A program made the translations under genes and the position numbers. A model generated the notes under the pieces. The model had not been told where the DNA came from. It did no database searches and saw only the letters and a program-made list of their open reading frames with translations. From the NCBI GenBank assembly GCA_027021705.1, contig JALUTT010000003.1, forward strand, positions 1 through 64,000: DNA of 64,000 nt, in the 5' to 3' direction. Of this stretch, positions 1 to 64,000 are shown in pieces. Numbering within the stretch: position 1 is the first letter of the stretch; every line of letters begins with the position of its first letter. This stretch comes from Anaerolineae bacterium. Lineage in GTDB: Bacteria > Chloroflexota > Anaerolineae > S140-20.

Positions 1-2
1 AG

Positions 3-2936
<2,934 letters not shown>

Positions 2937-2956
2937 CGGCCCGGCGCCCCGGCGAC

Positions 2957-3185
2957 TCTGCATCTCTGCATCTCTGCGTCTCTCGCGCCTCCGCGTCTCT
3001 GCGTTTCAGCGTCTCTGCGTTTCAGCGTCTCTGCGTTTCAGCGTCTCTGCACCTCCGCGTCTCTGCGTTTCAGCGTCTCTGCGTTTCAGCGTCTCCGCGT
3101 TTCAGCGTCTCTGCACCTCCGCGTCTCTCGCGCCTCCGCGCCTCTGCGTTTCAGCGTCTCTGCGTTTCAGCGTCTCTGCGTTTCA
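2957..3185. repeat. Intergenic octamer tandem array (GCGTCTCT / GCGTTTCA / GCACCTCC units)
   Basis: Directly visible 8-bp periodicity between two convergent genes. Confidence 0.95.
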
Positions 3186-3271
3186 CCCCCTGCCAAAGGG
3201 CAGGACGGAGGCCGGACGAAGGGTTGGTGGGATCGGTGCGGGAGGCGTTGGGGAGGTGAGCGCCCCCCGCC

Positions 3272-4804
3272 TCAATGGCGGAAGTGGCGCACCCCGGTGA
3301 AGACCATCGCCAGCCCCAGCCGGTCGGCCGCCGCCACAACCGCCTCGTCGCGCACGGAGCCGCCCGGCTGGACGACGGCGGTGACGCCGGCCTCGGCCGC
3401 CACCTCCACGCCGTCGGGAAAGGGGAAGAAGGCGTCAGAGGCCATCACCGCCCCCCGCGCCCGGTCGCCGGCCTTGGCCGCCGCCAGCCGCACCGCGTCC
3501 ACCCGGCTGGGCAGCCCCCCCCCGATCCCCACCGTCGCCCGCCCCCGGGCCAGGACGATGGCGTTGGACTTGACGTGCTGCACCGCCACCCAGGCGAAGC
3601 GAAGGGCCTCCCACTCCTCCGGCGTCGGCTCTCGCCGGGTGACCACCCGCCAGGCCGTTCCCTCGGGATCCCCCCGGTCGGGGACCTGGAGCAGGAACCC
3701 GCCCTGCACGGTGCGAAGCTCCCAGGGCGGGGGCTCCGCCTCCGCCACCTGCACCAGCCGGCAGGAGGGCTTGTGGGCCGCCAGCCACTCCCGGGCCGCC
3801 CGGTCGAAGGCCGGCGCGACGATGGCCTCGACGAACTGCTTGCCGATGGCCTCGACCAGGGGGAGGGTGACGGGCCGGTTGACGGCGATGACGCCCCCGA
3901 AGGCGGAGAGGGGGTCGCTCGCCAGGGCCAGGGGGTAGGCCGCCTCGGGGCTCTCGGCGCTGGCGATGCCGCAGGGGGAGAGGTGCTTGACGATGACGAC
4001 GGTGGGCGCGGGGAAGCCGACGGCAGCCCGCCAGGCGGCGTCCAGGTCCAGCAGGTTGTTGTAGGAGAGGGGCTTCCCCTGGAGCAGCCGGCCCCCCAAC
4101 GGCCCCCGGTCGGGCCGGGGGGCGTAGAGGGCGGCGGCCTGGTGGGGGTTCTCGCCGTAGCGCAGCGCCCGGACCCGGTGGAGGGTGAGGGTGAGGCGGG
4201 AGGGGAAGGGGGCCGGCGTCGCCTCCCCTTCGGAGGCGGCCAGGAGGGCTTCGATGGCCGCGTCGTAGTCGCGGGTGTGGGCGAAGGCCTTGGCGGCCAG
4301 CCGGCGGCGGGTCGCCGGGGAGACCTCCCCCCGGGCCTCCAGCTCGGCCAGGACCGGGGCGTAGTCCGCCGGGTCGCAGAGGACGGTCACCCGGGCGAAG
4401 TTCTTGGCCGCCGCCCGGAGCAGGGCGACGCCGCCGATGTCTATCTGCTCCACCGCCTCCTCCACCGTCACGCCGGGCCGGGCGACGGTCTCCCGGAAGG
4501 GGTAGAAGTTGACGGCGACCAGGTCAATGGGCGCGATGCCGTGGGCGGCCAGTTCGGCCCGGTCGGCTGCGCCGGGGCGGGCCAGGATCGCGCCGTGGAT
4601 CGCCGGGTGCAAGGTCTTGACCCGCCCGCCCAGCATCTCGGGGAAGCCGGTGAGTTGGGCCACGTCGGTGACGGGGAGGCCGGCTTTCCGCAGGGCGCGG
4701 GCCGTGCCGCCGCTGGCGACCAGCTCCCAGCCCATCGCCGCCAGCCGGCCGGCGAAGGCGTCCAATCCTGTCTTGTCGTAGAGGGAGAAGAGGGCACGGG
4801 GCAT
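3272..4804 (-). CDS. purH: Bifunctional AICAR formyltransferase / IMP cyclohydrolase
   Basis: MPRALFSLYDK start after AAGGAG RBS. Motifs GRVKTLHP, IDIGG, LRYGENPHQ, SDAFFPF, TGVRHFRH. Confidence 0.97.
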   Translation of the reverse strand: MPRALFSLYDKTGLDAFAGRLAAMGWELVASGGTARALRKAGLPVTDVAQLTGFPEMLGGRVKTLHPAIHGAILARPGAADRAELAAHGIAPIDLVAVNFYPFRETVARPGVTVEEAVEQIDIGGVALLRAAAKNFARVTVLCDPADYAPVLAELEARGEVSPATRRRLAAKAFAHTRDYDAAIEALLAASEGEATPAPFPSRLTLTLHRVRALRYGENPHQAAALYAPRPDRGPLGGRLLQGKPLSYNNLLDLDAAWRAAVGFPAPTVVIVKHLSPCGIASAESPEAAYPLALASDPLSAFGGVIAVNRPVTLPLVEAIGKQFVEAIVAPAFDRAAREWLAAHKPSCRLVQVAEAEPPPWELRTVQGGFLLQVPDRGDPEGTAWRVVTRREPTPEEWEALRFAWVAVQHVKSNAIVLARGRATVGIGGGLPSRVDAVRLAAAKAGDRARGAVMASDAFFPFPDGVEVAAEAGVTAVVQPGGSVRDEAVVAAADRLGLAMVFTGVRHFRH

Positions 4805-4821
4805 GGGCACACTCCTTTGTG

Positions 4822-4861
4822 GCAAGTTGCAAGTTGCAAGTTGCAAGTTGCAAGTTGCAAG
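4822..4861. repeat. Heptamer tandem repeat (GCAAGTT) x~6 just upstream of the purH RBS
   Basis: Seen directly. Confidence 0.95.
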
Positions 4862-4996
4862 CGTGTCGGACTGCTGCCCTCGGGAAGGCACCGAGGGAGG
4901 TGGATGGTGGATGGAAGGCTGCTGAAGTGGACAGAGCGCTCCTCTTTGATAGCGTATGAGGTGACGTCCCACACACGCCAGGAGCGCTCCCTATGA

Positions 4997-5025
4997 AGGG
5001 TACCACAAAACCGCGTCGGTGGCAA
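4997..5025 (-). promoter_or_regulatory. Putative sigma70 promoter of purH
   Basis: Minus strand TTGCCA-17 bp-TACCCT with an extended -10 TG. Confidence 0.55.
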
Positions 5026-5037
5026 ACGAGCGATCCG

Positions 5038-5115
5038 CGGTGATTACCCACAAGTGAGCGAGAGAGTGGTCCGTAGCAGGCCGCCCACGAATTTCCCACA
5101 AATGTACGAATGAGG
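5038..5115. mobile_element. Partial (left-half) copy of MITE-like palindromic element
   Basis: About 78 bp nearly identical to 44207-44284, starting CGGTGATTACCCACAAGTGAGCGAGAG. The right terminal inverted repeat is missing. Confidence 0.65.
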
Positions 5116-5552
5116 CGGCATCGTCTCCAAAGCCTCAATGTACTGCGACATCCCACGCTCTCGCAACGCGGACGACGTGCTCTCCATCCGGGTGCTCCGT
5201 TTCAACACCTTCTAACACCACGGAAGCCATCGAGGGTGCCCCTTGGTGAGCGCCCGCCCAGCCGATTCTGACCCTATCCCTCCGATTTGAATTCCTCGCA
5301 CTTCCATGGTAAGATTCCCCCGCAGCTTGAACGTGAAATACGACACACAGCAACGTGACACCGGCCCTGCCCAAGACCGGGCTGCACCGGGTGGCCGGCG
5401 ATCTCTACCTGGCCGACATCGGCATCCCGCCAACCCTCTACCGTCGGCTTGCGATTCCCTTCGATCCTCCCTTTGGGGACCGCTACTGGGTGCGTCTGTT
5501 GAAAGGGCCCTGATCGTGGGCCACCATGCGGAATGGCTTGGAGAGGAACCCT

Positions 5553-6644
5553 ATGACATCGCTACAAGATCTGGTCCAACAGGGCCAATCGGTCTGGCTG
5601 GACTACATCCGCCGTGATCTGATCACCAGCGGGGAGCTGCAGCACCTGGTCTCGCAGGGGGTGAGCGGCCTCACCAGCAACCCGACCATCTTCCAGAAGG
5701 CCATCGCCGGCAGCGCCGACTACAATGCCTCCCTGCACCGCCTCTTGGAGACCGATCCTCGCGCCGACGTCACCGCCCTCTACGAAGCGCTCGCCTTCGA
5801 GGACATTCGCCTGGCCGCCGACATCCTCCGCCCCGTCTACGAGGCCACCGATGGGGCCGACGGCTTCGTCTCCCTGGAGGTCTCACCCCACCTGGCCCAC
5901 GACACGGCGGGCACCATCGCCGAGGCACGCCGCCTCTGGCAGGCCGTGGACCGCCCTAACCTGATGATCAAGGTCCCGGCCACTCCAGAGGGCATCCCGG
6001 CCATCGAAGCCCTCATCGCCGAGGGGATCCACGTCAACGTCACCCTCATCTTCGCCCTGGCTCACTACGAGGCCGCGGCCCACGCCTACATCCGGGGTCT
6101 GGAGCGGGCCCCGGCCCCCCGTCGCGCCGCCTCTGTGGCCTCCTTCTTCGTCAGCCGGGTGGACACCGCCGTGGACCGGGCCCTAGAGGCCATCGGCACG
6201 CCGGAGGCCCTGGCCCTGCGGGGCCGGACCGCCGTCGCCAACGCCAAGGTCGCCTACCGCCGCTTCCAGGAGATCTTCGGCGGGGAGTCCTTCGCCGCCT
6301 TGCGTCGGCAAGGCGCTCGGGTACAGCGTCCCCTCTGGGCTAGCACCAGCACCAAGAACCCCGCCTACTCCGACGTGCTCTACGTTGAGGAGTTGATCGG
6401 CCCCGACACGGTGAACACCCTTCCGCCCCACACCTTGGAGGCTTTTCTCGACCACGGTCAGGTCCGGGGGAATACCGTTCAAGAGGGGGTGGATGAGGCG
6501 GAGGCCACCCTGGCCCGTCTGGCGGACCTGGGCGTGGACCTGGGGGCGATCACGGAGCAGTTGCAGGTAGAGGGTGTGGCTGCCTTCGCCGCCTCCTACG
6601 ACCGGCTGCTGGCAACTTTGGAAGAAAAACGCGGCTCGCTATAG
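5553..6644 (+). CDS. tal: Transaldolase
   Basis: [47 protein letters not shown] before the ATG at 5553. Confidence 0.96.
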
Positions 6645-6648
6645 GACG

Positions 6649-7407
6649 ATGAGGCACCCTTCAATCCAAGTCCATCCTGATACCGAAAGCCTGGCGCGGG
6701 TGGCTGCTGAGCAGTTCGTCGCCCTGGCCCAGGAGGCGATCACCCGGCGGGGCCGCTTCAGCGTAGCCCTGGCCGGCGGCTCCACCCCCCGACGCACCTA
6801 CGAGCGGCTGAGCGACGAGCCCTTCGCCTCGCAGGTGGACTGGACCCGCGTCCACGTCTTCTGGGGCGACGAGCGCTGCGTCCCGCCGGACCACCCCGAG
6901 AGCAACTACCGGATGGCCCGCGAGACCCTGCTCGACCGCCTGACCATCCCGGCGTCCAACCTGCACCGCATCCCCTGCGAGCAGGCCCCGGAGCAGGCTG
7001 CCGCCGCCTACGAGGCCACGCTGCGGGCTTTCTTCGCCGAGGGCAAGACGCCATCCGAGGGAGCCCCCATCCCCCGCTTCGACCTCATCCTGCTGGGGAT
7101 GGGAGAGGATGGACACACCGCCTCCCTCTTCCCGGGGACGGCGGCGCTCCACGAAGAGGAGCGATGGGTCGTGGCAACCTACGTGGAAAAGTTGGGGGCC
7201 TGGCGTGTGACGCTGACGCCCGTCGTCCTCAACGCCGCTGCTTATGTCACCTTCCTCGTCGCCGGCAAGCACAAGGCTCAACGGCTGCGGGAGGTGCTGA
7301 TGGGGCCGTACCAACCCGACCGCCTGCCCGCCCAGATCGTCCGGCCCCATCGCGGCCACCTGACATGGCTACTAAGTGTGGAAGCAGCCCGTTTGGTTCA
7401 AGTATAG
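6649..7407 (+). CDS. pgl: 6-phosphogluconolactonase
   Basis: ALAGGSTP, FWGDERCVP, LLGMGEDGHTASLFP. Lies between tal and zwf. Confidence 0.96.
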   Translation: MRHPSIQVHPDTESLARVAAEQFVALAQEAITRRGRFSVALAGGSTPRRTYERLSDEPFASQVDWTRVHVFWGDERCVPPDHPESNYRMARETLLDRLTIPASNLHRIPCEQAPEQAAAAYEATLRAFFAEGKTPSEGAPIPRFDLILLGMGEDGHTASLFPGTAALHEEERWVVATYVEKLGAWRVTLTPVVLNAAAYVTFLVAGKHKAQRLREVLMGPYQPDRLPAQIVRPHRGHLTWLLSVEAARLVQV

Positions 7408-7505
7408 ACATCCTCATCGGGATGATCCCAAACACGGGCCAAGGAGGCTTGGGAGATTTCGTACCAATCGGACGGTGCAATTTCTGATGGTTTTTCGCAA
7501 GAGAG

Positions 7506-8972
7506 ATGACGATGGCCGGCATCCCTGTAGAACCCCACCTCTTCGTCGTGATGGGCGGGACGGGCGACCTGATGCGTCGCAAGCTGCTCCCGGCCCTCCA
7601 CCGGCTGAGCGCCCAAGAGGTCCTCGAGGGCCGCTGCCGCATCCTCGGCGTGGCCCGCAACACCCAACTGGACGACCGGAGCTTCCGAGCCCTGGCCCGC
7701 GAGGCCCTGACCGAGGCCGGGTTGCTCACCGACGAGCGGTCGCCCCACTGGTGCGAGGAATGCCTGTACTATCAGCCCATCGGCAAAGGGCGGCCCGAGG
7801 ACTACGAGGCCCTGGCCGCCCGCGTCGTCGCCTTGGAACGGGAGCACAACCTGCCCGGCAATCGGGTCCTCTACCTGGCCCTGCCCCCCGTCGCCTTCCC
7901 CTCTACCATCGAGGGGCTCGGTCGGGCCGGACTGAACCGAGGGCCCGGCTGGACCCGGCTGGTCGTGGAAAAGCCCTTCGGACGCGACCTGGTCTCCGCC
8001 CAGGACCTGAACCACCTCATTCACCGCTACTTCGACGAGTCCCAGGTCTACCGCATTGACCACTACTTGGGCAAGGAGACGGTGCAGAACCTCCTCGTCT
8101 TCCGCTTCGCCAACGCCATCTTCGAGTCCCTCTGGAACCGAGACCGGGTGGAGAGCGTTCAGATCACCGTGGCTGAGCGGCTAGGGGTGGGGGATCGGGC
8201 CGGTTATTACGAACACGCCGGTGCCCTGCGCGATATGGTCCAGAACCACCTCACCCAGTTGCTCGCGCTGACGGCGATGGAAGTGCCGGCCGCCTTCGAC
8301 GCCGACGCCATCCGCTACGAGAAGGTCAAGGTGCTCCGTTCCATCGCCCCCATCCATCCCGACAACGTCATCTTCGGTCAGTACACCCGGGGCCGGGTCG
8401 GGGACCAGGAGGTGGCCGGCTACCGGGAGGAGCCGGGTGTCGCCCCTGACTCCCAGACGGAGACCTTCGTGGCCATGCGGCTGGAGATCGCCAACTGGCG
8501 TTGGCAGGGGGTTCCCTTCTACCTGCGTACCGGGAAACGGCTGCCCCGGCGGAGCACCCAGATCGTCGTCACCTTCCGCCACCCCCCCGTCTCGCTCTTT
8601 CAGCCCTTCGAGCGGTGCGAGATGCATCCCAATGTCCTGGTCATCACCCTGCAGCCCGATGAAGGGTTCGACCTCTTCTTCGAGGTCAAGGCTCCCGGCG
8701 AGCCCATCTCCGTGCAGACCCACCGCCTGCGCTTTCGCTACGATGAAGCCTTCGGCCCCCTGCCCGACGCCTACGAGACGCTGCTGTTGGACATCCTCAC
8801 CGGGGATCAGACCCTCTTCGTGCGGGCCGATGAGGTCGAAGCTTCCTGGAAGCTCTACACCCCGCTTCTGGAACGGCGTCCTCCGGTGCACCCCTACTGG
8901 GCAGGCACCTGGGGACCGCCCGCGGCCGATCAGCTCCTGACGCAGTGGGGCCACCAGTGGTGGACTCCCTAG
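7506..8972 (+). CDS. zwf: Glucose-6-phosphate 1-dehydrogenase
   Basis: [41 protein letters not shown]. Confidence 0.97.
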
Positions 8973-8993
8973 CATCTCTTGGCGAGGACAGCG

Positions 8994-11231
8994 ATGAGGC
9001 TGCGATACAAATTCACCCTCTTCTTCCTCGTCATCGTCCTGGGACCGATCATCGGGTTGGGATTGATGACCACCCGCCTGATCGGCCAGGCGATGGTCCA
9101 TAGCGCCCGAGAGACCCTGGAACACGATATGCAGATGGCCTGGGCCGAATACTGGAGCCGGGGCCAGCAGATGCGGATGGGGATGCTCCAGGCCGCTGTC
9201 GAGCCGTCCATCCAGGAGATGGTCCGTCAGCGGGATAGCGAGGCCCTGCGCCGCCTGATGCGAGCCTGGAAGACCCATCGCCCCTACGTGGACCTGTGGC
9301 TCGTCACCGATCCCACGGGCCGGGTGATCGCCCGGCTCAACAGTGATCGGGCCGGCGACCACTTCCCCCTCAACGACCTGATCGCAACCGCCACAGAACG
9401 GCGGGAGGCCATCCTCTCCAGCGAAATCCTCCCCTCCGAGTTCCTGGCAGAGGAGGGACTGGCAGTGCCCAATGCCCAGGCCGGGTTGGCCGTGATCGTG
9501 ACGACGCCGGTCCTGTGCGATGGCTCGGTCTGCGGCCTCATCATCACCGGTGACCTGCTGCACAACGATCCCTATGTGCCCAACGCACTACAGCAGAAGC
9601 TGCACGGTCATCAGCAGCACACCGTGGCCGGTGCAGACCTTCACCGCCCCCTCATTTTCATCAGCAGTGGCGAGACCATCGTCACCACCTCCCTCCAGCC
9701 CTCATCGGGAGTCCCCTCGATGAGCGCACTGATGCCCGAAGAGGTCTCGGCCCAGACGGCAGGGGGCCTTCCCTACCGAGGCAAGACCACCATCCGGGGC
9801 ATCCCCTACCTGCTGGCCGTGGATCCGATCCGCAACGACAGCGGCCAGGTGATCGGCACCCTGAGCATCGGCCTGCCGGAACAGCTCTTCCGAGGACTCC
9901 GCGGTGAGGCCATCCGAGCGGTCATCGCCAGCCTGCTCCTGGGGGCCGTCCTGGCAGCGGTGGTCGCGATGCTCCTGGGAGCCCGAATGGCCTACCCGCT
10001 CCGGGAACTGGCCACCAAGGCTCAGGCCGTCGCCGCCGGCAACCTGGACGTCCAGGTCCCCGTACAAGGCACCGACGAGATCGGCGAACTGGGCCGCGCC
10101 TTCAACCGGATGGTCCAAGAGCTGCGGACCTCCTACGGTCGGCTCGCCGAGGAGCAGAGCAAGGTGATCGCGGCCATCGAGGCATCCCAAGACGCCATCT
10201 GGATTAGCGACGCCGACCAGCGCCTGGTGACGGTGAACTCAGCGCTAGAACGGCTGGTCGGGCAGCGGCGGGCGGACCTGCTGGGCCAGACCTGCCGCCA
10301 CCGCTTCAACGTGCGCACCCACGACGGGGCATCCATCTGCGACACCTCCTGTCCCTTTCTGAACCCCACCAGGCGGCAGGGGAAGGTGGAGGGATGTATC
10401 CCCACCGCCTCGGGCCAAGACGCCTGGGTGGAGATCAGCTATGGCCACATCACCAACACCGACGGAGAACTGGTCGGCGTGGTTCACATCGTCCACGACC
10501 TGACCGAGCGCAAAGAGGTCGAGCGGTTAAAGGACGAGTTCATATCCATGGTCTCCCACGAGCTGCGCACCCCCCTCCATCACATTAAGGGGTTTGCCAC
10601 CACCCTCCTCCAGACCGACGTGGAGTGGGATGCCGCCACCCAACGGGACTTTCTGGAGAGCATCAACCGGGAGGCCGACCGGTTGTCCAACCTGGTGGGG
10701 AAGATCCTCCACCTCTCCCGCTTGGAGGCCGACGGCCTGCCGATGGAAAGAGAGTGGTGTCTGGTCAACGACCTGATGGACAGGGTCCTGCGGCGGCGGC
10801 GCAACCTGATCGCCGACCGCCCCGTGCACCTGCACCTGGAACCCGACCTGCCGGCCCTCTACGTGGACGAGCGGGAGATCGAAGTCGTCCTGATCAACCT
10901 GATCGAAAACGCCGTCAAGTACTCCTTCCCCGGTACACCCATCACCCTGAGCGTGCATCGCCGCGCGGACCAAGTCATCTTCTCCGTCGCCGACCAGGGG
11001 ATCGGCATCCCTCCCGAACACCAGGAGCGCATCTTCGAGCGGTTCTACCGGGTGAACGGTGCGCGGCGTGTGGCGGGCACCGGGCTGGGGCTGGCCATCT
11101 GCAAGCGCATCGTCGAAGCCCACGGTGGCCGCATCTGGGTGGAGAGTAAGCCCGGTGTCGGGTCCTGCTTCCAGTTCAGCCTCCCCGTGCAGAGAGCCGA
11201 TGAAGAAAACGCGCATTCTCGTTGTGGATGA
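8994..11231 (+). CDS. Membrane sensor histidine kinase (Cache-like, HAMP, PAS, HisKA, HATPase)
   Basis: Two TM helices, HAMP DEIGELGRAFNRM, H-box SHELRTPL, N-box NLIENAVKYS, G-boxes DQGIGI and GTGLGL. Confidence 0.93.
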   Translation: MRLRYKFTLFFLVIVLGPIIGLGLMTTRLIGQAMVHSARETLEHDMQMAWAEYWSRGQQMRMGMLQAAVEPSIQEMVRQRDSEALRRLMRAWKTHRPYVDLWLVTDPTGRVIARLNSDRAGDHFPLNDLIATATERREAILSSEILPSEFLAEEGLAVPNAQAGLAVIVTTPVLCDGSVCGLIITGDLLHNDPYVPNALQQKLHGHQQHTVAGADLHRPLIFISSGETIVTTSLQPSSGVPSMSALMPEEVSAQTAGGLPYRGKTTIRGIPYLLAVDPIRNDSGQVIGTLSIGLPEQLFRGLRGEAIRAVIASLLLGAVLAAVVAMLLGARMAYPLRELATKAQAVAAGNLDVQVPVQGTDEIGELGRAFNRMVQELRTSYGRLAEEQSKVIAAIEASQDAIWISDADQRLVTVNSALERLVGQRRADLLGQTCRHRFNVRTHDGASICDTSCPFLNPTRRQGKVEGCIPTASGQDAWVEISYGHITNTDGELVGVVHIVHDLTERKEVERLKDEFISMVSHELRTPLHHIKGFATTLLQTDVEWDAATQRDFLESINREADRLSNLVGKILHLSRLEADGLPMEREWCLVNDLMDRVLRRRRNLIADRPVHLHLEPDLPALYVDEREIEVVLINLIENAVKYSFPGTPITLSVHRRADQVIFSVADQGIGIPPEHQERIFERFYRVNGARRVAGTGLGLAICKRIVEAHGGRIWVESKPGVGSCFQFSLPVQRADEENAHSRCG

Positions 11232-11889
11232 CGAGCCGGAAACGATCAAGTACCTGAGTGCCAACCTCCGGGCACGTGGCTACGAAGTGCTGACCGCCGA
11301 GGATGGGCGTACTGCCCTCCAGGTCTTCCAAGAGTCGGTCGTGGACCTGATCATCCTGGACATCATGATGCCGGGTCCCGACGGCTTCGAGGTCTGCCAG
11401 GCCATCCGCCGCCAATCCAACGTCCCCATCATTATGCTAAGTGCGCGAGGCCGGGAGAAGGACGTCGTTCGGGCTCTGGATCTGGGGGCCGATGACTACC
11501 TGACCAAGCCCTTCGGCGTGGAGGAGATGCTGGCCCGGGTGCGAGCCGTGCTGCGACGTGCCGTCCAGGCTCCGACAGCACCCCGCCCTCCCCTGACCAT
11601 TGGCGAACTGACCATTGACTTCGCCGCCCGTCGGGTGACGGTGAGTGGCCGGGAGATCCAACTGACCCCCACGGAGTACGATCTGCTGTCCCATCTCGCC
11701 CTCAACGCGGGACGGGTGCTCACCCACCGAGCCCTCTTGCAAGCGGTGTGGGGGCCTGAGTACGGCGATGAGACGGAATACCTGTGGACCTACATCCGGC
11801 GGCTGCGGCGCAAGATCGAGCCGGATCCTACCACCCCCCGCTACATCCTCACCCATCCGGGCGTCGGCTACTCCTTCGCCGATGCCTGA
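11200..11889 (+). CDS. OmpR/KdpE-family response regulator
   Basis: ILVVDDE, ILDIMMP, GADDYLTKPF, and a winged-helix LTPTEY...YIRRLRRKIE. Overlaps the kinase stop. Confidence 0.95.
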   Translation: MKKTRILVVDDEPETIKYLSANLRARGYEVLTAEDGRTALQVFQESVVDLIILDIMMPGPDGFEVCQAIRRQSNVPIIMLSARGREKDVVRALDLGADDYLTKPFGVEEMLARVRAVLRRAVQAPTAPRPPLTIGELTIDFAARRVTVSGREIQLTPTEYDLLSHLALNAGRVLTHRALLQAVWGPEYGDETEYLWTYIRRLRRKIEPDPTTPRYILTHPGVGYSFADA

Positions 11890-11922
11890 CCACTGGTTAA
11901 CGACCGCTGACCGCCGGCCTAC

Positions 11923-12025
11923 GACCTAGCGGCCTAGCGGCCTAGCGCCCCAGCGGCTTGGCGGCGGACTGAGGACCGAGGACTGCATACGACCGCCGAC
12001 CACCCGACCACCCGACCACCCAACC
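11923..12025. repeat. Composite octamer/heptamer intergenic repeat (CCTAGCGG, GAGGAC(C/T), CGACCACC)
   Basis: Seen directly. Shares units with 21440-21528 and 45571-45663. Confidence 0.85.
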
Positions 12026-12029
12026 GCTT

Positions 12030-12078
12030 TTCAGGATTTTTTCAGGTAACGAAGGCGGGGGTTCGGGTCGTGTTCAGG
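12030..12078 (+). promoter_or_regulatory. Candidate OmpR-type binding site: TTC(A/G)GG direct repeats at 11-bp phase
   Basis: TTCAGG at 12030, 12041 and 12073, TTCGGG at 12062, followed by a TGcTACCCT extended -10-like motif (12085-12093). Confidence 0.45.
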
Positions 12079-12177
12079 AGCTCCTGCTACCCTATAGGCG
12101 GAAGCTACCCCCATCTACCACCTCCTGCCCCCGTCTGCCGACATACCGGTAGCGCGGGCCACGCAGAAGGGGCCTCT

Positions 12178-12588
12178 ATGGCTGTGCCTGTTGTCTGGAT
12201 CGTGAGCGGTGACCCACAGATCCGCTGGTTGATCGAGCTTAACCTACGCGAGCGGGGAATCAGCGTCTGGGGAGCAGAGAGTATCGCTCAACTGCTGGCC
12301 TCAGCGCCAGAGCCCCAGCTAGTGGTGCTGGACCTGGACGACGACGAGGGGAGGTGGGTTATGGCAGAAGCCCTTCGCCGCCAACCCTGGGGACAGAGCG
12401 TGCCCCTCGTGGCGCTGCTCAACACCCCTCCCTCCTCGCGTCGCCTGGCAGCCCTGGAGCCGCTGGACTGGCTGGAGAAACCCTTCGCTATGGGGAACCT
12501 CCTGACCCTTGTGCGGAACGCTCTGGATCTGGAGCCCCCTGCCAACACCGCACCTCCACCAGTCCCCGGAGAGACTCACACCGTGTGA
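12178..12588 (+). CDS. Single-domain (atypical) response-regulator receiver protein
   Basis: VVWIVSGD...LVVLDL...WLEKPF receiver pattern with no output domain. Confidence 0.75.
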   Translation: MAVPVVWIVSGDPQIRWLIELNLRERGISVWGAESIAQLLASAPEPQLVVLDLDDDEGRWVMAEALRRQPWGQSVPLVALLNTPPSSRRLAALEPLDWLEKPFAMGNLLTLVRNALDLEPPANTAPPPVPGETHTV

Positions 12589-12663
12589 GTGACGGCTATG
12601 ATCCCATAGCCTCCAAGAGCCCACATCCGGCCTACATTAGGGAGAATAGGGAGGACAAAACCA

Positions 12664-14775
12664 ATGAAGCGCATACCCTTACGTTTCTTGATCTTGCTCA
12701 TCGTCTTGGGGGTTGCGATCGGTGCCTGCAGCCGACCAACCCCAACGCCTGAGGTGATCAAAGAGACGGTCATCGTCCCCCAGGAGGTGACGAAGATCGT
12801 CAAGGAAACCGTCATCGTCACCCAGGAGGTGACGCCGCCACCGGCGGAGGAGACGGTCGGCGAGGAGGTCGTCGCAGCCGCCTTCCAGAAAGGGGGATGC
12901 GGGGCCTGCCACGTCATCCCCGGCATCGCTGGCGCTCAGGGGACCATCGGTCCTGACCTCTCCGAGATGGGCCAGGTCGCAGCGGAGCGCATCGCCAGCG
13001 GCGATTACACGGGCAAAGCGCAGACGGCCGCCGACTACATCCGCGAGTCCATCGTGGACCCGGACGTCTTCGTCGTGCCCGACTGCCCCGGCGGCCCCTG
13101 CCAGGAGGGGCTGATGCCCGCCGTCCAGACGCTGAGCCAGGCCGAACTGGACGCCATCGTCACCTACCTGGCGAGCCTGCCGGCCGGTGCTGCCGAGGCG
13201 GTGGCCCCGCCGGAGGCCGCCGGAGCCCAGCCGCCGCCCTTGACCGAGGAGGAGTTCCAGAAGGCCACCCAGATCTTCTTCGACCGCTGCTCCGGCTGTC
13301 ACGGTGTGCTGCGCAAGGGTGCGACGGGGCCGGCGCTGACGCCGGATCAGACCCTGCCCAAGGGCACCACGGCCTTGCAGGCCATCATCTTCAACGGCAC
13401 CCCTCGCGGCATGCCCGACTGGGGCAAGCAGGGCGTCCTCTCTGAGGCCGAGGCGGAGCTGATGGCCAAGTTCATCCAGCATGAACCGCCGGCTCCACCC
13501 GAGATGTCCATGGAGCAGATGAAGGCGACCTGGAACCTCATCGTCCCGCCCGACCAGCGGCCAACGAAGCCCCAGCACGACCGCAACTGGCAGAACTTCT
13601 TCTCCGTCACCCTGCGCGATGCCGGCCAGGTGGCCATCATTGACGGGGACACCAAGGAGGTCGTGAGCGTCGTGGACACCGGCTACGCCGTCCACATCTC
13701 CCGGATGTCGGCCTCCGGTCGCTATGTCTACACCATTGGGCGCGACGGCAAGGCGGTGCTCATTGACCTGTGGATGGAGAAGCCCGACAAGGTGGCGGAA
13801 GTGCGCACCTGCTACGACGCCCGCTCCATTGACGTCAGCAAGTACCAGGGCGAGTTGGGCGACTTCTACGACAAGTACGCCATCGTCGGCTGCTACTGGC
13901 CGCCCCACTTCGTCATCCTGGACGGCCAGACGCTGGAGCCCATCAAGGTCGTCAGCACCCGCTCCTACACCTACGACACCGAGGAATACCATCCGGAGCC
14001 CCGAGTGGCGAGCATCGTGGCCTCCCGCTTCAAGCCCCAGTGGATCGTCAACGTGAAGGAAACCGGCCAGGTGTGGTTGGTGGACTACACCGAGCCCGAC
14101 AACCCGACCATCAAGATGATCGAGGCGGAGCGCTTCCTGCACGACGGCGGATGGGACGCCTCAGGGCGCTACTTCCTGGTCGCCGCCAACCAGCGGAACA
14201 AGATCGTGGTCATTGACGCCAAGGAAGAGAAGCTGGCCGCCATCGTGGAGACGGGGGTGAAGCCACATCCTGGCCGTGGGGCCAACTACGTAGACCCCGA
14301 ATACGGCCCGGCCTGGTGCACCGTCCACCTAGGAGAGCCCCTGATGGCCTGCATCGGGACCGATCCCGAGGGCTATCCTGAGTACGCCTGGAAGGTCGTG
14401 CGCCGGATCGAGCTCCTGGGTGGTGGCAGCCTCTTCGTCAAGACCCATCCCAACAGCCCCTGGATCTGGGTGGACCACACCCTCAACCCCGACGAGACGA
14501 TCCAGCGCAGCGTCTGCGTCATCGCCAAGGACGACCCGACCAAGGTCGCCAAGTGCTGGGAGGTGGCCGACTACGGTCGTGCCGTGCACATCGAGTACAA
14601 CAAGGAGGGCGACGAGGTCTGGGTCAGCGTCTGGGGGCGGAAGGACGAGCCGGGCAAGACGGGGGAGATCGTGATCTACGATGACAAGACCCTCGAAGAA
14701 AAAGCCCGGATTAAGGACCTGATCACCCCCACCGGCAAGTTCAACGTCTACAACACAATGAATGACATCTACTAA
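12664..14775 (+). CDS. nirS: Cytochrome cd1 nitrite reductase, lipoprotein with an extra N-terminal cytochrome c domain
   Basis: Lipobox IGAC, CGACH, and CSGCHGVLRKGATG. d1 beta-propeller motifs GYAVHISR, YHPEPRVASI, FLHDGG, PHPGRGAN, TPTGKFNV. Confidence 0.96.
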   Translation: MKRIPLRFLILLIVLGVAIGACSRPTPTPEVIKETVIVPQEVTKIVKETVIVTQEVTPPPAEETVGEEVVAAAFQKGGCGACHVIPGIAGAQGTIGPDLSEMGQVAAERIASGDYTGKAQTAADYIRESIVDPDVFVVPDCPGGPCQEGLMPAVQTLSQAELDAIVTYLASLPAGAAEAVAPPEAAGAQPPPLTEEEFQKATQIFFDRCSGCHGVLRKGATGPALTPDQTLPKGTTALQAIIFNGTPRGMPDWGKQGVLSEAEAELMAKFIQHEPPAPPEMSMEQMKATWNLIVPPDQRPTKPQHDRNWQNFFSVTLRDAGQVAIIDGDTKEVVSVVDTGYAVHISRMSASGRYVYTIGRDGKAVLIDLWMEKPDKVAEVRTCYDARSIDVSKYQGELGDFYDKYAIVGCYWPPHFVILDGQTLEPIKVVSTRSYTYDTEEYHPEPRVASIVASRFKPQWIVNVKETGQVWLVDYTEPDNPTIKMIEAERFLHDGGWDASGRYFLVAANQRNKIVVIDAKEEKLAAIVETGVKPHPGRGANYVDPEYGPAWCTVHLGEPLMACIGTDPEGYPEYAWKVVRRIELLGGGSLFVKTHPNSPWIWVDHTLNPDETIQRSVCVIAKDDPTKVAKCWEVADYGRAVHIEYNKEGDEVWVSVWGRKDEPGKTGEIVIYDDKTLEEKARIKDLITPTGKFNVYNTMNDIY

Positions 14776-14784
14776 TCCCGTCTC

Positions 14785-14816
14785 GGGGTGACGCGCCCTC
14801 CGAGGCGCGTCGCCCC
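14785..14816 (+). terminator. GC-rich hairpin after nirS (terminator or 3' stabiliser)
   Basis: GGGGTGACGCGCC...GGCGCGTCGCCCC with a weak U-tail. Confidence 0.55.
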
Positions 14817-14965
14817 CCCCTTCACCCCCGCTCGCGTGAACAGTCAAGGTCAAGGAGGGAGGAGGGGACCGTCAGGGCAGGTGGGGGTGAGCTCGTAGAG
14901 CTCGCCCCTACCGCCCATTCCGCTCTGATCCGCATTCCAAACGGTCAAGGAAGGAGGTGTCATCC

Positions 14966-15124
14966 ATGAGCAGCCACAATGAAGAACCGAAGGGACGAAT
15001 CCCCATCGGACAGATCGTCTTCGACGAGATCTTCCTACTCTTCATGCTCTCCCTGGTCATCAGCTTCATCCTGTACAACGTCTGGGGATTGATGGAACTC
15101 CTCCGCGTCCCCTTCCTCCCCTAA
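14966..15124 (+). CDS. 52-aa single-TM small protein, probable accessory subunit of the heme-copper enzyme
   Basis: Absent from the ORF track. AAGGAGGT RBS, then MSSHNEEPKGRIPIGQIVFDEIFLLFMLSLVISFILYNVWGLMELLRVPFLP*. Confidence 0.8.
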   Translation: MSSHNEEPKGRIPIGQIVFDEIFLLFMLSLVISFILYNVWGLMELLRVPFLP

Positions 15125-15205
15125 CCGGGGAGCCTCGATCGTCCTCGGTGGACGGATCGTCCCGTCAGTGCTCGCACTCCACAGCCCATCGGAAAGGAGG
15201 TCACT

Positions 15206-15724
15206 ATGCTTGCCCCACCACGAATTTGGTGGAAACCTCTGGATCGCCTGGAGCGCAGTTGGCTGACCATCGCCTTCGTCTGGTGCATCTTCCTGACGGC
15301 GATGATGCCGATCTGGTTCTTCCTGGGCCGTCAGAACGTGCCGGCCACCACCTACCGGGTCTCGCCGGAAGAGTACCAGCAGCGTGTTGCGGACTTTATC
15401 GAACAGTATCAGGTGGGAACCGAGAAGGGCGTCCCCGTGGTCGCTCCGCCCCCCGGCGACGTCTTCCTGCTGGCCCGCCAGTGGCAGTGGTACCCCATCC
15501 TGCAACTGAAGAAGGGCCAGACCTACCGCCTGCACGTCTCCTCGATAGACATCCAACACGGTTTCTCCATCCAACCGCTGAACCTCAACTTCATGGTCCT
15601 GCCCGGCTACGACTACGTCATCACCCTGACACCCACCCAGAGCGGCGAGTTCTCCCTGGTGTGCAATGAGTACTGCGGCATCGCCCACCACCTGATGGTG
15701 AGCAAGCTGATCGTAACCGACTAG
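15206..15724 (+). CDS. Heme-copper oxidoreductase subunit II (CuA), eNOR-type
   Basis: One TM helix plus a cupredoxin domain with DIQHGF and CNEYCGIAHHLM CuA ligands. Confidence 0.92.
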   Translation: MLAPPRIWWKPLDRLERSWLTIAFVWCIFLTAMMPIWFFLGRQNVPATTYRVSPEEYQQRVADFIEQYQVGTEKGVPVVAPPPGDVFLLARQWQWYPILQLKKGQTYRLHVSSIDIQHGFSIQPLNLNFMVLPGYDYVITLTPTQSGEFSLVCNEYCGIAHHLMVSKLIVTD

Positions 15725-15755
15725 CCTATCCAGCCAAGTTAAGGAGGAAACAGCG

Positions 15756-17477
15756 ATGGCGGCTGAAGCCATTCCCTGGTCCGAAGAGAAAGCCGTCTTC
15801 CGCACCTGCCCGGTGACGGGACTGAAGGTAGACCTGGCCGCTGAACGGCTTATCATCGCCAATGCGGTGGCTGCCGTGGTCTTCCTGCTGATCGGCGGCA
15901 TCTTCGCCCTTCTGCTGGCGCTAACCCGCTGGCAGGTGATCCACCTGCTTCCCCCCGACTGGTTCTACCGCATCCTCACCGCCCACGGCATTGACATGCT
16001 GGTGGCCTGGATCGTTTTCTTCGAGATCGCCGGCCTCTACTTCGGGGGCGCGGTGATGCTGAACGCCCGTCTGGTCCGCCCCTCGCTGGCATGGCTCGCC
16101 TTCGCCCTGATGATCGTGGGATCGGTGCTCATCAACGTCATCGTCCTGATGGGCAAGGCGGACGTCATGTTCACCGCCTACGTTCCCCTGAAGGCCCACC
16201 CCGTCTTCTACTTGGGCTACATCCTCTTCGCCGTCGGGGCCTTGCTGGCGCTGGGGCTCTTCTTCGCCACCATCGTGGTCGCCAAGGCCGAAAAACGGTA
16301 CGAGGGTTCCCTCCCCCTCGTCGTCTACGGCCTGGTGACGGCGGCCATCATCGCCGCCTACACCCTGCTCTCGGGGGCCTTGGCCCTGGTTCCCGCCTTC
16401 TTCTGGTCGCTGGGCCTGCTGCCCAATTACGACCCGGGGTTCTACCGTAACCTCTTCTGGAGCTTCGGCCACCCGGCCCAGCAGATCAACCTGGCCGCGA
16501 TGGTCGCCATCTGGTACGCTCTGGCGGCCATCACCACAGGAGCCACGCCCCTCAACGAGAAGCTCTCCCGTTTCGCCTTCATCCTGTACATCCTGTTCAT
16601 CAACCTGGGCTCGGCCCATCACCTGCTGGTGGACCCCGGTCCGGGATTCGCCTGGAAGGTCACCAACACCTCCTACGCGATGTACCTGGCCGTGCTGGGC
16701 AGCATGATCCACGCCTTCTCCGTCCCGGCCGCAATGGAGGTGGCCCTACGTCGCCAGGGATACCGCCGAGGGTTGCTGGAGTGGCTGCGCAAAGCCCCCT
16801 GGCGGGAGCCCGGCTTCTCGGCTCTGGTGATTTCCATCGTCATCTTCGGCTGGATCGGTGGGGTGACCGGCGTGACCATCGGCACCGAGCAGATCAACAT
16901 GCTGGCCCACAACACGCTGCGGGTGCCCGGCCACTTCCACGCCACCGTCGTGGCAGGGACCACCCTCGCCTTCATGGGCCTGACCTACTACCTCATCCCC
17001 CTCATCTTCCGCCGCGAGCTGAAGCTGAAGCGCTGGGCCACCTGGCAGCCCTACATCTTCGGCCTGGGCATGGCCCTGGTCTCCATCGGTTTCATCGCCG
17101 CCGGCATCCAGGGGGTGGCCCGCCGCCACTGGGACATCACCTTCGCCCAGGCTCCCTTCCCGGCCACCATCCCCGGCACGGTGCACCTGGCTCTGGCCGT
17201 CCTGGGCATCGGCGCTCTGATCGCCGTCGTGGGCGGTGCGATGTTCCTCATCATCGTCCTCGTCTCCGTGTTCACGGGGAAGCGGCAGGAAGCGCGGGGG
17301 CTGTTGCTCGTCGTCACCCCCTCCAGCCCCCCGGCACCCTCCACCTCCGCCGAGGAGGGGGAAGAGGGCCTACGCCCCAAGGGCACCTTCGTCCTCGTCC
17401 TCGCCTTCCTGACCTTCTTCGCCGCTTACTACCTGAGCAACTGGTGGCTACTGGGTCGTACCTGGATCGTCCGCTGA
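15756..17477 (+). CDS. Heme-copper oxidoreductase subunit I, probable eNOR-type nitric oxide reductase
   Basis: LTAHG, FWSFGHPAQQIN (Gln at the cross-link Tyr position), SAHH, HNT..VPGHFH. Adjacent to nirS. Confidence 0.88.
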   Translation: MAAEAIPWSEEKAVFRTCPVTGLKVDLAAERLIIANAVAAVVFLLIGGIFALLLALTRWQVIHLLPPDWFYRILTAHGIDMLVAWIVFFEIAGLYFGGAVMLNARLVRPSLAWLAFALMIVGSVLINVIVLMGKADVMFTAYVPLKAHPVFYLGYILFAVGALLALGLFFATIVVAKAEKRYEGSLPLVVYGLVTAAIIAAYTLLSGALALVPAFFWSLGLLPNYDPGFYRNLFWSFGHPAQQINLAAMVAIWYALAAITTGATPLNEKLSRFAFILYILFINLGSAHHLLVDPGPGFAWKVTNTSYAMYLAVLGSMIHAFSVPAAMEVALRRQGYRRGLLEWLRKAPWREPGFSALVISIVIFGWIGGVTGVTIGTEQINMLAHNTLRVPGHFHATVVAGTTLAFMGLTYYLIPLIFRRELKLKRWATWQPYIFGLGMALVSIGFIAAGIQGVARRHWDITFAQAPFPATIPGTVHLALAVLGIGALIAVVGGAMFLIIVLVSVFTGKRQEARGLLLVVTPSSPPAPSTSAEEGEEGLRPKGTFVLVLAFLTFFAAYYLSNWWLLGRTWIVR

Positions 17478-17484
17478 CGTGTCC

Positions 17485-17527
17485 CCCTCCCGCAGGTCAT
17501 CTGGCGTGAGGAGAACCTGCGGGAGGG
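17485..17527. repeat. REP-like inverted repeat CCCTCCCGCAGGT...ACCTGCGGGAGGG, copy 1
   Basis: 13-bp perfect inverted repeat. Related copies at 24754 and 27016. Confidence 0.8.
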
Positions 17528-17554
17528 TCCTTGGGAAACCGGGGGAAACAAGGG

Positions 17555-18265
17555 ATGGTCGTCGCGTTCCTGCTGGGACTACTGGGGAGTCTGGGACACT
17601 GTACAGGCATGTGCGGTGCCATCGTGCTGCTCCTGGGCCGACGGGGGGGCATCGCCGGCGGTCGGCTGCTGCTGGCCCACCTGGGCCGCATCACCAGCTA
17701 CGTCCTCCTGGGCCTGGCCGTGGGCCTCTTGGGCCACAGCGCCCGCCGGCTGCTCCCCCACCTGCCCTGGCTCCAGGGTGCCCTGGCCCTGATCGCCGCC
17801 GGGACCGCCCTTTACCTGGCCATAGCCCTGCTGGGACGCGCACCATCCCCTGAAACCTACCTGGCCGGTCTGACGAGCCGATGGGGCCGGGCGATGCAGC
17901 GCCTCGTCCGGCAGCCCACCGGCCGGCAGCCATTGGCCTTGCTCTTCCCCTTTGGCATCGGCCTGCTGTGGGGATTGCTCCCCTGCGGCCTGGTGCTCAC
18001 CGCCCTCCTGGCTGCTGTGACCTCCGGCCCCCTTTGGTTGAGCGCCCTGGCCATGCTCGCCTTCGGCCTGGGGACTACCCCGGCCCTCTTGGGGATGGGC
18101 TGGTTGGCGCAGCGCCCCCTCCCCCGTCTCCCCACCGGCAGAGCGTGGCCCCGCCATGCAGCGGCTCTCCTTGTCCTCCTCTTCGGCACCCAGATGGCCC
18201 TGCGGGGGCTGGCCGCCTGGGGGTGGGTGGACCACCTGCGCCTGGGAGGCGTGATGTTATGGTAG
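17555..18265 (+). CDS. DsbD_2/TauE-SafE-like membrane protein (oxidase assembly)
   Basis: GSLGHCTGMCG, HLGRITSY, WGLLPCGLV, MLAFGLGT. Confidence 0.88.
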   Translation: MVVAFLLGLLGSLGHCTGMCGAIVLLLGRRGGIAGGRLLLAHLGRITSYVLLGLAVGLLGHSARRLLPHLPWLQGALALIAAGTALYLAIALLGRAPSPETYLAGLTSRWGRAMQRLVRQPTGRQPLALLFPFGIGLLWGLLPCGLVLTALLAAVTSGPLWLSALAMLAFGLGTTPALLGMGWLAQRPLPRLPTGRAWPRHAAALLVLLFGTQMALRGLAAWGWVDHLRLGGVMLW

Positions 18266-20694
18266 GCCAGGGCCCCGTCGCCTGCTCGCTGTGCGGTCTG
18301 CCCACGGCCCACCCCATCACCGATGAAGGGGGACGGGCTTTTTGTTGCCCTGCCTGCCGCGAAGTGGCCCGCTTGCTGCACGAGGAAGCCCCGCCGGCGA
18401 GGGCCAACGGGGGGGAGGCCCCGGGAACCTTGGAGCGCTCTGAAGCCGGAGGAGGGCCCTCGGCGGTCGCCACCCTCGCCCTGGGCGGGATGTGGTGCAC
18501 CTCCTGCGGCTGGCTCATCGAGGAGAGCCTGCGCCGGACGCCCGGCGTGCAGGACGTCCAGGTCAGCTTCGTCCGCCGGGAGGCCCAGGTCACCTTCGAC
18601 CCCGACCGTACCCACCCCCGCCGCTGGCTCCGCCGAATCCGGCGGCTGGGCTACCGGGCTTGGCTCCCCGACGATCCCCCTTACGATGAGGAAGAAGCTC
18701 ACTGGCAACGGCTGCTCATCGGCGGCGTCTTCGCTATGCACGTGATGCTCATCAGCCTGATGCTTTACTTCCGCGAAGGGCTGGGATGGGCCTCACCGGA
18801 GACCGCCTGGCTCGCCGACTTCTTCCAGATCATCCTCTTCGTGGGCAGCCTCCCCTTGATGCTGATCCTGGGGATCCCCATCCTGCGGGCGGGCATGGCC
18901 AGCCTCCTGCGGGGACGGCCCAACATGCACACCCTCATCGCCCTGGGGGCCTTCTCCGCCTTCGGCCTCTCGGTGCGCAACCTCTTCTTGGGGCTGGACC
19001 GCGTCTACTTCGACACCGCCTCGATGCTCCTCTTCCTGGTGAGCATCGGCCATTGGCTGGAACTGCGGGCTCAGAAAACGGGCAGCCGCGCCGTCGAGCG
19101 GCTCTGGAAGCGGATTCCCCAGGAAGCCACCTGGATCACCCCCGACGGAGAGCGGCGCGTGCCCGTCGAGGAGGTCCCCAAGGGCGCTCGGGTGCGGGTC
19201 CGTCCCGGGGAGCGCTTTCCCGTGGACGGCCTGGTGGCCGTGGGCGAGGGGGATGTGGACCAGAGCCTGCTCACCGGCGAGTCCACGCCGGTCCTCCGCC
19301 GCCCGGGGGACCCTGTGCTGGCGGGGACCTTGAGCTTGGATGGGGGATTCGAGGTGATCACCACCGCCGTGGGGGCCGAGACGGTGGCGGGGCAGATGGG
19401 CCGCCTGCTCCACCAGGCCCTGTGGGAGCGGGCTCCGGTGGAACGGCTGGCGGACCGGCTGGCCGCCCTGATGGTCCCCATCGCCGTCCTTCTGGCCGGG
19501 GGCACCTTCGCCTTCTGGACCGCCCGGGCGGGCCCCGAGGTCGGGCTGCTCCACGCCCTCTCCGTGCTCCTGATCGCCTGCCCCTGCGCCCTGGGCCTGG
19601 CCACGCCGCTGACCCTGTGGCTGGCCTTGGGGCGGGCGGCCGAGGCCGGCGTGATCCTGCGGAGCAGCGGGGCGCTGGAACGGCTGGCCGGTGTGCGCCA
19701 TCTCTTCTTCGACAAGACGGGAACCCTGACCCGGCGACCTTTCCGTCTCCAGGCGGTGGCGGCCTACGGCGTGTCCGAGACCCTCCTCCTGACCCGCGTC
19801 GCCGCCGTCGAAGCCCATTCCGAGCACCCCCTGGCCCAGGCCGTGGTGGCCGCTGCCCGCCCGCCCGATGAGGCCGACCGCCAAGACGCCCCCCCACCCC
19901 TCCCTCCCGTCTCCGACTTCCGGGTCTGGCCCGGCCGGGGGGTGAGCGGTCGGATGAACGGCACGACCATCTGGGTGGGCAGCGCCCGCCTGATGGCCGC
20001 CCAAGGCTTGGAACTGCCCCCGCCCCTCGCCAAGACCGTCGAGACGTGGCGCGAACAGGGGCTGAGCGTGATCTACGCCGGCTGGGAGGGAAAGGTGACC
20101 GGCCTGCTGGGCTTGGGGGAGGAGCCCCGCCCGGAGGCGGTGGAAACGGTGGCAGCGCTCCAGGAGATGGGGGTGTCGGTCGCCGTCCTGACCGGCGACG
20201 ACGCTGTGGCCGGTCGGCGTTGGGAGCGGCTGCTGGGGGTTCCCGTTCACGCCGAGCAGCGGCCGGAGGAGAAGATCGCCCATCTGCGGGCCGCGCCGGG
20301 ACCGACGGCGATGGTGGGGGACGGGATCAACGACGGGCCGGCCCTGGCCGCCGCGACCGTCGGGCTGGCCATCCGCCAGGGCACCGACGTCGCCCGCGCC
20401 GCCGCCGACATCATCCTGGTCGGGGACGACCTGCGGCTGATCCCCTGGCTCATCGGCCTGGCCCGCGCGGCGATACGCCGGGTGCACCAGAACCTGGCCT
20501 GGGCCTTCGTCTACAACCTCATCGGGCTGGGGCTGGCAGTGACGGGCCATCTCCAGCCGGTGCTGGCCGCTGCCGCTATGGTGGCCAGCAGCCTCATCGT
20601 CACCGGTAACGCCCTAGGGTTACGTAAGTTTCCTAGTCAATATCGGCCCCTAGAAAGCGCTGAGCGATTTCGTCGAGGATCTCAAAGATATTGA
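18259..20694 (+). CDS. Cu-translocating P1B-type ATPase (CcoI/FixI-like)
   Basis: N-terminal CSLC..FCCPAC, HMA GMWCTSC, TGES, IACPCALGLATP, DKTGT, SEHP, GDGINDGP. Confidence 0.93.
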   Translation: MVGQGPVACSLCGLPTAHPITDEGGRAFCCPACREVARLLHEEAPPARANGGEAPGTLERSEAGGGPSAVATLALGGMWCTSCGWLIEESLRRTPGVQDVQVSFVRREAQVTFDPDRTHPRRWLRRIRRLGYRAWLPDDPPYDEEEAHWQRLLIGGVFAMHVMLISLMLYFREGLGWASPETAWLADFFQIILFVGSLPLMLILGIPILRAGMASLLRGRPNMHTLIALGAFSAFGLSVRNLFLGLDRVYFDTASMLLFLVSIGHWLELRAQKTGSRAVERLWKRIPQEATWITPDGERRVPVEEVPKGARVRVRPGERFPVDGLVAVGEGDVDQSLLTGESTPVLRRPGDPVLAGTLSLDGGFEVITTAVGAETVAGQMGRLLHQALWERAPVERLADRLAALMVPIAVLLAGGTFAFWTARAGPEVGLLHALSVLLIACPCALGLATPLTLWLALGRAAEAGVILRSSGALERLAGVRHLFFDKTGTLTRRPFRLQAVAAYGVSETLLLTRVAAVEAHSEHPLAQAVVAAARPPDEADRQDAPPPLPPVSDFRVWPGRGVSGRMNGTTIWVGSARLMAAQGLELPPPLAKTVETWREQGLSVIYAGWEGKVTGLLGLGEEPRPEAVETVAALQEMGVSVAVLTGDDAVAGRRWERLLGVPVHAEQRPEEKIAHLRAAPGPTAMVGDGINDGPALAAATVGLAIRQGTDVARAAADIILVGDDLRLIPWLIGLARAAIRRVHQNLAWAFVYNLIGLGLAVTGHLQPVLAAAAMVASSLIVTGNALGLRKFPSQYRPLESAERFRRGSQRY

Positions 20695-21031
20695 CTGGAC
20701 GACCCGGTACCACAGCACCAGCACTCCCGATGTGGATGTGGTGAGGAAAACCAGCAAGGTGAGGAAAGTGAGGTGTGTTATCCCAACGCCGGATGAGACG
20801 ACCTTCAACATCTGCCCAATGGTAGCTGTAGGTGATGACCTCAATCGTCCCATCAGGGGAACATTGCACGTACTCAGAGAATTCCAAAAAACTGCCATCG
20901 GCGAGGACCAGCCGAGCCCGCAAGTATCCGTCACTGACCGTGATGCGTTCCCGGACCACCCGGAACTCGAGGACCCATGGGTCGGTCACCAACCGTTCTT
21001 TGACCGCATTGAGATACTCGGTGACCGTCAC
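20633..21031 (-). CDS. Putative toxin, DUF6516/TumE-like
   Basis: YSYHWAD..LIRRWDNTPH...FPHHIH motif. Second gene of a two-gene cassette with a 4-bp overlap. Confidence 0.72.
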   Translation of the reverse strand: MTVTEYLNAVKERLVTDPWVLEFRVVRERITVSDGYLRARLVLADGSFLEFSEYVQCSPDGTIEVITYSYHWADVEGRLIRRWDNTPHFPHLAGFPHHIHIGSAGAVVPGRPVNIFEILDEIAQRFLGADID

Positions 21032-21366
21032 TCGCCATCCTCACCCACGAGCAGACGCAGCCGTCTCTCAAGATTATGGACCATTTGAACCAAGGAAGCC
21101 CACTCCACGTAGTCCATCCGGTCGTCGGTCTCGCCCGCCTGAAACCGGCGGTAGAACTCGTCAGACGGGAGACCATACTGCTCTTCAAACTGGGCCAGGT
21201 CCGCCCGCAGTTGCTGTAGCTGGGCTCGGGTCACCTCGGCCTCGTGGGCAAGCAGTTTGTCCAACGTGCGATCTATTACTTCACTGGCCTGACCGTGCTC
21301 ATAGACCTCAGCCAGTGCCTTTAACCGCTCCGCTACGGTGCGAGGTGAGGATCGCACTAGACTCAT
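21028..21366 (-). CDS. Putative antitoxin (TumA-like) partner
   Basis: 112 aa with FEEQYGLPSDEFYRRFQAG...DYVEW. AAGGAG RBS, coupled to the DUF6516-like gene. Confidence 0.68.
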   Translation of the reverse strand: MSLVRSSPRTVAERLKALAEVYEHGQASEVIDRTLDKLLAHEAEVTRAQLQQLRADLAQFEEQYGLPSDEFYRRFQAGETDDRMDYVEWASLVQMVHNLERRLRLLVGEDGE

Positions 21367-21413
21367 AGAGGTTGCTCCTTCAAGAGGACTCAACTCAGGC
21401 CGAATCTCCCAAG

Positions 21414-21442
21414 AGTATAGCACATAGGCCGAAAAGGTACAA
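21414..21442 (-). promoter_or_regulatory. Putative sigma70 promoter of the TA pair
   Basis: TTGTAC-17 bp-TATACT with an extended TG. Confidence 0.6.
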
Positions 21443-21528
21443 GGGGCAGGGGGCAAGGGGCAAGGACCGAGGACTGAGGACCGAGGACTGAGGACCACCC
21501 GACCAAGCGACCACTCGACCAAGCGACC
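21440..21528. repeat. Composite heptamer/octamer tandem repeat
   Basis: (CAAGGGG)n (GAGGAC[C/T])n (CGACCA..)n seen directly. Confidence 0.9.
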
Positions 21529-21548
21529 AAAAAGAGAAGAGGCGAAGT

Positions 21549-23657
21549 ATGAAACGTTACTATCCGCAGCGACGGGTCCTACGGAGGCTGGAGAGGGGAT
21601 GGACCCGCATCGAGGTCCTCCTAAACCGGCTGACGTCCGACAAGGTGGACGGGCAGGTCCGCCCCTGGAACCCGCTCTACCACCTGGGGACCCTCGCCAT
21701 CTTCCTCCTCATCGTGCTGGCGGTCACCGGCACCTACCTGACCATCTTCTACCGTCCAGGCGCGGACCGGGCCTACGAAACGGTGATGGGCATCAGCCAC
21801 TCCTGGCTGGGATCGCTGATGCGCACCGTCCACCGCTACGCCGCCGACGGCCTGCTCCTGGTGATCCTGTTGCACGCCCTCAAGATGTTCCTGAGCGATC
21901 GCTTCTGGGGCAGCCGCTGGCTGGCCTGGGTGTCGGGATGGCTCCTGCTGATCCTGATCTGGATCATCGGTGTGATGGGTTATTGGCTGGTGTGGGACCA
22001 GCGAGCCCAATGGCTCACCGAGTACGCCATCGGCCTGCTGAAAGGGGCCTTCGCCCTGGCTTTCATCACCCCGGAGATCGCCTCCCGAACCTTCGCCTTC
22101 TTTGTGATCATCCTCTTCCTACACATCTTCCTAAGCGTCCTGATCGTCCTGGGCATTCTGGTGCACGAACTGCGCCTCTCCCGCGCCCGCTGGTGGTCCC
22201 CCCGCTGGCTGATGGTCGGGACCGGCCTGGTCCTGGTGGCCCTAGCGCTGGCGCGACCTGCGACCAACGCCCCTCCGGCCGACCTGAGCCGGCTGGTCGG
22301 GACGATCTCCCTAGACCACTGGTACCTGGGGTTCCTGCGGCCCACCTCTCTGTGGGGCAACCTCCCCTTCTGGGGAGCGGCCGGCCTGGTGATGGCGGTG
22401 CTTTTGGCCCTGCCCTGGCTGGCCCGGGGACGGACGATGGGGCCGGCCGTGGTGGCGGAGCCCGCTTGCACCGGCTGCACCCTCTGCTTCCAACAGTGCC
22501 CCTACGAGGCCATTGAGATGCGCCCCCGCACCGACGAGGCCCCCTATCCCTCTAGGGCCGTCGTCAACCCTGCCCTGTGCACCGGCTGCGGCATCTGCGT
22601 CGGCACCTGTGCGCCAGGAGGGATGGAACTGATCGGCTTGCCAACCTCACGACTACGCGAAACGATCCGGGAGGCCCTGGCCTCCGCCCGCGCTGCCGGT
22701 CAGGCCCCGGTGGTCATCTTCACCTGTCAACGCCACACTACCCTGGGCTCCCTCCCCGAAGCCCTCCCCGACCCAGAGCCGACGAAGGTCTTCTCCCAAC
22801 CCCTCCTGCTACGGCATGCCTGGAGCGGGAGCAACCCCCATCTCCTCCCCCTGGTGAGCCTCTCCCTCCCCTGCGCGGGCATGCTCCAGCCGACGTGGGC
22901 ACGGGAGAGCCTGAAGGCGGGAGCCCGGGCCGTGCTCGTCCTGAGCTGCCCCGAAGATGACTGCGCCTTCCGCGAGGGGCCTCGCTGGCTGGCCGAACGG
23001 CTGGGCCGCCGCCACGCCCTCGTGCGCCAGGGTGTCTATTGGCTGGAGGCCGCTCCCGGCGACCGCCACGCTGTGACGACTCTGCTGACCCGCATCGCCG
23101 CCGGGGCCCCGGCGGACGAGCAGCCGCCAGCGGATACCCCTCAGCAGCGCGGCTGGCGTGGGATCGCCCGACGCTTGCGCTCGGGCCTTGTTGCCCTGGC
23201 TTTGCTGACCCTCACCTTCGGCCTGGCCCTGACCGCCGAACGTCCCACCACCGCCTCCACCCTCAACACGAGCATGATCCGGCTGGGCCTCGCCCACCCG
23301 GGGAAGCTCAAAGCACCCTCGTCGGAGATCGCTCCTGAAGTGATGACCAAGCTGCCCGACAGCGTTGCCCCCGAACAGGTCCTGGGCGGTGAACGGTTCC
23401 CCGTGCACTTGCGCGTCGAGGTGGATGGGAAGACGGTCCTAGAGCGCACCTACCGTCCCCGGGGGCTGCGGCGCGAAGGGATAACCTACGGACTGGAGAG
23501 TTGGACTCTGTCGCCAGGGAGCTACAGGATCCGTATCTGGATGATGGACGATGGAGAGGCGTGGCGGCTTGTCTTCGACGATCGGGTGGAGGTGGAGGCC
23601 GGTCGTGTCCGAACTCTGCTCTACGACGAAGAGGGAGCGGTCTTCCACCTGCACTGA
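21549..23657 (+). CDS. Cytochrome b / 2x[4Fe-4S] / MvhD(FlpD)-like fusion membrane protein
   Basis: Four heme-b His (VHRY...LHALK; LHIF...VHEL), CTGCTLCFQQCP and CTGCGICVGTC, LPCAGM...SCPEDDCAFREG, then a TM helix and an external C-terminal domain. Confidence 0.85.
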   Translation: MKRYYPQRRVLRRLERGWTRIEVLLNRLTSDKVDGQVRPWNPLYHLGTLAIFLLIVLAVTGTYLTIFYRPGADRAYETVMGISHSWLGSLMRTVHRYAADGLLLVILLHALKMFLSDRFWGSRWLAWVSGWLLLILIWIIGVMGYWLVWDQRAQWLTEYAIGLLKGAFALAFITPEIASRTFAFFVIILFLHIFLSVLIVLGILVHELRLSRARWWSPRWLMVGTGLVLVALALARPATNAPPADLSRLVGTISLDHWYLGFLRPTSLWGNLPFWGAAGLVMAVLLALPWLARGRTMGPAVVAEPACTGCTLCFQQCPYEAIEMRPRTDEAPYPSRAVVNPALCTGCGICVGTCAPGGMELIGLPTSRLRETIREALASARAAGQAPVVIFTCQRHTTLGSLPEALPDPEPTKVFSQPLLLRHAWSGSNPHLLPLVSLSLPCAGMLQPTWARESLKAGARAVLVLSCPEDDCAFREGPRWLAERLGRRHALVRQGVYWLEAAPGDRHAVTTLLTRIAAGAPADEQPPADTPQQRGWRGIARRLRSGLVALALLTLTFGLALTAERPTTASTLNTSMIRLGLAHPGKLKAPSSEIAPEVMTKLPDSVAPEQVLGGERFPVHLRVEVDGKTVLERTYRPRGLRREGITYGLESWTLSPGSYRIRIWMMDDGEAWRLVFDDRVEVEAGRVRTLLYDEEGAVFHLH

Positions 23658-23769
23658 GCGCCGCACCCGGCTCAGGCCGCCAGACCATCGAGTCGTTGAA
23701 GGTGGAGCCCCCATCGGCCCAGCATGCTGGCATCCATCCGGCGCAGGCCGGGGAAAGGTGGAAAGCACG

Positions 23770-24720
23770 ATGACTTTTGAGCACGATCTGGTGGAATCAG
23801 GAGAGGTGCTGCCGGTGGCGGCGATCGCCCCGCCCAAGGCCGGGAGAGCCACTTCTCTCCTCCTCTGGCTGCGGGCGCTCCCCACCCTCTGCAAGCTGCG
23901 CGTCGTCGCCCTGTTGCTCTTCGCCGCAACGGGAGGGGCCCTCCTGGGGGCCGGTGGCTGGCCGGGGCTGGGGCGGATGCTGGTGCTCCTGGTGACAGGA
24001 GGGATGGCCGCCTCGGGAGCCTCGGCTCTGAACCAGTACTTGGAGCAGGAGACCGACGCCCGGATGACCCGCACCCGCCGGCGACCGCTGGTGGTGGGCG
24101 TCATCCCCCAGCCTGACCGGGTGCCCTACGTGGCGGGCGCGATGATCCTGGTGCCCTCCCTGGCGGTGCTCCCCTTCAACCCCGCCCTGACCTTCTTCTT
24201 GCTGTTGGGCGCTGCCATCTATCTAGGCGTCTACACCCTTTGGTTGAAACCGCGCACCCTGTTGAACATCGTCATCGGGGGGGCGGCGGGGAGCGCCGCT
24301 GTGCTTAGCGGAAGCGCAGCCGCCGGCGCGTGGAACGAGCCGGGAGCCGTGGCGCTGGCTCTGTTGGTCTTCCTGTGGACCCCCACCCACTTCTGGAGCC
24401 TGGCCATCGTCTACCGCCACGACTACGCCCGGGGGGGTATTCCGATGCTGCCCCTGCAGACCAGTCCGCGTGCCGCTGCCTTCTGGGTGCTGGTGCACAC
24501 CGGGGCCACGGCGTTGGCGGCCCTGATGCTGGCCGGACACCCGGCCCTGGGGTGGCTCTACCTAGTCCCCGTCGCCGTCGCCAGCGCCGACCTGGTGGTC
24601 CGCAACGCCCGGCTGCTGCGCCACCCCAACGGGCGCGAGGCCCTGTCCCTCTTCAAGGCGTCCAACTTCTACCTGGCCCTGGTGCTGCTGATGATCTGGG
24701 TGGACACCCTGCTTGGGTAA
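23770..24720 (+). CDS. ctaB: Protoheme IX farnesyltransferase (heme o synthase)
   Basis: LNQYLEQETDARMTRTRRRPL, YTLWLKPRT, WTPTHFW, DY..GGIPMLP. Confidence 0.94.
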   Translation: MTFEHDLVESGEVLPVAAIAPPKAGRATSLLLWLRALPTLCKLRVVALLLFAATGGALLGAGGWPGLGRMLVLLVTGGMAASGASALNQYLEQETDARMTRTRRRPLVVGVIPQPDRVPYVAGAMILVPSLAVLPFNPALTFFLLLGAAIYLGVYTLWLKPRTLLNIVIGGAAGSAAVLSGSAAAGAWNEPGAVALALLVFLWTPTHFWSLAIVYRHDYARGGIPMLPLQTSPRAAAFWVLVHTGATALAALMLAGHPALGWLYLVPVAVASADLVVRNARLLRHPNGREALSLFKASNFYLALVLLMIWVDTLLG

Positions 24721-24753
24721 CCACAACCCACCTCTAGTTGCCTGACCGTTGTC

Positions 24754-24790
24754 ACCCTCCCGTAGATCACGGGGGAACCTGCGGGAGGGT
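24754..24790. repeat. REP-like inverted repeat, copy 2
   Basis: ACCCTCCCGTAGAT...ACCTGCGGGAGGGT. Confidence 0.7.
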
Positions 24791-24826
24791 CCAACCCAAG
24801 AACGATACCGCGAAGGAGAGGTTCCA

Positions 24827-25753
24827 ATGGCTGTCTCTACAATGGATCGGACAAAGCCCCTCGTGGGGCGACAATCGCTGCCCCTCCTGGCCCTCTCGAC
24901 GCTGATCAGCACGATCCTGCTGGTGGCGATGGGCAGCATTGTGCGGGTCACCGGCTACGGCCTGGGCTGCCCCGACTGGCCCCTCTGCTACGGACGGGTC
25001 ATCCCGCCGGCCCTGACCGGGGCCTGGATGGAGTTCACCCACCGCCTTATCGGAGCTGCGACCAGCCTCCAGATCGTCCTCCTGGGGGTGCTGGCCTGGC
25101 GTCGCTACCGGAACCGCCCCTGGATCTTCCGTCCGGCGGTGGCCGCCGTCGGCCTGCTGGTCATCCAAGCGGTTCTGGGGGGGCTGCACGTCATCTTCGA
25201 AATCCCGCCTCTCACCGGCTGGATCCACACCGCCCTGGCGATGCTGATCGTGGGGCTGGTGGCCATTCCGCTGGCCCACGCCTCACCGGCGCTCCCGGCC
25301 ATCCGGGGAAGAGGGGAGGAAGCCTCCCCCAGCAGGGCCTTCGTTGCCTGGGTCTCGGGGACGGCGGTGGCTACCTACCTGCTCCTGCTCACCGGCTCCT
25401 ACGTAACCCGCAGCGGTGCCTCCCTCGCCTGCCCATCCTTCCCCCTCTGCGGGGTCCCCGTCGAAAACTCACTGACGCTGATCCAGATGCTCCACCGCTA
25501 CGTGGCCTTCGGCGTCGCCTTCCTGGCTTTGGTGCTGGTCGCCTGGTTGGTGATCGGGCAGACGGACCGGCGGCTGGTGCGCCTGGCCTACGGTCTGGGA
25601 GCCCTGCTCCTCGTCCAGTTTGGGCTGGGCATCGCCAACGTGCTGCTCCGCCTGCCGATGTGGACCCGGGTCCTGCACCTGACCGTCGCAGCCGCCTTCT
25701 GGGCCGGCGTGGTGCTGATCTGGAGCCTCTGCTGGGCTCCCGACAAAGGGTAG
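24827..25753 (+). CDS. ctaA: Heme A synthase family (COX15/CtaA)
   Basis: VRVTGYGLGCPDWPLC, EFTHR, WIH, ACPSFPLC, QMLHR, VLH. Confidence 0.9.
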   Translation: MAVSTMDRTKPLVGRQSLPLLALSTLISTILLVAMGSIVRVTGYGLGCPDWPLCYGRVIPPALTGAWMEFTHRLIGAATSLQIVLLGVLAWRRYRNRPWIFRPAVAAVGLLVIQAVLGGLHVIFEIPPLTGWIHTALAMLIVGLVAIPLAHASPALPAIRGRGEEASPSRAFVAWVSGTAVATYLLLLTGSYVTRSGASLACPSFPLCGVPVENSLTLIQMLHRYVAFGVAFLALVLVAWLVIGQTDRRLVRLAYGLGALLLVQFGLGIANVLLRLPMWTRVLHLTVAAAFWAGVVLIWSLCWAPDKG

Positions 25754-25776
25754 GATAGGGCGACAAGCAGGCCGAG

Positions 25777-25818
25777 GACGAAAGAGGGCGCGGAGTCTCC
25801 TCCGCGCCCTCTTTCGTC
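25777..25818. terminator. Bidirectional terminator-like hairpin between convergent operons
   Basis: 19-bp perfect stem GACGAAAGAGGGCGCGGAG / CTCCGCGCCCTCTTTCGTC. Confidence 0.8.
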
Positions 25819-25841
25819 TCTCCCTCCGATGGGGTTGAAGG

Positions 25842-26966
25842 TCAGTGCCCTTCCCGTCTCTCCAGGGCCCGATAGAGGATCAAGTACATCGCGTGGGACC
25901 AGAGGAGGGGTTTGGCCACCGGCCCCCAACGGGCTTCCCACTCCGAGTAGTGGGCAGGGGCCAGCAGATGGGTGGAGACCTGCTCCGGCAGGTTCCCCTC
26001 CGGGTCGGCCTGGGCCTCGATCCAGCGCAGGAGTGTCTGGGCCCGCTCGCGCTCTCCCGCTTCCACGTAGTACCAACCCAGCCAGCCGGCCAGCAGGACC
26101 CACTCGCCCCCGCCGTAGTAGGTGTCGGCCCGGTAGCGGTGCACGCCGCCGCCCTCGCAGTGCAGCTCGGCCTCGATCCGCGCAGCGGTGGCCTGCATCA
26201 AGGGATCGGTGGGCGAGAGCAGGCGATGAGGGGTGGAGACGCCGATGAGGCTGGCATCCACAGCCGTGGTCAGATCGTCATCAAGGGTCGCCTCCTGCTC
26301 CGGTGGGCAGATCTGCTTGACCAGATGCCCGTCCCGCACGCCGTGGGTCAGCACGAAGCGGTGAACCTCGTCGGCCGTGGCCTGACCATCCAGGTTGAAC
26401 ACCCCCACAGCTCTGGCCGCCTGCAGGCCGGCGTAGATGGCGGATAGGGTGTAGGGGTGCAGGTATTGGGGATGCTCTTCCCACAGGTCGTAGCAAGGGT
26501 AGGCCCAGAGCGCGGCCAGATAGCGGGCTGTGAGCTTCACCGCCTCGCGCCAGGAGGATGGCAGGGTGTACGGATTATCCCCCCGCCGCCGGACGTGCGC
26601 CGCCAAGGCCCAGAGCCAAGTGCCCAGCCCATCGAGCTGGAAGTTGGGCCACTCCTCATCGCCGACCTCTCCGTCGAGGGTGTAGCGCGTGTGCAGGTAG
26701 TCCTCCTCCAAGAGCCGGCCCCGCTCGGCCCGCCGGATCGCCCGTTCCGCCTGCTCTCGGTGACGCAGGATGGTGCGCACGACCCAGTCGTGGAATCGGC
26801 GGGCGCTCTCGTGCTCGCCCACCACGTCCATAGCGTAGGCGATGAAGGCCCCATCCCGGAACCAAGAGTAGTGATAGGTGGGAAAGGTGGGTGAGGCCGG
26901 GTAGGCCCCGCTGGGAGCCTGGTGGGTGAGAATGACCTGGATGCTGTGCTGGGGAAGGTTCACCAT
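25842..26966 (-). CDS. Glycoside hydrolase family 15 (cytoplasmic glucan alpha-glucosidase-like)
   Basis: YSWFRDG, FQLDG, YDLWEE, YYGGGEW, LPEQV, LLWSHA. Confidence 0.9.
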   Translation of the reverse strand: MVNLPQHSIQVILTHQAPSGAYPASPTFPTYHYSWFRDGAFIAYAMDVVGEHESARRFHDWVVRTILRHREQAERAIRRAERGRLLEEDYLHTRYTLDGEVGDEEWPNFQLDGLGTWLWALAAHVRRRGDNPYTLPSSWREAVKLTARYLAALWAYPCYDLWEEHPQYLHPYTLSAIYAGLQAARAVGVFNLDGQATADEVHRFVLTHGVRDGHLVKQICPPEQEATLDDDLTTAVDASLIGVSTPHRLLSPTDPLMQATAARIEAELHCEGGGVHRYRADTYYGGGEWVLLAGWLGWYYVEAGERERAQTLLRWIEAQADPEGNLPEQVSTHLLAPAHYSEWEARWGPVAKPLLWSHAMYLILYRALERREGH

Positions 26967-27015
26967 CGTTGACCATCGCCCCTTTCTGCTGCACTGTGAC
27001 CGTATCTATCAGCCT

Positions 27016-27112
27016 ACCCTCCCGCAGGTCCCCGGTCGAGGGCGCTTTCAGCCCCGATGGGCTATTGGAAGCACGGTTTCGCGTCGGAAACGCGCCTAAC
27101 CTGCGGGAGGGT
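27016..27112. repeat. REP-like inverted repeat, copy 3 (long spacer)
   Basis: ACCCTCCCGCAGGT...ACCTGCGGGAGGGT with a 69-bp interior. Confidence 0.75.
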
Positions 27113-27226
27113 GAACAGTTACCTGTGACCAACCTTCTTCGTCGTCCCCATCTCTCGCGTCAAAGATGTGCCGACGGGGGCGCAGCGGTCCGCCCGGTAC
27201 GGCTTGCTGCGCCCCCGCCCCCCTTC

Positions 27227-30200
27227 TCAGTAGCTGATGGTGATGTCCTGGGTCGTGTTGGCGCCGAGCGTGCCGTAGAGCTTCACCCGCCCGGTGGTGG
27301 CGTCGTAGCTCCAGCTCAACGTCGTGCCGCTCACGCCGGTCGGCTGGGCATCGGTCTGGACGTAGACCTCCACCGAGAGGGCCGTGGGAGTGTTGTTGTC
27401 TAGGTCCACCAACCGCTGATTGGTCCCCTTGGTGACCTTGATGTAGAGGGTGCCGTCCTTCAGCCGGATGCTGGACCCCAGGTAGTTCCAGGCGCTGGGC
27501 AGTTTGGGCGCAACGCTGAGGGCGTTGGCCGTCGCGTCGTAGCGGTAGTCAATGAAGGCCAAGAGATTGTCCACGATCTTGCCGTTGGACTCCCAGACGT
27601 TGGCCCAGGCGGTCTCCAGGGCGAACTGGTCGGGCCGCTTGTTCTCGTCAATCTGCTCGGCCCCCAGCCCCAGGTTGCCCAGGTAGCCGATGAGGTAGTC
27701 CACGTAGGCCTTGGCCCGGTCCACCTTCGCCGTCCCGGTCACCGCGTCGGCCCACTCCAGGTAGTACTCGCTGAGCCAGTCGGTGGGCATCATCCAGGGG
27801 CCGCCGTCGTAGTAGCTGTCCCCGTGGTCCCGGTAGTCGGCACCGTAGAGCTCTTCCTGGTCGGCCCGATAGCGGACGACACCACCGTAGGCCATCTTGG
27901 TCTCGCTGAAGTCGGTGAGGGCCGGCTCCAGGTGCTGCACCGTGCTGACCGCAGCCGTCGTCGTCACCGGCTCGACGGCGAAGGGGGTCACCAGCCCCAG
28001 CATCGAGATGTCGGCCGACACATCGCGGTTCAGTTCCAGGCCGGTGTTGGTGCAGTAGCCCACCTTCTTGACGTAGCGACCGTGGTCGTAGCGGCCCGTG
28101 GTCGCGTTGTAGAGGCTGTTGCGGATCCCCCACTCGAAGTCGGCCTTGCGGCTGTTGAAGGTGTTCTTCCAGGTGGTGTCCCCGATGGCGTCCATGTAGG
28201 CCGCTGCATCCCGCAGCCCGGCCACGATGTTGGCGTTCGAGTAGAGGAAGTAGCCCCACTTGTCCTCCCAGGCGTTCTGGGAGTAGATCAGCTTGAGGGT
28301 GCCGTCGTAGTTGAAGCACTCGTGGGGGTTCTCCGTCGAGGCCACATCGGCCGCCTCCCGGACCAGGTCACCGTAGCTGCTGAGGAAGGTGCTGTCACCG
28401 GTCACCTGGTAGTGGTACCAGGCTCCCCAGGGGATGATCGCCGTCTCGTCCACCTGGGGGTTCCACCACTCCGGCTCGCCGTCCATCGTGTACTTCTGGT
28501 ACCAGTAGCGATGGTAGATGCCGTCATTGCCAATGTCGTTGCTCGAGGTATCGCGCTTGGCGGTGTTCCAGAGCCAGTCGTAGACCTTCGCCGCCACGTC
28601 GTGGATGCCCGCCCGGTCCAGCGTCACCGCGCCGTAGACGGCATCGCGGGGCCAGACGTAGAAGTAAGCGCCGTTGTAGGAGCCGGCCCCCATCCCGCCC
28701 TTCTCGGCGTCAAAGTAGAGGTAGGCGGTGAGCAGGCTGCGCTTGTAGAGGCGGTTGTAGGTCGCGTCGGGCGACTCGAAGGTGGTGGCGTTGGAGAGGA
28801 GAGTCGTCCAGAAGCTCTCCGTGGTGCTGCGCACGCTGTCCAGGTTGGCGTTGCGGAACCAGTCCACCGCCGGCTTGATGTGGCTGGTGTAGAGGTCGGC
28901 CCCCGTGGAGGGCGTGTGGGCCCCCACCAGCAACAGGTCCACCCCCTGGCTGCCGCCGGCCGCGATGGTCAGGTCCTTGGCCAGGTAGGCCGCGTCCGTC
29001 TCTCGGTAGGTCTTGTAGCCGCTGGAGCTCCCCCGCAGCGCCAGGCCGAAGTCCAGCGTGCGGGTGCGACCCGTGCTGGCATCGCCCGGATCGTGGAAGA
29101 AGAGGATGTCGTCGGTGGCGTTGTAGCTCACGCTGTCCTGGGCATCCGCGCCGTTGATGTTCATGTCCTGGTAGTAGAGGAAGGTCGCGTTGAGGGAGGA
29201 AGCGCCGGTGTTCTTCACCGTGTAGCGCTGGATCAGGAGGCCGCGGATGGGGTTGTTGCTGGTGTCGTTGGGGAAGGTGATGTTCTTGGGGATGAAGGCC
29301 GTCTTCACCACCTGCAGCGGCAATGTCTTGTGGGTCGCCGTGAAGACGAGGGTCACCGTGTCGTCCACGTAGCTCTGGCTGTAGTCCCACCAGGTGGGGT
29401 CGTTCAGCCAGTAGTAGGTGCTGCCCACCTTCACCCCGGCGACCGACTTGTAGATGTTCACCTGAGCCCCCTCGGCCCCCACGCTGCCGTCTACCTTGAT
29501 GCCGCTCCAGATGCCCAGGGGCACCATGAAGTCGAAGAGGGAGCCCCGGGCATCGAACTGGGCGAAGGCGTAGTTGTTCCCCGTGATCCCCTCGACCTGG
29601 TAGTAATCGGCCGTGGGAGCGTTGGTGCCGATGGACCAGTCCTGCCCCTCCCAGCGGTCAATGGTCCCGTCGTCGTTGTCATCCCAGGCGAAGGTGAAGT
29701 TGATCTCGGTGCTGCCGCTGAAGGGGCCGATGGTGGCCTCGTAGTCCTCGTAGGGATCGGAGGAGCCGTTGGGCACGAACCAGGTGTCGGTCACGTTGTT
29801 CCAGTTGTCCGTCCCCCAGTGGACGTAGCCGGGCAGCCCCACCCGGAAGGTGAGGTAGTAGCCGTCGGGGAGGCGGTCAATCTGGGTGTCGAAGGCCCAG
29901 ACGTAGGCCGGCTGCACCTCCAGGTAGTCCAGGTTGATGGCGGTGGCGTTCTGCGAGGTGAACCAGAAGACCACTTGGTGCAGCCCCGGCTTGAGGCGGA
30001 CGGTGAGGATGCCGTCGCCCCAGGTATCCCAGTTAGCCAGCGACTTCATCGTCACCCGACCGGCGTACTGGCCGTCAACGTAGACGTCGCGGGTGGCGGT
30101 GGAGCCGGTGGCGTTGGCGTAGCGGAAGCGCAGGACGTAGTCGTCTTCGGTGGGCGCGTAGACAAGGAAGGAGACGCCGTCGTTAACGCTCTCGAAGAGG

Positions 30201-32539
30201 TCCACGAAGCCGCTGCCGGAGTAGCCGGTGTGGTTGGTGTTGACCCCGACGTTGGTCTTGATGGCGTCCTCGGCCTCGTAGCGGTCGCCGGTCGGCGCGG
30301 TGAAGGAGCGCTTGATGTAGATCATATCCCAGTACTGGAGCGAGGGGACGGTGAAGGCGACGTAGTTGCCCACGCTGTCGCTCCCGGTGGTGTAGCTCAG
30401 GGCCTGGGTCTTGCCGTGGTCGAGGTCGGGCGAGGCCAGGTAGACCCCGGAGATGGTGACGTTGGGGCCCATGCGGTACTTGACGGCCAGGTTGGTCTTG
30501 GTGGGCGGCGTGTTGGCCTCGTTGCGCCACTGGTCGTCGTTGCCGACCAGGTTGATAAGGTGCAGGACCTCGTAGTCGTCGTTGCGGCGGGTCAGGAACC
30601 AGATGGTGTTGCCGGACCCATCGCCGGAGAGGCTCTCGTTGGCGATCTCGATCCACTGCAGCCCCCCGTCACCGGGGATCAGGTCAGGGTCGAAGAGGAG
30701 GTTCTCGTAGGCGGTGATGAAATCGTAGTAGTCCTTCATCGCCGCCTTCAGGGAATTGCGCATCTGCTTGCTGTTGTTGGGGAAGTAGGGGTGCCCCAGC
30801 ATCTGGTCCCCTTCGCCCATCTCGATATGGAAGGCTCCTGAAGCGGCAAAGGCGGCATTAGCCAGGCGGACGGTATCCTCGTCGAAGGTGCCCAAGGTGA
30901 GGCTGTCCAGGTTGATGAACCCAGAATCGTCGGCATCCCGGGCCAGCTTGATAGTGTGGTTCCCGGCGGTCAGCGTCGTCACGTGATAGGCATCGCGGGC
31001 CCAGGTGTCCCAGTTGGCCTGATCCAGGAACTCGATCTGGGCCTCGTCCACGCCGTCCACGTAGACGCTCCGGGTGGCCGTGGCCCCCGTGTCGTTGCCG
31101 TAGCGGAAGACCAGGGCGTACTTGCCATCCTCGGGGACCGAGATGGAGAACTGGACGTAGTCCCCCGCCTCACCGAACTGGTCTACGAAACCCCAGCCGG
31201 TGTAGCCGGGATGATTGTTGTTGGTCCCCACGTTGTACAGCGTGGCGTCCTCAGCCTCGTAGCGGGTCCCCGTGTTCTCGTAGTAGTTGGGGTAGGCCGC
31301 TAGCACGATGGCCTTCCCCTCGCTCTCCGTACGGACCTGGCGGACGAAGTCGTAGATCGCCTTGTAGGTCGTGCTGTTCTCCCAGATCTCGCTGTAGTGG
31401 AAGTCCACGTCCCCATTGCGCACCACGTCGTTAACGCCCCAGGCGTTGACGCCCCCGTTGACCAGGTTGAAGGTGAGAGCATCCTGACCCGTTTTGCCGG
31501 CATTGTGGTAGGCAAGGGCACTGATGTGCTCCTTGGCATTGTTGATGAGAGCGGAGAAGCTGTTGCCCAGGTCAACGGTGTTCCCCCAGTAGTCGTAGTA
31601 GGTAGTGTTCCAGTAATTGCCCATCTGATCCAGGTGGATGCCATCGAAGTCCGCCGTGAGGATCGCCTCGTCGTACTGGCGGAAGATGTGGTTCTGCCAG
31701 TTCGGATTGGCCGGGTTGAAGATCCACAGGTTGGTGTTGGGATCATCGTCCCCGAAGTCGAAGACCACCTGGTTCGTGTGGGTGGTGTCGAAGTACAGCC
31801 CCCACTGGGGATTGACACCGGAGACCTGCTGGTAATCCTGGAGGGCGGCGTAGATCATAAAGTAGGGCATGGCCGCCATCCCATAGCCGTGGGCAGCCTC
31901 GACTAGGTCTTGGATCACCCCATACGAGATGGGGTTCCCCGCCCAATCGTACCAGGGGTCGTTGATTGTCCCGTTGGTACGGGAGATGACCTGCTCGTGA
32001 CGCCACATCCAGTCGTAGAATTGGACGGCGTTGATATGGTAGTTCTCGGCGAGGAGGCGTATCTTCTCCTGGCTCTGGGCCTGTGTCTGACCAGGGGTGA
32101 AATCGTGCACATAGCCGTAGCGGGGGTAGCGCGTCCAGTCGCTGGAGACGTCAATGGCCGTCGCGTTCGCATCGGTGGTCCCGGCCCGCACCTCCACGTG
32201 GTAGCCCCGGAAGTCGGTGGACGGCGCAGTCCAGGTGAAGGTCTTGGTCGTCGCCGCCCCCGAGGCCACGCTGAGGGACTGGCTGGCCGAATAGACCGTG
32301 GTCTCCAGGTGACGGATGTCCAGGTAAAGCGTACCGCTCCAGTCCGCCCCCGTGTTGTTCTTGATTTCCACGGTGATGGTCACCGGATCTCCGGGATCGT
32401 ACCGGGCTTTGTCCGTGTACACCCGCTGGATCAAGTCACCGGGAGCAGCGAGGACGGAGACCGTCGTGCGTATCGTCAGGACTGCCAGGAGGCAGACTGC
32501 GATGACGATACCTAGGGTGAGCAACTTGTTGGTCTTCAT
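27227..32539 (-). CDS. Secreted GH66 (CITase/dextranase) + 2x CBM35 + GH15 multidomain glucanase
   Basis: Signal peptide. GH66 motifs DWTRYPRYG, QFYDWMWRH, DGIHLDQMG, YSEIWE. Two RYEAEDA CBM35 modules. C-terminal GH15 motifs YVWPRDA, QVDET, AWEDK, GGPW, AEQID. Confidence 0.88.
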   Translation of the reverse strand: MKTNKLLTLGIVIAVCLLAVLTIRTTVSVLAAPGDLIQRVYTDKARYDPGDPVTITVEIKNNTGADWSGTLYLDIRHLETTVYSASQSLSVASGAATTKTFTWTAPSTDFRGYHVEVRAGTTDANATAIDVSSDWTRYPRYGYVHDFTPGQTQAQSQEKIRLLAENYHINAVQFYDWMWRHEQVISRTNGTINDPWYDWAGNPISYGVIQDLVEAAHGYGMAAMPYFMIYAALQDYQQVSGVNPQWGLYFDTTHTNQVVFDFGDDDPNTNLWIFNPANPNWQNHIFRQYDEAILTADFDGIHLDQMGNYWNTTYYDYWGNTVDLGNSFSALINNAKEHISALAYHNAGKTGQDALTFNLVNGGVNAWGVNDVVRNGDVDFHYSEIWENSTTYKAIYDFVRQVRTESEGKAIVLAAYPNYYENTGTRYEAEDATLYNVGTNNNHPGYTGWGFVDQFGEAGDYVQFSISVPEDGKYALVFRYGNDTGATATRSVYVDGVDEAQIEFLDQANWDTWARDAYHVTTLTAGNHTIKLARDADDSGFINLDSLTLGTFDEDTVRLANAAFAASGAFHIEMGEGDQMLGHPYFPNNSKQMRNSLKAAMKDYYDFITAYENLLFDPDLIPGDGGLQWIEIANESLSGDGSGNTIWFLTRRNDDYEVLHLINLVGNDDQWRNEANTPPTKTNLAVKYRMGPNVTISGVYLASPDLDHGKTQALSYTTGSDSVGNYVAFTVPSLQYWDMIYIKRSFTAPTGDRYEAEDAIKTNVGVNTNHTGYSGSGFVDLFESVNDGVSFLVYAPTEDDYVLRFRYANATGSTATRDVYVDGQYAGRVTMKSLANWDTWGDGILTVRLKPGLHQVVFWFTSQNATAINLDYLEVQPAYVWAFDTQIDRLPDGYYLTFRVGLPGYVHWGTDNWNNVTDTWFVPNGSSDPYEDYEATIGPFSGSTEINFTFAWDDNDDGTIDRWEGQDWSIGTNAPTADYYQVEGITGNNYAFAQFDARGSLFDFMVPLGIWSGIKVDGSVGAEGAQVNIYKSVAGVKVGSTYYWLNDPTWWDYSQSYVDDTVTLVFTATHKTLPLQVVKTAFIPKNITFPNDTSNNPIRGLLIQRYTVKNTGASSLNATFLYYQDMNINGADAQDSVSYNATDDILFFHDPGDASTGRTRTLDFGLALRGSSSGYKTYRETDAAYLAKDLTIAAGGSQGVDLLLVGAHTPSTGADLYTSHIKPAVDWFRNANLDSVRSTTESFWTTLLSNATTFESPDATYNRLYKRSLLTAYLYFDAEKGGMGAGSYNGAYFYVWPRDAVYGAVTLDRAGIHDVAAKVYDWLWNTAKRDTSSNDIGNDGIYHRYWYQKYTMDGEPEWWNPQVDETAIIPWGAWYHYQVTGDSTFLSSYGDLVREAADVASTENPHECFNYDGTLKLIYSQNAWEDKWGYFLYSNANIVAGLRDAAAYMDAIGDTTWKNTFNSRKADFEWGIRNSLYNATTGRYDHGRYVKKVGYCTNTGLELNRDVSADISMLGLVTPFAVEPVTTTAAVSTVQHLEPALTDFSETKMAYGGVVRYRADQEELYGADYRDHGDSYYDGGPWMMPTDWLSEYYLEWADAVTGTAKVDRAKAYVDYLIGYLGNLGLGAEQIDENKRPDQFALETAWANVWESNGKIVDNLLAFIDYRYDATANALSVAPKLPSAWNYLGSSIRLKDGTLYIKVTKGTNQRLVDLDNNTPTALSVEVYVQTDAQPTGVSGTTLSWSYDATTGRVKLYGTLGANTTQDITISY

Positions 32540-32565
32540 ACTCTTGCTCCTTCCTTTGTCGGTGC

Positions 32566-34233
32566 TCAACGAGCACACTCTATGGCGATCAGGTCCCAAT
32601 AGTCAAGGCGGGGCACGGTGAAGGTGACGTAGCTTCCCCGCTCATCCCGGTCAACGCGATAGGGGAGAGGCCGAGCTTGGACATCGGCAAAGTCGGGGGA
32701 GGCCAGCCAGACGCGCCGAGGACGTCGGTCGGTGTAGCAACGCACCTGCACCCCTTCCAGAGGGGAAGGTCCTGCCGGCAGCGCCTCGCTCCATTCGGAC
32801 GTGGGGAGACCGACCAGGTTGATCAGGTGGATGACCTCCACGCCTGCCCCACGCCGTACCATCACCCACACCCTATCCCGATCCCCCTTGTGGGTGACCT
32901 CTACGCCTTCGATAGTGATGGACCCGGCCTCTTCTTCGGTGACGTCCTCGGTCTCCAGAGCCAACAGGTTCTCGTAACGCACCACAAAGTCGTAGTAGCG
33001 ACGCAATACGCCGGCCAACCCCTTCGGCACCGGCTGGTAATTGGGGAAATAGGGATCGGCCAGCATCTTCCCCTGCTCACCCAGCTCGATGTGGAACCCC
33101 CCGCTGGCAAAGATCACCGCATCGGCCAGGCGGACGTTGTGGGGCTGAGAAGGGGGGATGTAGACTGCCAGCACGACCGGCTTCCCTTCGCCCAGCCGTC
33201 GGGCGTTGACGATCAACGACCAGAGATCGTAGTACCGGGTATGGGGGGGCCACACCTCGATGTACAGGAAGTCCTGCGGTGCTTGAGCCACATCCTCGAT
33301 GGGCCAGTTGCCCACGGCGTTGAAGACGACCGCCGCTTCAGGGCGGACGGCCACCAACCTCTCCCGCGCTCGCCGGATAAAGGCGTGGAAAGCCTGGGCG
33401 ATCTCCACCGGACGTCCCTGGGCATCAAAGCCCGCCTTGGGATCGCCGTACTGGTCCAGATGGATCCCGTCGAAGCCCATCTTGTGCATCGCTTCTACGA
33501 ACTGAGCTATCAAGTAGTCGGTCCAAGGGGAATCGGGGGCAGGGTTCATAATGCTTAGGAAATCCTGGCCGAAGGGAATGATGCGACCCTGAGCATCGTA
33601 GAGGGCCCAGTCGGGGTGGGCCTGCCCGAACCCCACCGATGCCCCGTAGACGGCCGTGTAGGCCATTGCAGCGATGTTGCGACGATGGGCCGCCTCGATG
33701 AAGGCCCGTACCGTCTGGCGGGAGAGCCAACGCCCCAACGGGTCCTGATAGGTCTCCTGATCTGCCAACAGGTCTTCGTGGCGATACATCCAGTCGTAGA
33801 ACTGCAGCCCGTTGATGTGGTAGCGCGCCAACCCTTCGATGGTAGACACGACGTCGGCCCGATCCGGCGGGAAATCGGAGAGGAAGCCGTAACGAGGGGC
33901 CATCGTCCACCGACTCAGCACATCCACGGCCGTAGAAGCTCGGGCGACTACCCTGCCCTCCTCGTCAGTCACCACCCCATCCACGCCGTAGCCCCGTCCA
34001 TCCGTCGGAGGAAGGGGCAGTGCCACAGACACCCACTCCGATCCACCGGGGGGAAGCGAAAGGTCCGCTTCTACTTCGTGCACCCTATCCGCCAGAAAGG
34101 TCACCTGGAGTCGGATGGTGCCCCGAAAGGGGGCCGGCCCCGGACAGTGTCCGTGCACCCAGATGGTCGCCTCCTCCCCCGGCGGATACGTTCCTTTGTG
34201 AGGAAAGATGTCCAGAATCTCGACGGCAGCCAT
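32566..34233 (-). CDS. Cytoplasmic GH66 dextranase / cycloisomaltooligosaccharide hydrolase
   Basis: APRYGFLSDF, QFYDWMYRH, DGIHLDQYG, YIEVW. No signal peptide. Confidence 0.9.
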   Translation of the reverse strand: MAAVEILDIFPHKGTYPPGEEATIWVHGHCPGPAPFRGTIRLQVTFLADRVHEVEADLSLPPGGSEWVSVALPLPPTDGRGYGVDGVVTDEEGRVVARASTAVDVLSRWTMAPRYGFLSDFPPDRADVVSTIEGLARYHINGLQFYDWMYRHEDLLADQETYQDPLGRWLSRQTVRAFIEAAHRRNIAAMAYTAVYGASVGFGQAHPDWALYDAQGRIIPFGQDFLSIMNPAPDSPWTDYLIAQFVEAMHKMGFDGIHLDQYGDPKAGFDAQGRPVEIAQAFHAFIRRARERLVAVRPEAAVVFNAVGNWPIEDVAQAPQDFLYIEVWPPHTRYYDLWSLIVNARRLGEGKPVVLAVYIPPSQPHNVRLADAVIFASGGFHIELGEQGKMLADPYFPNYQPVPKGLAGVLRRYYDFVVRYENLLALETEDVTEEEAGSITIEGVEVTHKGDRDRVWVMVRRGAGVEVIHLINLVGLPTSEWSEALPAGPSPLEGVQVRCYTDRRPRRVWLASPDFADVQARPLPYRVDRDERGSYVTFTVPRLDYWDLIAIECAR

Positions 34234-34244
34234 GCCTCCTCCCC

Positions 34245-35102
34245 CTAACCCTTGAGGGCCCCGGTGGTCAGGCCGCTGATGAAGTAGCGTTGCAGACTCG
34301 CATACAGGAGCACGATGGGGATCATCGCGATGAGGGAGGCGGCGAAGACCAGGCCCCACTGGGTGAGGTGTGCCCCGTGAAAAGTGGCAATGGCAACCGG
34401 CAGGGTCCGCTTGGCCTCCACATCTATCGCGGTAAGCGCCCAGGTGAACTCATCCCAGGCGAAGAGGAAGGTGAAGATGGAAACGGTAGCCAGGGCAGGT
34501 TGGGAGAGAGGCAAGATGATGCGGAAGAAGATGGTGCCATACCCTCCGCCGTCTATGAGCACCGCTTCTTCCAACTCTCTGGGCAACTGCTCGAAGAAAC
34601 CCCGCAGGAGAAAGGTGTTCAAGGGGATCGTCATCGCCACGTAGACGAAGACGAGCCCGCTCAGACTGTTGCGCAGCCCCAGCGTCTTGGCCAGGAGGAA
34701 CTGGGGAATGATGAGCATCAAGCCGGGTATCATCAGGGTAAAGAGGAGCATGTAGAAGATCGGGGCCTTGCCCGGAAACTGGAAACGGGCGAAGGCATAC
34801 GCCAGCATCGCGGAACAGAGCACCGAGACGAGGGTCGCCGTCACGGCCACGACGGCGCTGTTGCGGAAGTAGAGGGAGAAGTTGTTCGACTGCCAGGCCT
34901 CGATGAAGTTGACGAGGGTGGGCTCCCTAGGGATGAAACGGGGAGGGATCTCGAAGACGTAGACCTGCCCCTTCAGGGCCGTGGAGACCATGTAGATGAG
35001 AGGGATCGCCATCACGACGGCCCCCGCCCCCAGGGCCAGGTACAGGAAAACGATCTCGACGAACTGCTGACGCTTGTTCAACACCATCGGGGTTCGCTCC
35101 AT
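34245..35102 (-). CDS. Carbohydrate ABC transporter permease (MalG-like)
   Basis: EAA loop ELEEAVLIDG, QRYFISGLTTGALKG. Confidence 0.93.
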   Translation of the reverse strand: MERTPMVLNKRQQFVEIVFLYLALGAGAVVMAIPLIYMVSTALKGQVYVFEIPPRFIPREPTLVNFIEAWQSNNFSLYFRNSAVVAVTATLVSVLCSAMLAYAFARFQFPGKAPIFYMLLFTLMIPGLMLIIPQFLLAKTLGLRNSLSGLVFVYVAMTIPLNTFLLRGFFEQLPRELEEAVLIDGGGYGTIFFRIILPLSQPALATVSIFTFLFAWDEFTWALTAIDVEAKRTLPVAIATFHGAHLTQWGLVFAASLIAMIPIVLLYASLQRYFISGLTTGALKG

Positions 35103-35995
35103 CAAAATTCCACGGGCCGGCGCAAAAAGCGGATCTGCAGGAAGCTGAGGACGAAGATGATAGCCGCCAGGAGATAGGAGAGCGCCGCACCATAGCCAAA
35201 GTCCAGAAAATTGAAGGCCTCGTTGTACATATACGTGAGGATCGTCTCCGTGCGGTGCATAGGCTCTCCCCCGGTGATGAGATAAACCGGAATGAAGACG
35301 TTGAAGCCACCGATGGTCAGCATCACCAGGACGAAGACGAGGGTGGGGCGCATTATGGGGAGGGTCACGTACCAGAACCGCTGCCATCGGCTGGCCCCGT
35401 CAATGGCAGCCGCCTCGTGGAGTTCCACGGGAATCCCCTGCAAGGCTGCCAGGAAGATCACCATAGACCAACCGATCCCCTTCCAGATGCCCAAGGTCAT
35501 AATGGCGATGAGGGCGGTGCCGGGATTCTGAAGCCAGGGGATGTAGTTGGGAGTTAGGTGCAACAGGTCCTTCAGGACGAAGTTGATCAGCCCAGCCTGG
35601 CTGTTGAAGAGGAACTTAAAGAGCAAGGAGACGACGACCCAGGAGGTGATCACAGGGAGGTAGTAGACCGTGCGGAAGAAGACCCGTCCCCAGACGAGAC
35701 GGTTGAGGGCCAGGGCAACTACCATAGCCAGCACCATCTGTCCCGGCACGGTCACCAGGGTGTAGAGGGCCGTGTTCCGCATCGCCAGCCAGAAGATGGG
35801 GTCTTGGAAGGCCCGCAGATAGTTGGCAAGCCCCAAGAACTGGCTGGCCTGCCCCGGCATGATCTCCCATCGGTACAAGCTGATCTGGAAGGCCTTGATC
35901 AGAGGATAGATCTGGAAGGTGAGGAAGAAGATCAAGCCGGGGAGCATGAAGAGATACGCCACTCGGATCTGCTGCCGGCGGAGGGCTCTGTTCAT
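35102..35995 (-). CDS. Carbohydrate ABC transporter permease (MalF-like)
   Basis: GLANY, ELHEAAAIDGA, TLPIMRP. Confidence 0.93.
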   Translation of the reverse strand: MNRALRRQQIRVAYLFMLPGLIFFLTFQIYPLIKAFQISLYRWEIMPGQASQFLGLANYLRAFQDPIFWLAMRNTALYTLVTVPGQMVLAMVVALALNRLVWGRVFFRTVYYLPVITSWVVVSLLFKFLFNSQAGLINFVLKDLLHLTPNYIPWLQNPGTALIAIMTLGIWKGIGWSMVIFLAALQGIPVELHEAAAIDGASRWQRFWYVTLPIMRPTLVFVLVMLTIGGFNVFIPVYLITGGEPMHRTETILTYMYNEAFNFLDFGYGAALSYLLAAIIFVLSFLQIRFLRRPVEF

Positions 35996-36045
35996 CACGC
36001 AAACTTTCCCCAAAAGGCGGTGTGGGATAGAAACACGCATCAGGG

Positions 36046-36075
36046 GAGGCGGGCGGCCATAGGTCCGCCCGCCTC
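36046..36075 (-). terminator. Hairpin downstream of SBP gene
   Basis: GAGGCGGGCGG...CCGCCCGCCTC. Confidence 0.6.
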
Positions 36076-36097
36076 TTTGCTGTAGCTGACGGGAGGA

Positions 36098-37471
36098 TCA
36101 GTCTGTCGCCAGCAAGCTGTCTATCTTAGGAGCCAGCTCGTCGAGGGCCTCTTGAGCGCCCTTCTCACCCCGCAGGATGGCTTGGCCGGTGCTGGTAAGC
36201 AGGTCTTCGATCTTAGGCCAATTGGGATGGGGCAGGCGGGCCTTGGCCGTCTTGAGCTGCTCGAAGAAGAGCGCAAAGTAGGGCTGCTTCTGCACCGCTT
36301 CGTCGGTGACATCCATACGCACTGGCACCTGCCCAACGTCTGCCATCATCAACTGCACCTCGGGCGAGAGCATAAAGCGGATAAACTCCGCCGCCGCCTC
36401 CTTGTGCTGGCTTTGCTGGAACATCACAATGTCCTCGCCACCCACGACAGAGATGGAGCCCCCATCCCCGGCAGGCATAAGTGCCCACTGGATCTCCTTG
36501 TCTGGATACTGAGCCTCGAAGATAGCAGGCATCCACGGGCCTTCCAGCAGGTTCGCAATCTGGTCCTGAGCATACCCACCGGAGGTGTCCACACCGCCGC
36601 CGAGGATGCCAGGATGCAGGTACCCTTTATCCAGGAGCTCCTTGAGGAACTCATAGGCTGCTACTGTAGCAGGACTGTTGACGTAGCCGGAGGCTGTAGT
36701 CATATCAGGATCGGTAAGGGAACCTCCGAAGCTCCAGATCCAAGGGAGCACTGCCCAGCCGTAGGTGCCTCCATCGGCGAAACAGTACTTGTCCTCGCCT
36801 AGGCTCTTGATCTTCTCACAGACGGCCAGGAACTCGTCAATGGTCGTGGGCGGCTCGGTGATGCCCGCCGCTTCGTACATCTCCTTGTTCCACATCAGGA
36901 TGCGGGTGTTGGTGTCCAGGGGAAGACCATAGTAATGGCCCTTCCAGTAGTTGGTCGAGAGCGGCCCGGGGAAGACCTGGTCCTTGTACTCGTCGAAGTC
37001 GGGCATCAGCTCGTCCAAAGCTACCAAGGCCCCCATATCGGCCAACTCCGGCACCCAGATGATGTCGGAGCGGATGAGATCCGGGGCGGTGCCTCCCGCG
37101 ATGGCGGTCAACAGCTTCTTGCGGAACTCGTTGTACGGCACAGCCTGGGCCTCAACCTTGATGTTAGGATACTTCTCCTCGAAGGCCGGGATCACCTTCT
37201 TGGTAAGCATCTCCGTCTCAACCGGGTTGTAAGCGTGCCAGAAAGCGATGGTCACTGGCCCTTCCGGCTGCGGCGTCGGCGTGACGACCTTCTCGACCTC
37301 GACGATCTTGGTCTCCACCACCTTCTCCCCCGGCTTCTCCACCACCTGGGTGACGACGACGGTCTCCTTGATGACCTGGGGGGTGGGTGTGGCCGCCGGC
37401 CCGCAGGCAATGACCACGAGGGCCAGCACCACGAGGACGATCAAAAGCAGAAAAGCCTTGCGCGCGTTCAT
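36098..37471 (-). CDS. Sugar ABC transporter substrate-binding lipoprotein
   Basis: Lipobox VIAC, V/E/T-rich stalk, AGGTAPDL, YYGLP. Confidence 0.93.
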   Translation of the reverse strand: MNARKAFLLLIVLVVLALVVIACGPAATPTPQVIKETVVVTQVVEKPGEKVVETKIVEVEKVVTPTPQPEGPVTIAFWHAYNPVETEMLTKKVIPAFEEKYPNIKVEAQAVPYNEFRKKLLTAIAGGTAPDLIRSDIIWVPELADMGALVALDELMPDFDEYKDQVFPGPLSTNYWKGHYYGLPLDTNTRILMWNKEMYEAAGITEPPTTIDEFLAVCEKIKSLGEDKYCFADGGTYGWAVLPWIWSFGGSLTDPDMTTASGYVNSPATVAAYEFLKELLDKGYLHPGILGGGVDTSGGYAQDQIANLLEGPWMPAIFEAQYPDKEIQWALMPAGDGGSISVVGGEDIVMFQQSQHKEAAAEFIRFMLSPEVQLMMADVGQVPVRMDVTDEAVQKQPYFALFFEQLKTAKARLPHPNWPKIEDLLTSTGQAILRGEKGAQEALDELAPKIDSLLATD

Positions 37472-37569
37472 TGGGTTCTCCTCCTTAGCTTACAGGGGTT
37501 CTGAAGAACGAACTGAAAAAGGGGTGATCGGTCGTCTCCTTGAGCGGTGCATCCCTCCTTTCTGCCTCG

Positions 37570-37590
37570 ACTTTGTTTGGAGAGCAAAGT
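37570..37590. promoter_or_regulatory. Candidate ROK operator ACTTTG-N9-CAAAGT
   Basis: Palindrome upstream of the SBP gene, matching 38908-38928. Confidence 0.65.
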
Positions 37591-37643
37591 AAGTTGGGGC
37601 CGAAGAAAAACGACTGACAGAGCGTAGGGGTCGGGCAGGGGCC

Positions 37644-38894
37644 TCAGGCCACCGCCGCGATGAGGTCCACCGCACCCTCCCGCTGCACGGGCGAGCGGAA
37701 GAGCTCCCCCAACACCACGCAGGCCGCGCCCCGGGCCCAGGCCTCATCGCCGGAAGGCTCGATGACGATCTCCATCTCATCGGCCAGCCCGTTGAAAGCG
37801 TGGGCCCGGATCACCTCGCGCATCGGGCCGAAGCGCCACTCGCCGGCCCGCACCCCCTCACCACCCACGATGACCATCTGGGGGTTCAGGACGTTGACCA
37901 GGGTAGCGATGCCGACGCCCAGCCACCGGCCCGAGTCGGCCAGCAGCCGCCGGGCCAGCTCGTCCCCCGCCTCGGCGGCCTCCACCACCGCTTCCAGCGA
38001 GAGGGGGTCCACCGCAGCCAGGCTCGTCTTCTCCCCCAGGGCGATGGCCGCCCGCGCCTGGCGCACCACCGCCGGGTCCGAGGCCAGGGCCTCCAAGCAG
38101 CCCCGCTTACCACAATCGCAGGGCGGCCCGCCATCCACCAGGGTGATGTGGCCGAACTCCCCGGCCCCGCCCAGCGCCCCGCGATAGAACTGGCCGTTGA
38201 CCACGATGCCGGCGCCGATGCCCCGCCCCACGGTGACCACCACGAAGTGGTCCACCCCGTGGCCGTAGCCGAACCACTGCTCGGCGATGGTCAGGGTGTT
38301 CACGTCGTTCTCCAGGTAGACGGGCAGGTGGAAGTGCTCGGCGATGGGGTCGGCGATGCGGACGTTCCGCCAGCCGAAGAAGGGGGAGTAGCGGCAGATC
38401 CCGGCCGCCCCATCCACCAGCCCCGCCATCCCCACGCCGATGCCCAGCATCCGCCGGCGCTCCACCGCCGACTCCCGGATGGTGGTCTCGATGGCCTCGA
38501 TGATGAGCGGCAGGACGATCTCGACGGTAGGGGGATGGGGGTCGGCGGGGGGCAAGGGGGTCACCTGGTAGTGGAGGACCTGGGCATCCAGGTCGGTGAG
38601 GGCGCTGGTGATGGCGTGCTCCATCAGCTTCACGCCCACCACAAAGCCGGCCCGGTGGTTGAGGCGGAGGAGGACGGGCCGCCGCCCGCCCGTGGACTCG
38701 CCGGCGCCCATCTCGTGGACCAGGCCGGTCTTCATCAGTTCGGCGGTGATGGCCGAGACGGTGGCCAGGCTCAGGCCGGAGAGGCGGGCGATCTCCGTGC
38801 GGGAGATAGGCCCCCGGCTCTTGATGAGGTTGAGCACCAGGTTGCGGTTGATCTTGCGGATGAGGGCGCGGTTTCCTCGGGGCAAGCGGGCCAC
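37644..38894 (-). CDS. ROK-family transcriptional repressor
   Basis: N-terminal HTH, GGRRP, ENDVN, GEFGH, CDCGKRGCLE. GTG start after GGAGG (a TTG at 38906 is an alternative). Confidence 0.93.
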   Translation of the reverse strand: MARLPRGNRALIRKINRNLVLNLIKSRGPISRTEIARLSGLSLATVSAITAELMKTGLVHEMGAGESTGGRRPVLLRLNHRAGFVVGVKLMEHAITSALTDLDAQVLHYQVTPLPPADPHPPTVEIVLPLIIEAIETTIRESAVERRRMLGIGVGMAGLVDGAAGICRYSPFFGWRNVRIADPIAEHFHLPVYLENDVNTLTIAEQWFGYGHGVDHFVVVTVGRGIGAGIVVNGQFYRGALGGAGEFGHITLVDGGPPCDCGKRGCLEALASDPAVVRQARAAIALGEKTSLAAVDPLSLEAVVEAAEAGDELARRLLADSGRWLGVGIATLVNVLNPQMVIVGGEGVRAGEWRFGPMREVIRAHAFNGLADEMEIVIEPSGDEAWARGAACVVLGELFRSPVQREGAVDLIAAVA

Positions 38895-38907
38895 AGGCTC
38901 CTCCAAT

Positions 38908-38928
38908 ACTTTAATCAGCGAACAAAGT
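38908..38928. promoter_or_regulatory. Candidate ROK operator ACTTTA-N9-CAAAGT
   Basis: Sits at the predicted transcription start of the ROK gene. Confidence 0.6.
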
Positions 38929-38935
38929 TACAGCC

Positions 38936-38964
38936 ATTCTACCACATTCTTCCACCGATGTCAA
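38936..38964 (-). promoter_or_regulatory. Sigma70 promoter of the ROK/dextran operon
   Basis: TTGACA-17 bp-TAGAAT with an extended TG. Confidence 0.75.
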
Positions 38965-39374
38965 GACTTTACCCGCCCCTGCACGTCCTGGTGGTACTCA
39001 GCATTCTTGTCCTGGCCGTCCTCGGCCATATGCCCGAAAGCCAGGCGGGCCGGCTCACCTGCCCGCCCCAGGTGGTGGTGGTTCCAGGAGGCCAACGGTA
39101 TGGGCGACGCCATAGCCTGAGGTGTGATGGCGTCCATCCCGGTGCCGGCCGGTGGTATCTGTCTCACACCTGGCATATCCCCCTTCTGCGCAGCCTGTTG
39201 CTGGGAGGCTTGTGGCATCTCAGTGGTGGGGGATGGAGCGCGTCCACCGGCCCTTGCGGGAGCAAGGGGTGCTTGTGCCGGCCTGAGCGTTGCCTGGCCT
39301 TTGGAGGCAACTCAGAATGAGGTCCCAAACTCGTGACGGTCACCTTGGAGTGGGTGGAAGGGAGGTAAGGTTCA

Positions 39375-39383
39375 TGGTATAAT
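39375..39383 (+). promoter_or_regulatory. Extended -10 promoter upstream of the UbiB-family gene
   Basis: TGGTATAAT. Confidence 0.5.
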
Positions 39384-39490
39384 CGTCATTAAACGTACCG
39401 GGCTGTTCTGAAGGATTATATATCGTGCCCATGGGGGCGGGTGAGGCCCACAGCCCTTTCTTCGGGTACATTCTCTGAGGAGGTGTAGGG

Positions 39491-41194
39491 ATCTCCCATC
39501 GGCGTCCTGGGCTCCGATCTCCTGCTCGCCATATCCGGCATCTGCGCCGTTATCAAGAGATCGCCGGTGTCTTCCTCCGTCACGGGTTGGGCGAGGCGCT
39601 GGACCAGTTGGGCCTGACGCCGCTGCTGAGCCTCCCCCGTCGGATCGCTCGCCGGCCGCCTCCCCCTTCCTCCGCGCTGACCACCCCCCAGCGGCTCCGG
39701 CTGGCCCTAGAGGCCCTGGGGCCCACCTTCGTCAAGCTGGGCCAGATCCTCAGCACCCGTCCCGACCTGCTCCCACCCGACTACATCGCCGAGCTGAGCC
39801 GGCTCCAGGATACCGTCCCGCCGGTCCCCTGGGAGGCGATCCAGAGCTGCCTGGAAGAAGAGCTGGGCGCCCCCTTGAGCGCCCACTTCGCCTCCTTCGA
39901 TCCCCAGCCCATTGCCGCAGCCTCTCTCGCCCAGGTTCATCCGGCCATCCTGCTTGACGGCACCGAGGTGGTCGTCAAGGTGCAGCGCCCCCATATCCTC
40001 CAAATCATCGAGACTGACCTGGAGATCCTCAGCGACCTGGCCTGGTTGGCTCAGCAGCACACCCCCCTGAGCGATCTTTACGACCTGCCGGAGATCACCG
40101 AGGAGTTCGCCTACACGCTGCGGGCTGAACTGGACTACCGGCGGGAAGGGCGTAATGCCGACCGCTTCCGGGAGAACTTCGCCGACGAGCCGGCCCTCTA
40201 CATCCCCCAGGTCTACTGGGAGACGACGACCCGCCGGGTGTTGACGCTGGAACGCATCCGGGGGATCAAGATAGACGACGTGGAGGCCCTCGATGCGGCC
40301 GGCTACGACCGCAAGCGGATCGCCCTCCACGCTGCCCGCATCATCATCCAAGAGGTCCTCGTGGACGGCTTCTTCCACGCCGACCCCCATCCCGGCAACT
40401 TCGTCGTCATGCCCGGCGAGGTGATCGGCGCGATGGACTTCGGGATGGTGGGCTACCTGGACCGCCGGCTTCGCGAGGACCTGGTCCGCCTCTACATCGC
40501 TGCCGTGCAGGTGGACAGCGAGGCCGTCGCCGATCAGCTCATCCGCATGGGAGCTGCCCGACAGGGGGTGGATCGCAACGGCCTGAGCCGGGACATCGCC
40601 CGGCTCTTGCGCAAGTATCAGGGGCTGCCGCTCAAAGAGATCCGAGCCCAGGAGGTCATTCGGGATGTGATGCCCATCGCCTTCCGCCATCACTTGCGGC
40701 TGCCCAGTGACCTCTGGCTGTTGGGGAAGACCTTGGGGATGATGGAGGGGGTGGGGTTGAAGCTCGACCCCGACTTCGACATCTTCGCCGTCTCGGAGCC
40801 CTACGTCCGCCGCCTGATGCGGCAGGTTTGGTTGCCCGACCACTGGGGGCCTTCCCTGCTCCGGGGGATCACCGACTGGGCGGAGCTGACCAGCGTGGCC
40901 CCGCGCCAGGCGGTGCGCTTGCTGGAGCAGGCGGAACGGGGGGAGTTGCAGATCCGGCTGCGCCTGCAGGAACTGGAAGAGACGACGGCGCGGATGGACC
41001 GCATGGCCAGCCGGCTGGCCCTCAGCATCCTCGTCGCCGCCTTCATCGTCGCCCTGGCCCTGCTCATCCCCACCCTCAACCTGAACGCTCAATGGGGGAT
41101 CATCACCTGGTTGGTGATCCTGGGCTTCATCGTCGCCAGCTTCCTGGGTCTCTGGCTCCTGATCACCATCTGGAGGGCCGGTCGCTGGCGGTGA
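39491..41194 (+). CDS. AarF/ABC1/UbiB-family atypical kinase (start probably non-canonical ATC)
   Basis: LGPTFVKLGQILSTRPDL, AAASLAQVH, VVVKVQRP, FFHADPHPGN, MDFGMVG, C-terminal TMs. Family-like N-terminus RHLRRYQEIAGVFLRHG lies upstream of the first TTG. Confidence 0.9.
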   Translation: MSHRRPGLRSPARHIRHLRRYQEIAGVFLRHGLGEALDQLGLTPLLSLPRRIARRPPPPSSALTTPQRLRLALEALGPTFVKLGQILSTRPDLLPPDYIAELSRLQDTVPPVPWEAIQSCLEEELGAPLSAHFASFDPQPIAAASLAQVHPAILLDGTEVVVKVQRPHILQIIETDLEILSDLAWLAQQHTPLSDLYDLPEITEEFAYTLRAELDYRREGRNADRFRENFADEPALYIPQVYWETTTRRVLTLERIRGIKIDDVEALDAAGYDRKRIALHAARIIIQEVLVDGFFHADPHPGNFVVMPGEVIGAMDFGMVGYLDRRLREDLVRLYIAAVQVDSEAVADQLIRMGAARQGVDRNGLSRDIARLLRKYQGLPLKEIRAQEVIRDVMPIAFRHHLRLPSDLWLLGKTLGMMEGVGLKLDPDFDIFAVSEPYVRRLMRQVWLPDHWGPSLLRGITDWAELTSVAPRQAVRLLEQAERGELQIRLRLQELEETTARMDRMASRLALSILVAAFIVALALLIPTLNLNAQWGIITWLVILGFIVASFLGLWLLITIWRAGRWR

Positions 41195-41218
41195 GCCGGC
41201 GTGAGGGCCATCTCGGGT

Positions 41219-41635
41219 TCATCCCGGGGGCGTCTCCACCTCCGACGGCAGTGGCCAGCCCCGGGCCTGGAGCCGCCGCTCCACCTCGGCCAGGAGCTCG
41301 GGCTCCGACTCCCAGCCGACGAACTTCTGACCATCTATGAGAAAGGTGGGGTAGCGACGGATCCAGTGACGGATCAGCCGCCAGATTCCCACCAGGGATT
41401 CGGGGTCTACGATGCGGATCAGCACCGCTCCCCGATAGCGCTCCGCCACCTCCCGGGCCCAGGTGCAGACCCGCAGGTACTCCTCGCGGAGCCACTCAGG
41501 ATATTCGTTGATCTCCTCGTTATGGACTTTGTCCCCGATACCAAGGCCCGCTTGGTTTGACATCCACTCGCAGTGGGGTCAATGGAGCTGATAGCTCAGC
41601 ACGGGGGCAATGACCTCAACAATCAGCCGCCGCAT
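41219..41635 (-). CDS. Candidate selenoprotein, thioredoxin-like fold with UxxC (in-frame TGA at 41579-41581)
   Basis: GGAGG RBS and ATG at 41635. MRRLIVEVIAPVLSYQLH-TGA-PHCEW... aligns without gaps to the neighbour's ...FQSH-C-SQCEF. Confidence 0.75.
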
Positions 41636-42027
41636 CCTGCTTCCTCCATGCCTTGGGCCGACAGCTTCTCCTCGATCGCCGCTCGCAGGGCCGGCTCCGA
41701 TTCCCACCCGACGAACTTCTGACCGTCCAACAGGAAGGTCGGGTAACGGCGGATCCAATAGCGCAGCAAGCGCCACATCCCCTCCAGCGACTGGGGGTCC
41801 ACGATGCAGACCCGCACTGCGCCCTGGTAGCGCCGGGCGATCTCCCGAACCCAATCGGAGACCTGGAGGTAGGCCTCCTGCAGCCACGCCGGATAGGCGT
41901 TGATCGCTTCCTGCTGCACGGCGGCGTTGACCCCCAGCCCGGTCTTGTCGAAGACGAACTCGCACTGGGAACAGTGGGACTGGAAAGTCAGGACCGGTGT
42001 GACCACCTCGACGACGATCCCTCGCAT
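41623..42027 (-). CDS. Thioredoxin-like CxxC protein (Cys paralogue of the adjacent gene)
   Basis: HCSQC motif, RYPTF cis-Pro-like motif, GGAGGAG RBS. Confidence 0.85.
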   Translation of the reverse strand: MRGIVVEVVTPVLTFQSHCSQCEFVFDKTGLGVNAAVQQEAINAYPAWLQEAYLQVSDWVREIARRYQGAVRVCIVDPQSLEGMWRLLRYWIRRYPTFLLDGQKFVGWESEPALRAAIEEKLSAQGMEEAGCGG

Positions 42028-42057
42028 TGACCTCTCCTCCCTCGGCATTCGAGCAAC

Positions 42058-42095
42058 ACAGGTGGGAGAGCCCATCCGTAGAGCCCTCCCACCTG
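42058..42095 (-). terminator. Hairpin between cstA and the thioredoxin-like pair
   Basis: CAGGTGGGAG...CTCCCACCTG. Confidence 0.55.
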
Positions 42096-42126
42096 CAGTG
42101 TTGACGTCAGCAGACCGAGGCGTTTC

Positions 42127-43884
42127 TCAGCGGGCTGCCATCGCCATCTCGGTGCGGGCCCTCTGGAAAGAGCGGAGCCCGTCGTAGGCCAGCAGTAGGG
42201 CCGCCAGGGCGAGGAAGAGCCCGATGAGGCCGGCCACCAGGTTGCCGAAGACGAAGGCCGCCTCGATGCCCGGCTCGAAGGCCGCGTTGAAGGACTTGTA
42301 GGCCGTGATCAGCAGGGCGGTCACCGTGGTGACGTACATGAAGACCGCCGGCCAGAAGGTCCAGTTGTAGGCTTTCCCCTCTCGGGCCAGCCAGATGGTG
42401 ATGAGCAGCAGGGCCAGGCCGGCGAAGAGCTGGTTGGCCCCACCGAAGAGCACCCAGATCCTCTGCCAGAAGCCGGTCCACAGGATCAGCAGGGTGAAGA
42501 GGATGGCGACGATGGAGCCGACGTGGGGGTTCTTGAAGGCGACGATCTTGTCGCCGATCAGCTCGGCGCTGGCCACCCGCATGAAGCGCAGGACCAACTG
42601 CATCACCGTGAGCGCCATCACGGCCAGGAAGATGGAGCCGATGGCTGTCCCTAGATCGGCGGGGACACCGAGCACGCCCAGGAAGCGGGACATCCCGTCG
42701 GCAAAGACCCCACCGGCCTTTGCGGTCAGCTTCCAGTTCTGGGTTGGGTCATAGAAGGTGCCGGCCGTCGCCGTAACCGCGAAGACGACGGAGAGGACCC
42801 CCAACACCGCCTCGGTGTACATCGCGCCGGCCCCGACGGGCAAGGCGTCGGTCTCCTTCTCAAGCTGGCGGGCCGTGCCCGAGGTGGAGACCAGGCTGTG
42901 CCAGCCGGAGATGGCCCCGCAGGAGATGGTGACGAAGAGGATAGGCCATAGCCAGCCCAGGTGGGGTTGGTTCCAAGTGACGAAGGCCGGGATGGCGAAG
43001 TTGGTCTTGGCCGTGCCCACCCCCAGGGTCGCCAGGAAGATGCCCACGATGGAGCCCACGATGCCCAGGAGGACGAACCAGAAGGAGGTGTAGTTGATGG
43101 GCTGGGCGAAGCGCCAGATGGGGAGCACCGACCCCAGGTAGCAGAAGGCCAGGGCCACGATCCCCCACAGCCAGACGGACCACTTCATCGGTCCGTAGGG
43201 GGTCTTGTAGAGCACGCCTTCGGCGTCACCGGCCAGCCCGTTGATGCCTTGGGCGATGTTGGTGAAGAAGCCGGTCGTGCCCAGCCAGATGCCGATGAGG
43301 GCCAGGGCCACGGTGAGGACGGTGGTGAAGAGCAGGTCCTGCTTCCAGCGGTAGGTCATCTGCCCGGCCAGGAGCCCTGCCAAGGTCAGGAAGAGGAAGC
43401 CGAAAGGAACCACCGGATTGGCCAGCAGGCCGGCCACGACGTAACCGAAGGCACCCATGATGAGGAGCAGGTAGAAGTAGAGGAAGCTCAGGAGGATGCC
43501 CCGCGCTCGAGGGGAAATAAGCTTGTAGCTCAGACCGCCTAGGGTCATGCCCTCGTTCCGCATCGCCAGCATGGCCGAGGCGTAGTCCTGCACCCAGCCG
43601 ATGAAGAAGACGCCGATCACCAGCCACAGCACGGCCGGCAGCCATCCCCACTGCACGGCGACGATGGGACCGACGATGGGGCCCAGCGCGGCGATGGACT
43701 TGAACTGATAGCCGAAGAGCACGCTTCCACTAGCCGGCATGAAGTCCACGCCATCCTGGTAGAGGGTCGCCGGCGTCGCCCGTTTGGGATCCGACTGGAT
43801 AACCTCCCGGTCCATCTTGCTCGCGTAGAAGCGATAGCCCAGGATGACGATCACCAACGTGATGACCAGGACTAGCAGTGCCAT
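42127..43884 (-). CDS. cstA: Carbon starvation protein A family transporter
   Basis: TPA...DGVDFMP, GPIVGP, QWGWLP, WPILFVTISCGAISGWHSLV, FGGANQL. Confidence 0.92.
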   Translation of the reverse strand: MALLVLVITLVIVILGYRFYASKMDREVIQSDPKRATPATLYQDGVDFMPASGSVLFGYQFKSIAALGPIVGPIVAVQWGWLPAVLWLVIGVFFIGWVQDYASAMLAMRNEGMTLGGLSYKLISPRARGILLSFLYFYLLLIMGAFGYVVAGLLANPVVPFGFLFLTLAGLLAGQMTYRWKQDLLFTTVLTVALALIGIWLGTTGFFTNIAQGINGLAGDAEGVLYKTPYGPMKWSVWLWGIVALAFCYLGSVLPIWRFAQPINYTSFWFVLLGIVGSIVGIFLATLGVGTAKTNFAIPAFVTWNQPHLGWLWPILFVTISCGAISGWHSLVSTSGTARQLEKETDALPVGAGAMYTEAVLGVLSVVFAVTATAGTFYDPTQNWKLTAKAGGVFADGMSRFLGVLGVPADLGTAIGSIFLAVMALTVMQLVLRFMRVASAELIGDKIVAFKNPHVGSIVAILFTLLILWTGFWQRIWVLFGGANQLFAGLALLLITIWLAREGKAYNWTFWPAVFMYVTTVTALLITAYKSFNAAFEPGIEAAFVFGNLVAGLIGLFLALAALLLAYDGLRSFQRARTEMAMAAR

Positions 43885-44164
43885 AGCTTTTCCCTCCTTA
43901 ACTTGGTACTAGGGCCAACCGATTGATTGGCCTCAGGAAAGCGACCCCACCTGAATCGTCCATCGGATCCACAGTTTGGGTTGCGTCTATCACCCCCCTT
44001 CTTGCGTCGAGGACAAGGATGCCTGAGCACCCAAACAGGACTGCTCTACGGAGAGTCCTCTTGGGGAGAAACAGCCTTTGGACGAATCGCTCTTGCCTGG
44101 TCTCAAGCGCTGCGAAGCCAACCGTGGGGAGTAGACAACGGAGGGAAACCAATATAGCAACCAG

Positions 44165-44194
44165 ATTATACCCAAAAGGGCACCCGTTTGTCAA
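44165..44194 (-). promoter_or_regulatory. Consensus sigma70 promoter of the cstA operon
   Basis: TTGACA-18 bp-TATAAT. Confidence 0.75.
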
Positions 44195-44206
44195 GACCCA
44201 TCCGGT

Positions 44207-44360
44207 CGGTGATTACCCACAAGTGAGCGAGAGCGTGGTCCGTAGCAGGCCGTCCACGAATTTCTCACAAATGCACGAATGAGGTGGTCCTTAATTCGTG
44301 TATTCGTGCCCCATTCGTGGACGGCTAGCTCCCTATCTCCAAAGATATGGGTAATCACCG
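44207..44360. mobile_element. 154-bp MITE-like nested palindrome with 13-bp terminal inverted repeats
   Basis: CGGTGATTACCCA...TGGGTAATCACCG, with inner GCCGTCCACGAAT/ATTCGTGGACGGC. A partial second copy is at 5038. Confidence 0.7.
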
Positions 44361-44456
44361 GCTACCTGGACTTTATAACACCGATGCCCTCGGAAGGTTG
44401 CTCCGTTTGGTCGGGTAGTCGGATGGTCAGGGGGTCAGCCGTTGGCAGTCAACGGT

Positions 44457-45554
44457 CTATGGTCCGACGGCCTGGTTCAGGATCGAAGCGGCGGTGGCGA
44501 TGTTGGTCAGCTTCGCCTTGGCCGCCGACCGGGAGAGCTGCACCATCCCGCAGTCGGGAGCCAGGATCAGCTGCTCCCTGGGCAGGTACTGCAACGCCTC
44601 CCGCCCCCGCTCCACCAGAGCCTCCACGCTCTCCACCTCGTCCGAGCCCACGTCCACGACGCCCAACATCACCGTCTTCTCTCCAATGGCCGGCAGCACC
44701 GACAGGTCCAGCCGGCTCTGGGCTCCTTCGATGGAGACCACGTCGAGGGCAGAATCGCTGAGCCAGCTCAGGACATCGGCGTAGTACTCAGCTTTGGCTT
44801 TGTACTCGATGCCCTGCCTTTCCAGCGGCTTGTCGGGATAGCCCCGGCAGATGTGGACGAAGAAGGTCGCCCGATCCTCCAGCCCGTGGAAGCAAGCCTG
44901 CAGGGCATCCAGGCCCCACCGTTGGGCCTGGTCGGGGTATCGGAGCAGCACCGGATCGTCGAACTGAATCGCCCGGCAGCCCGCTTCGATGAGGTTCTCC
45001 ACTTCGTGCCGGATCGCTGCCGCGTAGTCCATCGCCAGCCGCTCCCGGTCCCCCTGGTAGTAGTCGTCCACCACGCTGTCCACCACGGTGGACGGCCCCG
45101 GCAGGCCGATCTTGGCGATGCCCTTGGCGTACCGCTGGGTGAACCGGTAATCCTCGACCAGGATCGGTCCCTCATACGCGATCTTCCCGACGACGACGGG
45201 GAGGCGGCGGACGTACATCCCCTCTCGGATGGACTTCTCCCGCAGGTGCTCGAAGTCGAAGCCACCCAGCCGGCGCAGCACGTAGAGGACGTAGTGGCCC
45301 CGCCGCTCCTCCCCATCGGTGATGAAGTCCAGACCGGCCTCGTTCTGATCCTCGATGGCCATCCGGGCCGCCCTGTCCAGCCGCGCCCGGAACTCTTCGG
45401 GACCGACCGCCTTCTCCAGATCGTAGAGGGTCATCCCCATCTGGTCCAGGAGCTCGCGTCCCGTGCCGGCGAAGAGGTAGTCGGGCTTGGGGTAGCTCCC
45501 CACGATGGCCGTCATCACCCGATCCTGGCGGACCTTTCCTCCTGTTGAATCCAT
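44457..45554 (-). CDS. Cobalamin-independent methionine synthase II family (catalytic-domain-only)
   Basis: VGSYPKP, ITDGEERR, IQFDDP, Zn ligands HICRG...E...APDCG. No N-terminal folate-binding half. Confidence 0.88.
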   Translation of the reverse strand: MDSTGGKVRQDRVMTAIVGSYPKPDYLFAGTGRELLDQMGMTLYDLEKAVGPEEFRARLDRAARMAIEDQNEAGLDFITDGEERRGHYVLYVLRRLGGFDFEHLREKSIREGMYVRRLPVVVGKIAYEGPILVEDYRFTQRYAKGIAKIGLPGPSTVVDSVVDDYYQGDRERLAMDYAAAIRHEVENLIEAGCRAIQFDDPVLLRYPDQAQRWGLDALQACFHGLEDRATFFVHICRGYPDKPLERQGIEYKAKAEYYADVLSWLSDSALDVVSIEGAQSRLDLSVLPAIGEKTVMLGVVDVGSDEVESVEALVERGREALQYLPREQLILAPDCGMVQLSRSAAKAKLTNIATAASILNQAVGP

Positions 45555-45570
45555 CCCTTTCCTCACTATA

Positions 45571-45663
45571 GTCGCTTGGTCGCTTGGTCGAGTGGTCGGG
45601 TGGTCCTCGGTCCTTAGTCCGCAGTCGGCGGTCGGCCGTCGTCCACCGGCGGTCGGCCGTCGG
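45571..45663. repeat. Composite octamer/heptamer repeat (reverse orientation relative to 21440-21528)
   Basis: GGTCGCTT / GGTCGAGT / GGTCCTC units. Confidence 0.8.
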
Positions 45664-45776
45664 AACCAGAACGACGCCCTATCCCCGAGGAGCAGGACTC
45701 CCGTCCGCCCTCACCCCGGGTCCGGGCGTCGGACACTGGGATGGTCTACGGCTGGACAAAAGCCCCCTTTGGGAGC

Positions 45777-46853
45777 TCAGTCCGTCCAGAGCAGCGACTT
45801 TTCCGTCTGGGGGTCGAAGAACTGGACCTTGTGGGTGTTGAAGCGGAGCCGGACAGTGTCCCCGATCTTCAGCCGCAGCGCCGGATCGGCCAAGAAGTGG
45901 ACCTTGCTCTCGCCGATGCGCACGTCCACCAGGTCGTCGCGGCCCAAGGGCTCCACGACGTAGACCTCGCCGGCGATGCCCTCCTCGGCCAGGGAGACGT
46001 CCTCAGGCCGGATGCCCAGGATCACCTTGCCCCGGCCGGCGGCCTTCTCCCCCCGTTCCGGCGGGACGATGACGTCGAAGCCCTCACAGCGAGCGTGGTA
46101 CTCGCCGTTCTCCCGGACGACCTCGACCTCCAGGAAGTTCATCGGCGGGTTGCCGACGAAGCTGGCAACGAAGAGGGTGCGCGGCTGGTCGTACAGCTCG
46201 TCGGGCGGGCAGTAAGCCTGGAGCTTCCCGTCCCGCATCACGGCGATCCGGTCCGCCATCGTCATCGCCTCCACCTGGTCGTGGGTCACGTAGATGGACG
46301 TGATGCCCAGGTCCATCTGGAGGCGCTTGATCTCGCTGCGCATCGTCAGGCGCAAACGGGCGTCTAGGTTGGAGAGGGGCTCGTCGAAGAGGAGCAACTG
46401 AGGTTCTTTGATCAACGCCCGTCCCAAAGCGACCCGCTGCTGCTGCCCGCCGGAGAGCTGGGCCGGTTTGCGGTCCATCAGATGGCCGATGCCCATCATA
46501 TCCGCCACTCGCTGGGCCCGCTTTCGCCTTTCCTCCATCGGCACCTTCTTCAGCTTCAACGGGAAGGTCAGGTTCTCGAAGACCGTCATATGGGGGTAGA
46601 GGGCGTAGCTCTGGAAGACCATGCCGATGTTGCGGTCTTTGGGGGCCAGATGATTGACCACCTTCCCATCGAACTTGATGAGCCCGGCGGTGGGTTTGTA
46701 GATGCCCGCGATCATCAAAAGCGTCGTCGTCTTTCCGCAGCCCGAGGGGCCCAAGAAGGCCACGAACTCCGCATCCCCGATCTCCAGGTTGATGTTGTCG
46801 GCACCGACGACCGGTCCCCACCGCTTGGTGAGATTTTCCAGTTGAACCCGCAT
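45777..46853 (-). CDS. Sugar ABC transporter ATP-binding protein (MalK/InoK-like)
   Basis: [33 protein letters not shown]. Confidence 0.95.
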
Positions 46854-46888
46854 GTTCACCCTCCCTAGGAAAGCCAGCCCGGCAGCAG

Positions 46889-47728
46889 TTACACGCCGCC
46901 TTTCGTGCCGCCGGTGTAGATGTTCAGCAGGTATTCCTGGCTGAAGATGAAGAAAAGCATCACCGGGATGAGTTGGAAGAGCCCCACAGCCGCCACCTGA
47001 CCGTAAGTGACGAAGGTGGAATCGCCGATCAGGCTGTTCAGGTAAACGGCGATGGTCGCCTTGGTGTCGGTGGTCGTGAAGGTGTAGGGGATGAGAAAGG
47101 AACTCCAGCCGGTGATGAAGGAGAAAATGGAAAGGGCCGCAATGCCCGGTCGGATGTTGGGCAGGAGGATCTCCCACCACGTTCGGAGGCGACCGCAGCC
47201 GTCAATCAGCGCTGCCCGCTCCATATCCCAGGAGACGTTGTCGAAGAAGCCCTTCATCAGCCAGACGCCCAGGGGAAGCATCAGGGAGACCTGGACCAAC
47301 ACCACCCCCGTGATCGTGTCATAGAGCTTGATGGCCCGCAGGACGTAGAAGATGGCGATCAGCAGCGTCACGCTGGGAAAGGCGTGCAGGATGAGGGTAA
47401 GGGAAAGGAAGGCTTTTCGCCCTGGGAAGTTGAGGCGCGACAGGGCGTAGCCGGCCATCGCCGAGATCAGGACCACGAAGACCGCCATGCCTAGGGCCAG
47501 GATCAGCGTGTTCAGCGTGATGATCCAGATGCTGGGCCGCTGGGCGATGGGCTCCACCAGGAATCGCCAGTACTCCAGCGTGAAGCGCCCCTTGGGCACC
47601 AGGCCCTCGGTGGTGAAGAAGAAACTGGAGATCAGAATCCAGACATACCCGACAATGATGGGCAAGGTGATGATCCCCATAATGACGTAAGGAATCGTTG
47701 CCCTTATCCTCTGCTCCCAGGTGTACAT
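46889..47728 (-). CDS. Carbohydrate ABC permease (InoG-like)
   Basis: DMERAALIDG EAA loop. Confidence 0.9.
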   Translation of the reverse strand: MYTWEQRIRATIPYVIMGIITLPIIVGYVWILISSFFFTTEGLVPKGRFTLEYWRFLVEPIAQRPSIWIITLNTLILALGMAVFVVLISAMAGYALSRLNFPGRKAFLSLTLILHAFPSVTLLIAIFYVLRAIKLYDTITGVVLVQVSLMLPLGVWLMKGFFDNVSWDMERAALIDGCGRLRTWWEILLPNIRPGIAALSIFSFITGWSSFLIPYTFTTTDTKATIAVYLNSLIGDSTFVTYGQVAAVGLFQLIPVMLFFIFSQEYLLNIYTGGTKGGV

Positions 47729-47744
47729 CGCATCCCCCTTCCCT

Positions 47745-48737
47745 TCACAAGGTCTCGATCTTCGGTTCCTCAATCAGGGCACCGAACTGGAAGACCCGTA
47801 GGTAGATGATGGACATCACGATCCCGATCACGACCAGCACCGAGGCGAGAGCTGCGCCGTAGCCGAACTGGATGTTCCCCCAGTAGTTGGCCAGCGCTCG
47901 GTGGTAGGCGTTCAGCGCCCACACTTCGGTGCCGTACCGGCCCGGCCCGCCATCGGTGAGGAGCAGAATGTACTCAAAAGAGGTCAACAACGAAAGCGTT
48001 TGATAGGTGGTCACGAAGAGGAGTGGCCACTTGATCATGGGAATGATGACATAACGGATGGATTGCCAGGTCGAAGCGCCATCCACTTTGGCCGCCCGGA
48101 TGTAATCGTCGGGGATGGACTCGATGGCCGAGGTGAAGATGATCATCCCGAAGGAAGCGCCAACGAAGCCGTTGACCAGGATCACCATCACCCAGGGAGC
48201 AGCGGTGACCCAGTCCTTGGGCGGGATGCCCAAGGGGCCGAAGATGTGCTGGTTGAGGATGCCGTAAGGAGCATCGGCAGCCATCCAGCGCCACATCATA
48301 ATGTAGACGACCGAGGGCGTGATGCGCGGCAGCAGCCACAGCGTGCGGAAGAGGAAGCCGGCCCTGCGGTTCATATGGGTGGTCACCAGGGCGATGACCA
48401 GTCCCAACCCCACGTTGAAAAGCGTCAGCGTGAAGAAGACGTAGATGGCCGTGTTCTTCAGGATCACCTTGGTCCAGCGGAACTTGGCCATCTTGGCGTA
48501 GTTCGCCAGCCCCACCCAGTTGAACCGGCCAAAGGTGGCTGTGCTCATATCCGTCATGCTGATCAGGATGGTCAGCAGGACCGGCAGGAAGAAGAAGATG
48601 AAGACCAGGATGGCAGCAGGGCTGAGGAAGAAGGCAGGCGCTGAGTAGGCTCTGAGCCTTACCCAGAAGGACCGGTATGCCTGTTCTTCCCTCGCGAGCA
48701 CCATCGTGCCGGCCGTCGAAGGATTGTGTGAGGACAT
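47745..48737 (-). CDS. Carbohydrate ABC permease (InoF-like)
   Basis: GLANY, YIRAAKVDGA. Confidence 0.9.
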   Translation of the reverse strand: MSSHNPSTAGTMVLAREEQAYRSFWVRLRAYSAPAFFLSPAAILVFIFFFLPVLLTILISMTDMSTATFGRFNWVGLANYAKMAKFRWTKVILKNTAIYVFFTLTLFNVGLGLVIALVTTHMNRRAGFLFRTLWLLPRITPSVVYIMMWRWMAADAPYGILNQHIFGPLGIPPKDWVTAAPWVMVILVNGFVGASFGMIIFTSAIESIPDDYIRAAKVDGASTWQSIRYVIIPMIKWPLLFVTTYQTLSLLTSFEYILLLTDGGPGRYGTEVWALNAYHRALANYWGNIQFGYGAALASVLVVIGIVMSIIYLRVFQFGALIEEPKIETL

Positions 48738-48782
48738 AGACCTTCCTCCCCGTTTGCAACGCCTCCCCGGGTGGGGCACGGT

Positions 48783-48834
48783 GCAACTTGCAATTCGCAA
48801 TTCGCAATTCGCAATTTGCAATTCGCAATTCGCA
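48783..48834. repeat. Heptamer tandem repeat (GCAATTC) x~7
   Basis: Seen directly. Confidence 0.95.
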
Positions 48835-48904
48835 GGGTGGGGCGGGGAGCCCCCTGGCCCGGCGATGGGTCTGGGGTGACTCCCCACCCCAAGGGCGGTT
48901 TCAC

Positions 48905-50341
48905 CTACTCCTTGATGATCACCTTGTCGCCCAGCTCGACCTGGACGTCGGCGATGACGTTCTCCACCGCCTCATCGGGGGTCCACTGGCCGCTCTCGAC
49001 CGCCGAGATGCCGCCGAAGTAGATCTCATCCAAGGTGCCGAAGTCGGGGTTGTTGGGCAGGAAGGTGGTGTACTCCAGCATATAGGCGGCCGCCTGGGCG
49101 AACTTGTCCTCGGCGTACTTGGGATCGTTCAGCTCCGACTTGAGGATGGCCAGGTGGCCGCTCTCGACGGCATGCAGGGCGTTGAGGTCCGGCGCCGTGG
49201 CCTCGGTGATGATGCGGAAGGCCAGGTCGGGGTTCTTGGACTGGGCGGTGACCATGTAGACCAACGGGTGGGAGAGGGTGTTGGGCTTGCCGCCCTTCTT
49301 CATCGCCGGGATCAGGGCGAAGCCGATGTTCTCCCACAGGTAGGCCTCGGGATCGGCCTCATTGGGCAGGTACTTATCCCGCCACTCGGCCCAGTTCCAA
49401 GTGCCGCCGTTGAAGAAGAGGGCCCGGCCGCTGGAGACCGTCTCGTGGATGATCTTCCACTCGGTCCCGATCAGGTCGGTCTTGGTGACCTTGTACTCCT
49501 GGGTGGCATCCCAGAAGAACTGGTAGACGCACTTGAGCGCCTTCTTGTCCAGGACCAGCTTGCCGGTGTCGGGGTCCTGCAGCGTGCCTCCGCAGTTGTA
49601 GTAGAAGTGGTAGAAGTCGGACCCCTTCTTCGGGCGGTGCCAGTAGCCGTAGCCGGGCTCGACGACGCCCTTGTCCTGAGCCTCCTTGGCGACCTCTAGC
49701 ATGTCGTAGAGGGTGAACTCGCCGTTCTTGATCTTCTCAGGCAGGGCTTCGATCTCCTCCTCGGACCACCCCAGTTCCCTCAGGCGGGCCTTGCTGAAGT
49801 ACATAGGCCGGGCCTCGGTGTCCTGGGGAATGGCCCACCGCTTGCCCTTGTAGGTCACCGCCCCCCACAGGCTCTCGAAGATGTCGTTGTAAGTGTCGGG
49901 GTACTGGGCGATGTAGTCATCCAGGGCGATGATGTAGCCGGCATCGGCCCAGGGCGCGATGTCCTCGTGGCCGGAGAGCACGATGTCGGGAGCCTTGCCG
50001 CCCTCGAAGGCCAAGAGCACCCGCTTCTTGTAGTCGCCCCAGGAGGTGGTGTCGAAGGAGGCCTCCACCTTCACGCGGACGTTGGACCCTTCGGCCTCCA
50101 GCTTCTTGTTGAGCCGTTCGGCCGCCGTCTCCAGGTTCTTGGCCCGGTAGTAGGAAGGATCGTCGGGGCCAATGGTCCAAGCGACGATGGTGACCTCTTC
50201 GATCTCCGCAGCCGGTTTCTCGGCCGGCTTCTCCTCCGGCGCTTTGGTGGGCTCCGGTGTCGCCCCACCGCCGCAGGCCGTCAGGAGCAGGCTGACCACG
50301 ATCAGGGCGCTCAGCAAGGACCACAGGAACCGCGTTTTCAT
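48905..50341 (-). CDS. ABC substrate-binding lipoprotein (InoE-like, inositol-phosphate candidate)
   Basis: Lipobox LTAC, WTIGPDDPSYYR, PQDTEARP. Context of iolG/iolM. Confidence 0.85.
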   Translation of the reverse strand: MKTRFLWSLLSALIVVSLLLTACGGGATPEPTKAPEEKPAEKPAAEIEEVTIVAWTIGPDDPSYYRAKNLETAAERLNKKLEAEGSNVRVKVEASFDTTSWGDYKKRVLLAFEGGKAPDIVLSGHEDIAPWADAGYIIALDDYIAQYPDTYNDIFESLWGAVTYKGKRWAIPQDTEARPMYFSKARLRELGWSEEEIEALPEKIKNGEFTLYDMLEVAKEAQDKGVVEPGYGYWHRPKKGSDFYHFYYNCGGTLQDPDTGKLVLDKKALKCVYQFFWDATQEYKVTKTDLIGTEWKIIHETVSSGRALFFNGGTWNWAEWRDKYLPNEADPEAYLWENIGFALIPAMKKGGKPNTLSHPLVYMVTAQSKNPDLAFRIITEATAPDLNALHAVESGHLAILKSELNDPKYAEDKFAQAAAYMLEYTTFLPNNPDFGTLDEIYFGGISAVESGQWTPDEAVENVIADVQVELGDKVIIKE

Positions 50342-50521
50342 CGCTCATCTCCTCCTTTATGGTGTCTGGATTTGCGGGTAGGTACAGAGAGCGGCTCCCT
50401 ATTCCAGAGAGCCTGTGTCCAATGAACAGATACCGGATTGCGCTTCCACAAGATTCCGGGGCATCACCTCCTTTCCCGCTGTGTAGGGATGGCCTTTCGT
50501 CAGCCCCGCCCGTGGGCAGCT

Positions 50522-51301
50522 CTATGCCGCTTGCCTCACCTCTTCAGGTCGCAGAGCTCCCACGATCAGTTCCGAGATCTCCTCTGGTGTGACCTCCCCT
50601 TTGTGGAAGTCCCCCAGGTTCCGCCCGTGGCTCAGGATGGTGAAACGGTCGGCCACAGGGTGCACGTGGTAGACGTTGTGGGTGATGAAGATCACCGAGA
50701 GCCCTCGATCCTTCGCCTCCACGATGTAGTTGAGGACCTTGCGGGTCTCCTTCACCGAGAGGGCAGAGGTAGGCTCGTCGAGGATGAGAAGCTTGACGCC
50801 GAAGTGGATCGCCCGTCCGATGGCGATGGACTGCCGTTCTCCCCCGGAGAGGGTCGCTACCTCTTCGTGAGGGGAGCGGATGCGGATGCCGATCTCCGCC
50901 AGCACGTGACGGGCCACGTCGTTCATCGTCTTCTGGTCCAGGAATCGGAAGGGACCGATCCGCTTCACCGGCTCCCGCCCCAGGAAGAAGTTGCGGGCGA
51001 TGCTCATCAGGGGCACCAGGGCCAGGTCCTGGTAGACGGTCTCGATGCCCATCTCCCGGGCATCGTGGGGGGAGGTGAAGCGCACCTTGCGCCCCTCGAA
51101 GTAGATCTCCCCTTCGTCGGGGGGGTAGAGGCCGGTGAGGATCTTGATCAGGGTGGACTTTCCTGCCCCGTTATCCCCCAGCAGGCCGACCACCTCCTGC
51201 CGGCCTACGGTGAAGTTCACCCCCTGCAGGGCCTGGACGTGGCCAAAGCTCTTGCTGATGTTGACCATACGGACCAGGGGTTCGTTCTGTTCGTTGGCCA
51301 T
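50522..51301 (-). CDS. Monosaccharide ABC transporter ATP-binding protein
   Basis: GDNGAGKST, VYQDLAL, LSGGERQ, LDEPT. Confidence 0.94.
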   Translation of the reverse strand: MANEQNEPLVRMVNISKSFGHVQALQGVNFTVGRQEVVGLLGDNGAGKSTLIKILTGLYPPDEGEIYFEGRKVRFTSPHDAREMGIETVYQDLALVPLMSIARNFFLGREPVKRIGPFRFLDQKTMNDVARHVLAEIGIRIRSPHEEVATLSGGERQSIAIGRAIHFGVKLLILDEPTSALSVKETRKVLNYIVEAKDRGLSVIFITHNVYHVHPVADRFTILSHGRNLGDFHKGEVTPEEISELIVGALRPEEVRQAA

Positions 51302-51303
51302 CG

Positions 51304-52272
51304 TTACCGCCCCCGGATTCTCACGTTGATGATGACCGCGGCGATGAGGATGACGCCGATGAAGGCGCGATACCAGTAGGCCGGTGCGCCGGCCAACACC
51401 AATCCGCTGCGCACCATCCCAATCATCATCACGCCCAGGGCGGTCCCCAGGATGCTGCCGTACCCGCCTGTCAGCAGCGTTCCTCCGATGACGGCGGCGG
51501 CGATGGCCTGGAGCTCCCACTCCTGCCCGCGCAAGGGGTCCACCGACTTGAAGCGGCTGAACTGAATGATGCCAGCCAGGGCCGCCAGCATCGCCGAGAG
51601 GACGAAGTTGATGATCTTGGTACGCGCCACATTCACGCCCAGAGCGCGGGCAGCGCCGGGGTCCCCTCCCGTCGCATACACACCGTTTCCGTAGCGCGTC
51701 TGGGTCAGCACAACCTGGAAGATGAGGACGATCAGGACAAACCAGAAGAGGGATGTATGGAAGCCACCAGCGAAGCGCCCGCCCAAGGCAGAGAGCAACC
51801 AAGAGCCGCCCTCGTAGACGACGGGGAAGCCGCCCGTGACGGCCAGCAGGACTCCCCGCCAGAACATCATCGTGCCCAGGGTGACGATGAAGGAGGGAAT
51901 GCGGGTTTGGATGACCAGGAGACCGTTGATCAGGCCGATGATTGCTGCCAGGCCTATCGAGATCAGGAAGGCCAAGCTGTGGGGCCAACCGGCCTTGGCC
52001 AGCAGGGCGAAGGCCATAGCCCCCACCCCCAGGACAGAGCCCACCGAGAGGTCGAACTCGCCGGCGATCATCAGGAAGGTGATACCAACGGCGACGATGC
52101 CCAGCTCGGCGGCTATCGTCATGATACCGGAAAGCGAGGCCAATGTCAAGAATCGTTCAGCAAAGAGGGAAAAGCCGATGAAAACGGCCAAGAACCCCGC
52201 TAGGGCACCGATCTCCGGATAGCGGGACAATTGGCGTGCCAGCGATCTCCAGGTAGACGCCCTTACGCTCAT
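51304..52272 (-). CDS. Monosaccharide ABC permease (RbsC-like)
   Basis: GEFDLSVGS, IPSFIVTLG, ELQAIAAAVIGG. Confidence 0.94.
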   Translation of the reverse strand: MSVRASTWRSLARQLSRYPEIGALAGFLAVFIGFSLFAERFLTLASLSGIMTIAAELGIVAVGITFLMIAGEFDLSVGSVLGVGAMAFALLAKAGWPHSLAFLISIGLAAIIGLINGLLVIQTRIPSFIVTLGTMMFWRGVLLAVTGGFPVVYEGGSWLLSALGGRFAGGFHTSLFWFVLIVLIFQVVLTQTRYGNGVYATGGDPGAARALGVNVARTKIINFVLSAMLAALAGIIQFSRFKSVDPLRGQEWELQAIAAAVIGGTLLTGGYGSILGTALGVMMIGMVRSGLVLAGAPAYWYRAFIGVILIAAVIINVRIRGR

Positions 52273-52302
52273 CAGGTCTGCTCGCTCCTCTCCCCCTTGG
52301 AG

Positions 52303-52338
52303 AGGTGGCAGGGGGAGCAGAGCCCCTCCCTGCCACCT
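52303..52338 (-). terminator. Hairpin downstream of SBP gene
   Basis: AGGTGGCAGGG...CCCTGCCACCT. Confidence 0.6.
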
Positions 52339-52374
52339 ATGGGCTCGGTCAAGATGCAGACGGGCTCCGATGGA

Positions 52375-53379
52375 CTACCGGTAACCGGCCTTGATCAACT
52401 CCTCGATGGCCCCCACGTTTGAGGCGTCCACGATGGCCGGGCCGGTGAGGATGTCTGTGGCGGGGACCAGTTGGTACTTGTTGTAGAGGTAGAGCCAGAC
52501 GATGGGCATGTAGCCCTGGAGGTACTGCTGCTGGTCAATGGTGAAGAGGGTGATGCCGTCCTTGATCGCCCCCAAGGTCACCTCGTCCAGGTCGAAACTG
52601 CCGTGGAGGATCTTCCCCTTGAGGTTGTTCTCCTTGATGTATTGGATCATCGGGTTGGCCCCCAGCGGCCCCAGGGTGAAGACGGCATCGGTGTCGGGGT
52701 TCTTGGCGAAGTAGCTCTTGAGGACCTCGACGGCCTGGGTGGGATCGGTGCCGATGTCTAACTTCTCGGCGGGAACGCCAGCCTCGCTCATCACGTCAAT
52801 GAAGCCCTTGCAGCGGGCCTCCAGTCCCACGTGACCGACCTCGTGGATAGCGCAGAGGGCTCGCGTCGGCTTCCGCTCTTGGAGCATCCGCTCGGCGGCC
52901 CGCTGCCCCCCCAGGTACTCGTCGCCGCCGACGTAGAAGAGGTAGGGGATGCGCTCGCCGGCCGGCCGGGGGTCGGGCACGTTGATGGCGATGACGGGGA
53001 TACCCTGCTCGATGGCTCGGCGCAGGGGCTCATCCAGCGCGTTGGGATCGGTGATGGTGACGGCGATCCCATCCGGTTTGGCCGCGATGGCACTGTTGAG
53101 CAGGTTGACCAGCTCATCAATGGAGAACTTCTCCGGCCCTGAGTAGATGGCCTTGACCGGCAGCGTGGCAGCCGCGTCTTCCATCCCCCGCATCACGACG
53201 CCCCAGAAGGGGTCCGCCGGTCCGCCGTGGGAGACGACGTAAAAGGTGAACTCGACTTCCTGGGCAGCACCTTTCTCCTCCTCTTTGGGAGCCGGTGTCG
53301 CCTGTTGCTGACAAGCCGTGGCGACTAACGCCACGACGATCAGCAGGACCAGTGCCGGAAGCCAAACGCGGCGCGACAT
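52375..53379 (-). CDS. Sugar (inositol-like) ABC substrate-binding lipoprotein
   Basis: Lipobox ATAC, SHGGPADPFW, IDQQQYLQGY. Confidence 0.9.
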   Translation of the reverse strand: MSRRVWLPALVLLIVVALVATACQQQATPAPKEEEKGAAQEVEFTFYVVSHGGPADPFWGVVMRGMEDAAATLPVKAIYSGPEKFSIDELVNLLNSAIAAKPDGIAVTITDPNALDEPLRRAIEQGIPVIAINVPDPRPAGERIPYLFYVGGDEYLGGQRAAERMLQERKPTRALCAIHEVGHVGLEARCKGFIDVMSEAGVPAEKLDIGTDPTQAVEVLKSYFAKNPDTDAVFTLGPLGANPMIQYIKENNLKGKILHGSFDLDEVTLGAIKDGITLFTIDQQQYLQGYMPIVWLYLYNKYQLVPATDILTGPAIVDASNVGAIEELIKAGYR

Positions 53380-53555
53380 AGCAACCTCCTCCTTCGCATT
53401 CAAGCTGGATAGCTCTGACCGTCCTTGCTTAGGTTCGCCGGAGCCCCGCTCTGGGGCGAAGCGGATTCCACGATCCGTCGTTCTCCTAAGGTACCACCCC
53501 CTTTCTTTGGAAAGCTGGAGCGACTGCCCTCCGATGGCCAGCGGGCTGCGCTGGC

Positions 53556-54575
53556 CTATCCTTCCACCTCGCTGAGCCGCACCGGGCGGTTCTCTTGAAC
53601 CGACTTGCGGGCAGCGTAGGCCATGACTACGGGGATGCGGCCATCCTGACCGGTCACCGGAGGCGAGGTGTCCTCCAGAATGGATCGGATGAACGCCCTC
53701 ATCTCGATCACGTAGGCCTCCGCGTAGCGCTCGATGAAGAAGAAGAGGGGCTTGGCAGCGTGAACGCCCTCGCCGTCGCTGATGACCGCAGTATCGGGCG
53801 TCCGGTTGGAGACCATTACCATGCCCTCGGAGCCGAAGACCTCCACCCGCTGGTCGTAGCCGTAGACGGCCCGCCGGCTGTTGTCAATGGTGCCCAGTGC
53901 ACCGCCGGCATAGCGCAAGGTGAGGATCGCGGTGTCCAGATCGCCGACCTCACCGATCTGGGGATCCACCAGCACGCCGCCAGCGGCGTAGATTTCCTCC
54001 ACCTCATCGTTGATCAGGAAGCGGGCCATATCGAAGTCGTGGATGGTCATGTCCACGAAGATGCCCCCGGAGACCTTCACGTACTCCAGAGGTGGGGGCT
54101 CCGGATCCCGGCTGGTGATGCGCACGATGTGAGGCTGGCCGATCCGACCTGAGGCTACGATCTCCCGAGCCCGCCGGAAGCTGGGGTCGAAGCGGCGGTT
54201 GAACCCCACCTGCAGCTTCACCCCCGCCTCCTCCACAGCGGCCAGGGCCTGGTCAATTCGGGCCAGGTCCAGGGCGATGGGCTTCTCGCAGAAGATATGC
54301 TTGCCCACGGCGGCCGCAGCTTCGATCAATGGGGCGTGGGTATCGGTGCTAGAGCAGATAAGCACGGCCTCAACGGTCCGGTCCTCCATAATAGGTTCGG
54401 GGTCGGTGTAGACGGAAGGGACCTGGAGCTCGGCGGCCAGCTTCTGGGCTGCCTCTTCGATGACGTCGGCAACGGCCACCAGCTCCGCCTCCGGGATCTG
54501 ATAGACCAGGTTGCGGGCGTGCACCCGACCGATTCGGCCCGCACCGATAAGGGCTACACGGACTCGTCGTGCCAT
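53556..54575 (-). CDS. iolG: Inositol 2-dehydrogenase
   Basis: GAGRIG, CEKP, GFNRRFD, SRDP, DMTIHDFD, YGYDQR. Confidence 0.92.
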   Translation of the reverse strand: MARRVRVALIGAGRIGRVHARNLVYQIPEAELVAVADVIEEAAQKLAAELQVPSVYTDPEPIMEDRTVEAVLICSSTDTHAPLIEAAAAVGKHIFCEKPIALDLARIDQALAAVEEAGVKLQVGFNRRFDPSFRRAREIVASGRIGQPHIVRITSRDPEPPPLEYVKVSGGIFVDMTIHDFDMARFLINDEVEEIYAAGGVLVDPQIGEVGDLDTAILTLRYAGGALGTIDNSRRAVYGYDQRVEVFGSEGMVMVSNRTPDTAVISDGEGVHAAKPLFFFIERYAEAYVIEMRAFIRSILEDTSPPVTGQDGRIPVVMAYAARKSVQENRPVRLSEVEG

Positions 54576-54644
54576 CGCTCTCCTCGCGCTTTCGGGGGAG
54601 GTGCCCGGCAGTTCTCGCGCTGCCGGGCACCGAAACGGCCCAGG

Positions 54645-55865
54645 TCAGGAGGCCGGCACGGAAACCGGCTGGGCCTGTTCAACCTTCTCCGAGGGTTCCG
54701 GGGGCTGGTAGCCTGGCTTCACCATGATCTTCCCGTCCCGCCGCTCTGTGGATTGGGCGATGGCGTGCACCGTCTCCTCCAGGCTGTAGCGGGCGGTGAT
54801 GATGGGGGTCAGATCCAGCCGGCCCGAGGCCACCAGCCGGATCACGTTGGGGAAGGTGCCGTGGCCCGAATGGCCCTGGGCCCCGAAGACCTGGGAGCGG
54901 CGCACCTGGAGCGTCTCCAGATACATCGGCACCCGCTGGGCCGCCCGCCCGATCTGGACGATCTTGCCGTTGATGGCCAGGCTCTTTTCCATCTCCGGGA
55001 CCGTCAGGTGAGGCACGCCGGCCGCCTCCACGTGGAAGTCGAACCCTTCGCCCTGGGAGAGCTCCATCAGCACCTCGTGGGGCGTCACCTCGCGAGGGTC
55101 GTAGACGTAGTCAGCGCCCACCCGCTTGGCCAACTCGCGGCGCTGAGGGGAGATCTCGAAGGCCACGATCAGCCCTGCGCCGGCAGCTTCGGCCAGGCCG
55201 ATGGCTGCCAGCCCGATGGGGCCGGCCCCGAAGATGCTGACGTAGTGACCAGGGCGGAAGCCGCCGGCCCGCTCGAAGATCGCGTTGTAGGAGACGCAGG
55301 TCGGTTCCGTCAGCGCAGCCGCTTCGTAGGCCTTCTCCTCGTCGCCGAACCGTTCCAGGTAGCTGTTCACCTTCCAGCAGTACTTGGCCCCGATGGCGAT
55401 GTACTCGGCGAAGGCCCCATCAATGGTGAACCCGATCTCCTCCAGGTTGACGCAGTGGTTGGGGAAGCCATTGCGACAGGGGGTGCAGTGGCCGCACCAG
55501 ATCATCTCCTCGCAGGTGACCATATCGCCCGCCTTCAGATCGGTCACCTCAGAGCCCACTTCCACCACCTCGCCGGCGAACTCGTGGCCCAGCACCACGG
55601 GGAACTTGGTCAAGCCCGGATAGAGGATGTAGCCCTCCTCGTCGGTCTCGTAGAAGTGCATATCCGAACCGCAGACGCCACAGGCCCGGACCCGGATCAG
55701 CACCTGGTCTGGTCCCACGCTGGGCATAGGTCGCTCGACCACTTCCAGACGGGGGTGCCGCCAGATGCTGGAGCCGGTGATCGCCTTGCCCGTCTCCTTT
55801 TCCCAATCGGACAGCGGGTAATCGGGACGGGGGTCCCACTCGGCTGTCAACATCAAAGCCCTCAT
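54645..55865 (-). CDS. iolM: Zn-dependent scyllo-inosose 3-dehydrogenase-like
   Basis: N-terminal AEWDPRP extension typical of Thermotoga IolM (recalled), CGSD, GHE, CGHCTPC..C. Next to iolG. Confidence 0.8.
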   Translation of the reverse strand: MRALMLTAEWDPRPDYPLSDWEKETGKAITGSSIWRHPRLEVVERPMPSVGPDQVLIRVRACGVCGSDMHFYETDEEGYILYPGLTKFPVVLGHEFAGEVVEVGSEVTDLKAGDMVTCEEMIWCGHCTPCRNGFPNHCVNLEEIGFTIDGAFAEYIAIGAKYCWKVNSYLERFGDEEKAYEAAALTEPTCVSYNAIFERAGGFRPGHYVSIFGAGPIGLAAIGLAEAAGAGLIVAFEISPQRRELAKRVGADYVYDPREVTPHEVLMELSQGEGFDFHVEAAGVPHLTVPEMEKSLAINGKIVQIGRAAQRVPMYLETLQVRRSQVFGAQGHSGHGTFPNVIRLVASGRLDLTPIITARYSLEETVHAIAQSTERRDGKIMVKPGYQPPEPSEKVEQAQPVSVPAS

Positions 55866-55903
55866 AGTTGTAACCTCCTACCGGTGAAAGGGATTCCAGC
55901 CCC

Positions 55904-56914
55904 TCACGTGTTGGGTGGCTGGCAGGAATCTCGGACGATCAACGTCCCCTGGACGAGCACATCCTCAACGGGATGGTCCTCCAGAAGGTCCAACACCATT
56001 TCCATCGCCTGGTAACCCATCTCGTACTTGGGCTGACGGACGGTGGTCAGAGGAGGGATCGTATAGGCGGCGATGGCGATGTCATCGAAGCCGACCAGGG
56101 AGAGGTCATCGGGGACGCGAATCCCCCGGCGATAGCAGCGTTGCAGGACACCGATGGCCGTCATATCGTTGTAGCAGAAGATGGCTGTCGGAGGAGAAGG
56201 GAGCGCCAGGAGCAGGTCGAGGCCGATCTGTCCGTTTTGAACGTCTTCTGTCTCGGTAGGGTAGACCATCCAACGGGGATCAGGAGAGATACCGTGAGCT
56301 TCCAGGGCTGCCCGGTAACCCGCCTCTCGAGCCTGGCTGGAGGCCTCGCGGTGCACACAGCCGATGTAGCCGATGCGGCGGTGGCCTAGTTGGAGCAGAT
56401 GGTCTACGGCCATCTGGGCACCCTCCCGGTCATCCATGGAGACCGAGTAGGTATACGTGCCGGGCTGTTGGTTGTTGATGAGCACCACCGGGACCTGGAT
56501 CTCCTCGAGGAGGGGCGCGTACAGACTCCCCACCCGGGAGGCGGTGACGATAACGCCATCCACCCGTCGCTGGCGGAAGGTGCGCACGACCGAGATCTCC
56601 CGCTCCGGGATAGCTCGGGAACTGCTCAAGAAGACGCTGTAGCCTGCCTGGTGAGCGGCATCTTCCACGCCGCGCATCACCTCGGCCACGAACGGGTCGG
56701 CGATGGAAGTCACCACCATCCCCACCGTGCGGGTGCGGCGGGTGACCAGCCCCCGGGCGACGGCGCTGGGGGAGTAGCCCATCTCCTCTGCCAGTCGCTT
56801 GATGCGGGCTTTGGTCTCGGGGCTGACAAGAGGGCTATCCCGGAGAGCCCGGGAGACGGTAGAGTGGGAGACCCCTGCGGCCCGGGCTATATCTTTGATC
56901 GAGACGGGGGACAT
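55904..56914 (-). CDS. LacI-family transcriptional regulator
   Basis: SIKDIARAAGVSHSTVSRAL, VPDDLSLVGFDD, PPLTTVRQP. Confidence 0.95.
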   Translation of the reverse strand: MSPVSIKDIARAAGVSHSTVSRALRDSPLVSPETKARIKRLAEEMGYSPSAVARGLVTRRTRTVGMVVTSIADPFVAEVMRGVEDAAHQAGYSVFLSSSRAIPEREISVVRTFRQRRVDGVIVTASRVGSLYAPLLEEIQVPVVLINNQQPGTYTYSVSMDDREGAQMAVDHLLQLGHRRIGYIGCVHREASSQAREAGYRAALEAHGISPDPRWMVYPTETEDVQNGQIGLDLLLALPSPPTAIFCYNDMTAIGVLQRCYRRGIRVPDDLSLVGFDDIAIAAYTIPPLTTVRQPKYEMGYQAMEMVLDLLEDHPVEDVLVQGTLIVRDSCQPPNT

Positions 56915-56963
56915 AGAACCTACCGTCTTGAGCGAAGCGCCCTCATCGAGCTGGCACACAGGG

Positions 56964-56977
56964 TGCACACGTGTGCA
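56964..56977. promoter_or_regulatory. LacI-type operator TGCACACGTGTGCA
   Basis: Perfect 14-bp palindrome with central CG, just downstream of the -10. Confidence 0.7.
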
Positions 56978-56979
56978 AT

Positions 56980-57008
56980 ATTCTACCATAACTTTCTAGG
57001 GATGTCAA
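56980..57008 (-). promoter_or_regulatory. Sigma70 promoter of the inositol operon
   Basis: TTGACA-17 bp-TAGAAT. Confidence 0.75.
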
Positions 57009-57111
57009 TATGCACAATATAGTCTGTAAAACAATTGTAATCACTCATATTCTGGTGCTAAGCTCCGGCACTGGCAGGCCGAAAGCCCCGAAAAAACCCT
57101 CCCTGAAGCTA

Positions 57112-57139
57112 TTGACATTTGGAGCCAAACCATTATAAT
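57112..57139 (+). promoter_or_regulatory. Sigma70 promoter of the GntR/nucleoside operon
   Basis: TTGACA-16 bp-TATAAT. Confidence 0.75.
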
Positions 57140-57195
57140 GATTTTGTAACAAAGTCCCGTTCTCTTGTCCTCACTTCAAGGAAGGTAGGTAGACG

Positions 57196-57936
57196 ATGAT
57201 TGTAAGTCGCGACGACCCACGGCCCATCTACCATCAGATTCGGGAGTATATCCTGAAGCAGATCACCAGTGGTGCTTGGCAGGAAGGGGACCAGATCCCC
57301 ACAGAGGAGGAGCTGTGCCAGATGACAGGGGCCAGCCGAACGCCAGTGCGGAGGGCGTTGGAGATGTTGGTGAGCGCTGGCTACATTGAACGGATCCCCG
57401 GCAAAGGTACTTTCGTCACCCGCCCTCACCCTCCTCTGCGTTTCCCCACAGACCTAAGGGGCTTCACCGAGGATATGCGCAGCCGAGGGTTCCGCCCCAC
57501 CTCCCGCGTTCTGACCTCGGAGATCATCCCGGCTACGCCGGAGATCGCCGAACGCCTCCGGATTGAGCCGGGAGACCAGGTCTTTCACCTGGGGCGGCTT
57601 CGCCTGGTGAACAGCGACCCCGTCGGTTTGGAGGATGCCTATCTGAACTATCAGCTCTGTCCAGGCATCGAAGAGCGTGACTTTAGTCAGCGGTCCCTTT
57701 ACTTCACCCTGGAGCGAGAGTATGGCCTTCGCCTCGCCTACGCGAGGCGGACCATCCGTATTGTCAAGCTGGAGGTGCGGGAAGGCCGTCTGTTGATGAG
57801 CCGGACCGGAGAGCCGGCCTACAACATCCAGGACATCCTCTATCGGGAAGGCGACATCCCCATCTCCTACACCAACTCCCTCTTCCGTTGGGACCGCTAC
57901 GAACTCTCCCTGACCCTACTGCGGGGCAACACGTGA
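57196..57936 (+). CDS. GntR (HutC/UTRA) transcriptional regulator
   Basis: PIYHQI, IPTEEEL, SRTPVRRAL, GKGTFV, UTRA domain. Confidence 0.94.
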   Translation: MIVSRDDPRPIYHQIREYILKQITSGAWQEGDQIPTEEELCQMTGASRTPVRRALEMLVSAGYIERIPGKGTFVTRPHPPLRFPTDLRGFTEDMRSRGFRPTSRVLTSEIIPATPEIAERLRIEPGDQVFHLGRLRLVNSDPVGLEDAYLNYQLCPGIEERDFSQRSLYFTLEREYGLRLAYARRTIRIVKLEVREGRLLMSRTGEPAYNIQDILYREGDIPISYTNSLFRWDRYELSLTLLRGNT

Positions 57937-58081
57937 TGCACCAGTTCGGCCTCCCAGGGGGACAGGACAGAAGCGAAAAGGAAAGGAGGTGAGGCTGCGT
58001 AGCAATTCTCTTCCCTGACCCTTGCCGCCGCGAAATGTGACAGCGCCATGCCACGCCTGCACCTATAGAGGAGGTAGTCCG

Positions 58082-59161
58082 ATGCTGCGCGCCCGTTTGA
58101 TCGCTGGAATGCTCACGCTGGCTCTTATCCTCTCCTCAGTAGTGGCCTGTCAGGGGGGCAAGCAGGAAACCCCCACCGTTCCGCCTACCTCTGAGGCAGA
58201 AGAAGCGCTGCCCCAACGTCCCGACCTGAAGGTGGCCCTGATCATCGCTCAGGGCGGGCTGGGGGATCGTTCTTACAACGACTCCGGCTTCGCCGGCCTG
58301 ACCAAAGCTGCTCAGGACTTCGGTGTCCAGGTCCAGACCATCGAGTCCCCAGACCCTGTGGGGGAGGGGGAGAAGCTCTTGCGCACAGCAGCCCAGGCTG
58401 GCTTCGATCTGGTGATTACGTTGGAGTACACCCACTTTGAGCCTCTGGCCCGGGTGGCCCCGGAGTTCCCCGACACGATGTTCGCCATCCTCAACATCGC
58501 TGTGGAAGGGGACAACGTCGTCTCCGTCATCTTCAAGGAACACGAGGGCTCCTTTCTGGCGGGAGCGTTGGCTGCGATGGTGACCAAGGACACCAACATC
58601 CCCGGCATTAACCCCGAGAAGATCATCGGAGTCATCGGCGGCACCCAGTCTCCGGGCATTGACAAGTTCCTCGTCGGTTACGAAGAGGGAGCCCACTACA
58701 TTGATCCCGAGATCCAGGTCCTGCGTAGCTACTCTAACAGCTTCGGCGATCCGGCCAAGGGGAAGGAGTTGGCCTTGGCTATGTTCGAGCAAGGGGCCGA
58801 CATCGTCTATCAGGTGGCCGGCGGCACCGGCGAGGGCGTCATCGAGGCGGCCAAAGAAACCGGCCACTACGCCATCGGCGTGGACTCCGACCAGGACTAC
58901 ATCGCGCCCGGCCACGTCTTGACCTCGATGCTCAAGCGGGTGGACGTCGCGGTCTACGGCCTCATCGAGCAACTGGTCCGGGGCGAGCTCAAGGGCGGCA
59001 CCGTCGTCACCTATGGTCTCAAGGAAGGCGGTGTGGGCCTCAGCGAGATGAAGTACACGCGCCACCTGATCCCCAAGGAGTACATTGATAAGGTCAAGGA
59101 ACTCCAGGAAAAGATCATCAGCGGCGAGATCAAAGTCACAGACATCACGGAGCAGCAATAG
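58082..59161 (+). CDS. BMP-family (nucleoside) ABC substrate-binding lipoprotein
   Basis: VVAC lipobox, GGLGDRSYND, EGSFLAG, IGVDSDQ, TSMLKRVD. Confidence 0.93.
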   Translation: MLRARLIAGMLTLALILSSVVACQGGKQETPTVPPTSEAEEALPQRPDLKVALIIAQGGLGDRSYNDSGFAGLTKAAQDFGVQVQTIESPDPVGEGEKLLRTAAQAGFDLVITLEYTHFEPLARVAPEFPDTMFAILNIAVEGDNVVSVIFKEHEGSFLAGALAAMVTKDTNIPGINPEKIIGVIGGTQSPGIDKFLVGYEEGAHYIDPEIQVLRSYSNSFGDPAKGKELALAMFEQGADIVYQVAGGTGEGVIEAAKETGHYAIGVDSDQDYIAPGHVLTSMLKRVDVAVYGLIEQLVRGELKGGTVVTYGLKEGGVGLSEMKYTRHLIPKEYIDKVKELQEKIISGEIKVTDITEQQ

Positions 59162-59194
59162 ATCAGAGCGGTTGCCCGGTCGCCCTCGGCTCCT

Positions 59195-59226
59195 GGTAGG
59201 GGCGCACGGTGTTGTGCGCCCCTACC
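59195..59226 (+). terminator. Hairpin downstream of BMP gene
   Basis: GGTAGGGGCGCAC...GTGCGCCCCTACC. Confidence 0.6.
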
Positions 59227-59337
59227 TTGGTGGGCCAGGGGAAGGCGGAGCAGCCGCCTTTTGGCTGGGCGGAGGGCGAGCCGGAGCCAGAACGCCTCTG
59301 GCGAGACGGCGTTAGGCGTCCTGGGGAGAGGAGCTCT

Positions 59338-60873
59338 ATGCCCTACCTGGAGATGCGGGGGATCACCAAAATCTTCCCCGGCGTTGTGGCCAACGACCGG
59401 GTGACCCTCACCGTGGAGCAAGGGGAGATCCACGCCTTGGTGGGGGAGAACGGCGCCGGCAAGACGACGTTGATGCGCATTCTGTACGGGATGTACCGGC
59501 CTGATGCCGGAGAGATCTTCCTCCGTGGCCGGCGGGTTGAGATTCCCAACCCTCAGGCAGCCATCGCCTTGGGCATCGGTATGGTCCATCAGCACTTCCA
59601 GCTCGTCCCTTCCCTCACGGTAGCCGAGAACGTCGAACTGGGGAGGGAGTCGCGCCGCTTCTTCCTGGTGGACCGCGAGCAGGCGATTGCCCGGGTGGGA
59701 GCCCTGGCCCGCCGCTTCGGCCTCGCCGTGGACCCGACCGCCCGGGTGGCCGATCTTTCGGTGGGCGTGCAACAGCGGGTGGAGATCCTCAAGCTCCTCT
59801 ACCGAGAGGCGGACCTCCTCATCCTGGACGAGCCTACTGCCGTCTTGACGCCTCAAGAGACCCAGGAACTCTTCCAGGTCCTGCGTCGGCTCCGGGATGA
59901 AGGGCGAACGCTTCTCTTCATCACCCACAAGCTGGGCGAGGTGTTGGCCCTCTCCGACCGGGTGACGGTGCTCCGCCGAGGCCGGGTCACCGGCGTTCTG
60001 GAGACCGACCGCACCAACGAGGAGGAACTGGCCCGGCTGATGGTGGGGCGCGAGGTGAAGGTGGCCCGACGACTGCAGGCCGCCTCCATTGGCGAGCCCG
60101 CCCTGCGGGTCGAGGGCTTGGTCGTGCGGGACGAGCGGGGGCTGACCGCCGTCAACAACCTCTCCTTCACCGTCCACCGGGGGGAGATCGTGGGCATCGC
60201 CGGCGTCGAAGGGAATGGTCAACGGGAGTTGCTGGAAGCGCTGGCCGGCATCCGTCCCCTTGTCCAGGGACGCATCTGGCTAGATGGCCGCGAGATTCAC
60301 CATCTGCCCGTTCGGATGCGGCGGGAGGCCGGCCTGGGCCTCATCCCGGAGGACCGCACTCAGGAGGGCCTGAACCTGCTCGCCAGCATCGAGGAGAACC
60401 TGGCTGCTGTCCACTACTACCGCCCCCCTCTCTCCCAAAGGGGGCTATTGCACCCGGCGGCCATCAGCGGGTTTGCCCGGAAGCTGATCTCGCTCTTCGA
60501 CATCCGGGTGACCAGCCCCACAGCGCCGGCAGCCGTCCTCTCCGGCGGAAACCAGCAGCGGGTGGTCGTTGCCCGGGAGCTGGCTGCCGATCCCTCCCTC
60601 CTCATCGCTGCCCACCCCACCCGGGGGCTGGACGTTGGAGCCACCCAGGCGGTGCGGAGGGAATTGCTCCGGTTGCGCGACCGGGGGCTGGGTGTGCTCC
60701 TCATCTCGGCGGATTTGGACGAGATCCTAGCCCTGGCGGACCGCATCTTGGTCCTCTTCCGGGGGCAGGTCGTGGGGGAGGTGCCGGCGGAGCAGGCCAC
60801 CCAGGAGATGTTGGGGTTGATGATGGCCGGTCACAGGCCGGAGACCCTTCAGGCAGATCAGGAGGCCAGATGA
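59338..60873 (+). CDS. Nucleoside/sugar ABC ATP-binding protein (two NBDs)
   Basis: GENGAGKT, GMVHQHF, LSVGVQQR, LSGGNQQR. Confidence 0.94.
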   Translation: MPYLEMRGITKIFPGVVANDRVTLTVEQGEIHALVGENGAGKTTLMRILYGMYRPDAGEIFLRGRRVEIPNPQAAIALGIGMVHQHFQLVPSLTVAENVELGRESRRFFLVDREQAIARVGALARRFGLAVDPTARVADLSVGVQQRVEILKLLYREADLLILDEPTAVLTPQETQELFQVLRRLRDEGRTLLFITHKLGEVLALSDRVTVLRRGRVTGVLETDRTNEEELARLMVGREVKVARRLQAASIGEPALRVEGLVVRDERGLTAVNNLSFTVHRGEIVGIAGVEGNGQRELLEALAGIRPLVQGRIWLDGREIHHLPVRMRREAGLGLIPEDRTQEGLNLLASIEENLAAVHYYRPPLSQRGLLHPAAISGFARKLISLFDIRVTSPTAPAAVLSGGNQQRVVVARELAADPSLLIAAHPTRGLDVGATQAVRRELLRLRDRGLGVLLISADLDEILALADRILVLFRGQVVGEVPAEQATQEMLGLMMAGHRPETLQADQEAR

Positions 60874-61937
60874 ACCAGGTGACCTTTCGCTGGCGCTCTC
60901 CCCTGTTCAACATCGTCCAGGCGCTGATCACCCTGGCCGTTGCCTTGCTGATGGGGGCGCTGGTGATCCAGGTCTCGGGCAAAGATGCGCTGGGCGCTTA
61001 CCGCACCCTCTTCACCACCGCGCTGGGGAGCCGCCTGAGCATCGCCGACTCGCTCCTGGCCAGCACCCCCCTCATCTTCACCGGGTTGGCGACGGCCATC
61101 GCCTTCCGGGCCGGCGTCTTCAACGTGGGTGTGGAGGGTTCCCTCTACCTGGGGGCCTTCGCCGCCGCCTGGGTGGGCTTCACCTGGACGGCGCTGCCGG
61201 GATTTCTGCTCATCCCCCTTGCCTTCCTGGCCGCCGGAATGGTCGGGGGGGTGTGGGGGCTGCTGCCCGGTTACCTGAAAGCCTACCTGCGCGTGGACGA
61301 GATCGTGACCACCATTATGCTCAACTACGTCGCCATCCTCTTCACCAGCTATCTGGTCAACTATCCCTTCCTGGCTCCTGGGTTGGCCAACTCGATGTCG
61401 CCTAAGATCGTGCCGGCAGCCCAGTTGCCCCGCTTGATGAAGCCCTCCCAGCTCAACCTCGCTTTCCCCATCGCCCTCCTCTGTGTGTTGGCTCTCTGGT
61501 TCCTGATGCGTCGGACGACGTTGGGGTACGAGTTGCGGATGGCGGGAGACAACCCCATCTTCGCCCGCTGGGCCGGTATGCCCGTGGCCCGCACCATCCT
61601 GCAGGTGATGTTCATCAGCGGCTTCCTGGGAGGACTGGCCGGTGCCGGACAGGTGCTTGGTGTCAACTATCGTTTTGTGGACGGCTTCTCCCCAGGATAC
61701 GGCTTCGACGGGATCACCGTCGCCTTGCTGGGGCGGAACACCCCCCTGGGGAGCCTGTTGGCGGCGCTCCTCTTCGGTGCCCTGCGCAGCGGTGGCTCGA
61801 CGATGGAGCTCTTCACCGACGTCCCCCGAGACCTGATCCGTGTGCTGGAGGCGACCATCATCTTCTTCGTCTCGGCTCAATTTACCTTTGAGTTCCTGCG
61901 CCGTCGCCGGGCCCTCCAGGACCTCTCAGCGTCCTGA
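60870..61937 (+). CDS. Nucleoside ABC permease 1
   Basis: FNVGVEG, EIVTTIMLNY, GFDGITVALLG. Confidence 0.93.
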   Translation: MNQVTFRWRSPLFNIVQALITLAVALLMGALVIQVSGKDALGAYRTLFTTALGSRLSIADSLLASTPLIFTGLATAIAFRAGVFNVGVEGSLYLGAFAAAWVGFTWTALPGFLLIPLAFLAAGMVGGVWGLLPGYLKAYLRVDEIVTTIMLNYVAILFTSYLVNYPFLAPGLANSMSPKIVPAAQLPRLMKPSQLNLAFPIALLCVLALWFLMRRTTLGYELRMAGDNPIFARWAGMPVARTILQVMFISGFLGGLAGAGQVLGVNYRFVDGFSPGYGFDGITVALLGRNTPLGSLLAALLFGALRSGGSTMELFTDVPRDLIRVLEATIIFFVSAQFTFEFLRRRRALQDLSAS

Positions 61938-61993
61938 CGGCCCGGTGGACCGGTGCCCGGCCTTCGTTTCACAGCTTGCAGGAGCGGTGTGCT

Positions 61994-62896
61994 GTGACGA
62001 AAACGTTGATTCACGTTGGCTTTGCGACCTTGCGGATGACGACCCCGCTGGTGTTGGCGGCCTTGGGAGGCGTCTTCAGCCAACAGGTGGGTCTGTTGAA
62101 CATCGCCCTGGAGGGGATGATGCTCATGGGGGCCTTTGCTGCCGTCGTCGTGGCCGCAGCCGTGGGGAGTTCGGTGGTTGGCGTCGGGGCGGCCGCCCTG
62201 GTCGGCCTCCTGACCGCCCTCATCTTCGCCTTCTTCGTCATCCACCTGCGGGCCGACCTCATCGTGGCTGGCCTGGCCGTCAACATCCTGGCCCTGGGCT
62301 TGACGGCCTACCTGCTCCAGGTGCTGTTTAACACACGGGGAGCCTACGCACCGAAGGACCTGGAGGGGCTAGGCAGCCTGACCATCCCCCTGCTTGACCA
62401 GGTCCCACTCCTGGGACCGATGCTCTCCGGTCACAAGTGGCTGGTCTACGTCACCTGGCTTCTCGTCTTCCTGAGTTGGTTGGTGCTCTACCGCACGCCC
62501 CTGGGCATCCATATCCGGGCCGTCGGAGAGCACCGTGAGGCTGCCGAGACCGCTGGCTTGCCGGTGAAGCGGATCCAGTACCTGGCCCTGCTGACCAGCG
62601 GCTTCCTGAGCGGTCTGGCCGGCGCCCAACTCTCCTTGGGGAACCTAACCCTTTTCAGCGAGAACATGTCCAACGGACGTGGCTTCATGGCGCTGGCAGC
62701 CGTCTTCTTTGGGCAGGCTCGGCCCCTTCCCACGGCCCTCGCCTGCTTGCTCTTTGGCGTCTTCGAAGCCGTGCAGATTCGCCTTCAGATGACGGTGCAG
62801 ATTCCCAATCAGCTCCCTCAGATGTTGCCTTATCTCATCATCGTCGTTGTGTTGACCGTACTCTCCCTGCGGGAGCGCCGACTGAGCGCCCGATAG
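61994..62896 (+). CDS. Nucleoside ABC permease 2
   Basis: NIALEGMML, RAVGEH, GRGFMALAA, MLPY. Confidence 0.92.
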   Translation: MTKTLIHVGFATLRMTTPLVLAALGGVFSQQVGLLNIALEGMMLMGAFAAVVVAAAVGSSVVGVGAAALVGLLTALIFAFFVIHLRADLIVAGLAVNILALGLTAYLLQVLFNTRGAYAPKDLEGLGSLTIPLLDQVPLLGPMLSGHKWLVYVTWLLVFLSWLVLYRTPLGIHIRAVGEHREAAETAGLPVKRIQYLALLTSGFLSGLAGAQLSLGNLTLFSENMSNGRGFMALAAVFFGQARPLPTALACLLFGVFEAVQIRLQMTVQIPNQLPQMLPYLIIVVVLTVLSLRERRLSAR

Positions 62897-62923
62897 CCTG
62901 CAGGACCGCTCAAGGAGGCTCTT

Positions 62924-63523
62924 GTGGACAGGATCGCCCTGATCATCGTGGATATGGTTAAGGATTTCGTCCGACCTGATGGCATTGTCTACTTCCCTGA
63001 TGCCGAGGCCATCGTCCCCGCCGTTGCCCGGCTGCTCCAAGCAGCTCGGCAGAGCCGGGTTCCCATCATCTATCTACGGGATTCCCACCAACCCGACGAG
63101 GAGCGATGGGATTGGGAACTGCGCAGCGTGAAGCGCCACTGCATCACCAGCACCGGTGGGGATGAGATCGTGGAGGAGTTGGCCCCCCCCGAGGGCGCGA
63201 TGGTCATCCCCAAACGGCGCTACAGCGGCTTTATGGGCACAGACTTGGACATGCGGCTGCGCGACCTGCGGATCGAGGCAGTTGTGCTCTGTGGGGTCAA
63301 GACCAACGTCTGCGTGCGGGCTACGGCCCAGGATGCCTTCCAACGGGGCTATCGGGTCCTCGTCCCCCGTGAGGCGGTCTCCTCCAACCGACCTCACCTC
63401 CACGAAGCCAGCCTGGAAGACATTGACCGCTATATGGGAGCGGTCATCTCGGTGGATGAGGCGGTCCGGATTCTGGAAACCGGGCGGATCCCCCAGGTCC
63501 TGCGGGGGGCGTTGGAGTACTGA
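62924..63523 (+). CDS. Isochorismatase-family cysteine hydrolase
   Basis: ALIIVDM, KRRYSGF, TNVCVRATA (Asp-Lys-Cys triad). Confidence 0.92.
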   Translation: MDRIALIIVDMVKDFVRPDGIVYFPDAEAIVPAVARLLQAARQSRVPIIYLRDSHQPDEERWDWELRSVKRHCITSTGGDEIVEELAPPEGAMVIPKRRYSGFMGTDLDMRLRDLRIEAVVLCGVKTNVCVRATAQDAFQRGYRVLVPREAVSSNRPHLHEASLEDIDRYMGAVISVDEAVRILETGRIPQVLRGALEY

Positions 63524-63527
63524 GCAT

Positions 63528-64000
63528 ATGGCGGCGCTGGAGATCGTGGCGACGGGCTATCCCAGCCTGGATTACATTATGCGGGTGAGGAACTTACCTG
63601 CTCCTGGGGAGACGGGGGTGATCCAGGCCGATCCGCCTCCAGGTCAGATGACGCCGGGGGGCTGCGCGGCCAACGTCGCTGTGGGCTGCGCCCGGTTGGG
63701 GATGCGGGCCGGCCTGCTGATGGTCGTGGGCGATGACTTCGCCTCCAGTGGTTATCGGGCCGCCCTGGCCCAGGCCGGCGTGGACCTAGGGGGTGTCCAC
63801 ATCGTCCCGGGAGCTACCTCCTTCACCTACCTCTTCTTTGACCCTCAGGGCCGTCACCAGACCTTTTTCTTCCCCGGCGTCGTCACCGCTGATGTGGTCT
63901 TGGAGGGAGACGAGGCGTGGATGCGGGGAGCCCGATGGGGGGTGATCACCGTCGGTGTGCCCGAGCACAATCGAGCCGTTGCCGAACAGTTTCACCGGCT
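63528..64000 (+). CDS. PfkB-family carbohydrate/nucleoside kinase, 3' end outside window
   Basis: MAALEIVATGYPSLDYI...PGGCAANVAVGCARLG...VGDD. Open to the window end. Confidence 0.88.
   Translation, partial: MAALEIVATGYPSLDYIMRVRNLPAPGETGVIQADPPPGQMTPGGCAANVAVGCARLGMRAGLLMVVGDDFASSGYRAALAQAGVDLGGVHIVPGATSFTYLFFDPQGRHQTFFFPGVVTADVVLEGDEAWMRGARWGVITVGVPEHNRAVAEQFHR

Follow-up and report, generated by a model that had tools for sequence, protein, structure and literature searches.

The window, that is, the whole stretch of 64,000 nucleotides analysed here, carries on its minus strand a gene array with the order cstA-TrxL(Cys)-TrxL(Sec), cstA first, where TrxL denotes members of a small thioredoxin-like family. 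The features of the array are as follows:

42127 to 43884, minus strand: cstA, gene of the carbon starvation / pyruvate-peptide transporter family (PF02554, E=4.3e-110), its adjacency conserved across loci
41623 to 42027, minus strand: Cys paralogue of 134 aa, with C-S-Q-C at residues 19-22; hairpin absent (2/6 register pairs)
41643 to 41647, minus strand: GGAGG ribosome-binding site, with a 7-nt spacer to the ATG at 41635-41633
41219 to 41635, minus strand: putative selenoprotein gene, 138 codons and a TGA stop; thioredoxin (Trx) fold, active site H-U-P-H-C, translated with the internal TGA as U
41579 to 41581, minus strand: in-frame TGA, codon 19, very probably read as Sec; aligned to the first Cys of CxxC, a motif whose columns C19 and C22 are invariant
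41523 to 41566, minus strand: extended SECIS helix with the lower pairs UGUC/GACA and UGGA/UCCA, nt 16-59 after the U of the UGA, minimum free energy (MFE) -10.8 kcal/mol
41540 to 41556, minus strand: SECIS core hairpin, 6-bp stem ACCAAG/CUUGGU and loop CGGGC, backed by published criteria, covariation and the contrast between Sec and Cys genes

From ATG 41635, one frame reads MRRLIVEVIAPVLSYQLH-TGA(41581-41579)-PHCEWMSNQAGLG... down to the stop at 41221-41219, giving a protein of 138 aa, and the start of this gene overlaps the 3' end of the upstream Cys paralogue by 13 nt. An earlier note on this DNA had claimed that the open reading frame track splits the gene in two, that ATG 41635 is preceded by a GGAGG and that the TGA is codon 19, at the first Cys of a CxxC motif. 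All three claims were borne out: the list of open reading frames holds the 114-aa piece 41219..41563 alone, with Met25 as its start, the ribosome-binding site lies where it was placed, and the position of the TGA follows from the translation and from the alignment with the paralogue. The Sec protein and the Cys paralogue share 75 of 126 residues (60%) with 0 gaps (BLASTP, E=3e-60) and have IRRYPTFL.DGQKFVGWESEP in common, which agrees with the ungapped similarity and the shared stretch described before. A scan of the window with Rfam and ARAGORN returned nothing; bacterial SECIS elements are detected by no Rfam family in such a scan.

A shared-word homology search with the Cys paralogue (P0002) gave 3 matches only, and the family was collected by profile search, the locus search being based on an 8-sequence alignment (A2). 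Of 61 related genomes, 16 have the family, and so do 97 of the 401 genomes from the class; in 6 of these 97, TGA stands at the CxxC column. The same column holds TGA in 20/52 genome-contig loci and in 46 of the 68 distinct metagenome genes that were recognised in 62 out of 80 metagenome loci. All samples together comprise 64 distinct homologous Sec genes, which fall into four clades and are labelled as Chloroflexota, Methylomirabilota, delta-proteobacterial/Thermodesulfobacteriota MAGs and one Actinomycetota MAG. The TGA column is occupied by Cys in most of the remaining family, and U19 aligns with the invariant C19 of the Cys genes (n=71 and n=22 in the two sets); the independent TGA/Cys alternation at position 19 which the earlier note had proposed to look for is present across many genomes and metagenomes. 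At least 6-8 switches between Sec and Cys are seen in the family, and relic hairpins are present in Cys forms. In the trees, the Cys paralogue of the window (42027-41623) nests among Sec and truncated forms; judged from these sequences, it is probably a Sec-to-Cys revertant duplicate with a Sec ancestor rather than the ancestral form. The window array is a lineage-specific tandem pair of a Sec gene and a Cys copy. In the class scan, the codons scored in G121, G360, G172 and G362 ('1 TGA') and in G126 ('1 TAG') proved to be true gene stops, while G389 has an internal TAG. A seeming fusion of 621-718 aa (G018, locus L025) results from a penicillin-binding protein gene that continues into TrxL across ambiguous bases. 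ESM Atlas clusters of the family are labelled 'hypothetical protein' only, save one 'Glutaredoxin family protein' cluster.

The hairpin after the UGA has the form of a bacterial SECIS. Its core consists of ACCAAG (41556-41551), CGGGC (41550-41546) and CTTGGT (41545-41540), starting 22 nt after the UGA, and it is extended by the arms TGTC (41562-41559) and GACA (41533-41530), as had been noticed earlier; the loop, then put at about 29 nt after the TGA, starts at 28 nt by our measure. Published criteria for bacterial SECIS elements ask for a loop of 3-9 nt, an upper stem of 4-16 bp, a G in the first two loop positions, a distance of 16-37 nt from the UGA and an MFE of -7.5 kcal/mol or lower (PMC13188914, Fig. 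2 legend). The window hairpin fits all four published criteria, with its 5-nt loop bearing G at position 2, its 6 bp, its distance of 28 nt and its MFE of -10.8 kcal/mol. A hairpin fitting the geometry of the criteria occurs in 21/21 Sec segments, and in 16 of the 21 it passes the energy limit as well; in the remaining 5/21, no hairpin that fits the criteria gets down to -7.5 kcal/mol, the best values being -3.2 to -7.4. In a fixed register, at least 5 of 6 pairs form in 16/20 Sec genes vs 4/71 Cys genes, and the tree places these 4 Cys genes close to Sec forms. Among 16 Sec genes, 83.6% of cells are paired and both partners vary in 5 of 8 pairs, with a covariation score of 0.451 against a shuffle mean of 0.195 (0/500 shuffles as high), while slid registers give at most 53% paired and scores of at most 0.148. 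The SECIS reading of the region after the TGA has therefore found support in the published criteria and in compensatory changes alike. In the most diverse Sec clade, the entropy of third codon positions is 0-0.44 bits at stem sites and about 1.0-2.0 bits downstream. Part of this conservation is at the protein level, since the stem codes for a peptide that is itself conserved, (Q/L)(A/G)G(L/I)G; Cys genes coding Q-A-G-[LIM]-G retain 2-6 of the 6 register pairs, mostly 3-4. The folding energy is unexceptional (z = -0.21 for the 71-nt stretch; 78/200 shuffles fold as well), and the signal beyond chance comes from the same-column TGA in 64 genes and from hairpin covariation, not from folding energy. 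In turn, the 16 NC10-type Sec genes have a shifted hairpin in a different register, whose inner stem never varies and thus yields no evidence from covariation.

The genome of the window possesses the Sec machinery, the presence of which the earlier note had proposed to check: tRNA-Sec (72.5 bits; anticodon TCA, i.e., UCA in the Sec tRNA, according to ARAGORN), selA (566.1 bits), selB (303.7 bits, and 44.3 bits for the C-terminal part) and selD (375.9 bits) all score above curated cut-offs. The selD gene has one in-frame TGA of its own and is thus a Sec-containing selD. Above its cut-off, selA was detected in 5/5 other TGA-form genomes tested and equally in 5/5 Cys-only genomes tested, so that Sec machinery does not discriminate Sec from Cys genomes.

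The AlphaFold2 model of the protein (pLDDT 85.6) shows the beta-alpha-beta-alpha-beta-beta-alpha order of the thioredoxin fold with CxxC at the N-terminal end of helix 1 (residues 20-28). Its secondary structure leads from strand 4-9 and helix 20-28 to strand 71-76, helix 81-89, strands 97-100 and 103-106 and helix 108-124, and an extra helical segment follows the active-site helix at about residues 29-46. P96 is invariant in the family alignment and would be the cis-Pro before strand beta-3. The top Foldseek matches in the PDB are all thioredoxins (probability about 1.0); the best VIA-align match has a Z of 10.1 (rmsd 2.3 over 83 aligned residues), Z is 8 or higher for 38 chains, and among the matches listed almost all are thioredoxins or Trx-fold domains. 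A redox-active mechanism of the thioredoxin type is likely. Across 19 family members, every Pfam and NCBIfam model stays below its cut-off. Matches below the cut-off were given by TIGR00411 (5/19 members, best E 3.4e-4), TIGR00412 (2/19, 7.8e-4) and PF13192 (2/19, 0.0027), and these values do not place the family in Thioredoxin_3/MJ0307/MTH895; on the first member, TIGR00411 scores 11.9 bits against a cut-off of 92.75. The HUIPC model NF047660 has no match at the locus, its best score in the genome being 14.2 bits on another contig (cut-off 105), and matches 0/19 members at E <= 1; the model of the SaoT thioredoxin-like selenoprotein, NF040730, touches 1/19 members (E=0.092). The DUF466/KCU-star models (PF04328, NF033934) have no match on family members, and genome-wide their best scores (13.4 and 20 bits) are below the cut-off, none of them in the window. 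ArsD is absent from the Pfam matches of the 19 members at E <= 1 and from the Foldseek and VIA-align matches listed. A 2026 catalogue of 119 selenoprotein families has no fitting entry, also when the models keyed to it are included. These searches support the claim of the earlier note that the family is not a catalogued one, and going by model libraries and one review, there is a good chance that it has not been reported as a selenoprotein family before.

Within 1.3 kb, 80/92 Cys genes, in both gene orders, and 17/65 Sec genes have a co-directional cstA. By type of Sec gene, cstA is nearby for 10/16 of the NC10-type and 7/12 of the 'other' type, the window's included, and for 0/28 delta-type and 0/9 G021-type genes, most of which are in loci with short flanks. 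Two small paralogous ORFs and a pair of genes for single-domain ArsA-type ATPases often come after the family gene, as identified with Pfam on the neighbours. A prediction of the complex between the window's CstA and the Cys paralogue scored 0.57, and the best of 3 controls 0.00, with runs agreeing in at least 91% of contacts and a partner pLDDT of at least 68. The mark used was reached by 116/157 solved complexes and 2/215 mismatched pairs, and at scores up to 0.60 by 18 of the 157 solved complexes and by both passing mismatches, counts which hold only roughly here, since the alignments were self-made. A contact with CstA, predicted for the Cys paralogue and not for the Sec protein, is faintly suggested. 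An accessory role of the family gene for the CstA transporter is in part established; whether its protein works physically with CstA we rate at somewhat under an even chance, and the findings hint at a small redox partner of CstA.

The protein might instead be an antioxidant or thioredoxin-like reductant of general use in the cytoplasm, not specifically tied to CstA, the adjacency being historical. This is the view that the two Sec clades outside the cstA context would favor, as would stress-related neighbors in some loci, i.e., a KatG-type peroxidase gene upstream (L095), a Usp gene with a ferritin/rubrerythrin-like gene (L103) and a hemerythrin-domain gene (L102). Yet, the adjoining of cstA by so many Cys genes in both gene orders would be hard to keep without selection, and in the complex prediction the pair stands well clear of the controls, though within a weak band; we regard a general reductant as rather unlikely. 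Alternatively, a real selenoprotein could serve as a metal/metalloid binder or cargo chaperone, the H-U-x-H-C cluster handing a soft metal(loid) to ArsA-type ATPases, much as ArsD, a Trx-fold protein, hands metalloid to ArsA. In most loci with enough flank, two single-domain ArsA_ATPase genes do come after the family gene, and most Sec forms have His next to the Sec/Cys pair. However, only C19 and C22 are invariant, and His is absent in subfamilies such as GLCVSC and GICLAC. The ArsA pair of the window's genome lies apart on contig C107, which carries neither cstA nor a TrxL gene, and NC10 loci have cstA and no ArsA genes within the flank at hand, which makes a chaperone of this kind improbable.

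As for the decoding of the TGA itself, translation could stop at the UGA, the functional product being the 114-aa protein from Met25 (41563). Gene callers give the same ORF here and in the relatives P0004, P0005, P0088 and P0112, and among the top 150 family representatives about 40 look N-terminally truncated in this way. This product would be missing strand beta-1 as well as the entire CxxC motif, Sec genes do not share a Met at this position, and no ribosome-binding site precedes Met25, while GGAGG precedes ATG 41635; moreover, the 18 codons before the TGA are conserved as protein in Sec and Cys forms (E7 in at least 90%). We therefore hold a product starting at Met25 to be highly improbable. 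Strain variants of the locus were found on contigs of runs X2 and X3 (study P2) and X4 (study P3), which have 17, 21 and 4 differences from the window in pieces covering the TGA codon. None of these changes 41579-41581, and 8/9 variant sites within the gene are third codon positions; a variant at 41546 turns the loop CGGGC into CGGGU, a loop found in other Sec members. TGC or TGT in reads had been named as an observation that would speak against the Sec reading, and TGA is retained in these independently assembled variants from two other studies. A nonsense-mutated pseudogene, in which a recent change to TGA had inactivated the Cys codon of a redundant tandem copy, would fit the functional Cys paralogue immediately upstream and the decayed members that exist elsewhere (Leu at the column and a premature TAA in L112, an internal TAG in L080), but its probability is next to nil given the TGA at one column in four clades, the intact frame on either side of it, its persistence in the strain variants and a hairpin that is Sec-specific and covarying.

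We have little doubt that 41635-41219 is a genuine Sec-decoded gene, and the reading which joins this to a thioredoxin-type oxidoreductase and a CstA accessory role is, on the whole, very likely the best explanation. SelB-GTP with Sec-tRNA(Sec) would bind the hairpin as the ribosome meets the UGA, and Sec would be inserted. The product would be a 138-aa cytoplasmic Trx-fold protein with U19 at the attacking position of CxxC, which may act as a selenol/thiol-disulfide oxidoreductase through a U19-C22 selenenylsulfide. Because the family is usually found next to cstA, we propose that it could reduce, oxidise or sense a thiol on CstA, on CstA partners or on CstA cargo. The prokaryotic selenoproteome would thereby gain a well-supported, apparently uncatalogued family of several phyla as labelled, whose Sec genes are now annotated as N-terminally truncated hypothetical proteins. 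The Sec/Cys switches, the relic hairpins and the tandem Sec/Cys pair form a compact natural system for Sec gain and loss.

Among known systems, the Sec-containing bacterial thioredoxin and glutaredoxin (PF00085/PF00462, UxxC) are experimentally verified (Table 1, PMC13188914). The family resembles them in its Trx fold, in Sec taking the place of the N-terminal attacking Cys of CxxC, in a coding-region SECIS just 3' of the UGA and in abundant Cys homologues. It differs in the extra helix, the motif H-U-x-H-C-E and the cstA linkage, and neither PF00085 nor PF00462 is among the Pfam matches of the 19 members at E <= 1. With the minimal thioredoxins MJ0307/MTH895 (TIGR00411, TIGR00412, Thioredoxin_3) it shares a small Trx fold without N-terminal extension, and their libraries are the only ones to give any echo, all matches being far below the cut-off. 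The 'Thioredoxin-like selenoprotein Sec.1/Sec.2' of the 2026 catalogue (PF13192) has the spacing CxU/UxC, in contrast to UxxC here. HUIPC (NF047660) is likewise thioredoxin-like and has H-U-x-x-C around its Sec, but its model is silent at the locus. The active site of DsbA is C-P-H-C, with the same x-x dipeptide as the window's U-P-H-C; unlike DsbA, the protein has no signal peptide, opening with strand beta-1, no Pfam DSBA match and another architecture.

The gene context recalls the cstA-cstX-arsA operons, in which cstA is accompanied by small ORFs (about 90-100 aa) and by single-domain ArsA homologues some 330 aa long, frequently in pairs; the passages describing these operons (Castillo and Saier, 2010; PMC2963123) make no mention of a thioredoxin-like member of the cst cluster. 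DUF466/KCU-star proteins (YbdD, YjiX), in turn, are encoded by small genes beside those of CstA-family transporters (bioRxiv 10.1101/2022.07.06.499078) and, according to that preprint and to PMC13188914 (Table 1), end in Cys-Cys or, in some lineages, Cys-Sec. Both are small cstA-adjacent proteins with a redox-type Cys pair and Sec variants; in sequence and size they are unrelated (KCU-star models have 57-61 positions), and the Sec of DUF466/KCU-star is the C-terminal residue, whereas that of the family lies in a Trx-fold UxxC. It is conceivable, if doubtful, that CstA-family transporters need a dedicated small dithiol/selenol-thiol partner, for which DUF466/KCU-star and the Trx-fold family were separately recruited beside cstA, both evolving Sec forms. 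CstA transport would then be redox-gated, or its cargo thiol-reactive, possibly chalcogen-containing, and not simply pyruvate or peptides, and Sec forms would mark lineages in which such chemistry is rate-limiting. The tight cstA linkage of the family, in parallel with that of the cstA-adjacent DUF466/KCU-star selenoprotein, provides a testable handle on the role of CstA accessory proteins.

We found that the gene which the earlier note had described as a hidden selenoprotein gene, split in two in the ORF track, is very probably a genuine selenoprotein gene of a thioredoxin-fold family, here called TrxL. The gene and its surroundings are organized as follows:

41635-41633, minus strand: ATG start codon of the Sec gene, with GGAGG upstream at 41647-41643 (spacer of 7 nt)
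41635-41219, minus strand: frame of the Sec gene by direct reading, MRRLIVEVIAPVLSYQLH, TGA at 41581-41579, PHCEWMSNQAGLG..., stop at 41221-41219
41219..41563, minus strand: 114-aa ORF from Met25, the sole piece of the Sec gene in the mechanical ORF list
42027-41623, minus strand: Cys paralogue of 134 aa, directly upstream of the Sec gene, with CSQC as residues 19-22
41556-41540, minus strand: hairpin ACCAAG-CGGGC-CUUGGU with a UGUC/GACA extension
directly upstream of the pair: cstA (PF02554, E=4.3e-110)
39587-41194, plus strand: ABC1/UbiB-type atypical kinase gene, convergent with the Sec gene, the two stops about 24-25 nt apart

The split ORF, the ATG with its GGAGG, the in-frame TGA in a frame running to 41219 and the hairpin with its extension were all found in the sequence as proposed. 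The read-through product and the Cys paralogue share 75 of 126 residues without a single gap (E=3e-60), which places the TGA precisely at the first Cys of CxxC, again as claimed; the active site of the Sec protein is U-P-H-C. The genome (183 contigs totalling 5.19 Mb, with the window on contig C3) also encodes the Sec machinery for which a check had been advised: tRNA-Sec (72.5 bits; anticodon TCA according to ARAGORN), selA (566.1 bits), selB (303.7 plus 44.3 bits) and selD (375.9 bits). The latter (contig C41:5488-6420) contains one in-frame TGA of its own and is thus itself a predicted selenoprotein gene. A reassigned genetic code is ruled out as an explanation, since TGA serves as an ordinary stop in this genome, including that of the Sec gene itself.

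The codon is likewise TGA, and not TGC or TGT, in independent DNA. Strain-variant contigs were obtained from three sequencing runs of two other studies, whereas run X1 was set aside as a possible source sample and hence not independent:

41339-42100: strain-variant contig of run X2 (record 9), 17 differences from the window
41259-42100: strain-variant contig of run X3 (record 13), 21 differences from the window
41324-41588: strain-variant contig of run X4 (record 15), 4 differences from the window

No change was detected at 41579-41581 in any of these, X4 being the weaker evidence because its contig ends 7 nt past the TGA codon. Eight of the nine variant sites inside the Sec gene are third codon positions, and the variant at 41546 converts the loop CGGGC to CGGGU, which is also the loop of three family loci (L102, L114 and L119). 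A single base at 41650, 3 nt ahead of the GGAGG, is missing from all three contigs. The resulting frameshift affects the ~9 terminal codons of the Cys paralogue, whose C-terminal tail and 13-nt overlap with the Sec gene consequently vary between strains.

Members of the family were found in 16 of 61 related genomes by a search with the Cys paralogue and in 97 of the 401 genomes of the class by a profile search. Reading of the DNA placed TGA at the CxxC column in class genomes G009 (two copies), G021, G067, G141 and G212, and Cys in all remaining class genes examined. The TGA-form genes are divergent, with only 36-41% identity to the window genes for G009 and G021 and 42-44% for those in an eight-sequence family alignment. 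Four rows of the class scan flagged for one TGA and another flagged for one TAG were rejected, the flagged codon being the true stop. In locus L080 (genome G389) an internal TAG replaces a conserved Trp, and L189 has an additional in-frame stop two codons ahead of its Sec TGA; both are pseudogenes or sequencing errors. TGA occupies the column in 20 of 52 loci from a scan of one genome per species and in 46 of 68 distinct genes (22 Cys) from a metagenome scan (80 of 210 confirmed relatives kept, family genes pattern-recognised in 62 of the 80 loci and the other 18 unclassified), proportions in which the Sec share is overstated, as both scans used Sec-type-derived patterns. By record titles, in which MAG labels may be wrong, the 20 loci belong to Anaerolineae and other Chloroflexota, Methylomirabilota/NC10, 'delta proteobacterium' and Thermodesulfobacteriota MAGs, along with one Pseudomonadota-labelled and one Actinomycetota-labelled MAG. 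The 64 distinct Sec segments, set against Cys elsewhere, bear out the predicted recurrent TGA/Cys alternation at column 19. They form four clades: NC10-type (16), delta-type (28), G021-type (9) and 'other' (11, including the window). A profile search of 1.84 billion representatives gave 447 matches at E<=0.001, and about 40 of the top 150 start at a Met just past the CxxC column, a putative signature of mis-called Sec genes that was verified only where DNA was to hand. A delta-type gene of a Deltaproteobacteria-labelled MAG (L112, match 3001-3321), with Leu at the Sec/Cys column and a later premature TAA, looks like a decayed Sec gene.

The bSECIS consensus, as given in the available text of a 2026 review, comprises an apical loop of 3-9 nt with G in position 1 or 2, an upper stem of 4-16 bp, a UGA-to-loop distance of 16-37 nt and an MFE <=-7.5 kcal/mol (PMC13188914). 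The window hairpin, with its CGGGC loop, 6-bp stem, 28-nt spacing and an MFE of -10.8 kcal/mol in extended form (nt 16-59), agrees with it, and a hairpin of the right geometry occurs in 21 of 21 Sec segments tested, 16 of which also pass the energy limit. Folding energy by itself is not convincing, the 71-nt stretch having z = -0.21, and the case is built on comparison between genes. When the register is fixed (pairs 26-42 to 31-37, numbered from the U of UGA), 5 or more of the 6 pairs form in 16 of 20 distinct Sec genes versus 4 of 71 Cys genes. The exceptions, L079, L096, L109 and L117 (5-6 of 6 pairs), fall in or beside Sec-containing clades of the tree, and their hairpins look like candidate relic SECIS elements persisting after Sec-to-Cys conversion. 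Across 16 aligned Sec genes, 83.6% of cells are paired and both sides change in 5 of 8 pairs, including A-U/G-C at 26-42, C-G/U-A at 27-41, A-U/U-A at 29-39 and G-C/U-A at 31-37. Covariation scores 0.451, shuffles give 0.195 and none of the 500 reaches the observed value, and sliding the partner by 1-3 columns leaves <=53% paired and a score <=0.148. Third-position entropy in the 'other' clade is 0-0.44 bits at stem sites versus ~1.0-2.0 bits downstream. Two caveats limit this evidence. A conserved peptide is encoded in the stem, and Cys genes with Q-A-G-[LIM]-G score 2-6 of 6 pairs, mostly 3-4. NC10-type genes possess another, shifted hairpin (CGUUCCU-GGA-AGGAGCG, nt 17-33), whose outer helix GACCCC/GGGGUC takes in the GA of UGA; its geometry fits the consensus, but its inner stem is invariant and therefore provides no covariation evidence.

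Cys and Sec paralogues also stand in tandem in L081, NC10 loci L082-85, several metagenome loci, L103 and L119. To account for a quick tree of 88 family genes, 8 switches between Sec and Cys are required, and starred branches force at least 6 of these. In this tree the window Cys paralogue is sister to the window Sec gene (SH-aLRT 90), and the pair lies in a starred clade with the L081 Sec gene (96), adjoining the NC10 Sec clade, which has 6 Sec members and 1 Cys member. A careful tree with 48 rows groups the window's genes in a clade (97/93) of 3 Sec genes, 2 Cys genes and 5 truncated ORF calls, which are probably Sec forms; within it the window Cys copy branches among Sec forms and truncated ones, with supports of 92/70 and 89/55. 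We lean towards the 'CxxC paralogue' being a duplicate of a Sec gene reverted to Cys; a relic hairpin is absent from it (2 of 6 register pairs).

An AlphaFold2 model of the Cys paralogue (pLDDT 85.6 overall, 65-69 for residues 11-40) predicts a thioredoxin fold with a helical insertion, in the order strand 4-9, CxxC starting helix 20-28, helices 35-43 and 47-67, strand 71-76, helix 81-89, strands 97-100 and 103-106, and helix 108-124. The top Foldseek PDB matches are all thioredoxins (E ~8e-3, probability ~1.0, TM 0.44-0.5). VIA-align gave Z 10.1 to a designed thioredoxin (rmsd 2.3, 83 aligned), Z 9.9 to the N-terminal Trx-like domain of SasA and Z >=8 for 38 chains, and a profile search of PDB sequences matched thioredoxins weakly (E=0.0019). 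C19, C22, P46, D77, S80, G83, R89 and P96 are invariant in the family alignment, and P96 (in R-R-Y-P-T-F) would occupy the cis-proline position of Trx.

The two window proteins have no Pfam or NCBIfam match apart from TIGR00411 at E=0.18. Among 19 members scanned singly, sub-threshold hits comprise TIGR00411 (5, best E 3.4e-4), TIGR03757 (4), TIGR00412 (2) and SaoT NF040730 (1, E=0.092), as well as Pfam DUF1525 (5, best E 3.5e-4) and Thioredoxin_3 (2). The thioredoxin-like HUIPC model NF047660 has no hit at the locus, and its best score anywhere in the genome is 14.2 bits, on another contig, against a cut-off of 105. The families of Haft & Tolstoy 2025 are reportedly represented among the NCBIfam models scanned. 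ESM Atlas neighbours are 'hypothetical protein' clusters. Of the 119 selenoprotein families and subfamilies given in the available text of the 2026 review, almost all of which carry Pfam or NCBIfam identifiers, none fits (PMC13188914); the available text of the deep-Sep paper mentions neither thioredoxin nor CstA for its nine new families (PMC12013277), and BSepDB is described as covering previously reported families only (PMC13326102). The family is thus without a curated model and was not found in the selenoprotein literature searched, in line with the earlier note's view that it is not catalogued. We consider it likely to be unreported as a selenoprotein family, the chief uncertainty being the candidate set of Deng et al. 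2026, who, per the review's available text, predicted many candidates in groundwater MAGs and 63 selenoprotein genes in a Methylomirabilota MAG (PMC13188914).

For 80 of 92 Cys genes, 10 of 16 NC10-type and 7 of 12 'other' Sec genes, a cstA in the same direction is located at most 1.3 kb away; there is none near any of the 28 delta-type or 9 G021-type Sec genes, most of whose loci have short flanks. Most subfamilies have cstA upstream of the family gene, whereas in the 'AYAPTAFYHC' subfamily it lies downstream. In L114 (1036-2746, from an Actinomycetota-labelled MAG), a frameshift or assembly error divides the cstA that precedes the Sec gene into two overlapping ORFs. In L102 (2186-2941 and 931-2136), a DUF166 gene precedes the Sec form and a DUF438/hemerythrin/PAS gene lies further upstream, with no cstA; the 2026 catalogue counts DUF166 itself among the selenoprotein families (PMC13188914, available text). 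Where flanks suffice, the array continues with two paralogous ~100-aa ORFs, which have the motif GDLLGVPILPPYY.LRLLP and match nothing in Pfam, and with a pair of single-domain ArsA_ATPase genes (~326 aa). On contig C107 of the window's genome (L222, ~840-4890), a cstX-like small ORF precedes an ArsA pair, with a second small-ORF copy ~1.5 kb beyond; neither cstA nor a TrxL gene is beside this module, and therefore the constant partner of the family is cstA. A complex prediction for CstA with the Cys paralogue (not the Sec protein) was classed as 'weak support' at 0.57 (runs 0.57, 0.60 and 0.57; best of three controls 0.00), with contacts agreeing >=91% between runs and partner pLDDT >=68. In the tool's calibration, 116 of 157 solved complexes and 2 of 215 mismatched pairs attained the mark, with only 18 of those 157 and both passing mismatches at <=0.60, counts that hold only roughly here since our own alignments (window plus search hits) were used. 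Given the strong prior from gene adjacency, this lends modest support to a physical link between CstA and TrxL, which we regard as tentative.

The family joins a well-known kind, the thioredoxin-fold UxxC selenoproteins with a SECIS in the coding region. DsbA has the same x-x dipeptide (P-H) in its active site as the window Sec protein, but the latter is without a signal peptide. The more interesting aspect of the family is its systematic association with CstA. The array matches the cstA-cstX-arsA operons of Castillo & Saier 2010, with the small ORFs as putative counterparts of CstX, and the available text of that paper makes no mention of a Trx-like member of the cst cluster (PMC2963123). A parallel is provided by the DUF466 proteins, of which, according to the available texts, E. 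coli YbdD and YjiX have Cys-Cys ends and are each encoded beside CstA or its paralogue (bioRxiv 10.1101/2022.07.06.499078), and Campylobacter/Helicobacter relatives have Cys-Sec ends (KCU-star, NF033934; bioRxiv 10.1101/2022.07.06.499078; PMC13188914). The DUF466 and KCU-star models reach their cut-off nowhere in the window's genome; therefore TrxL, like them small, cstA-adjacent and with Sec forms, yet unrelated to DUF466, would be a second such redox protein.
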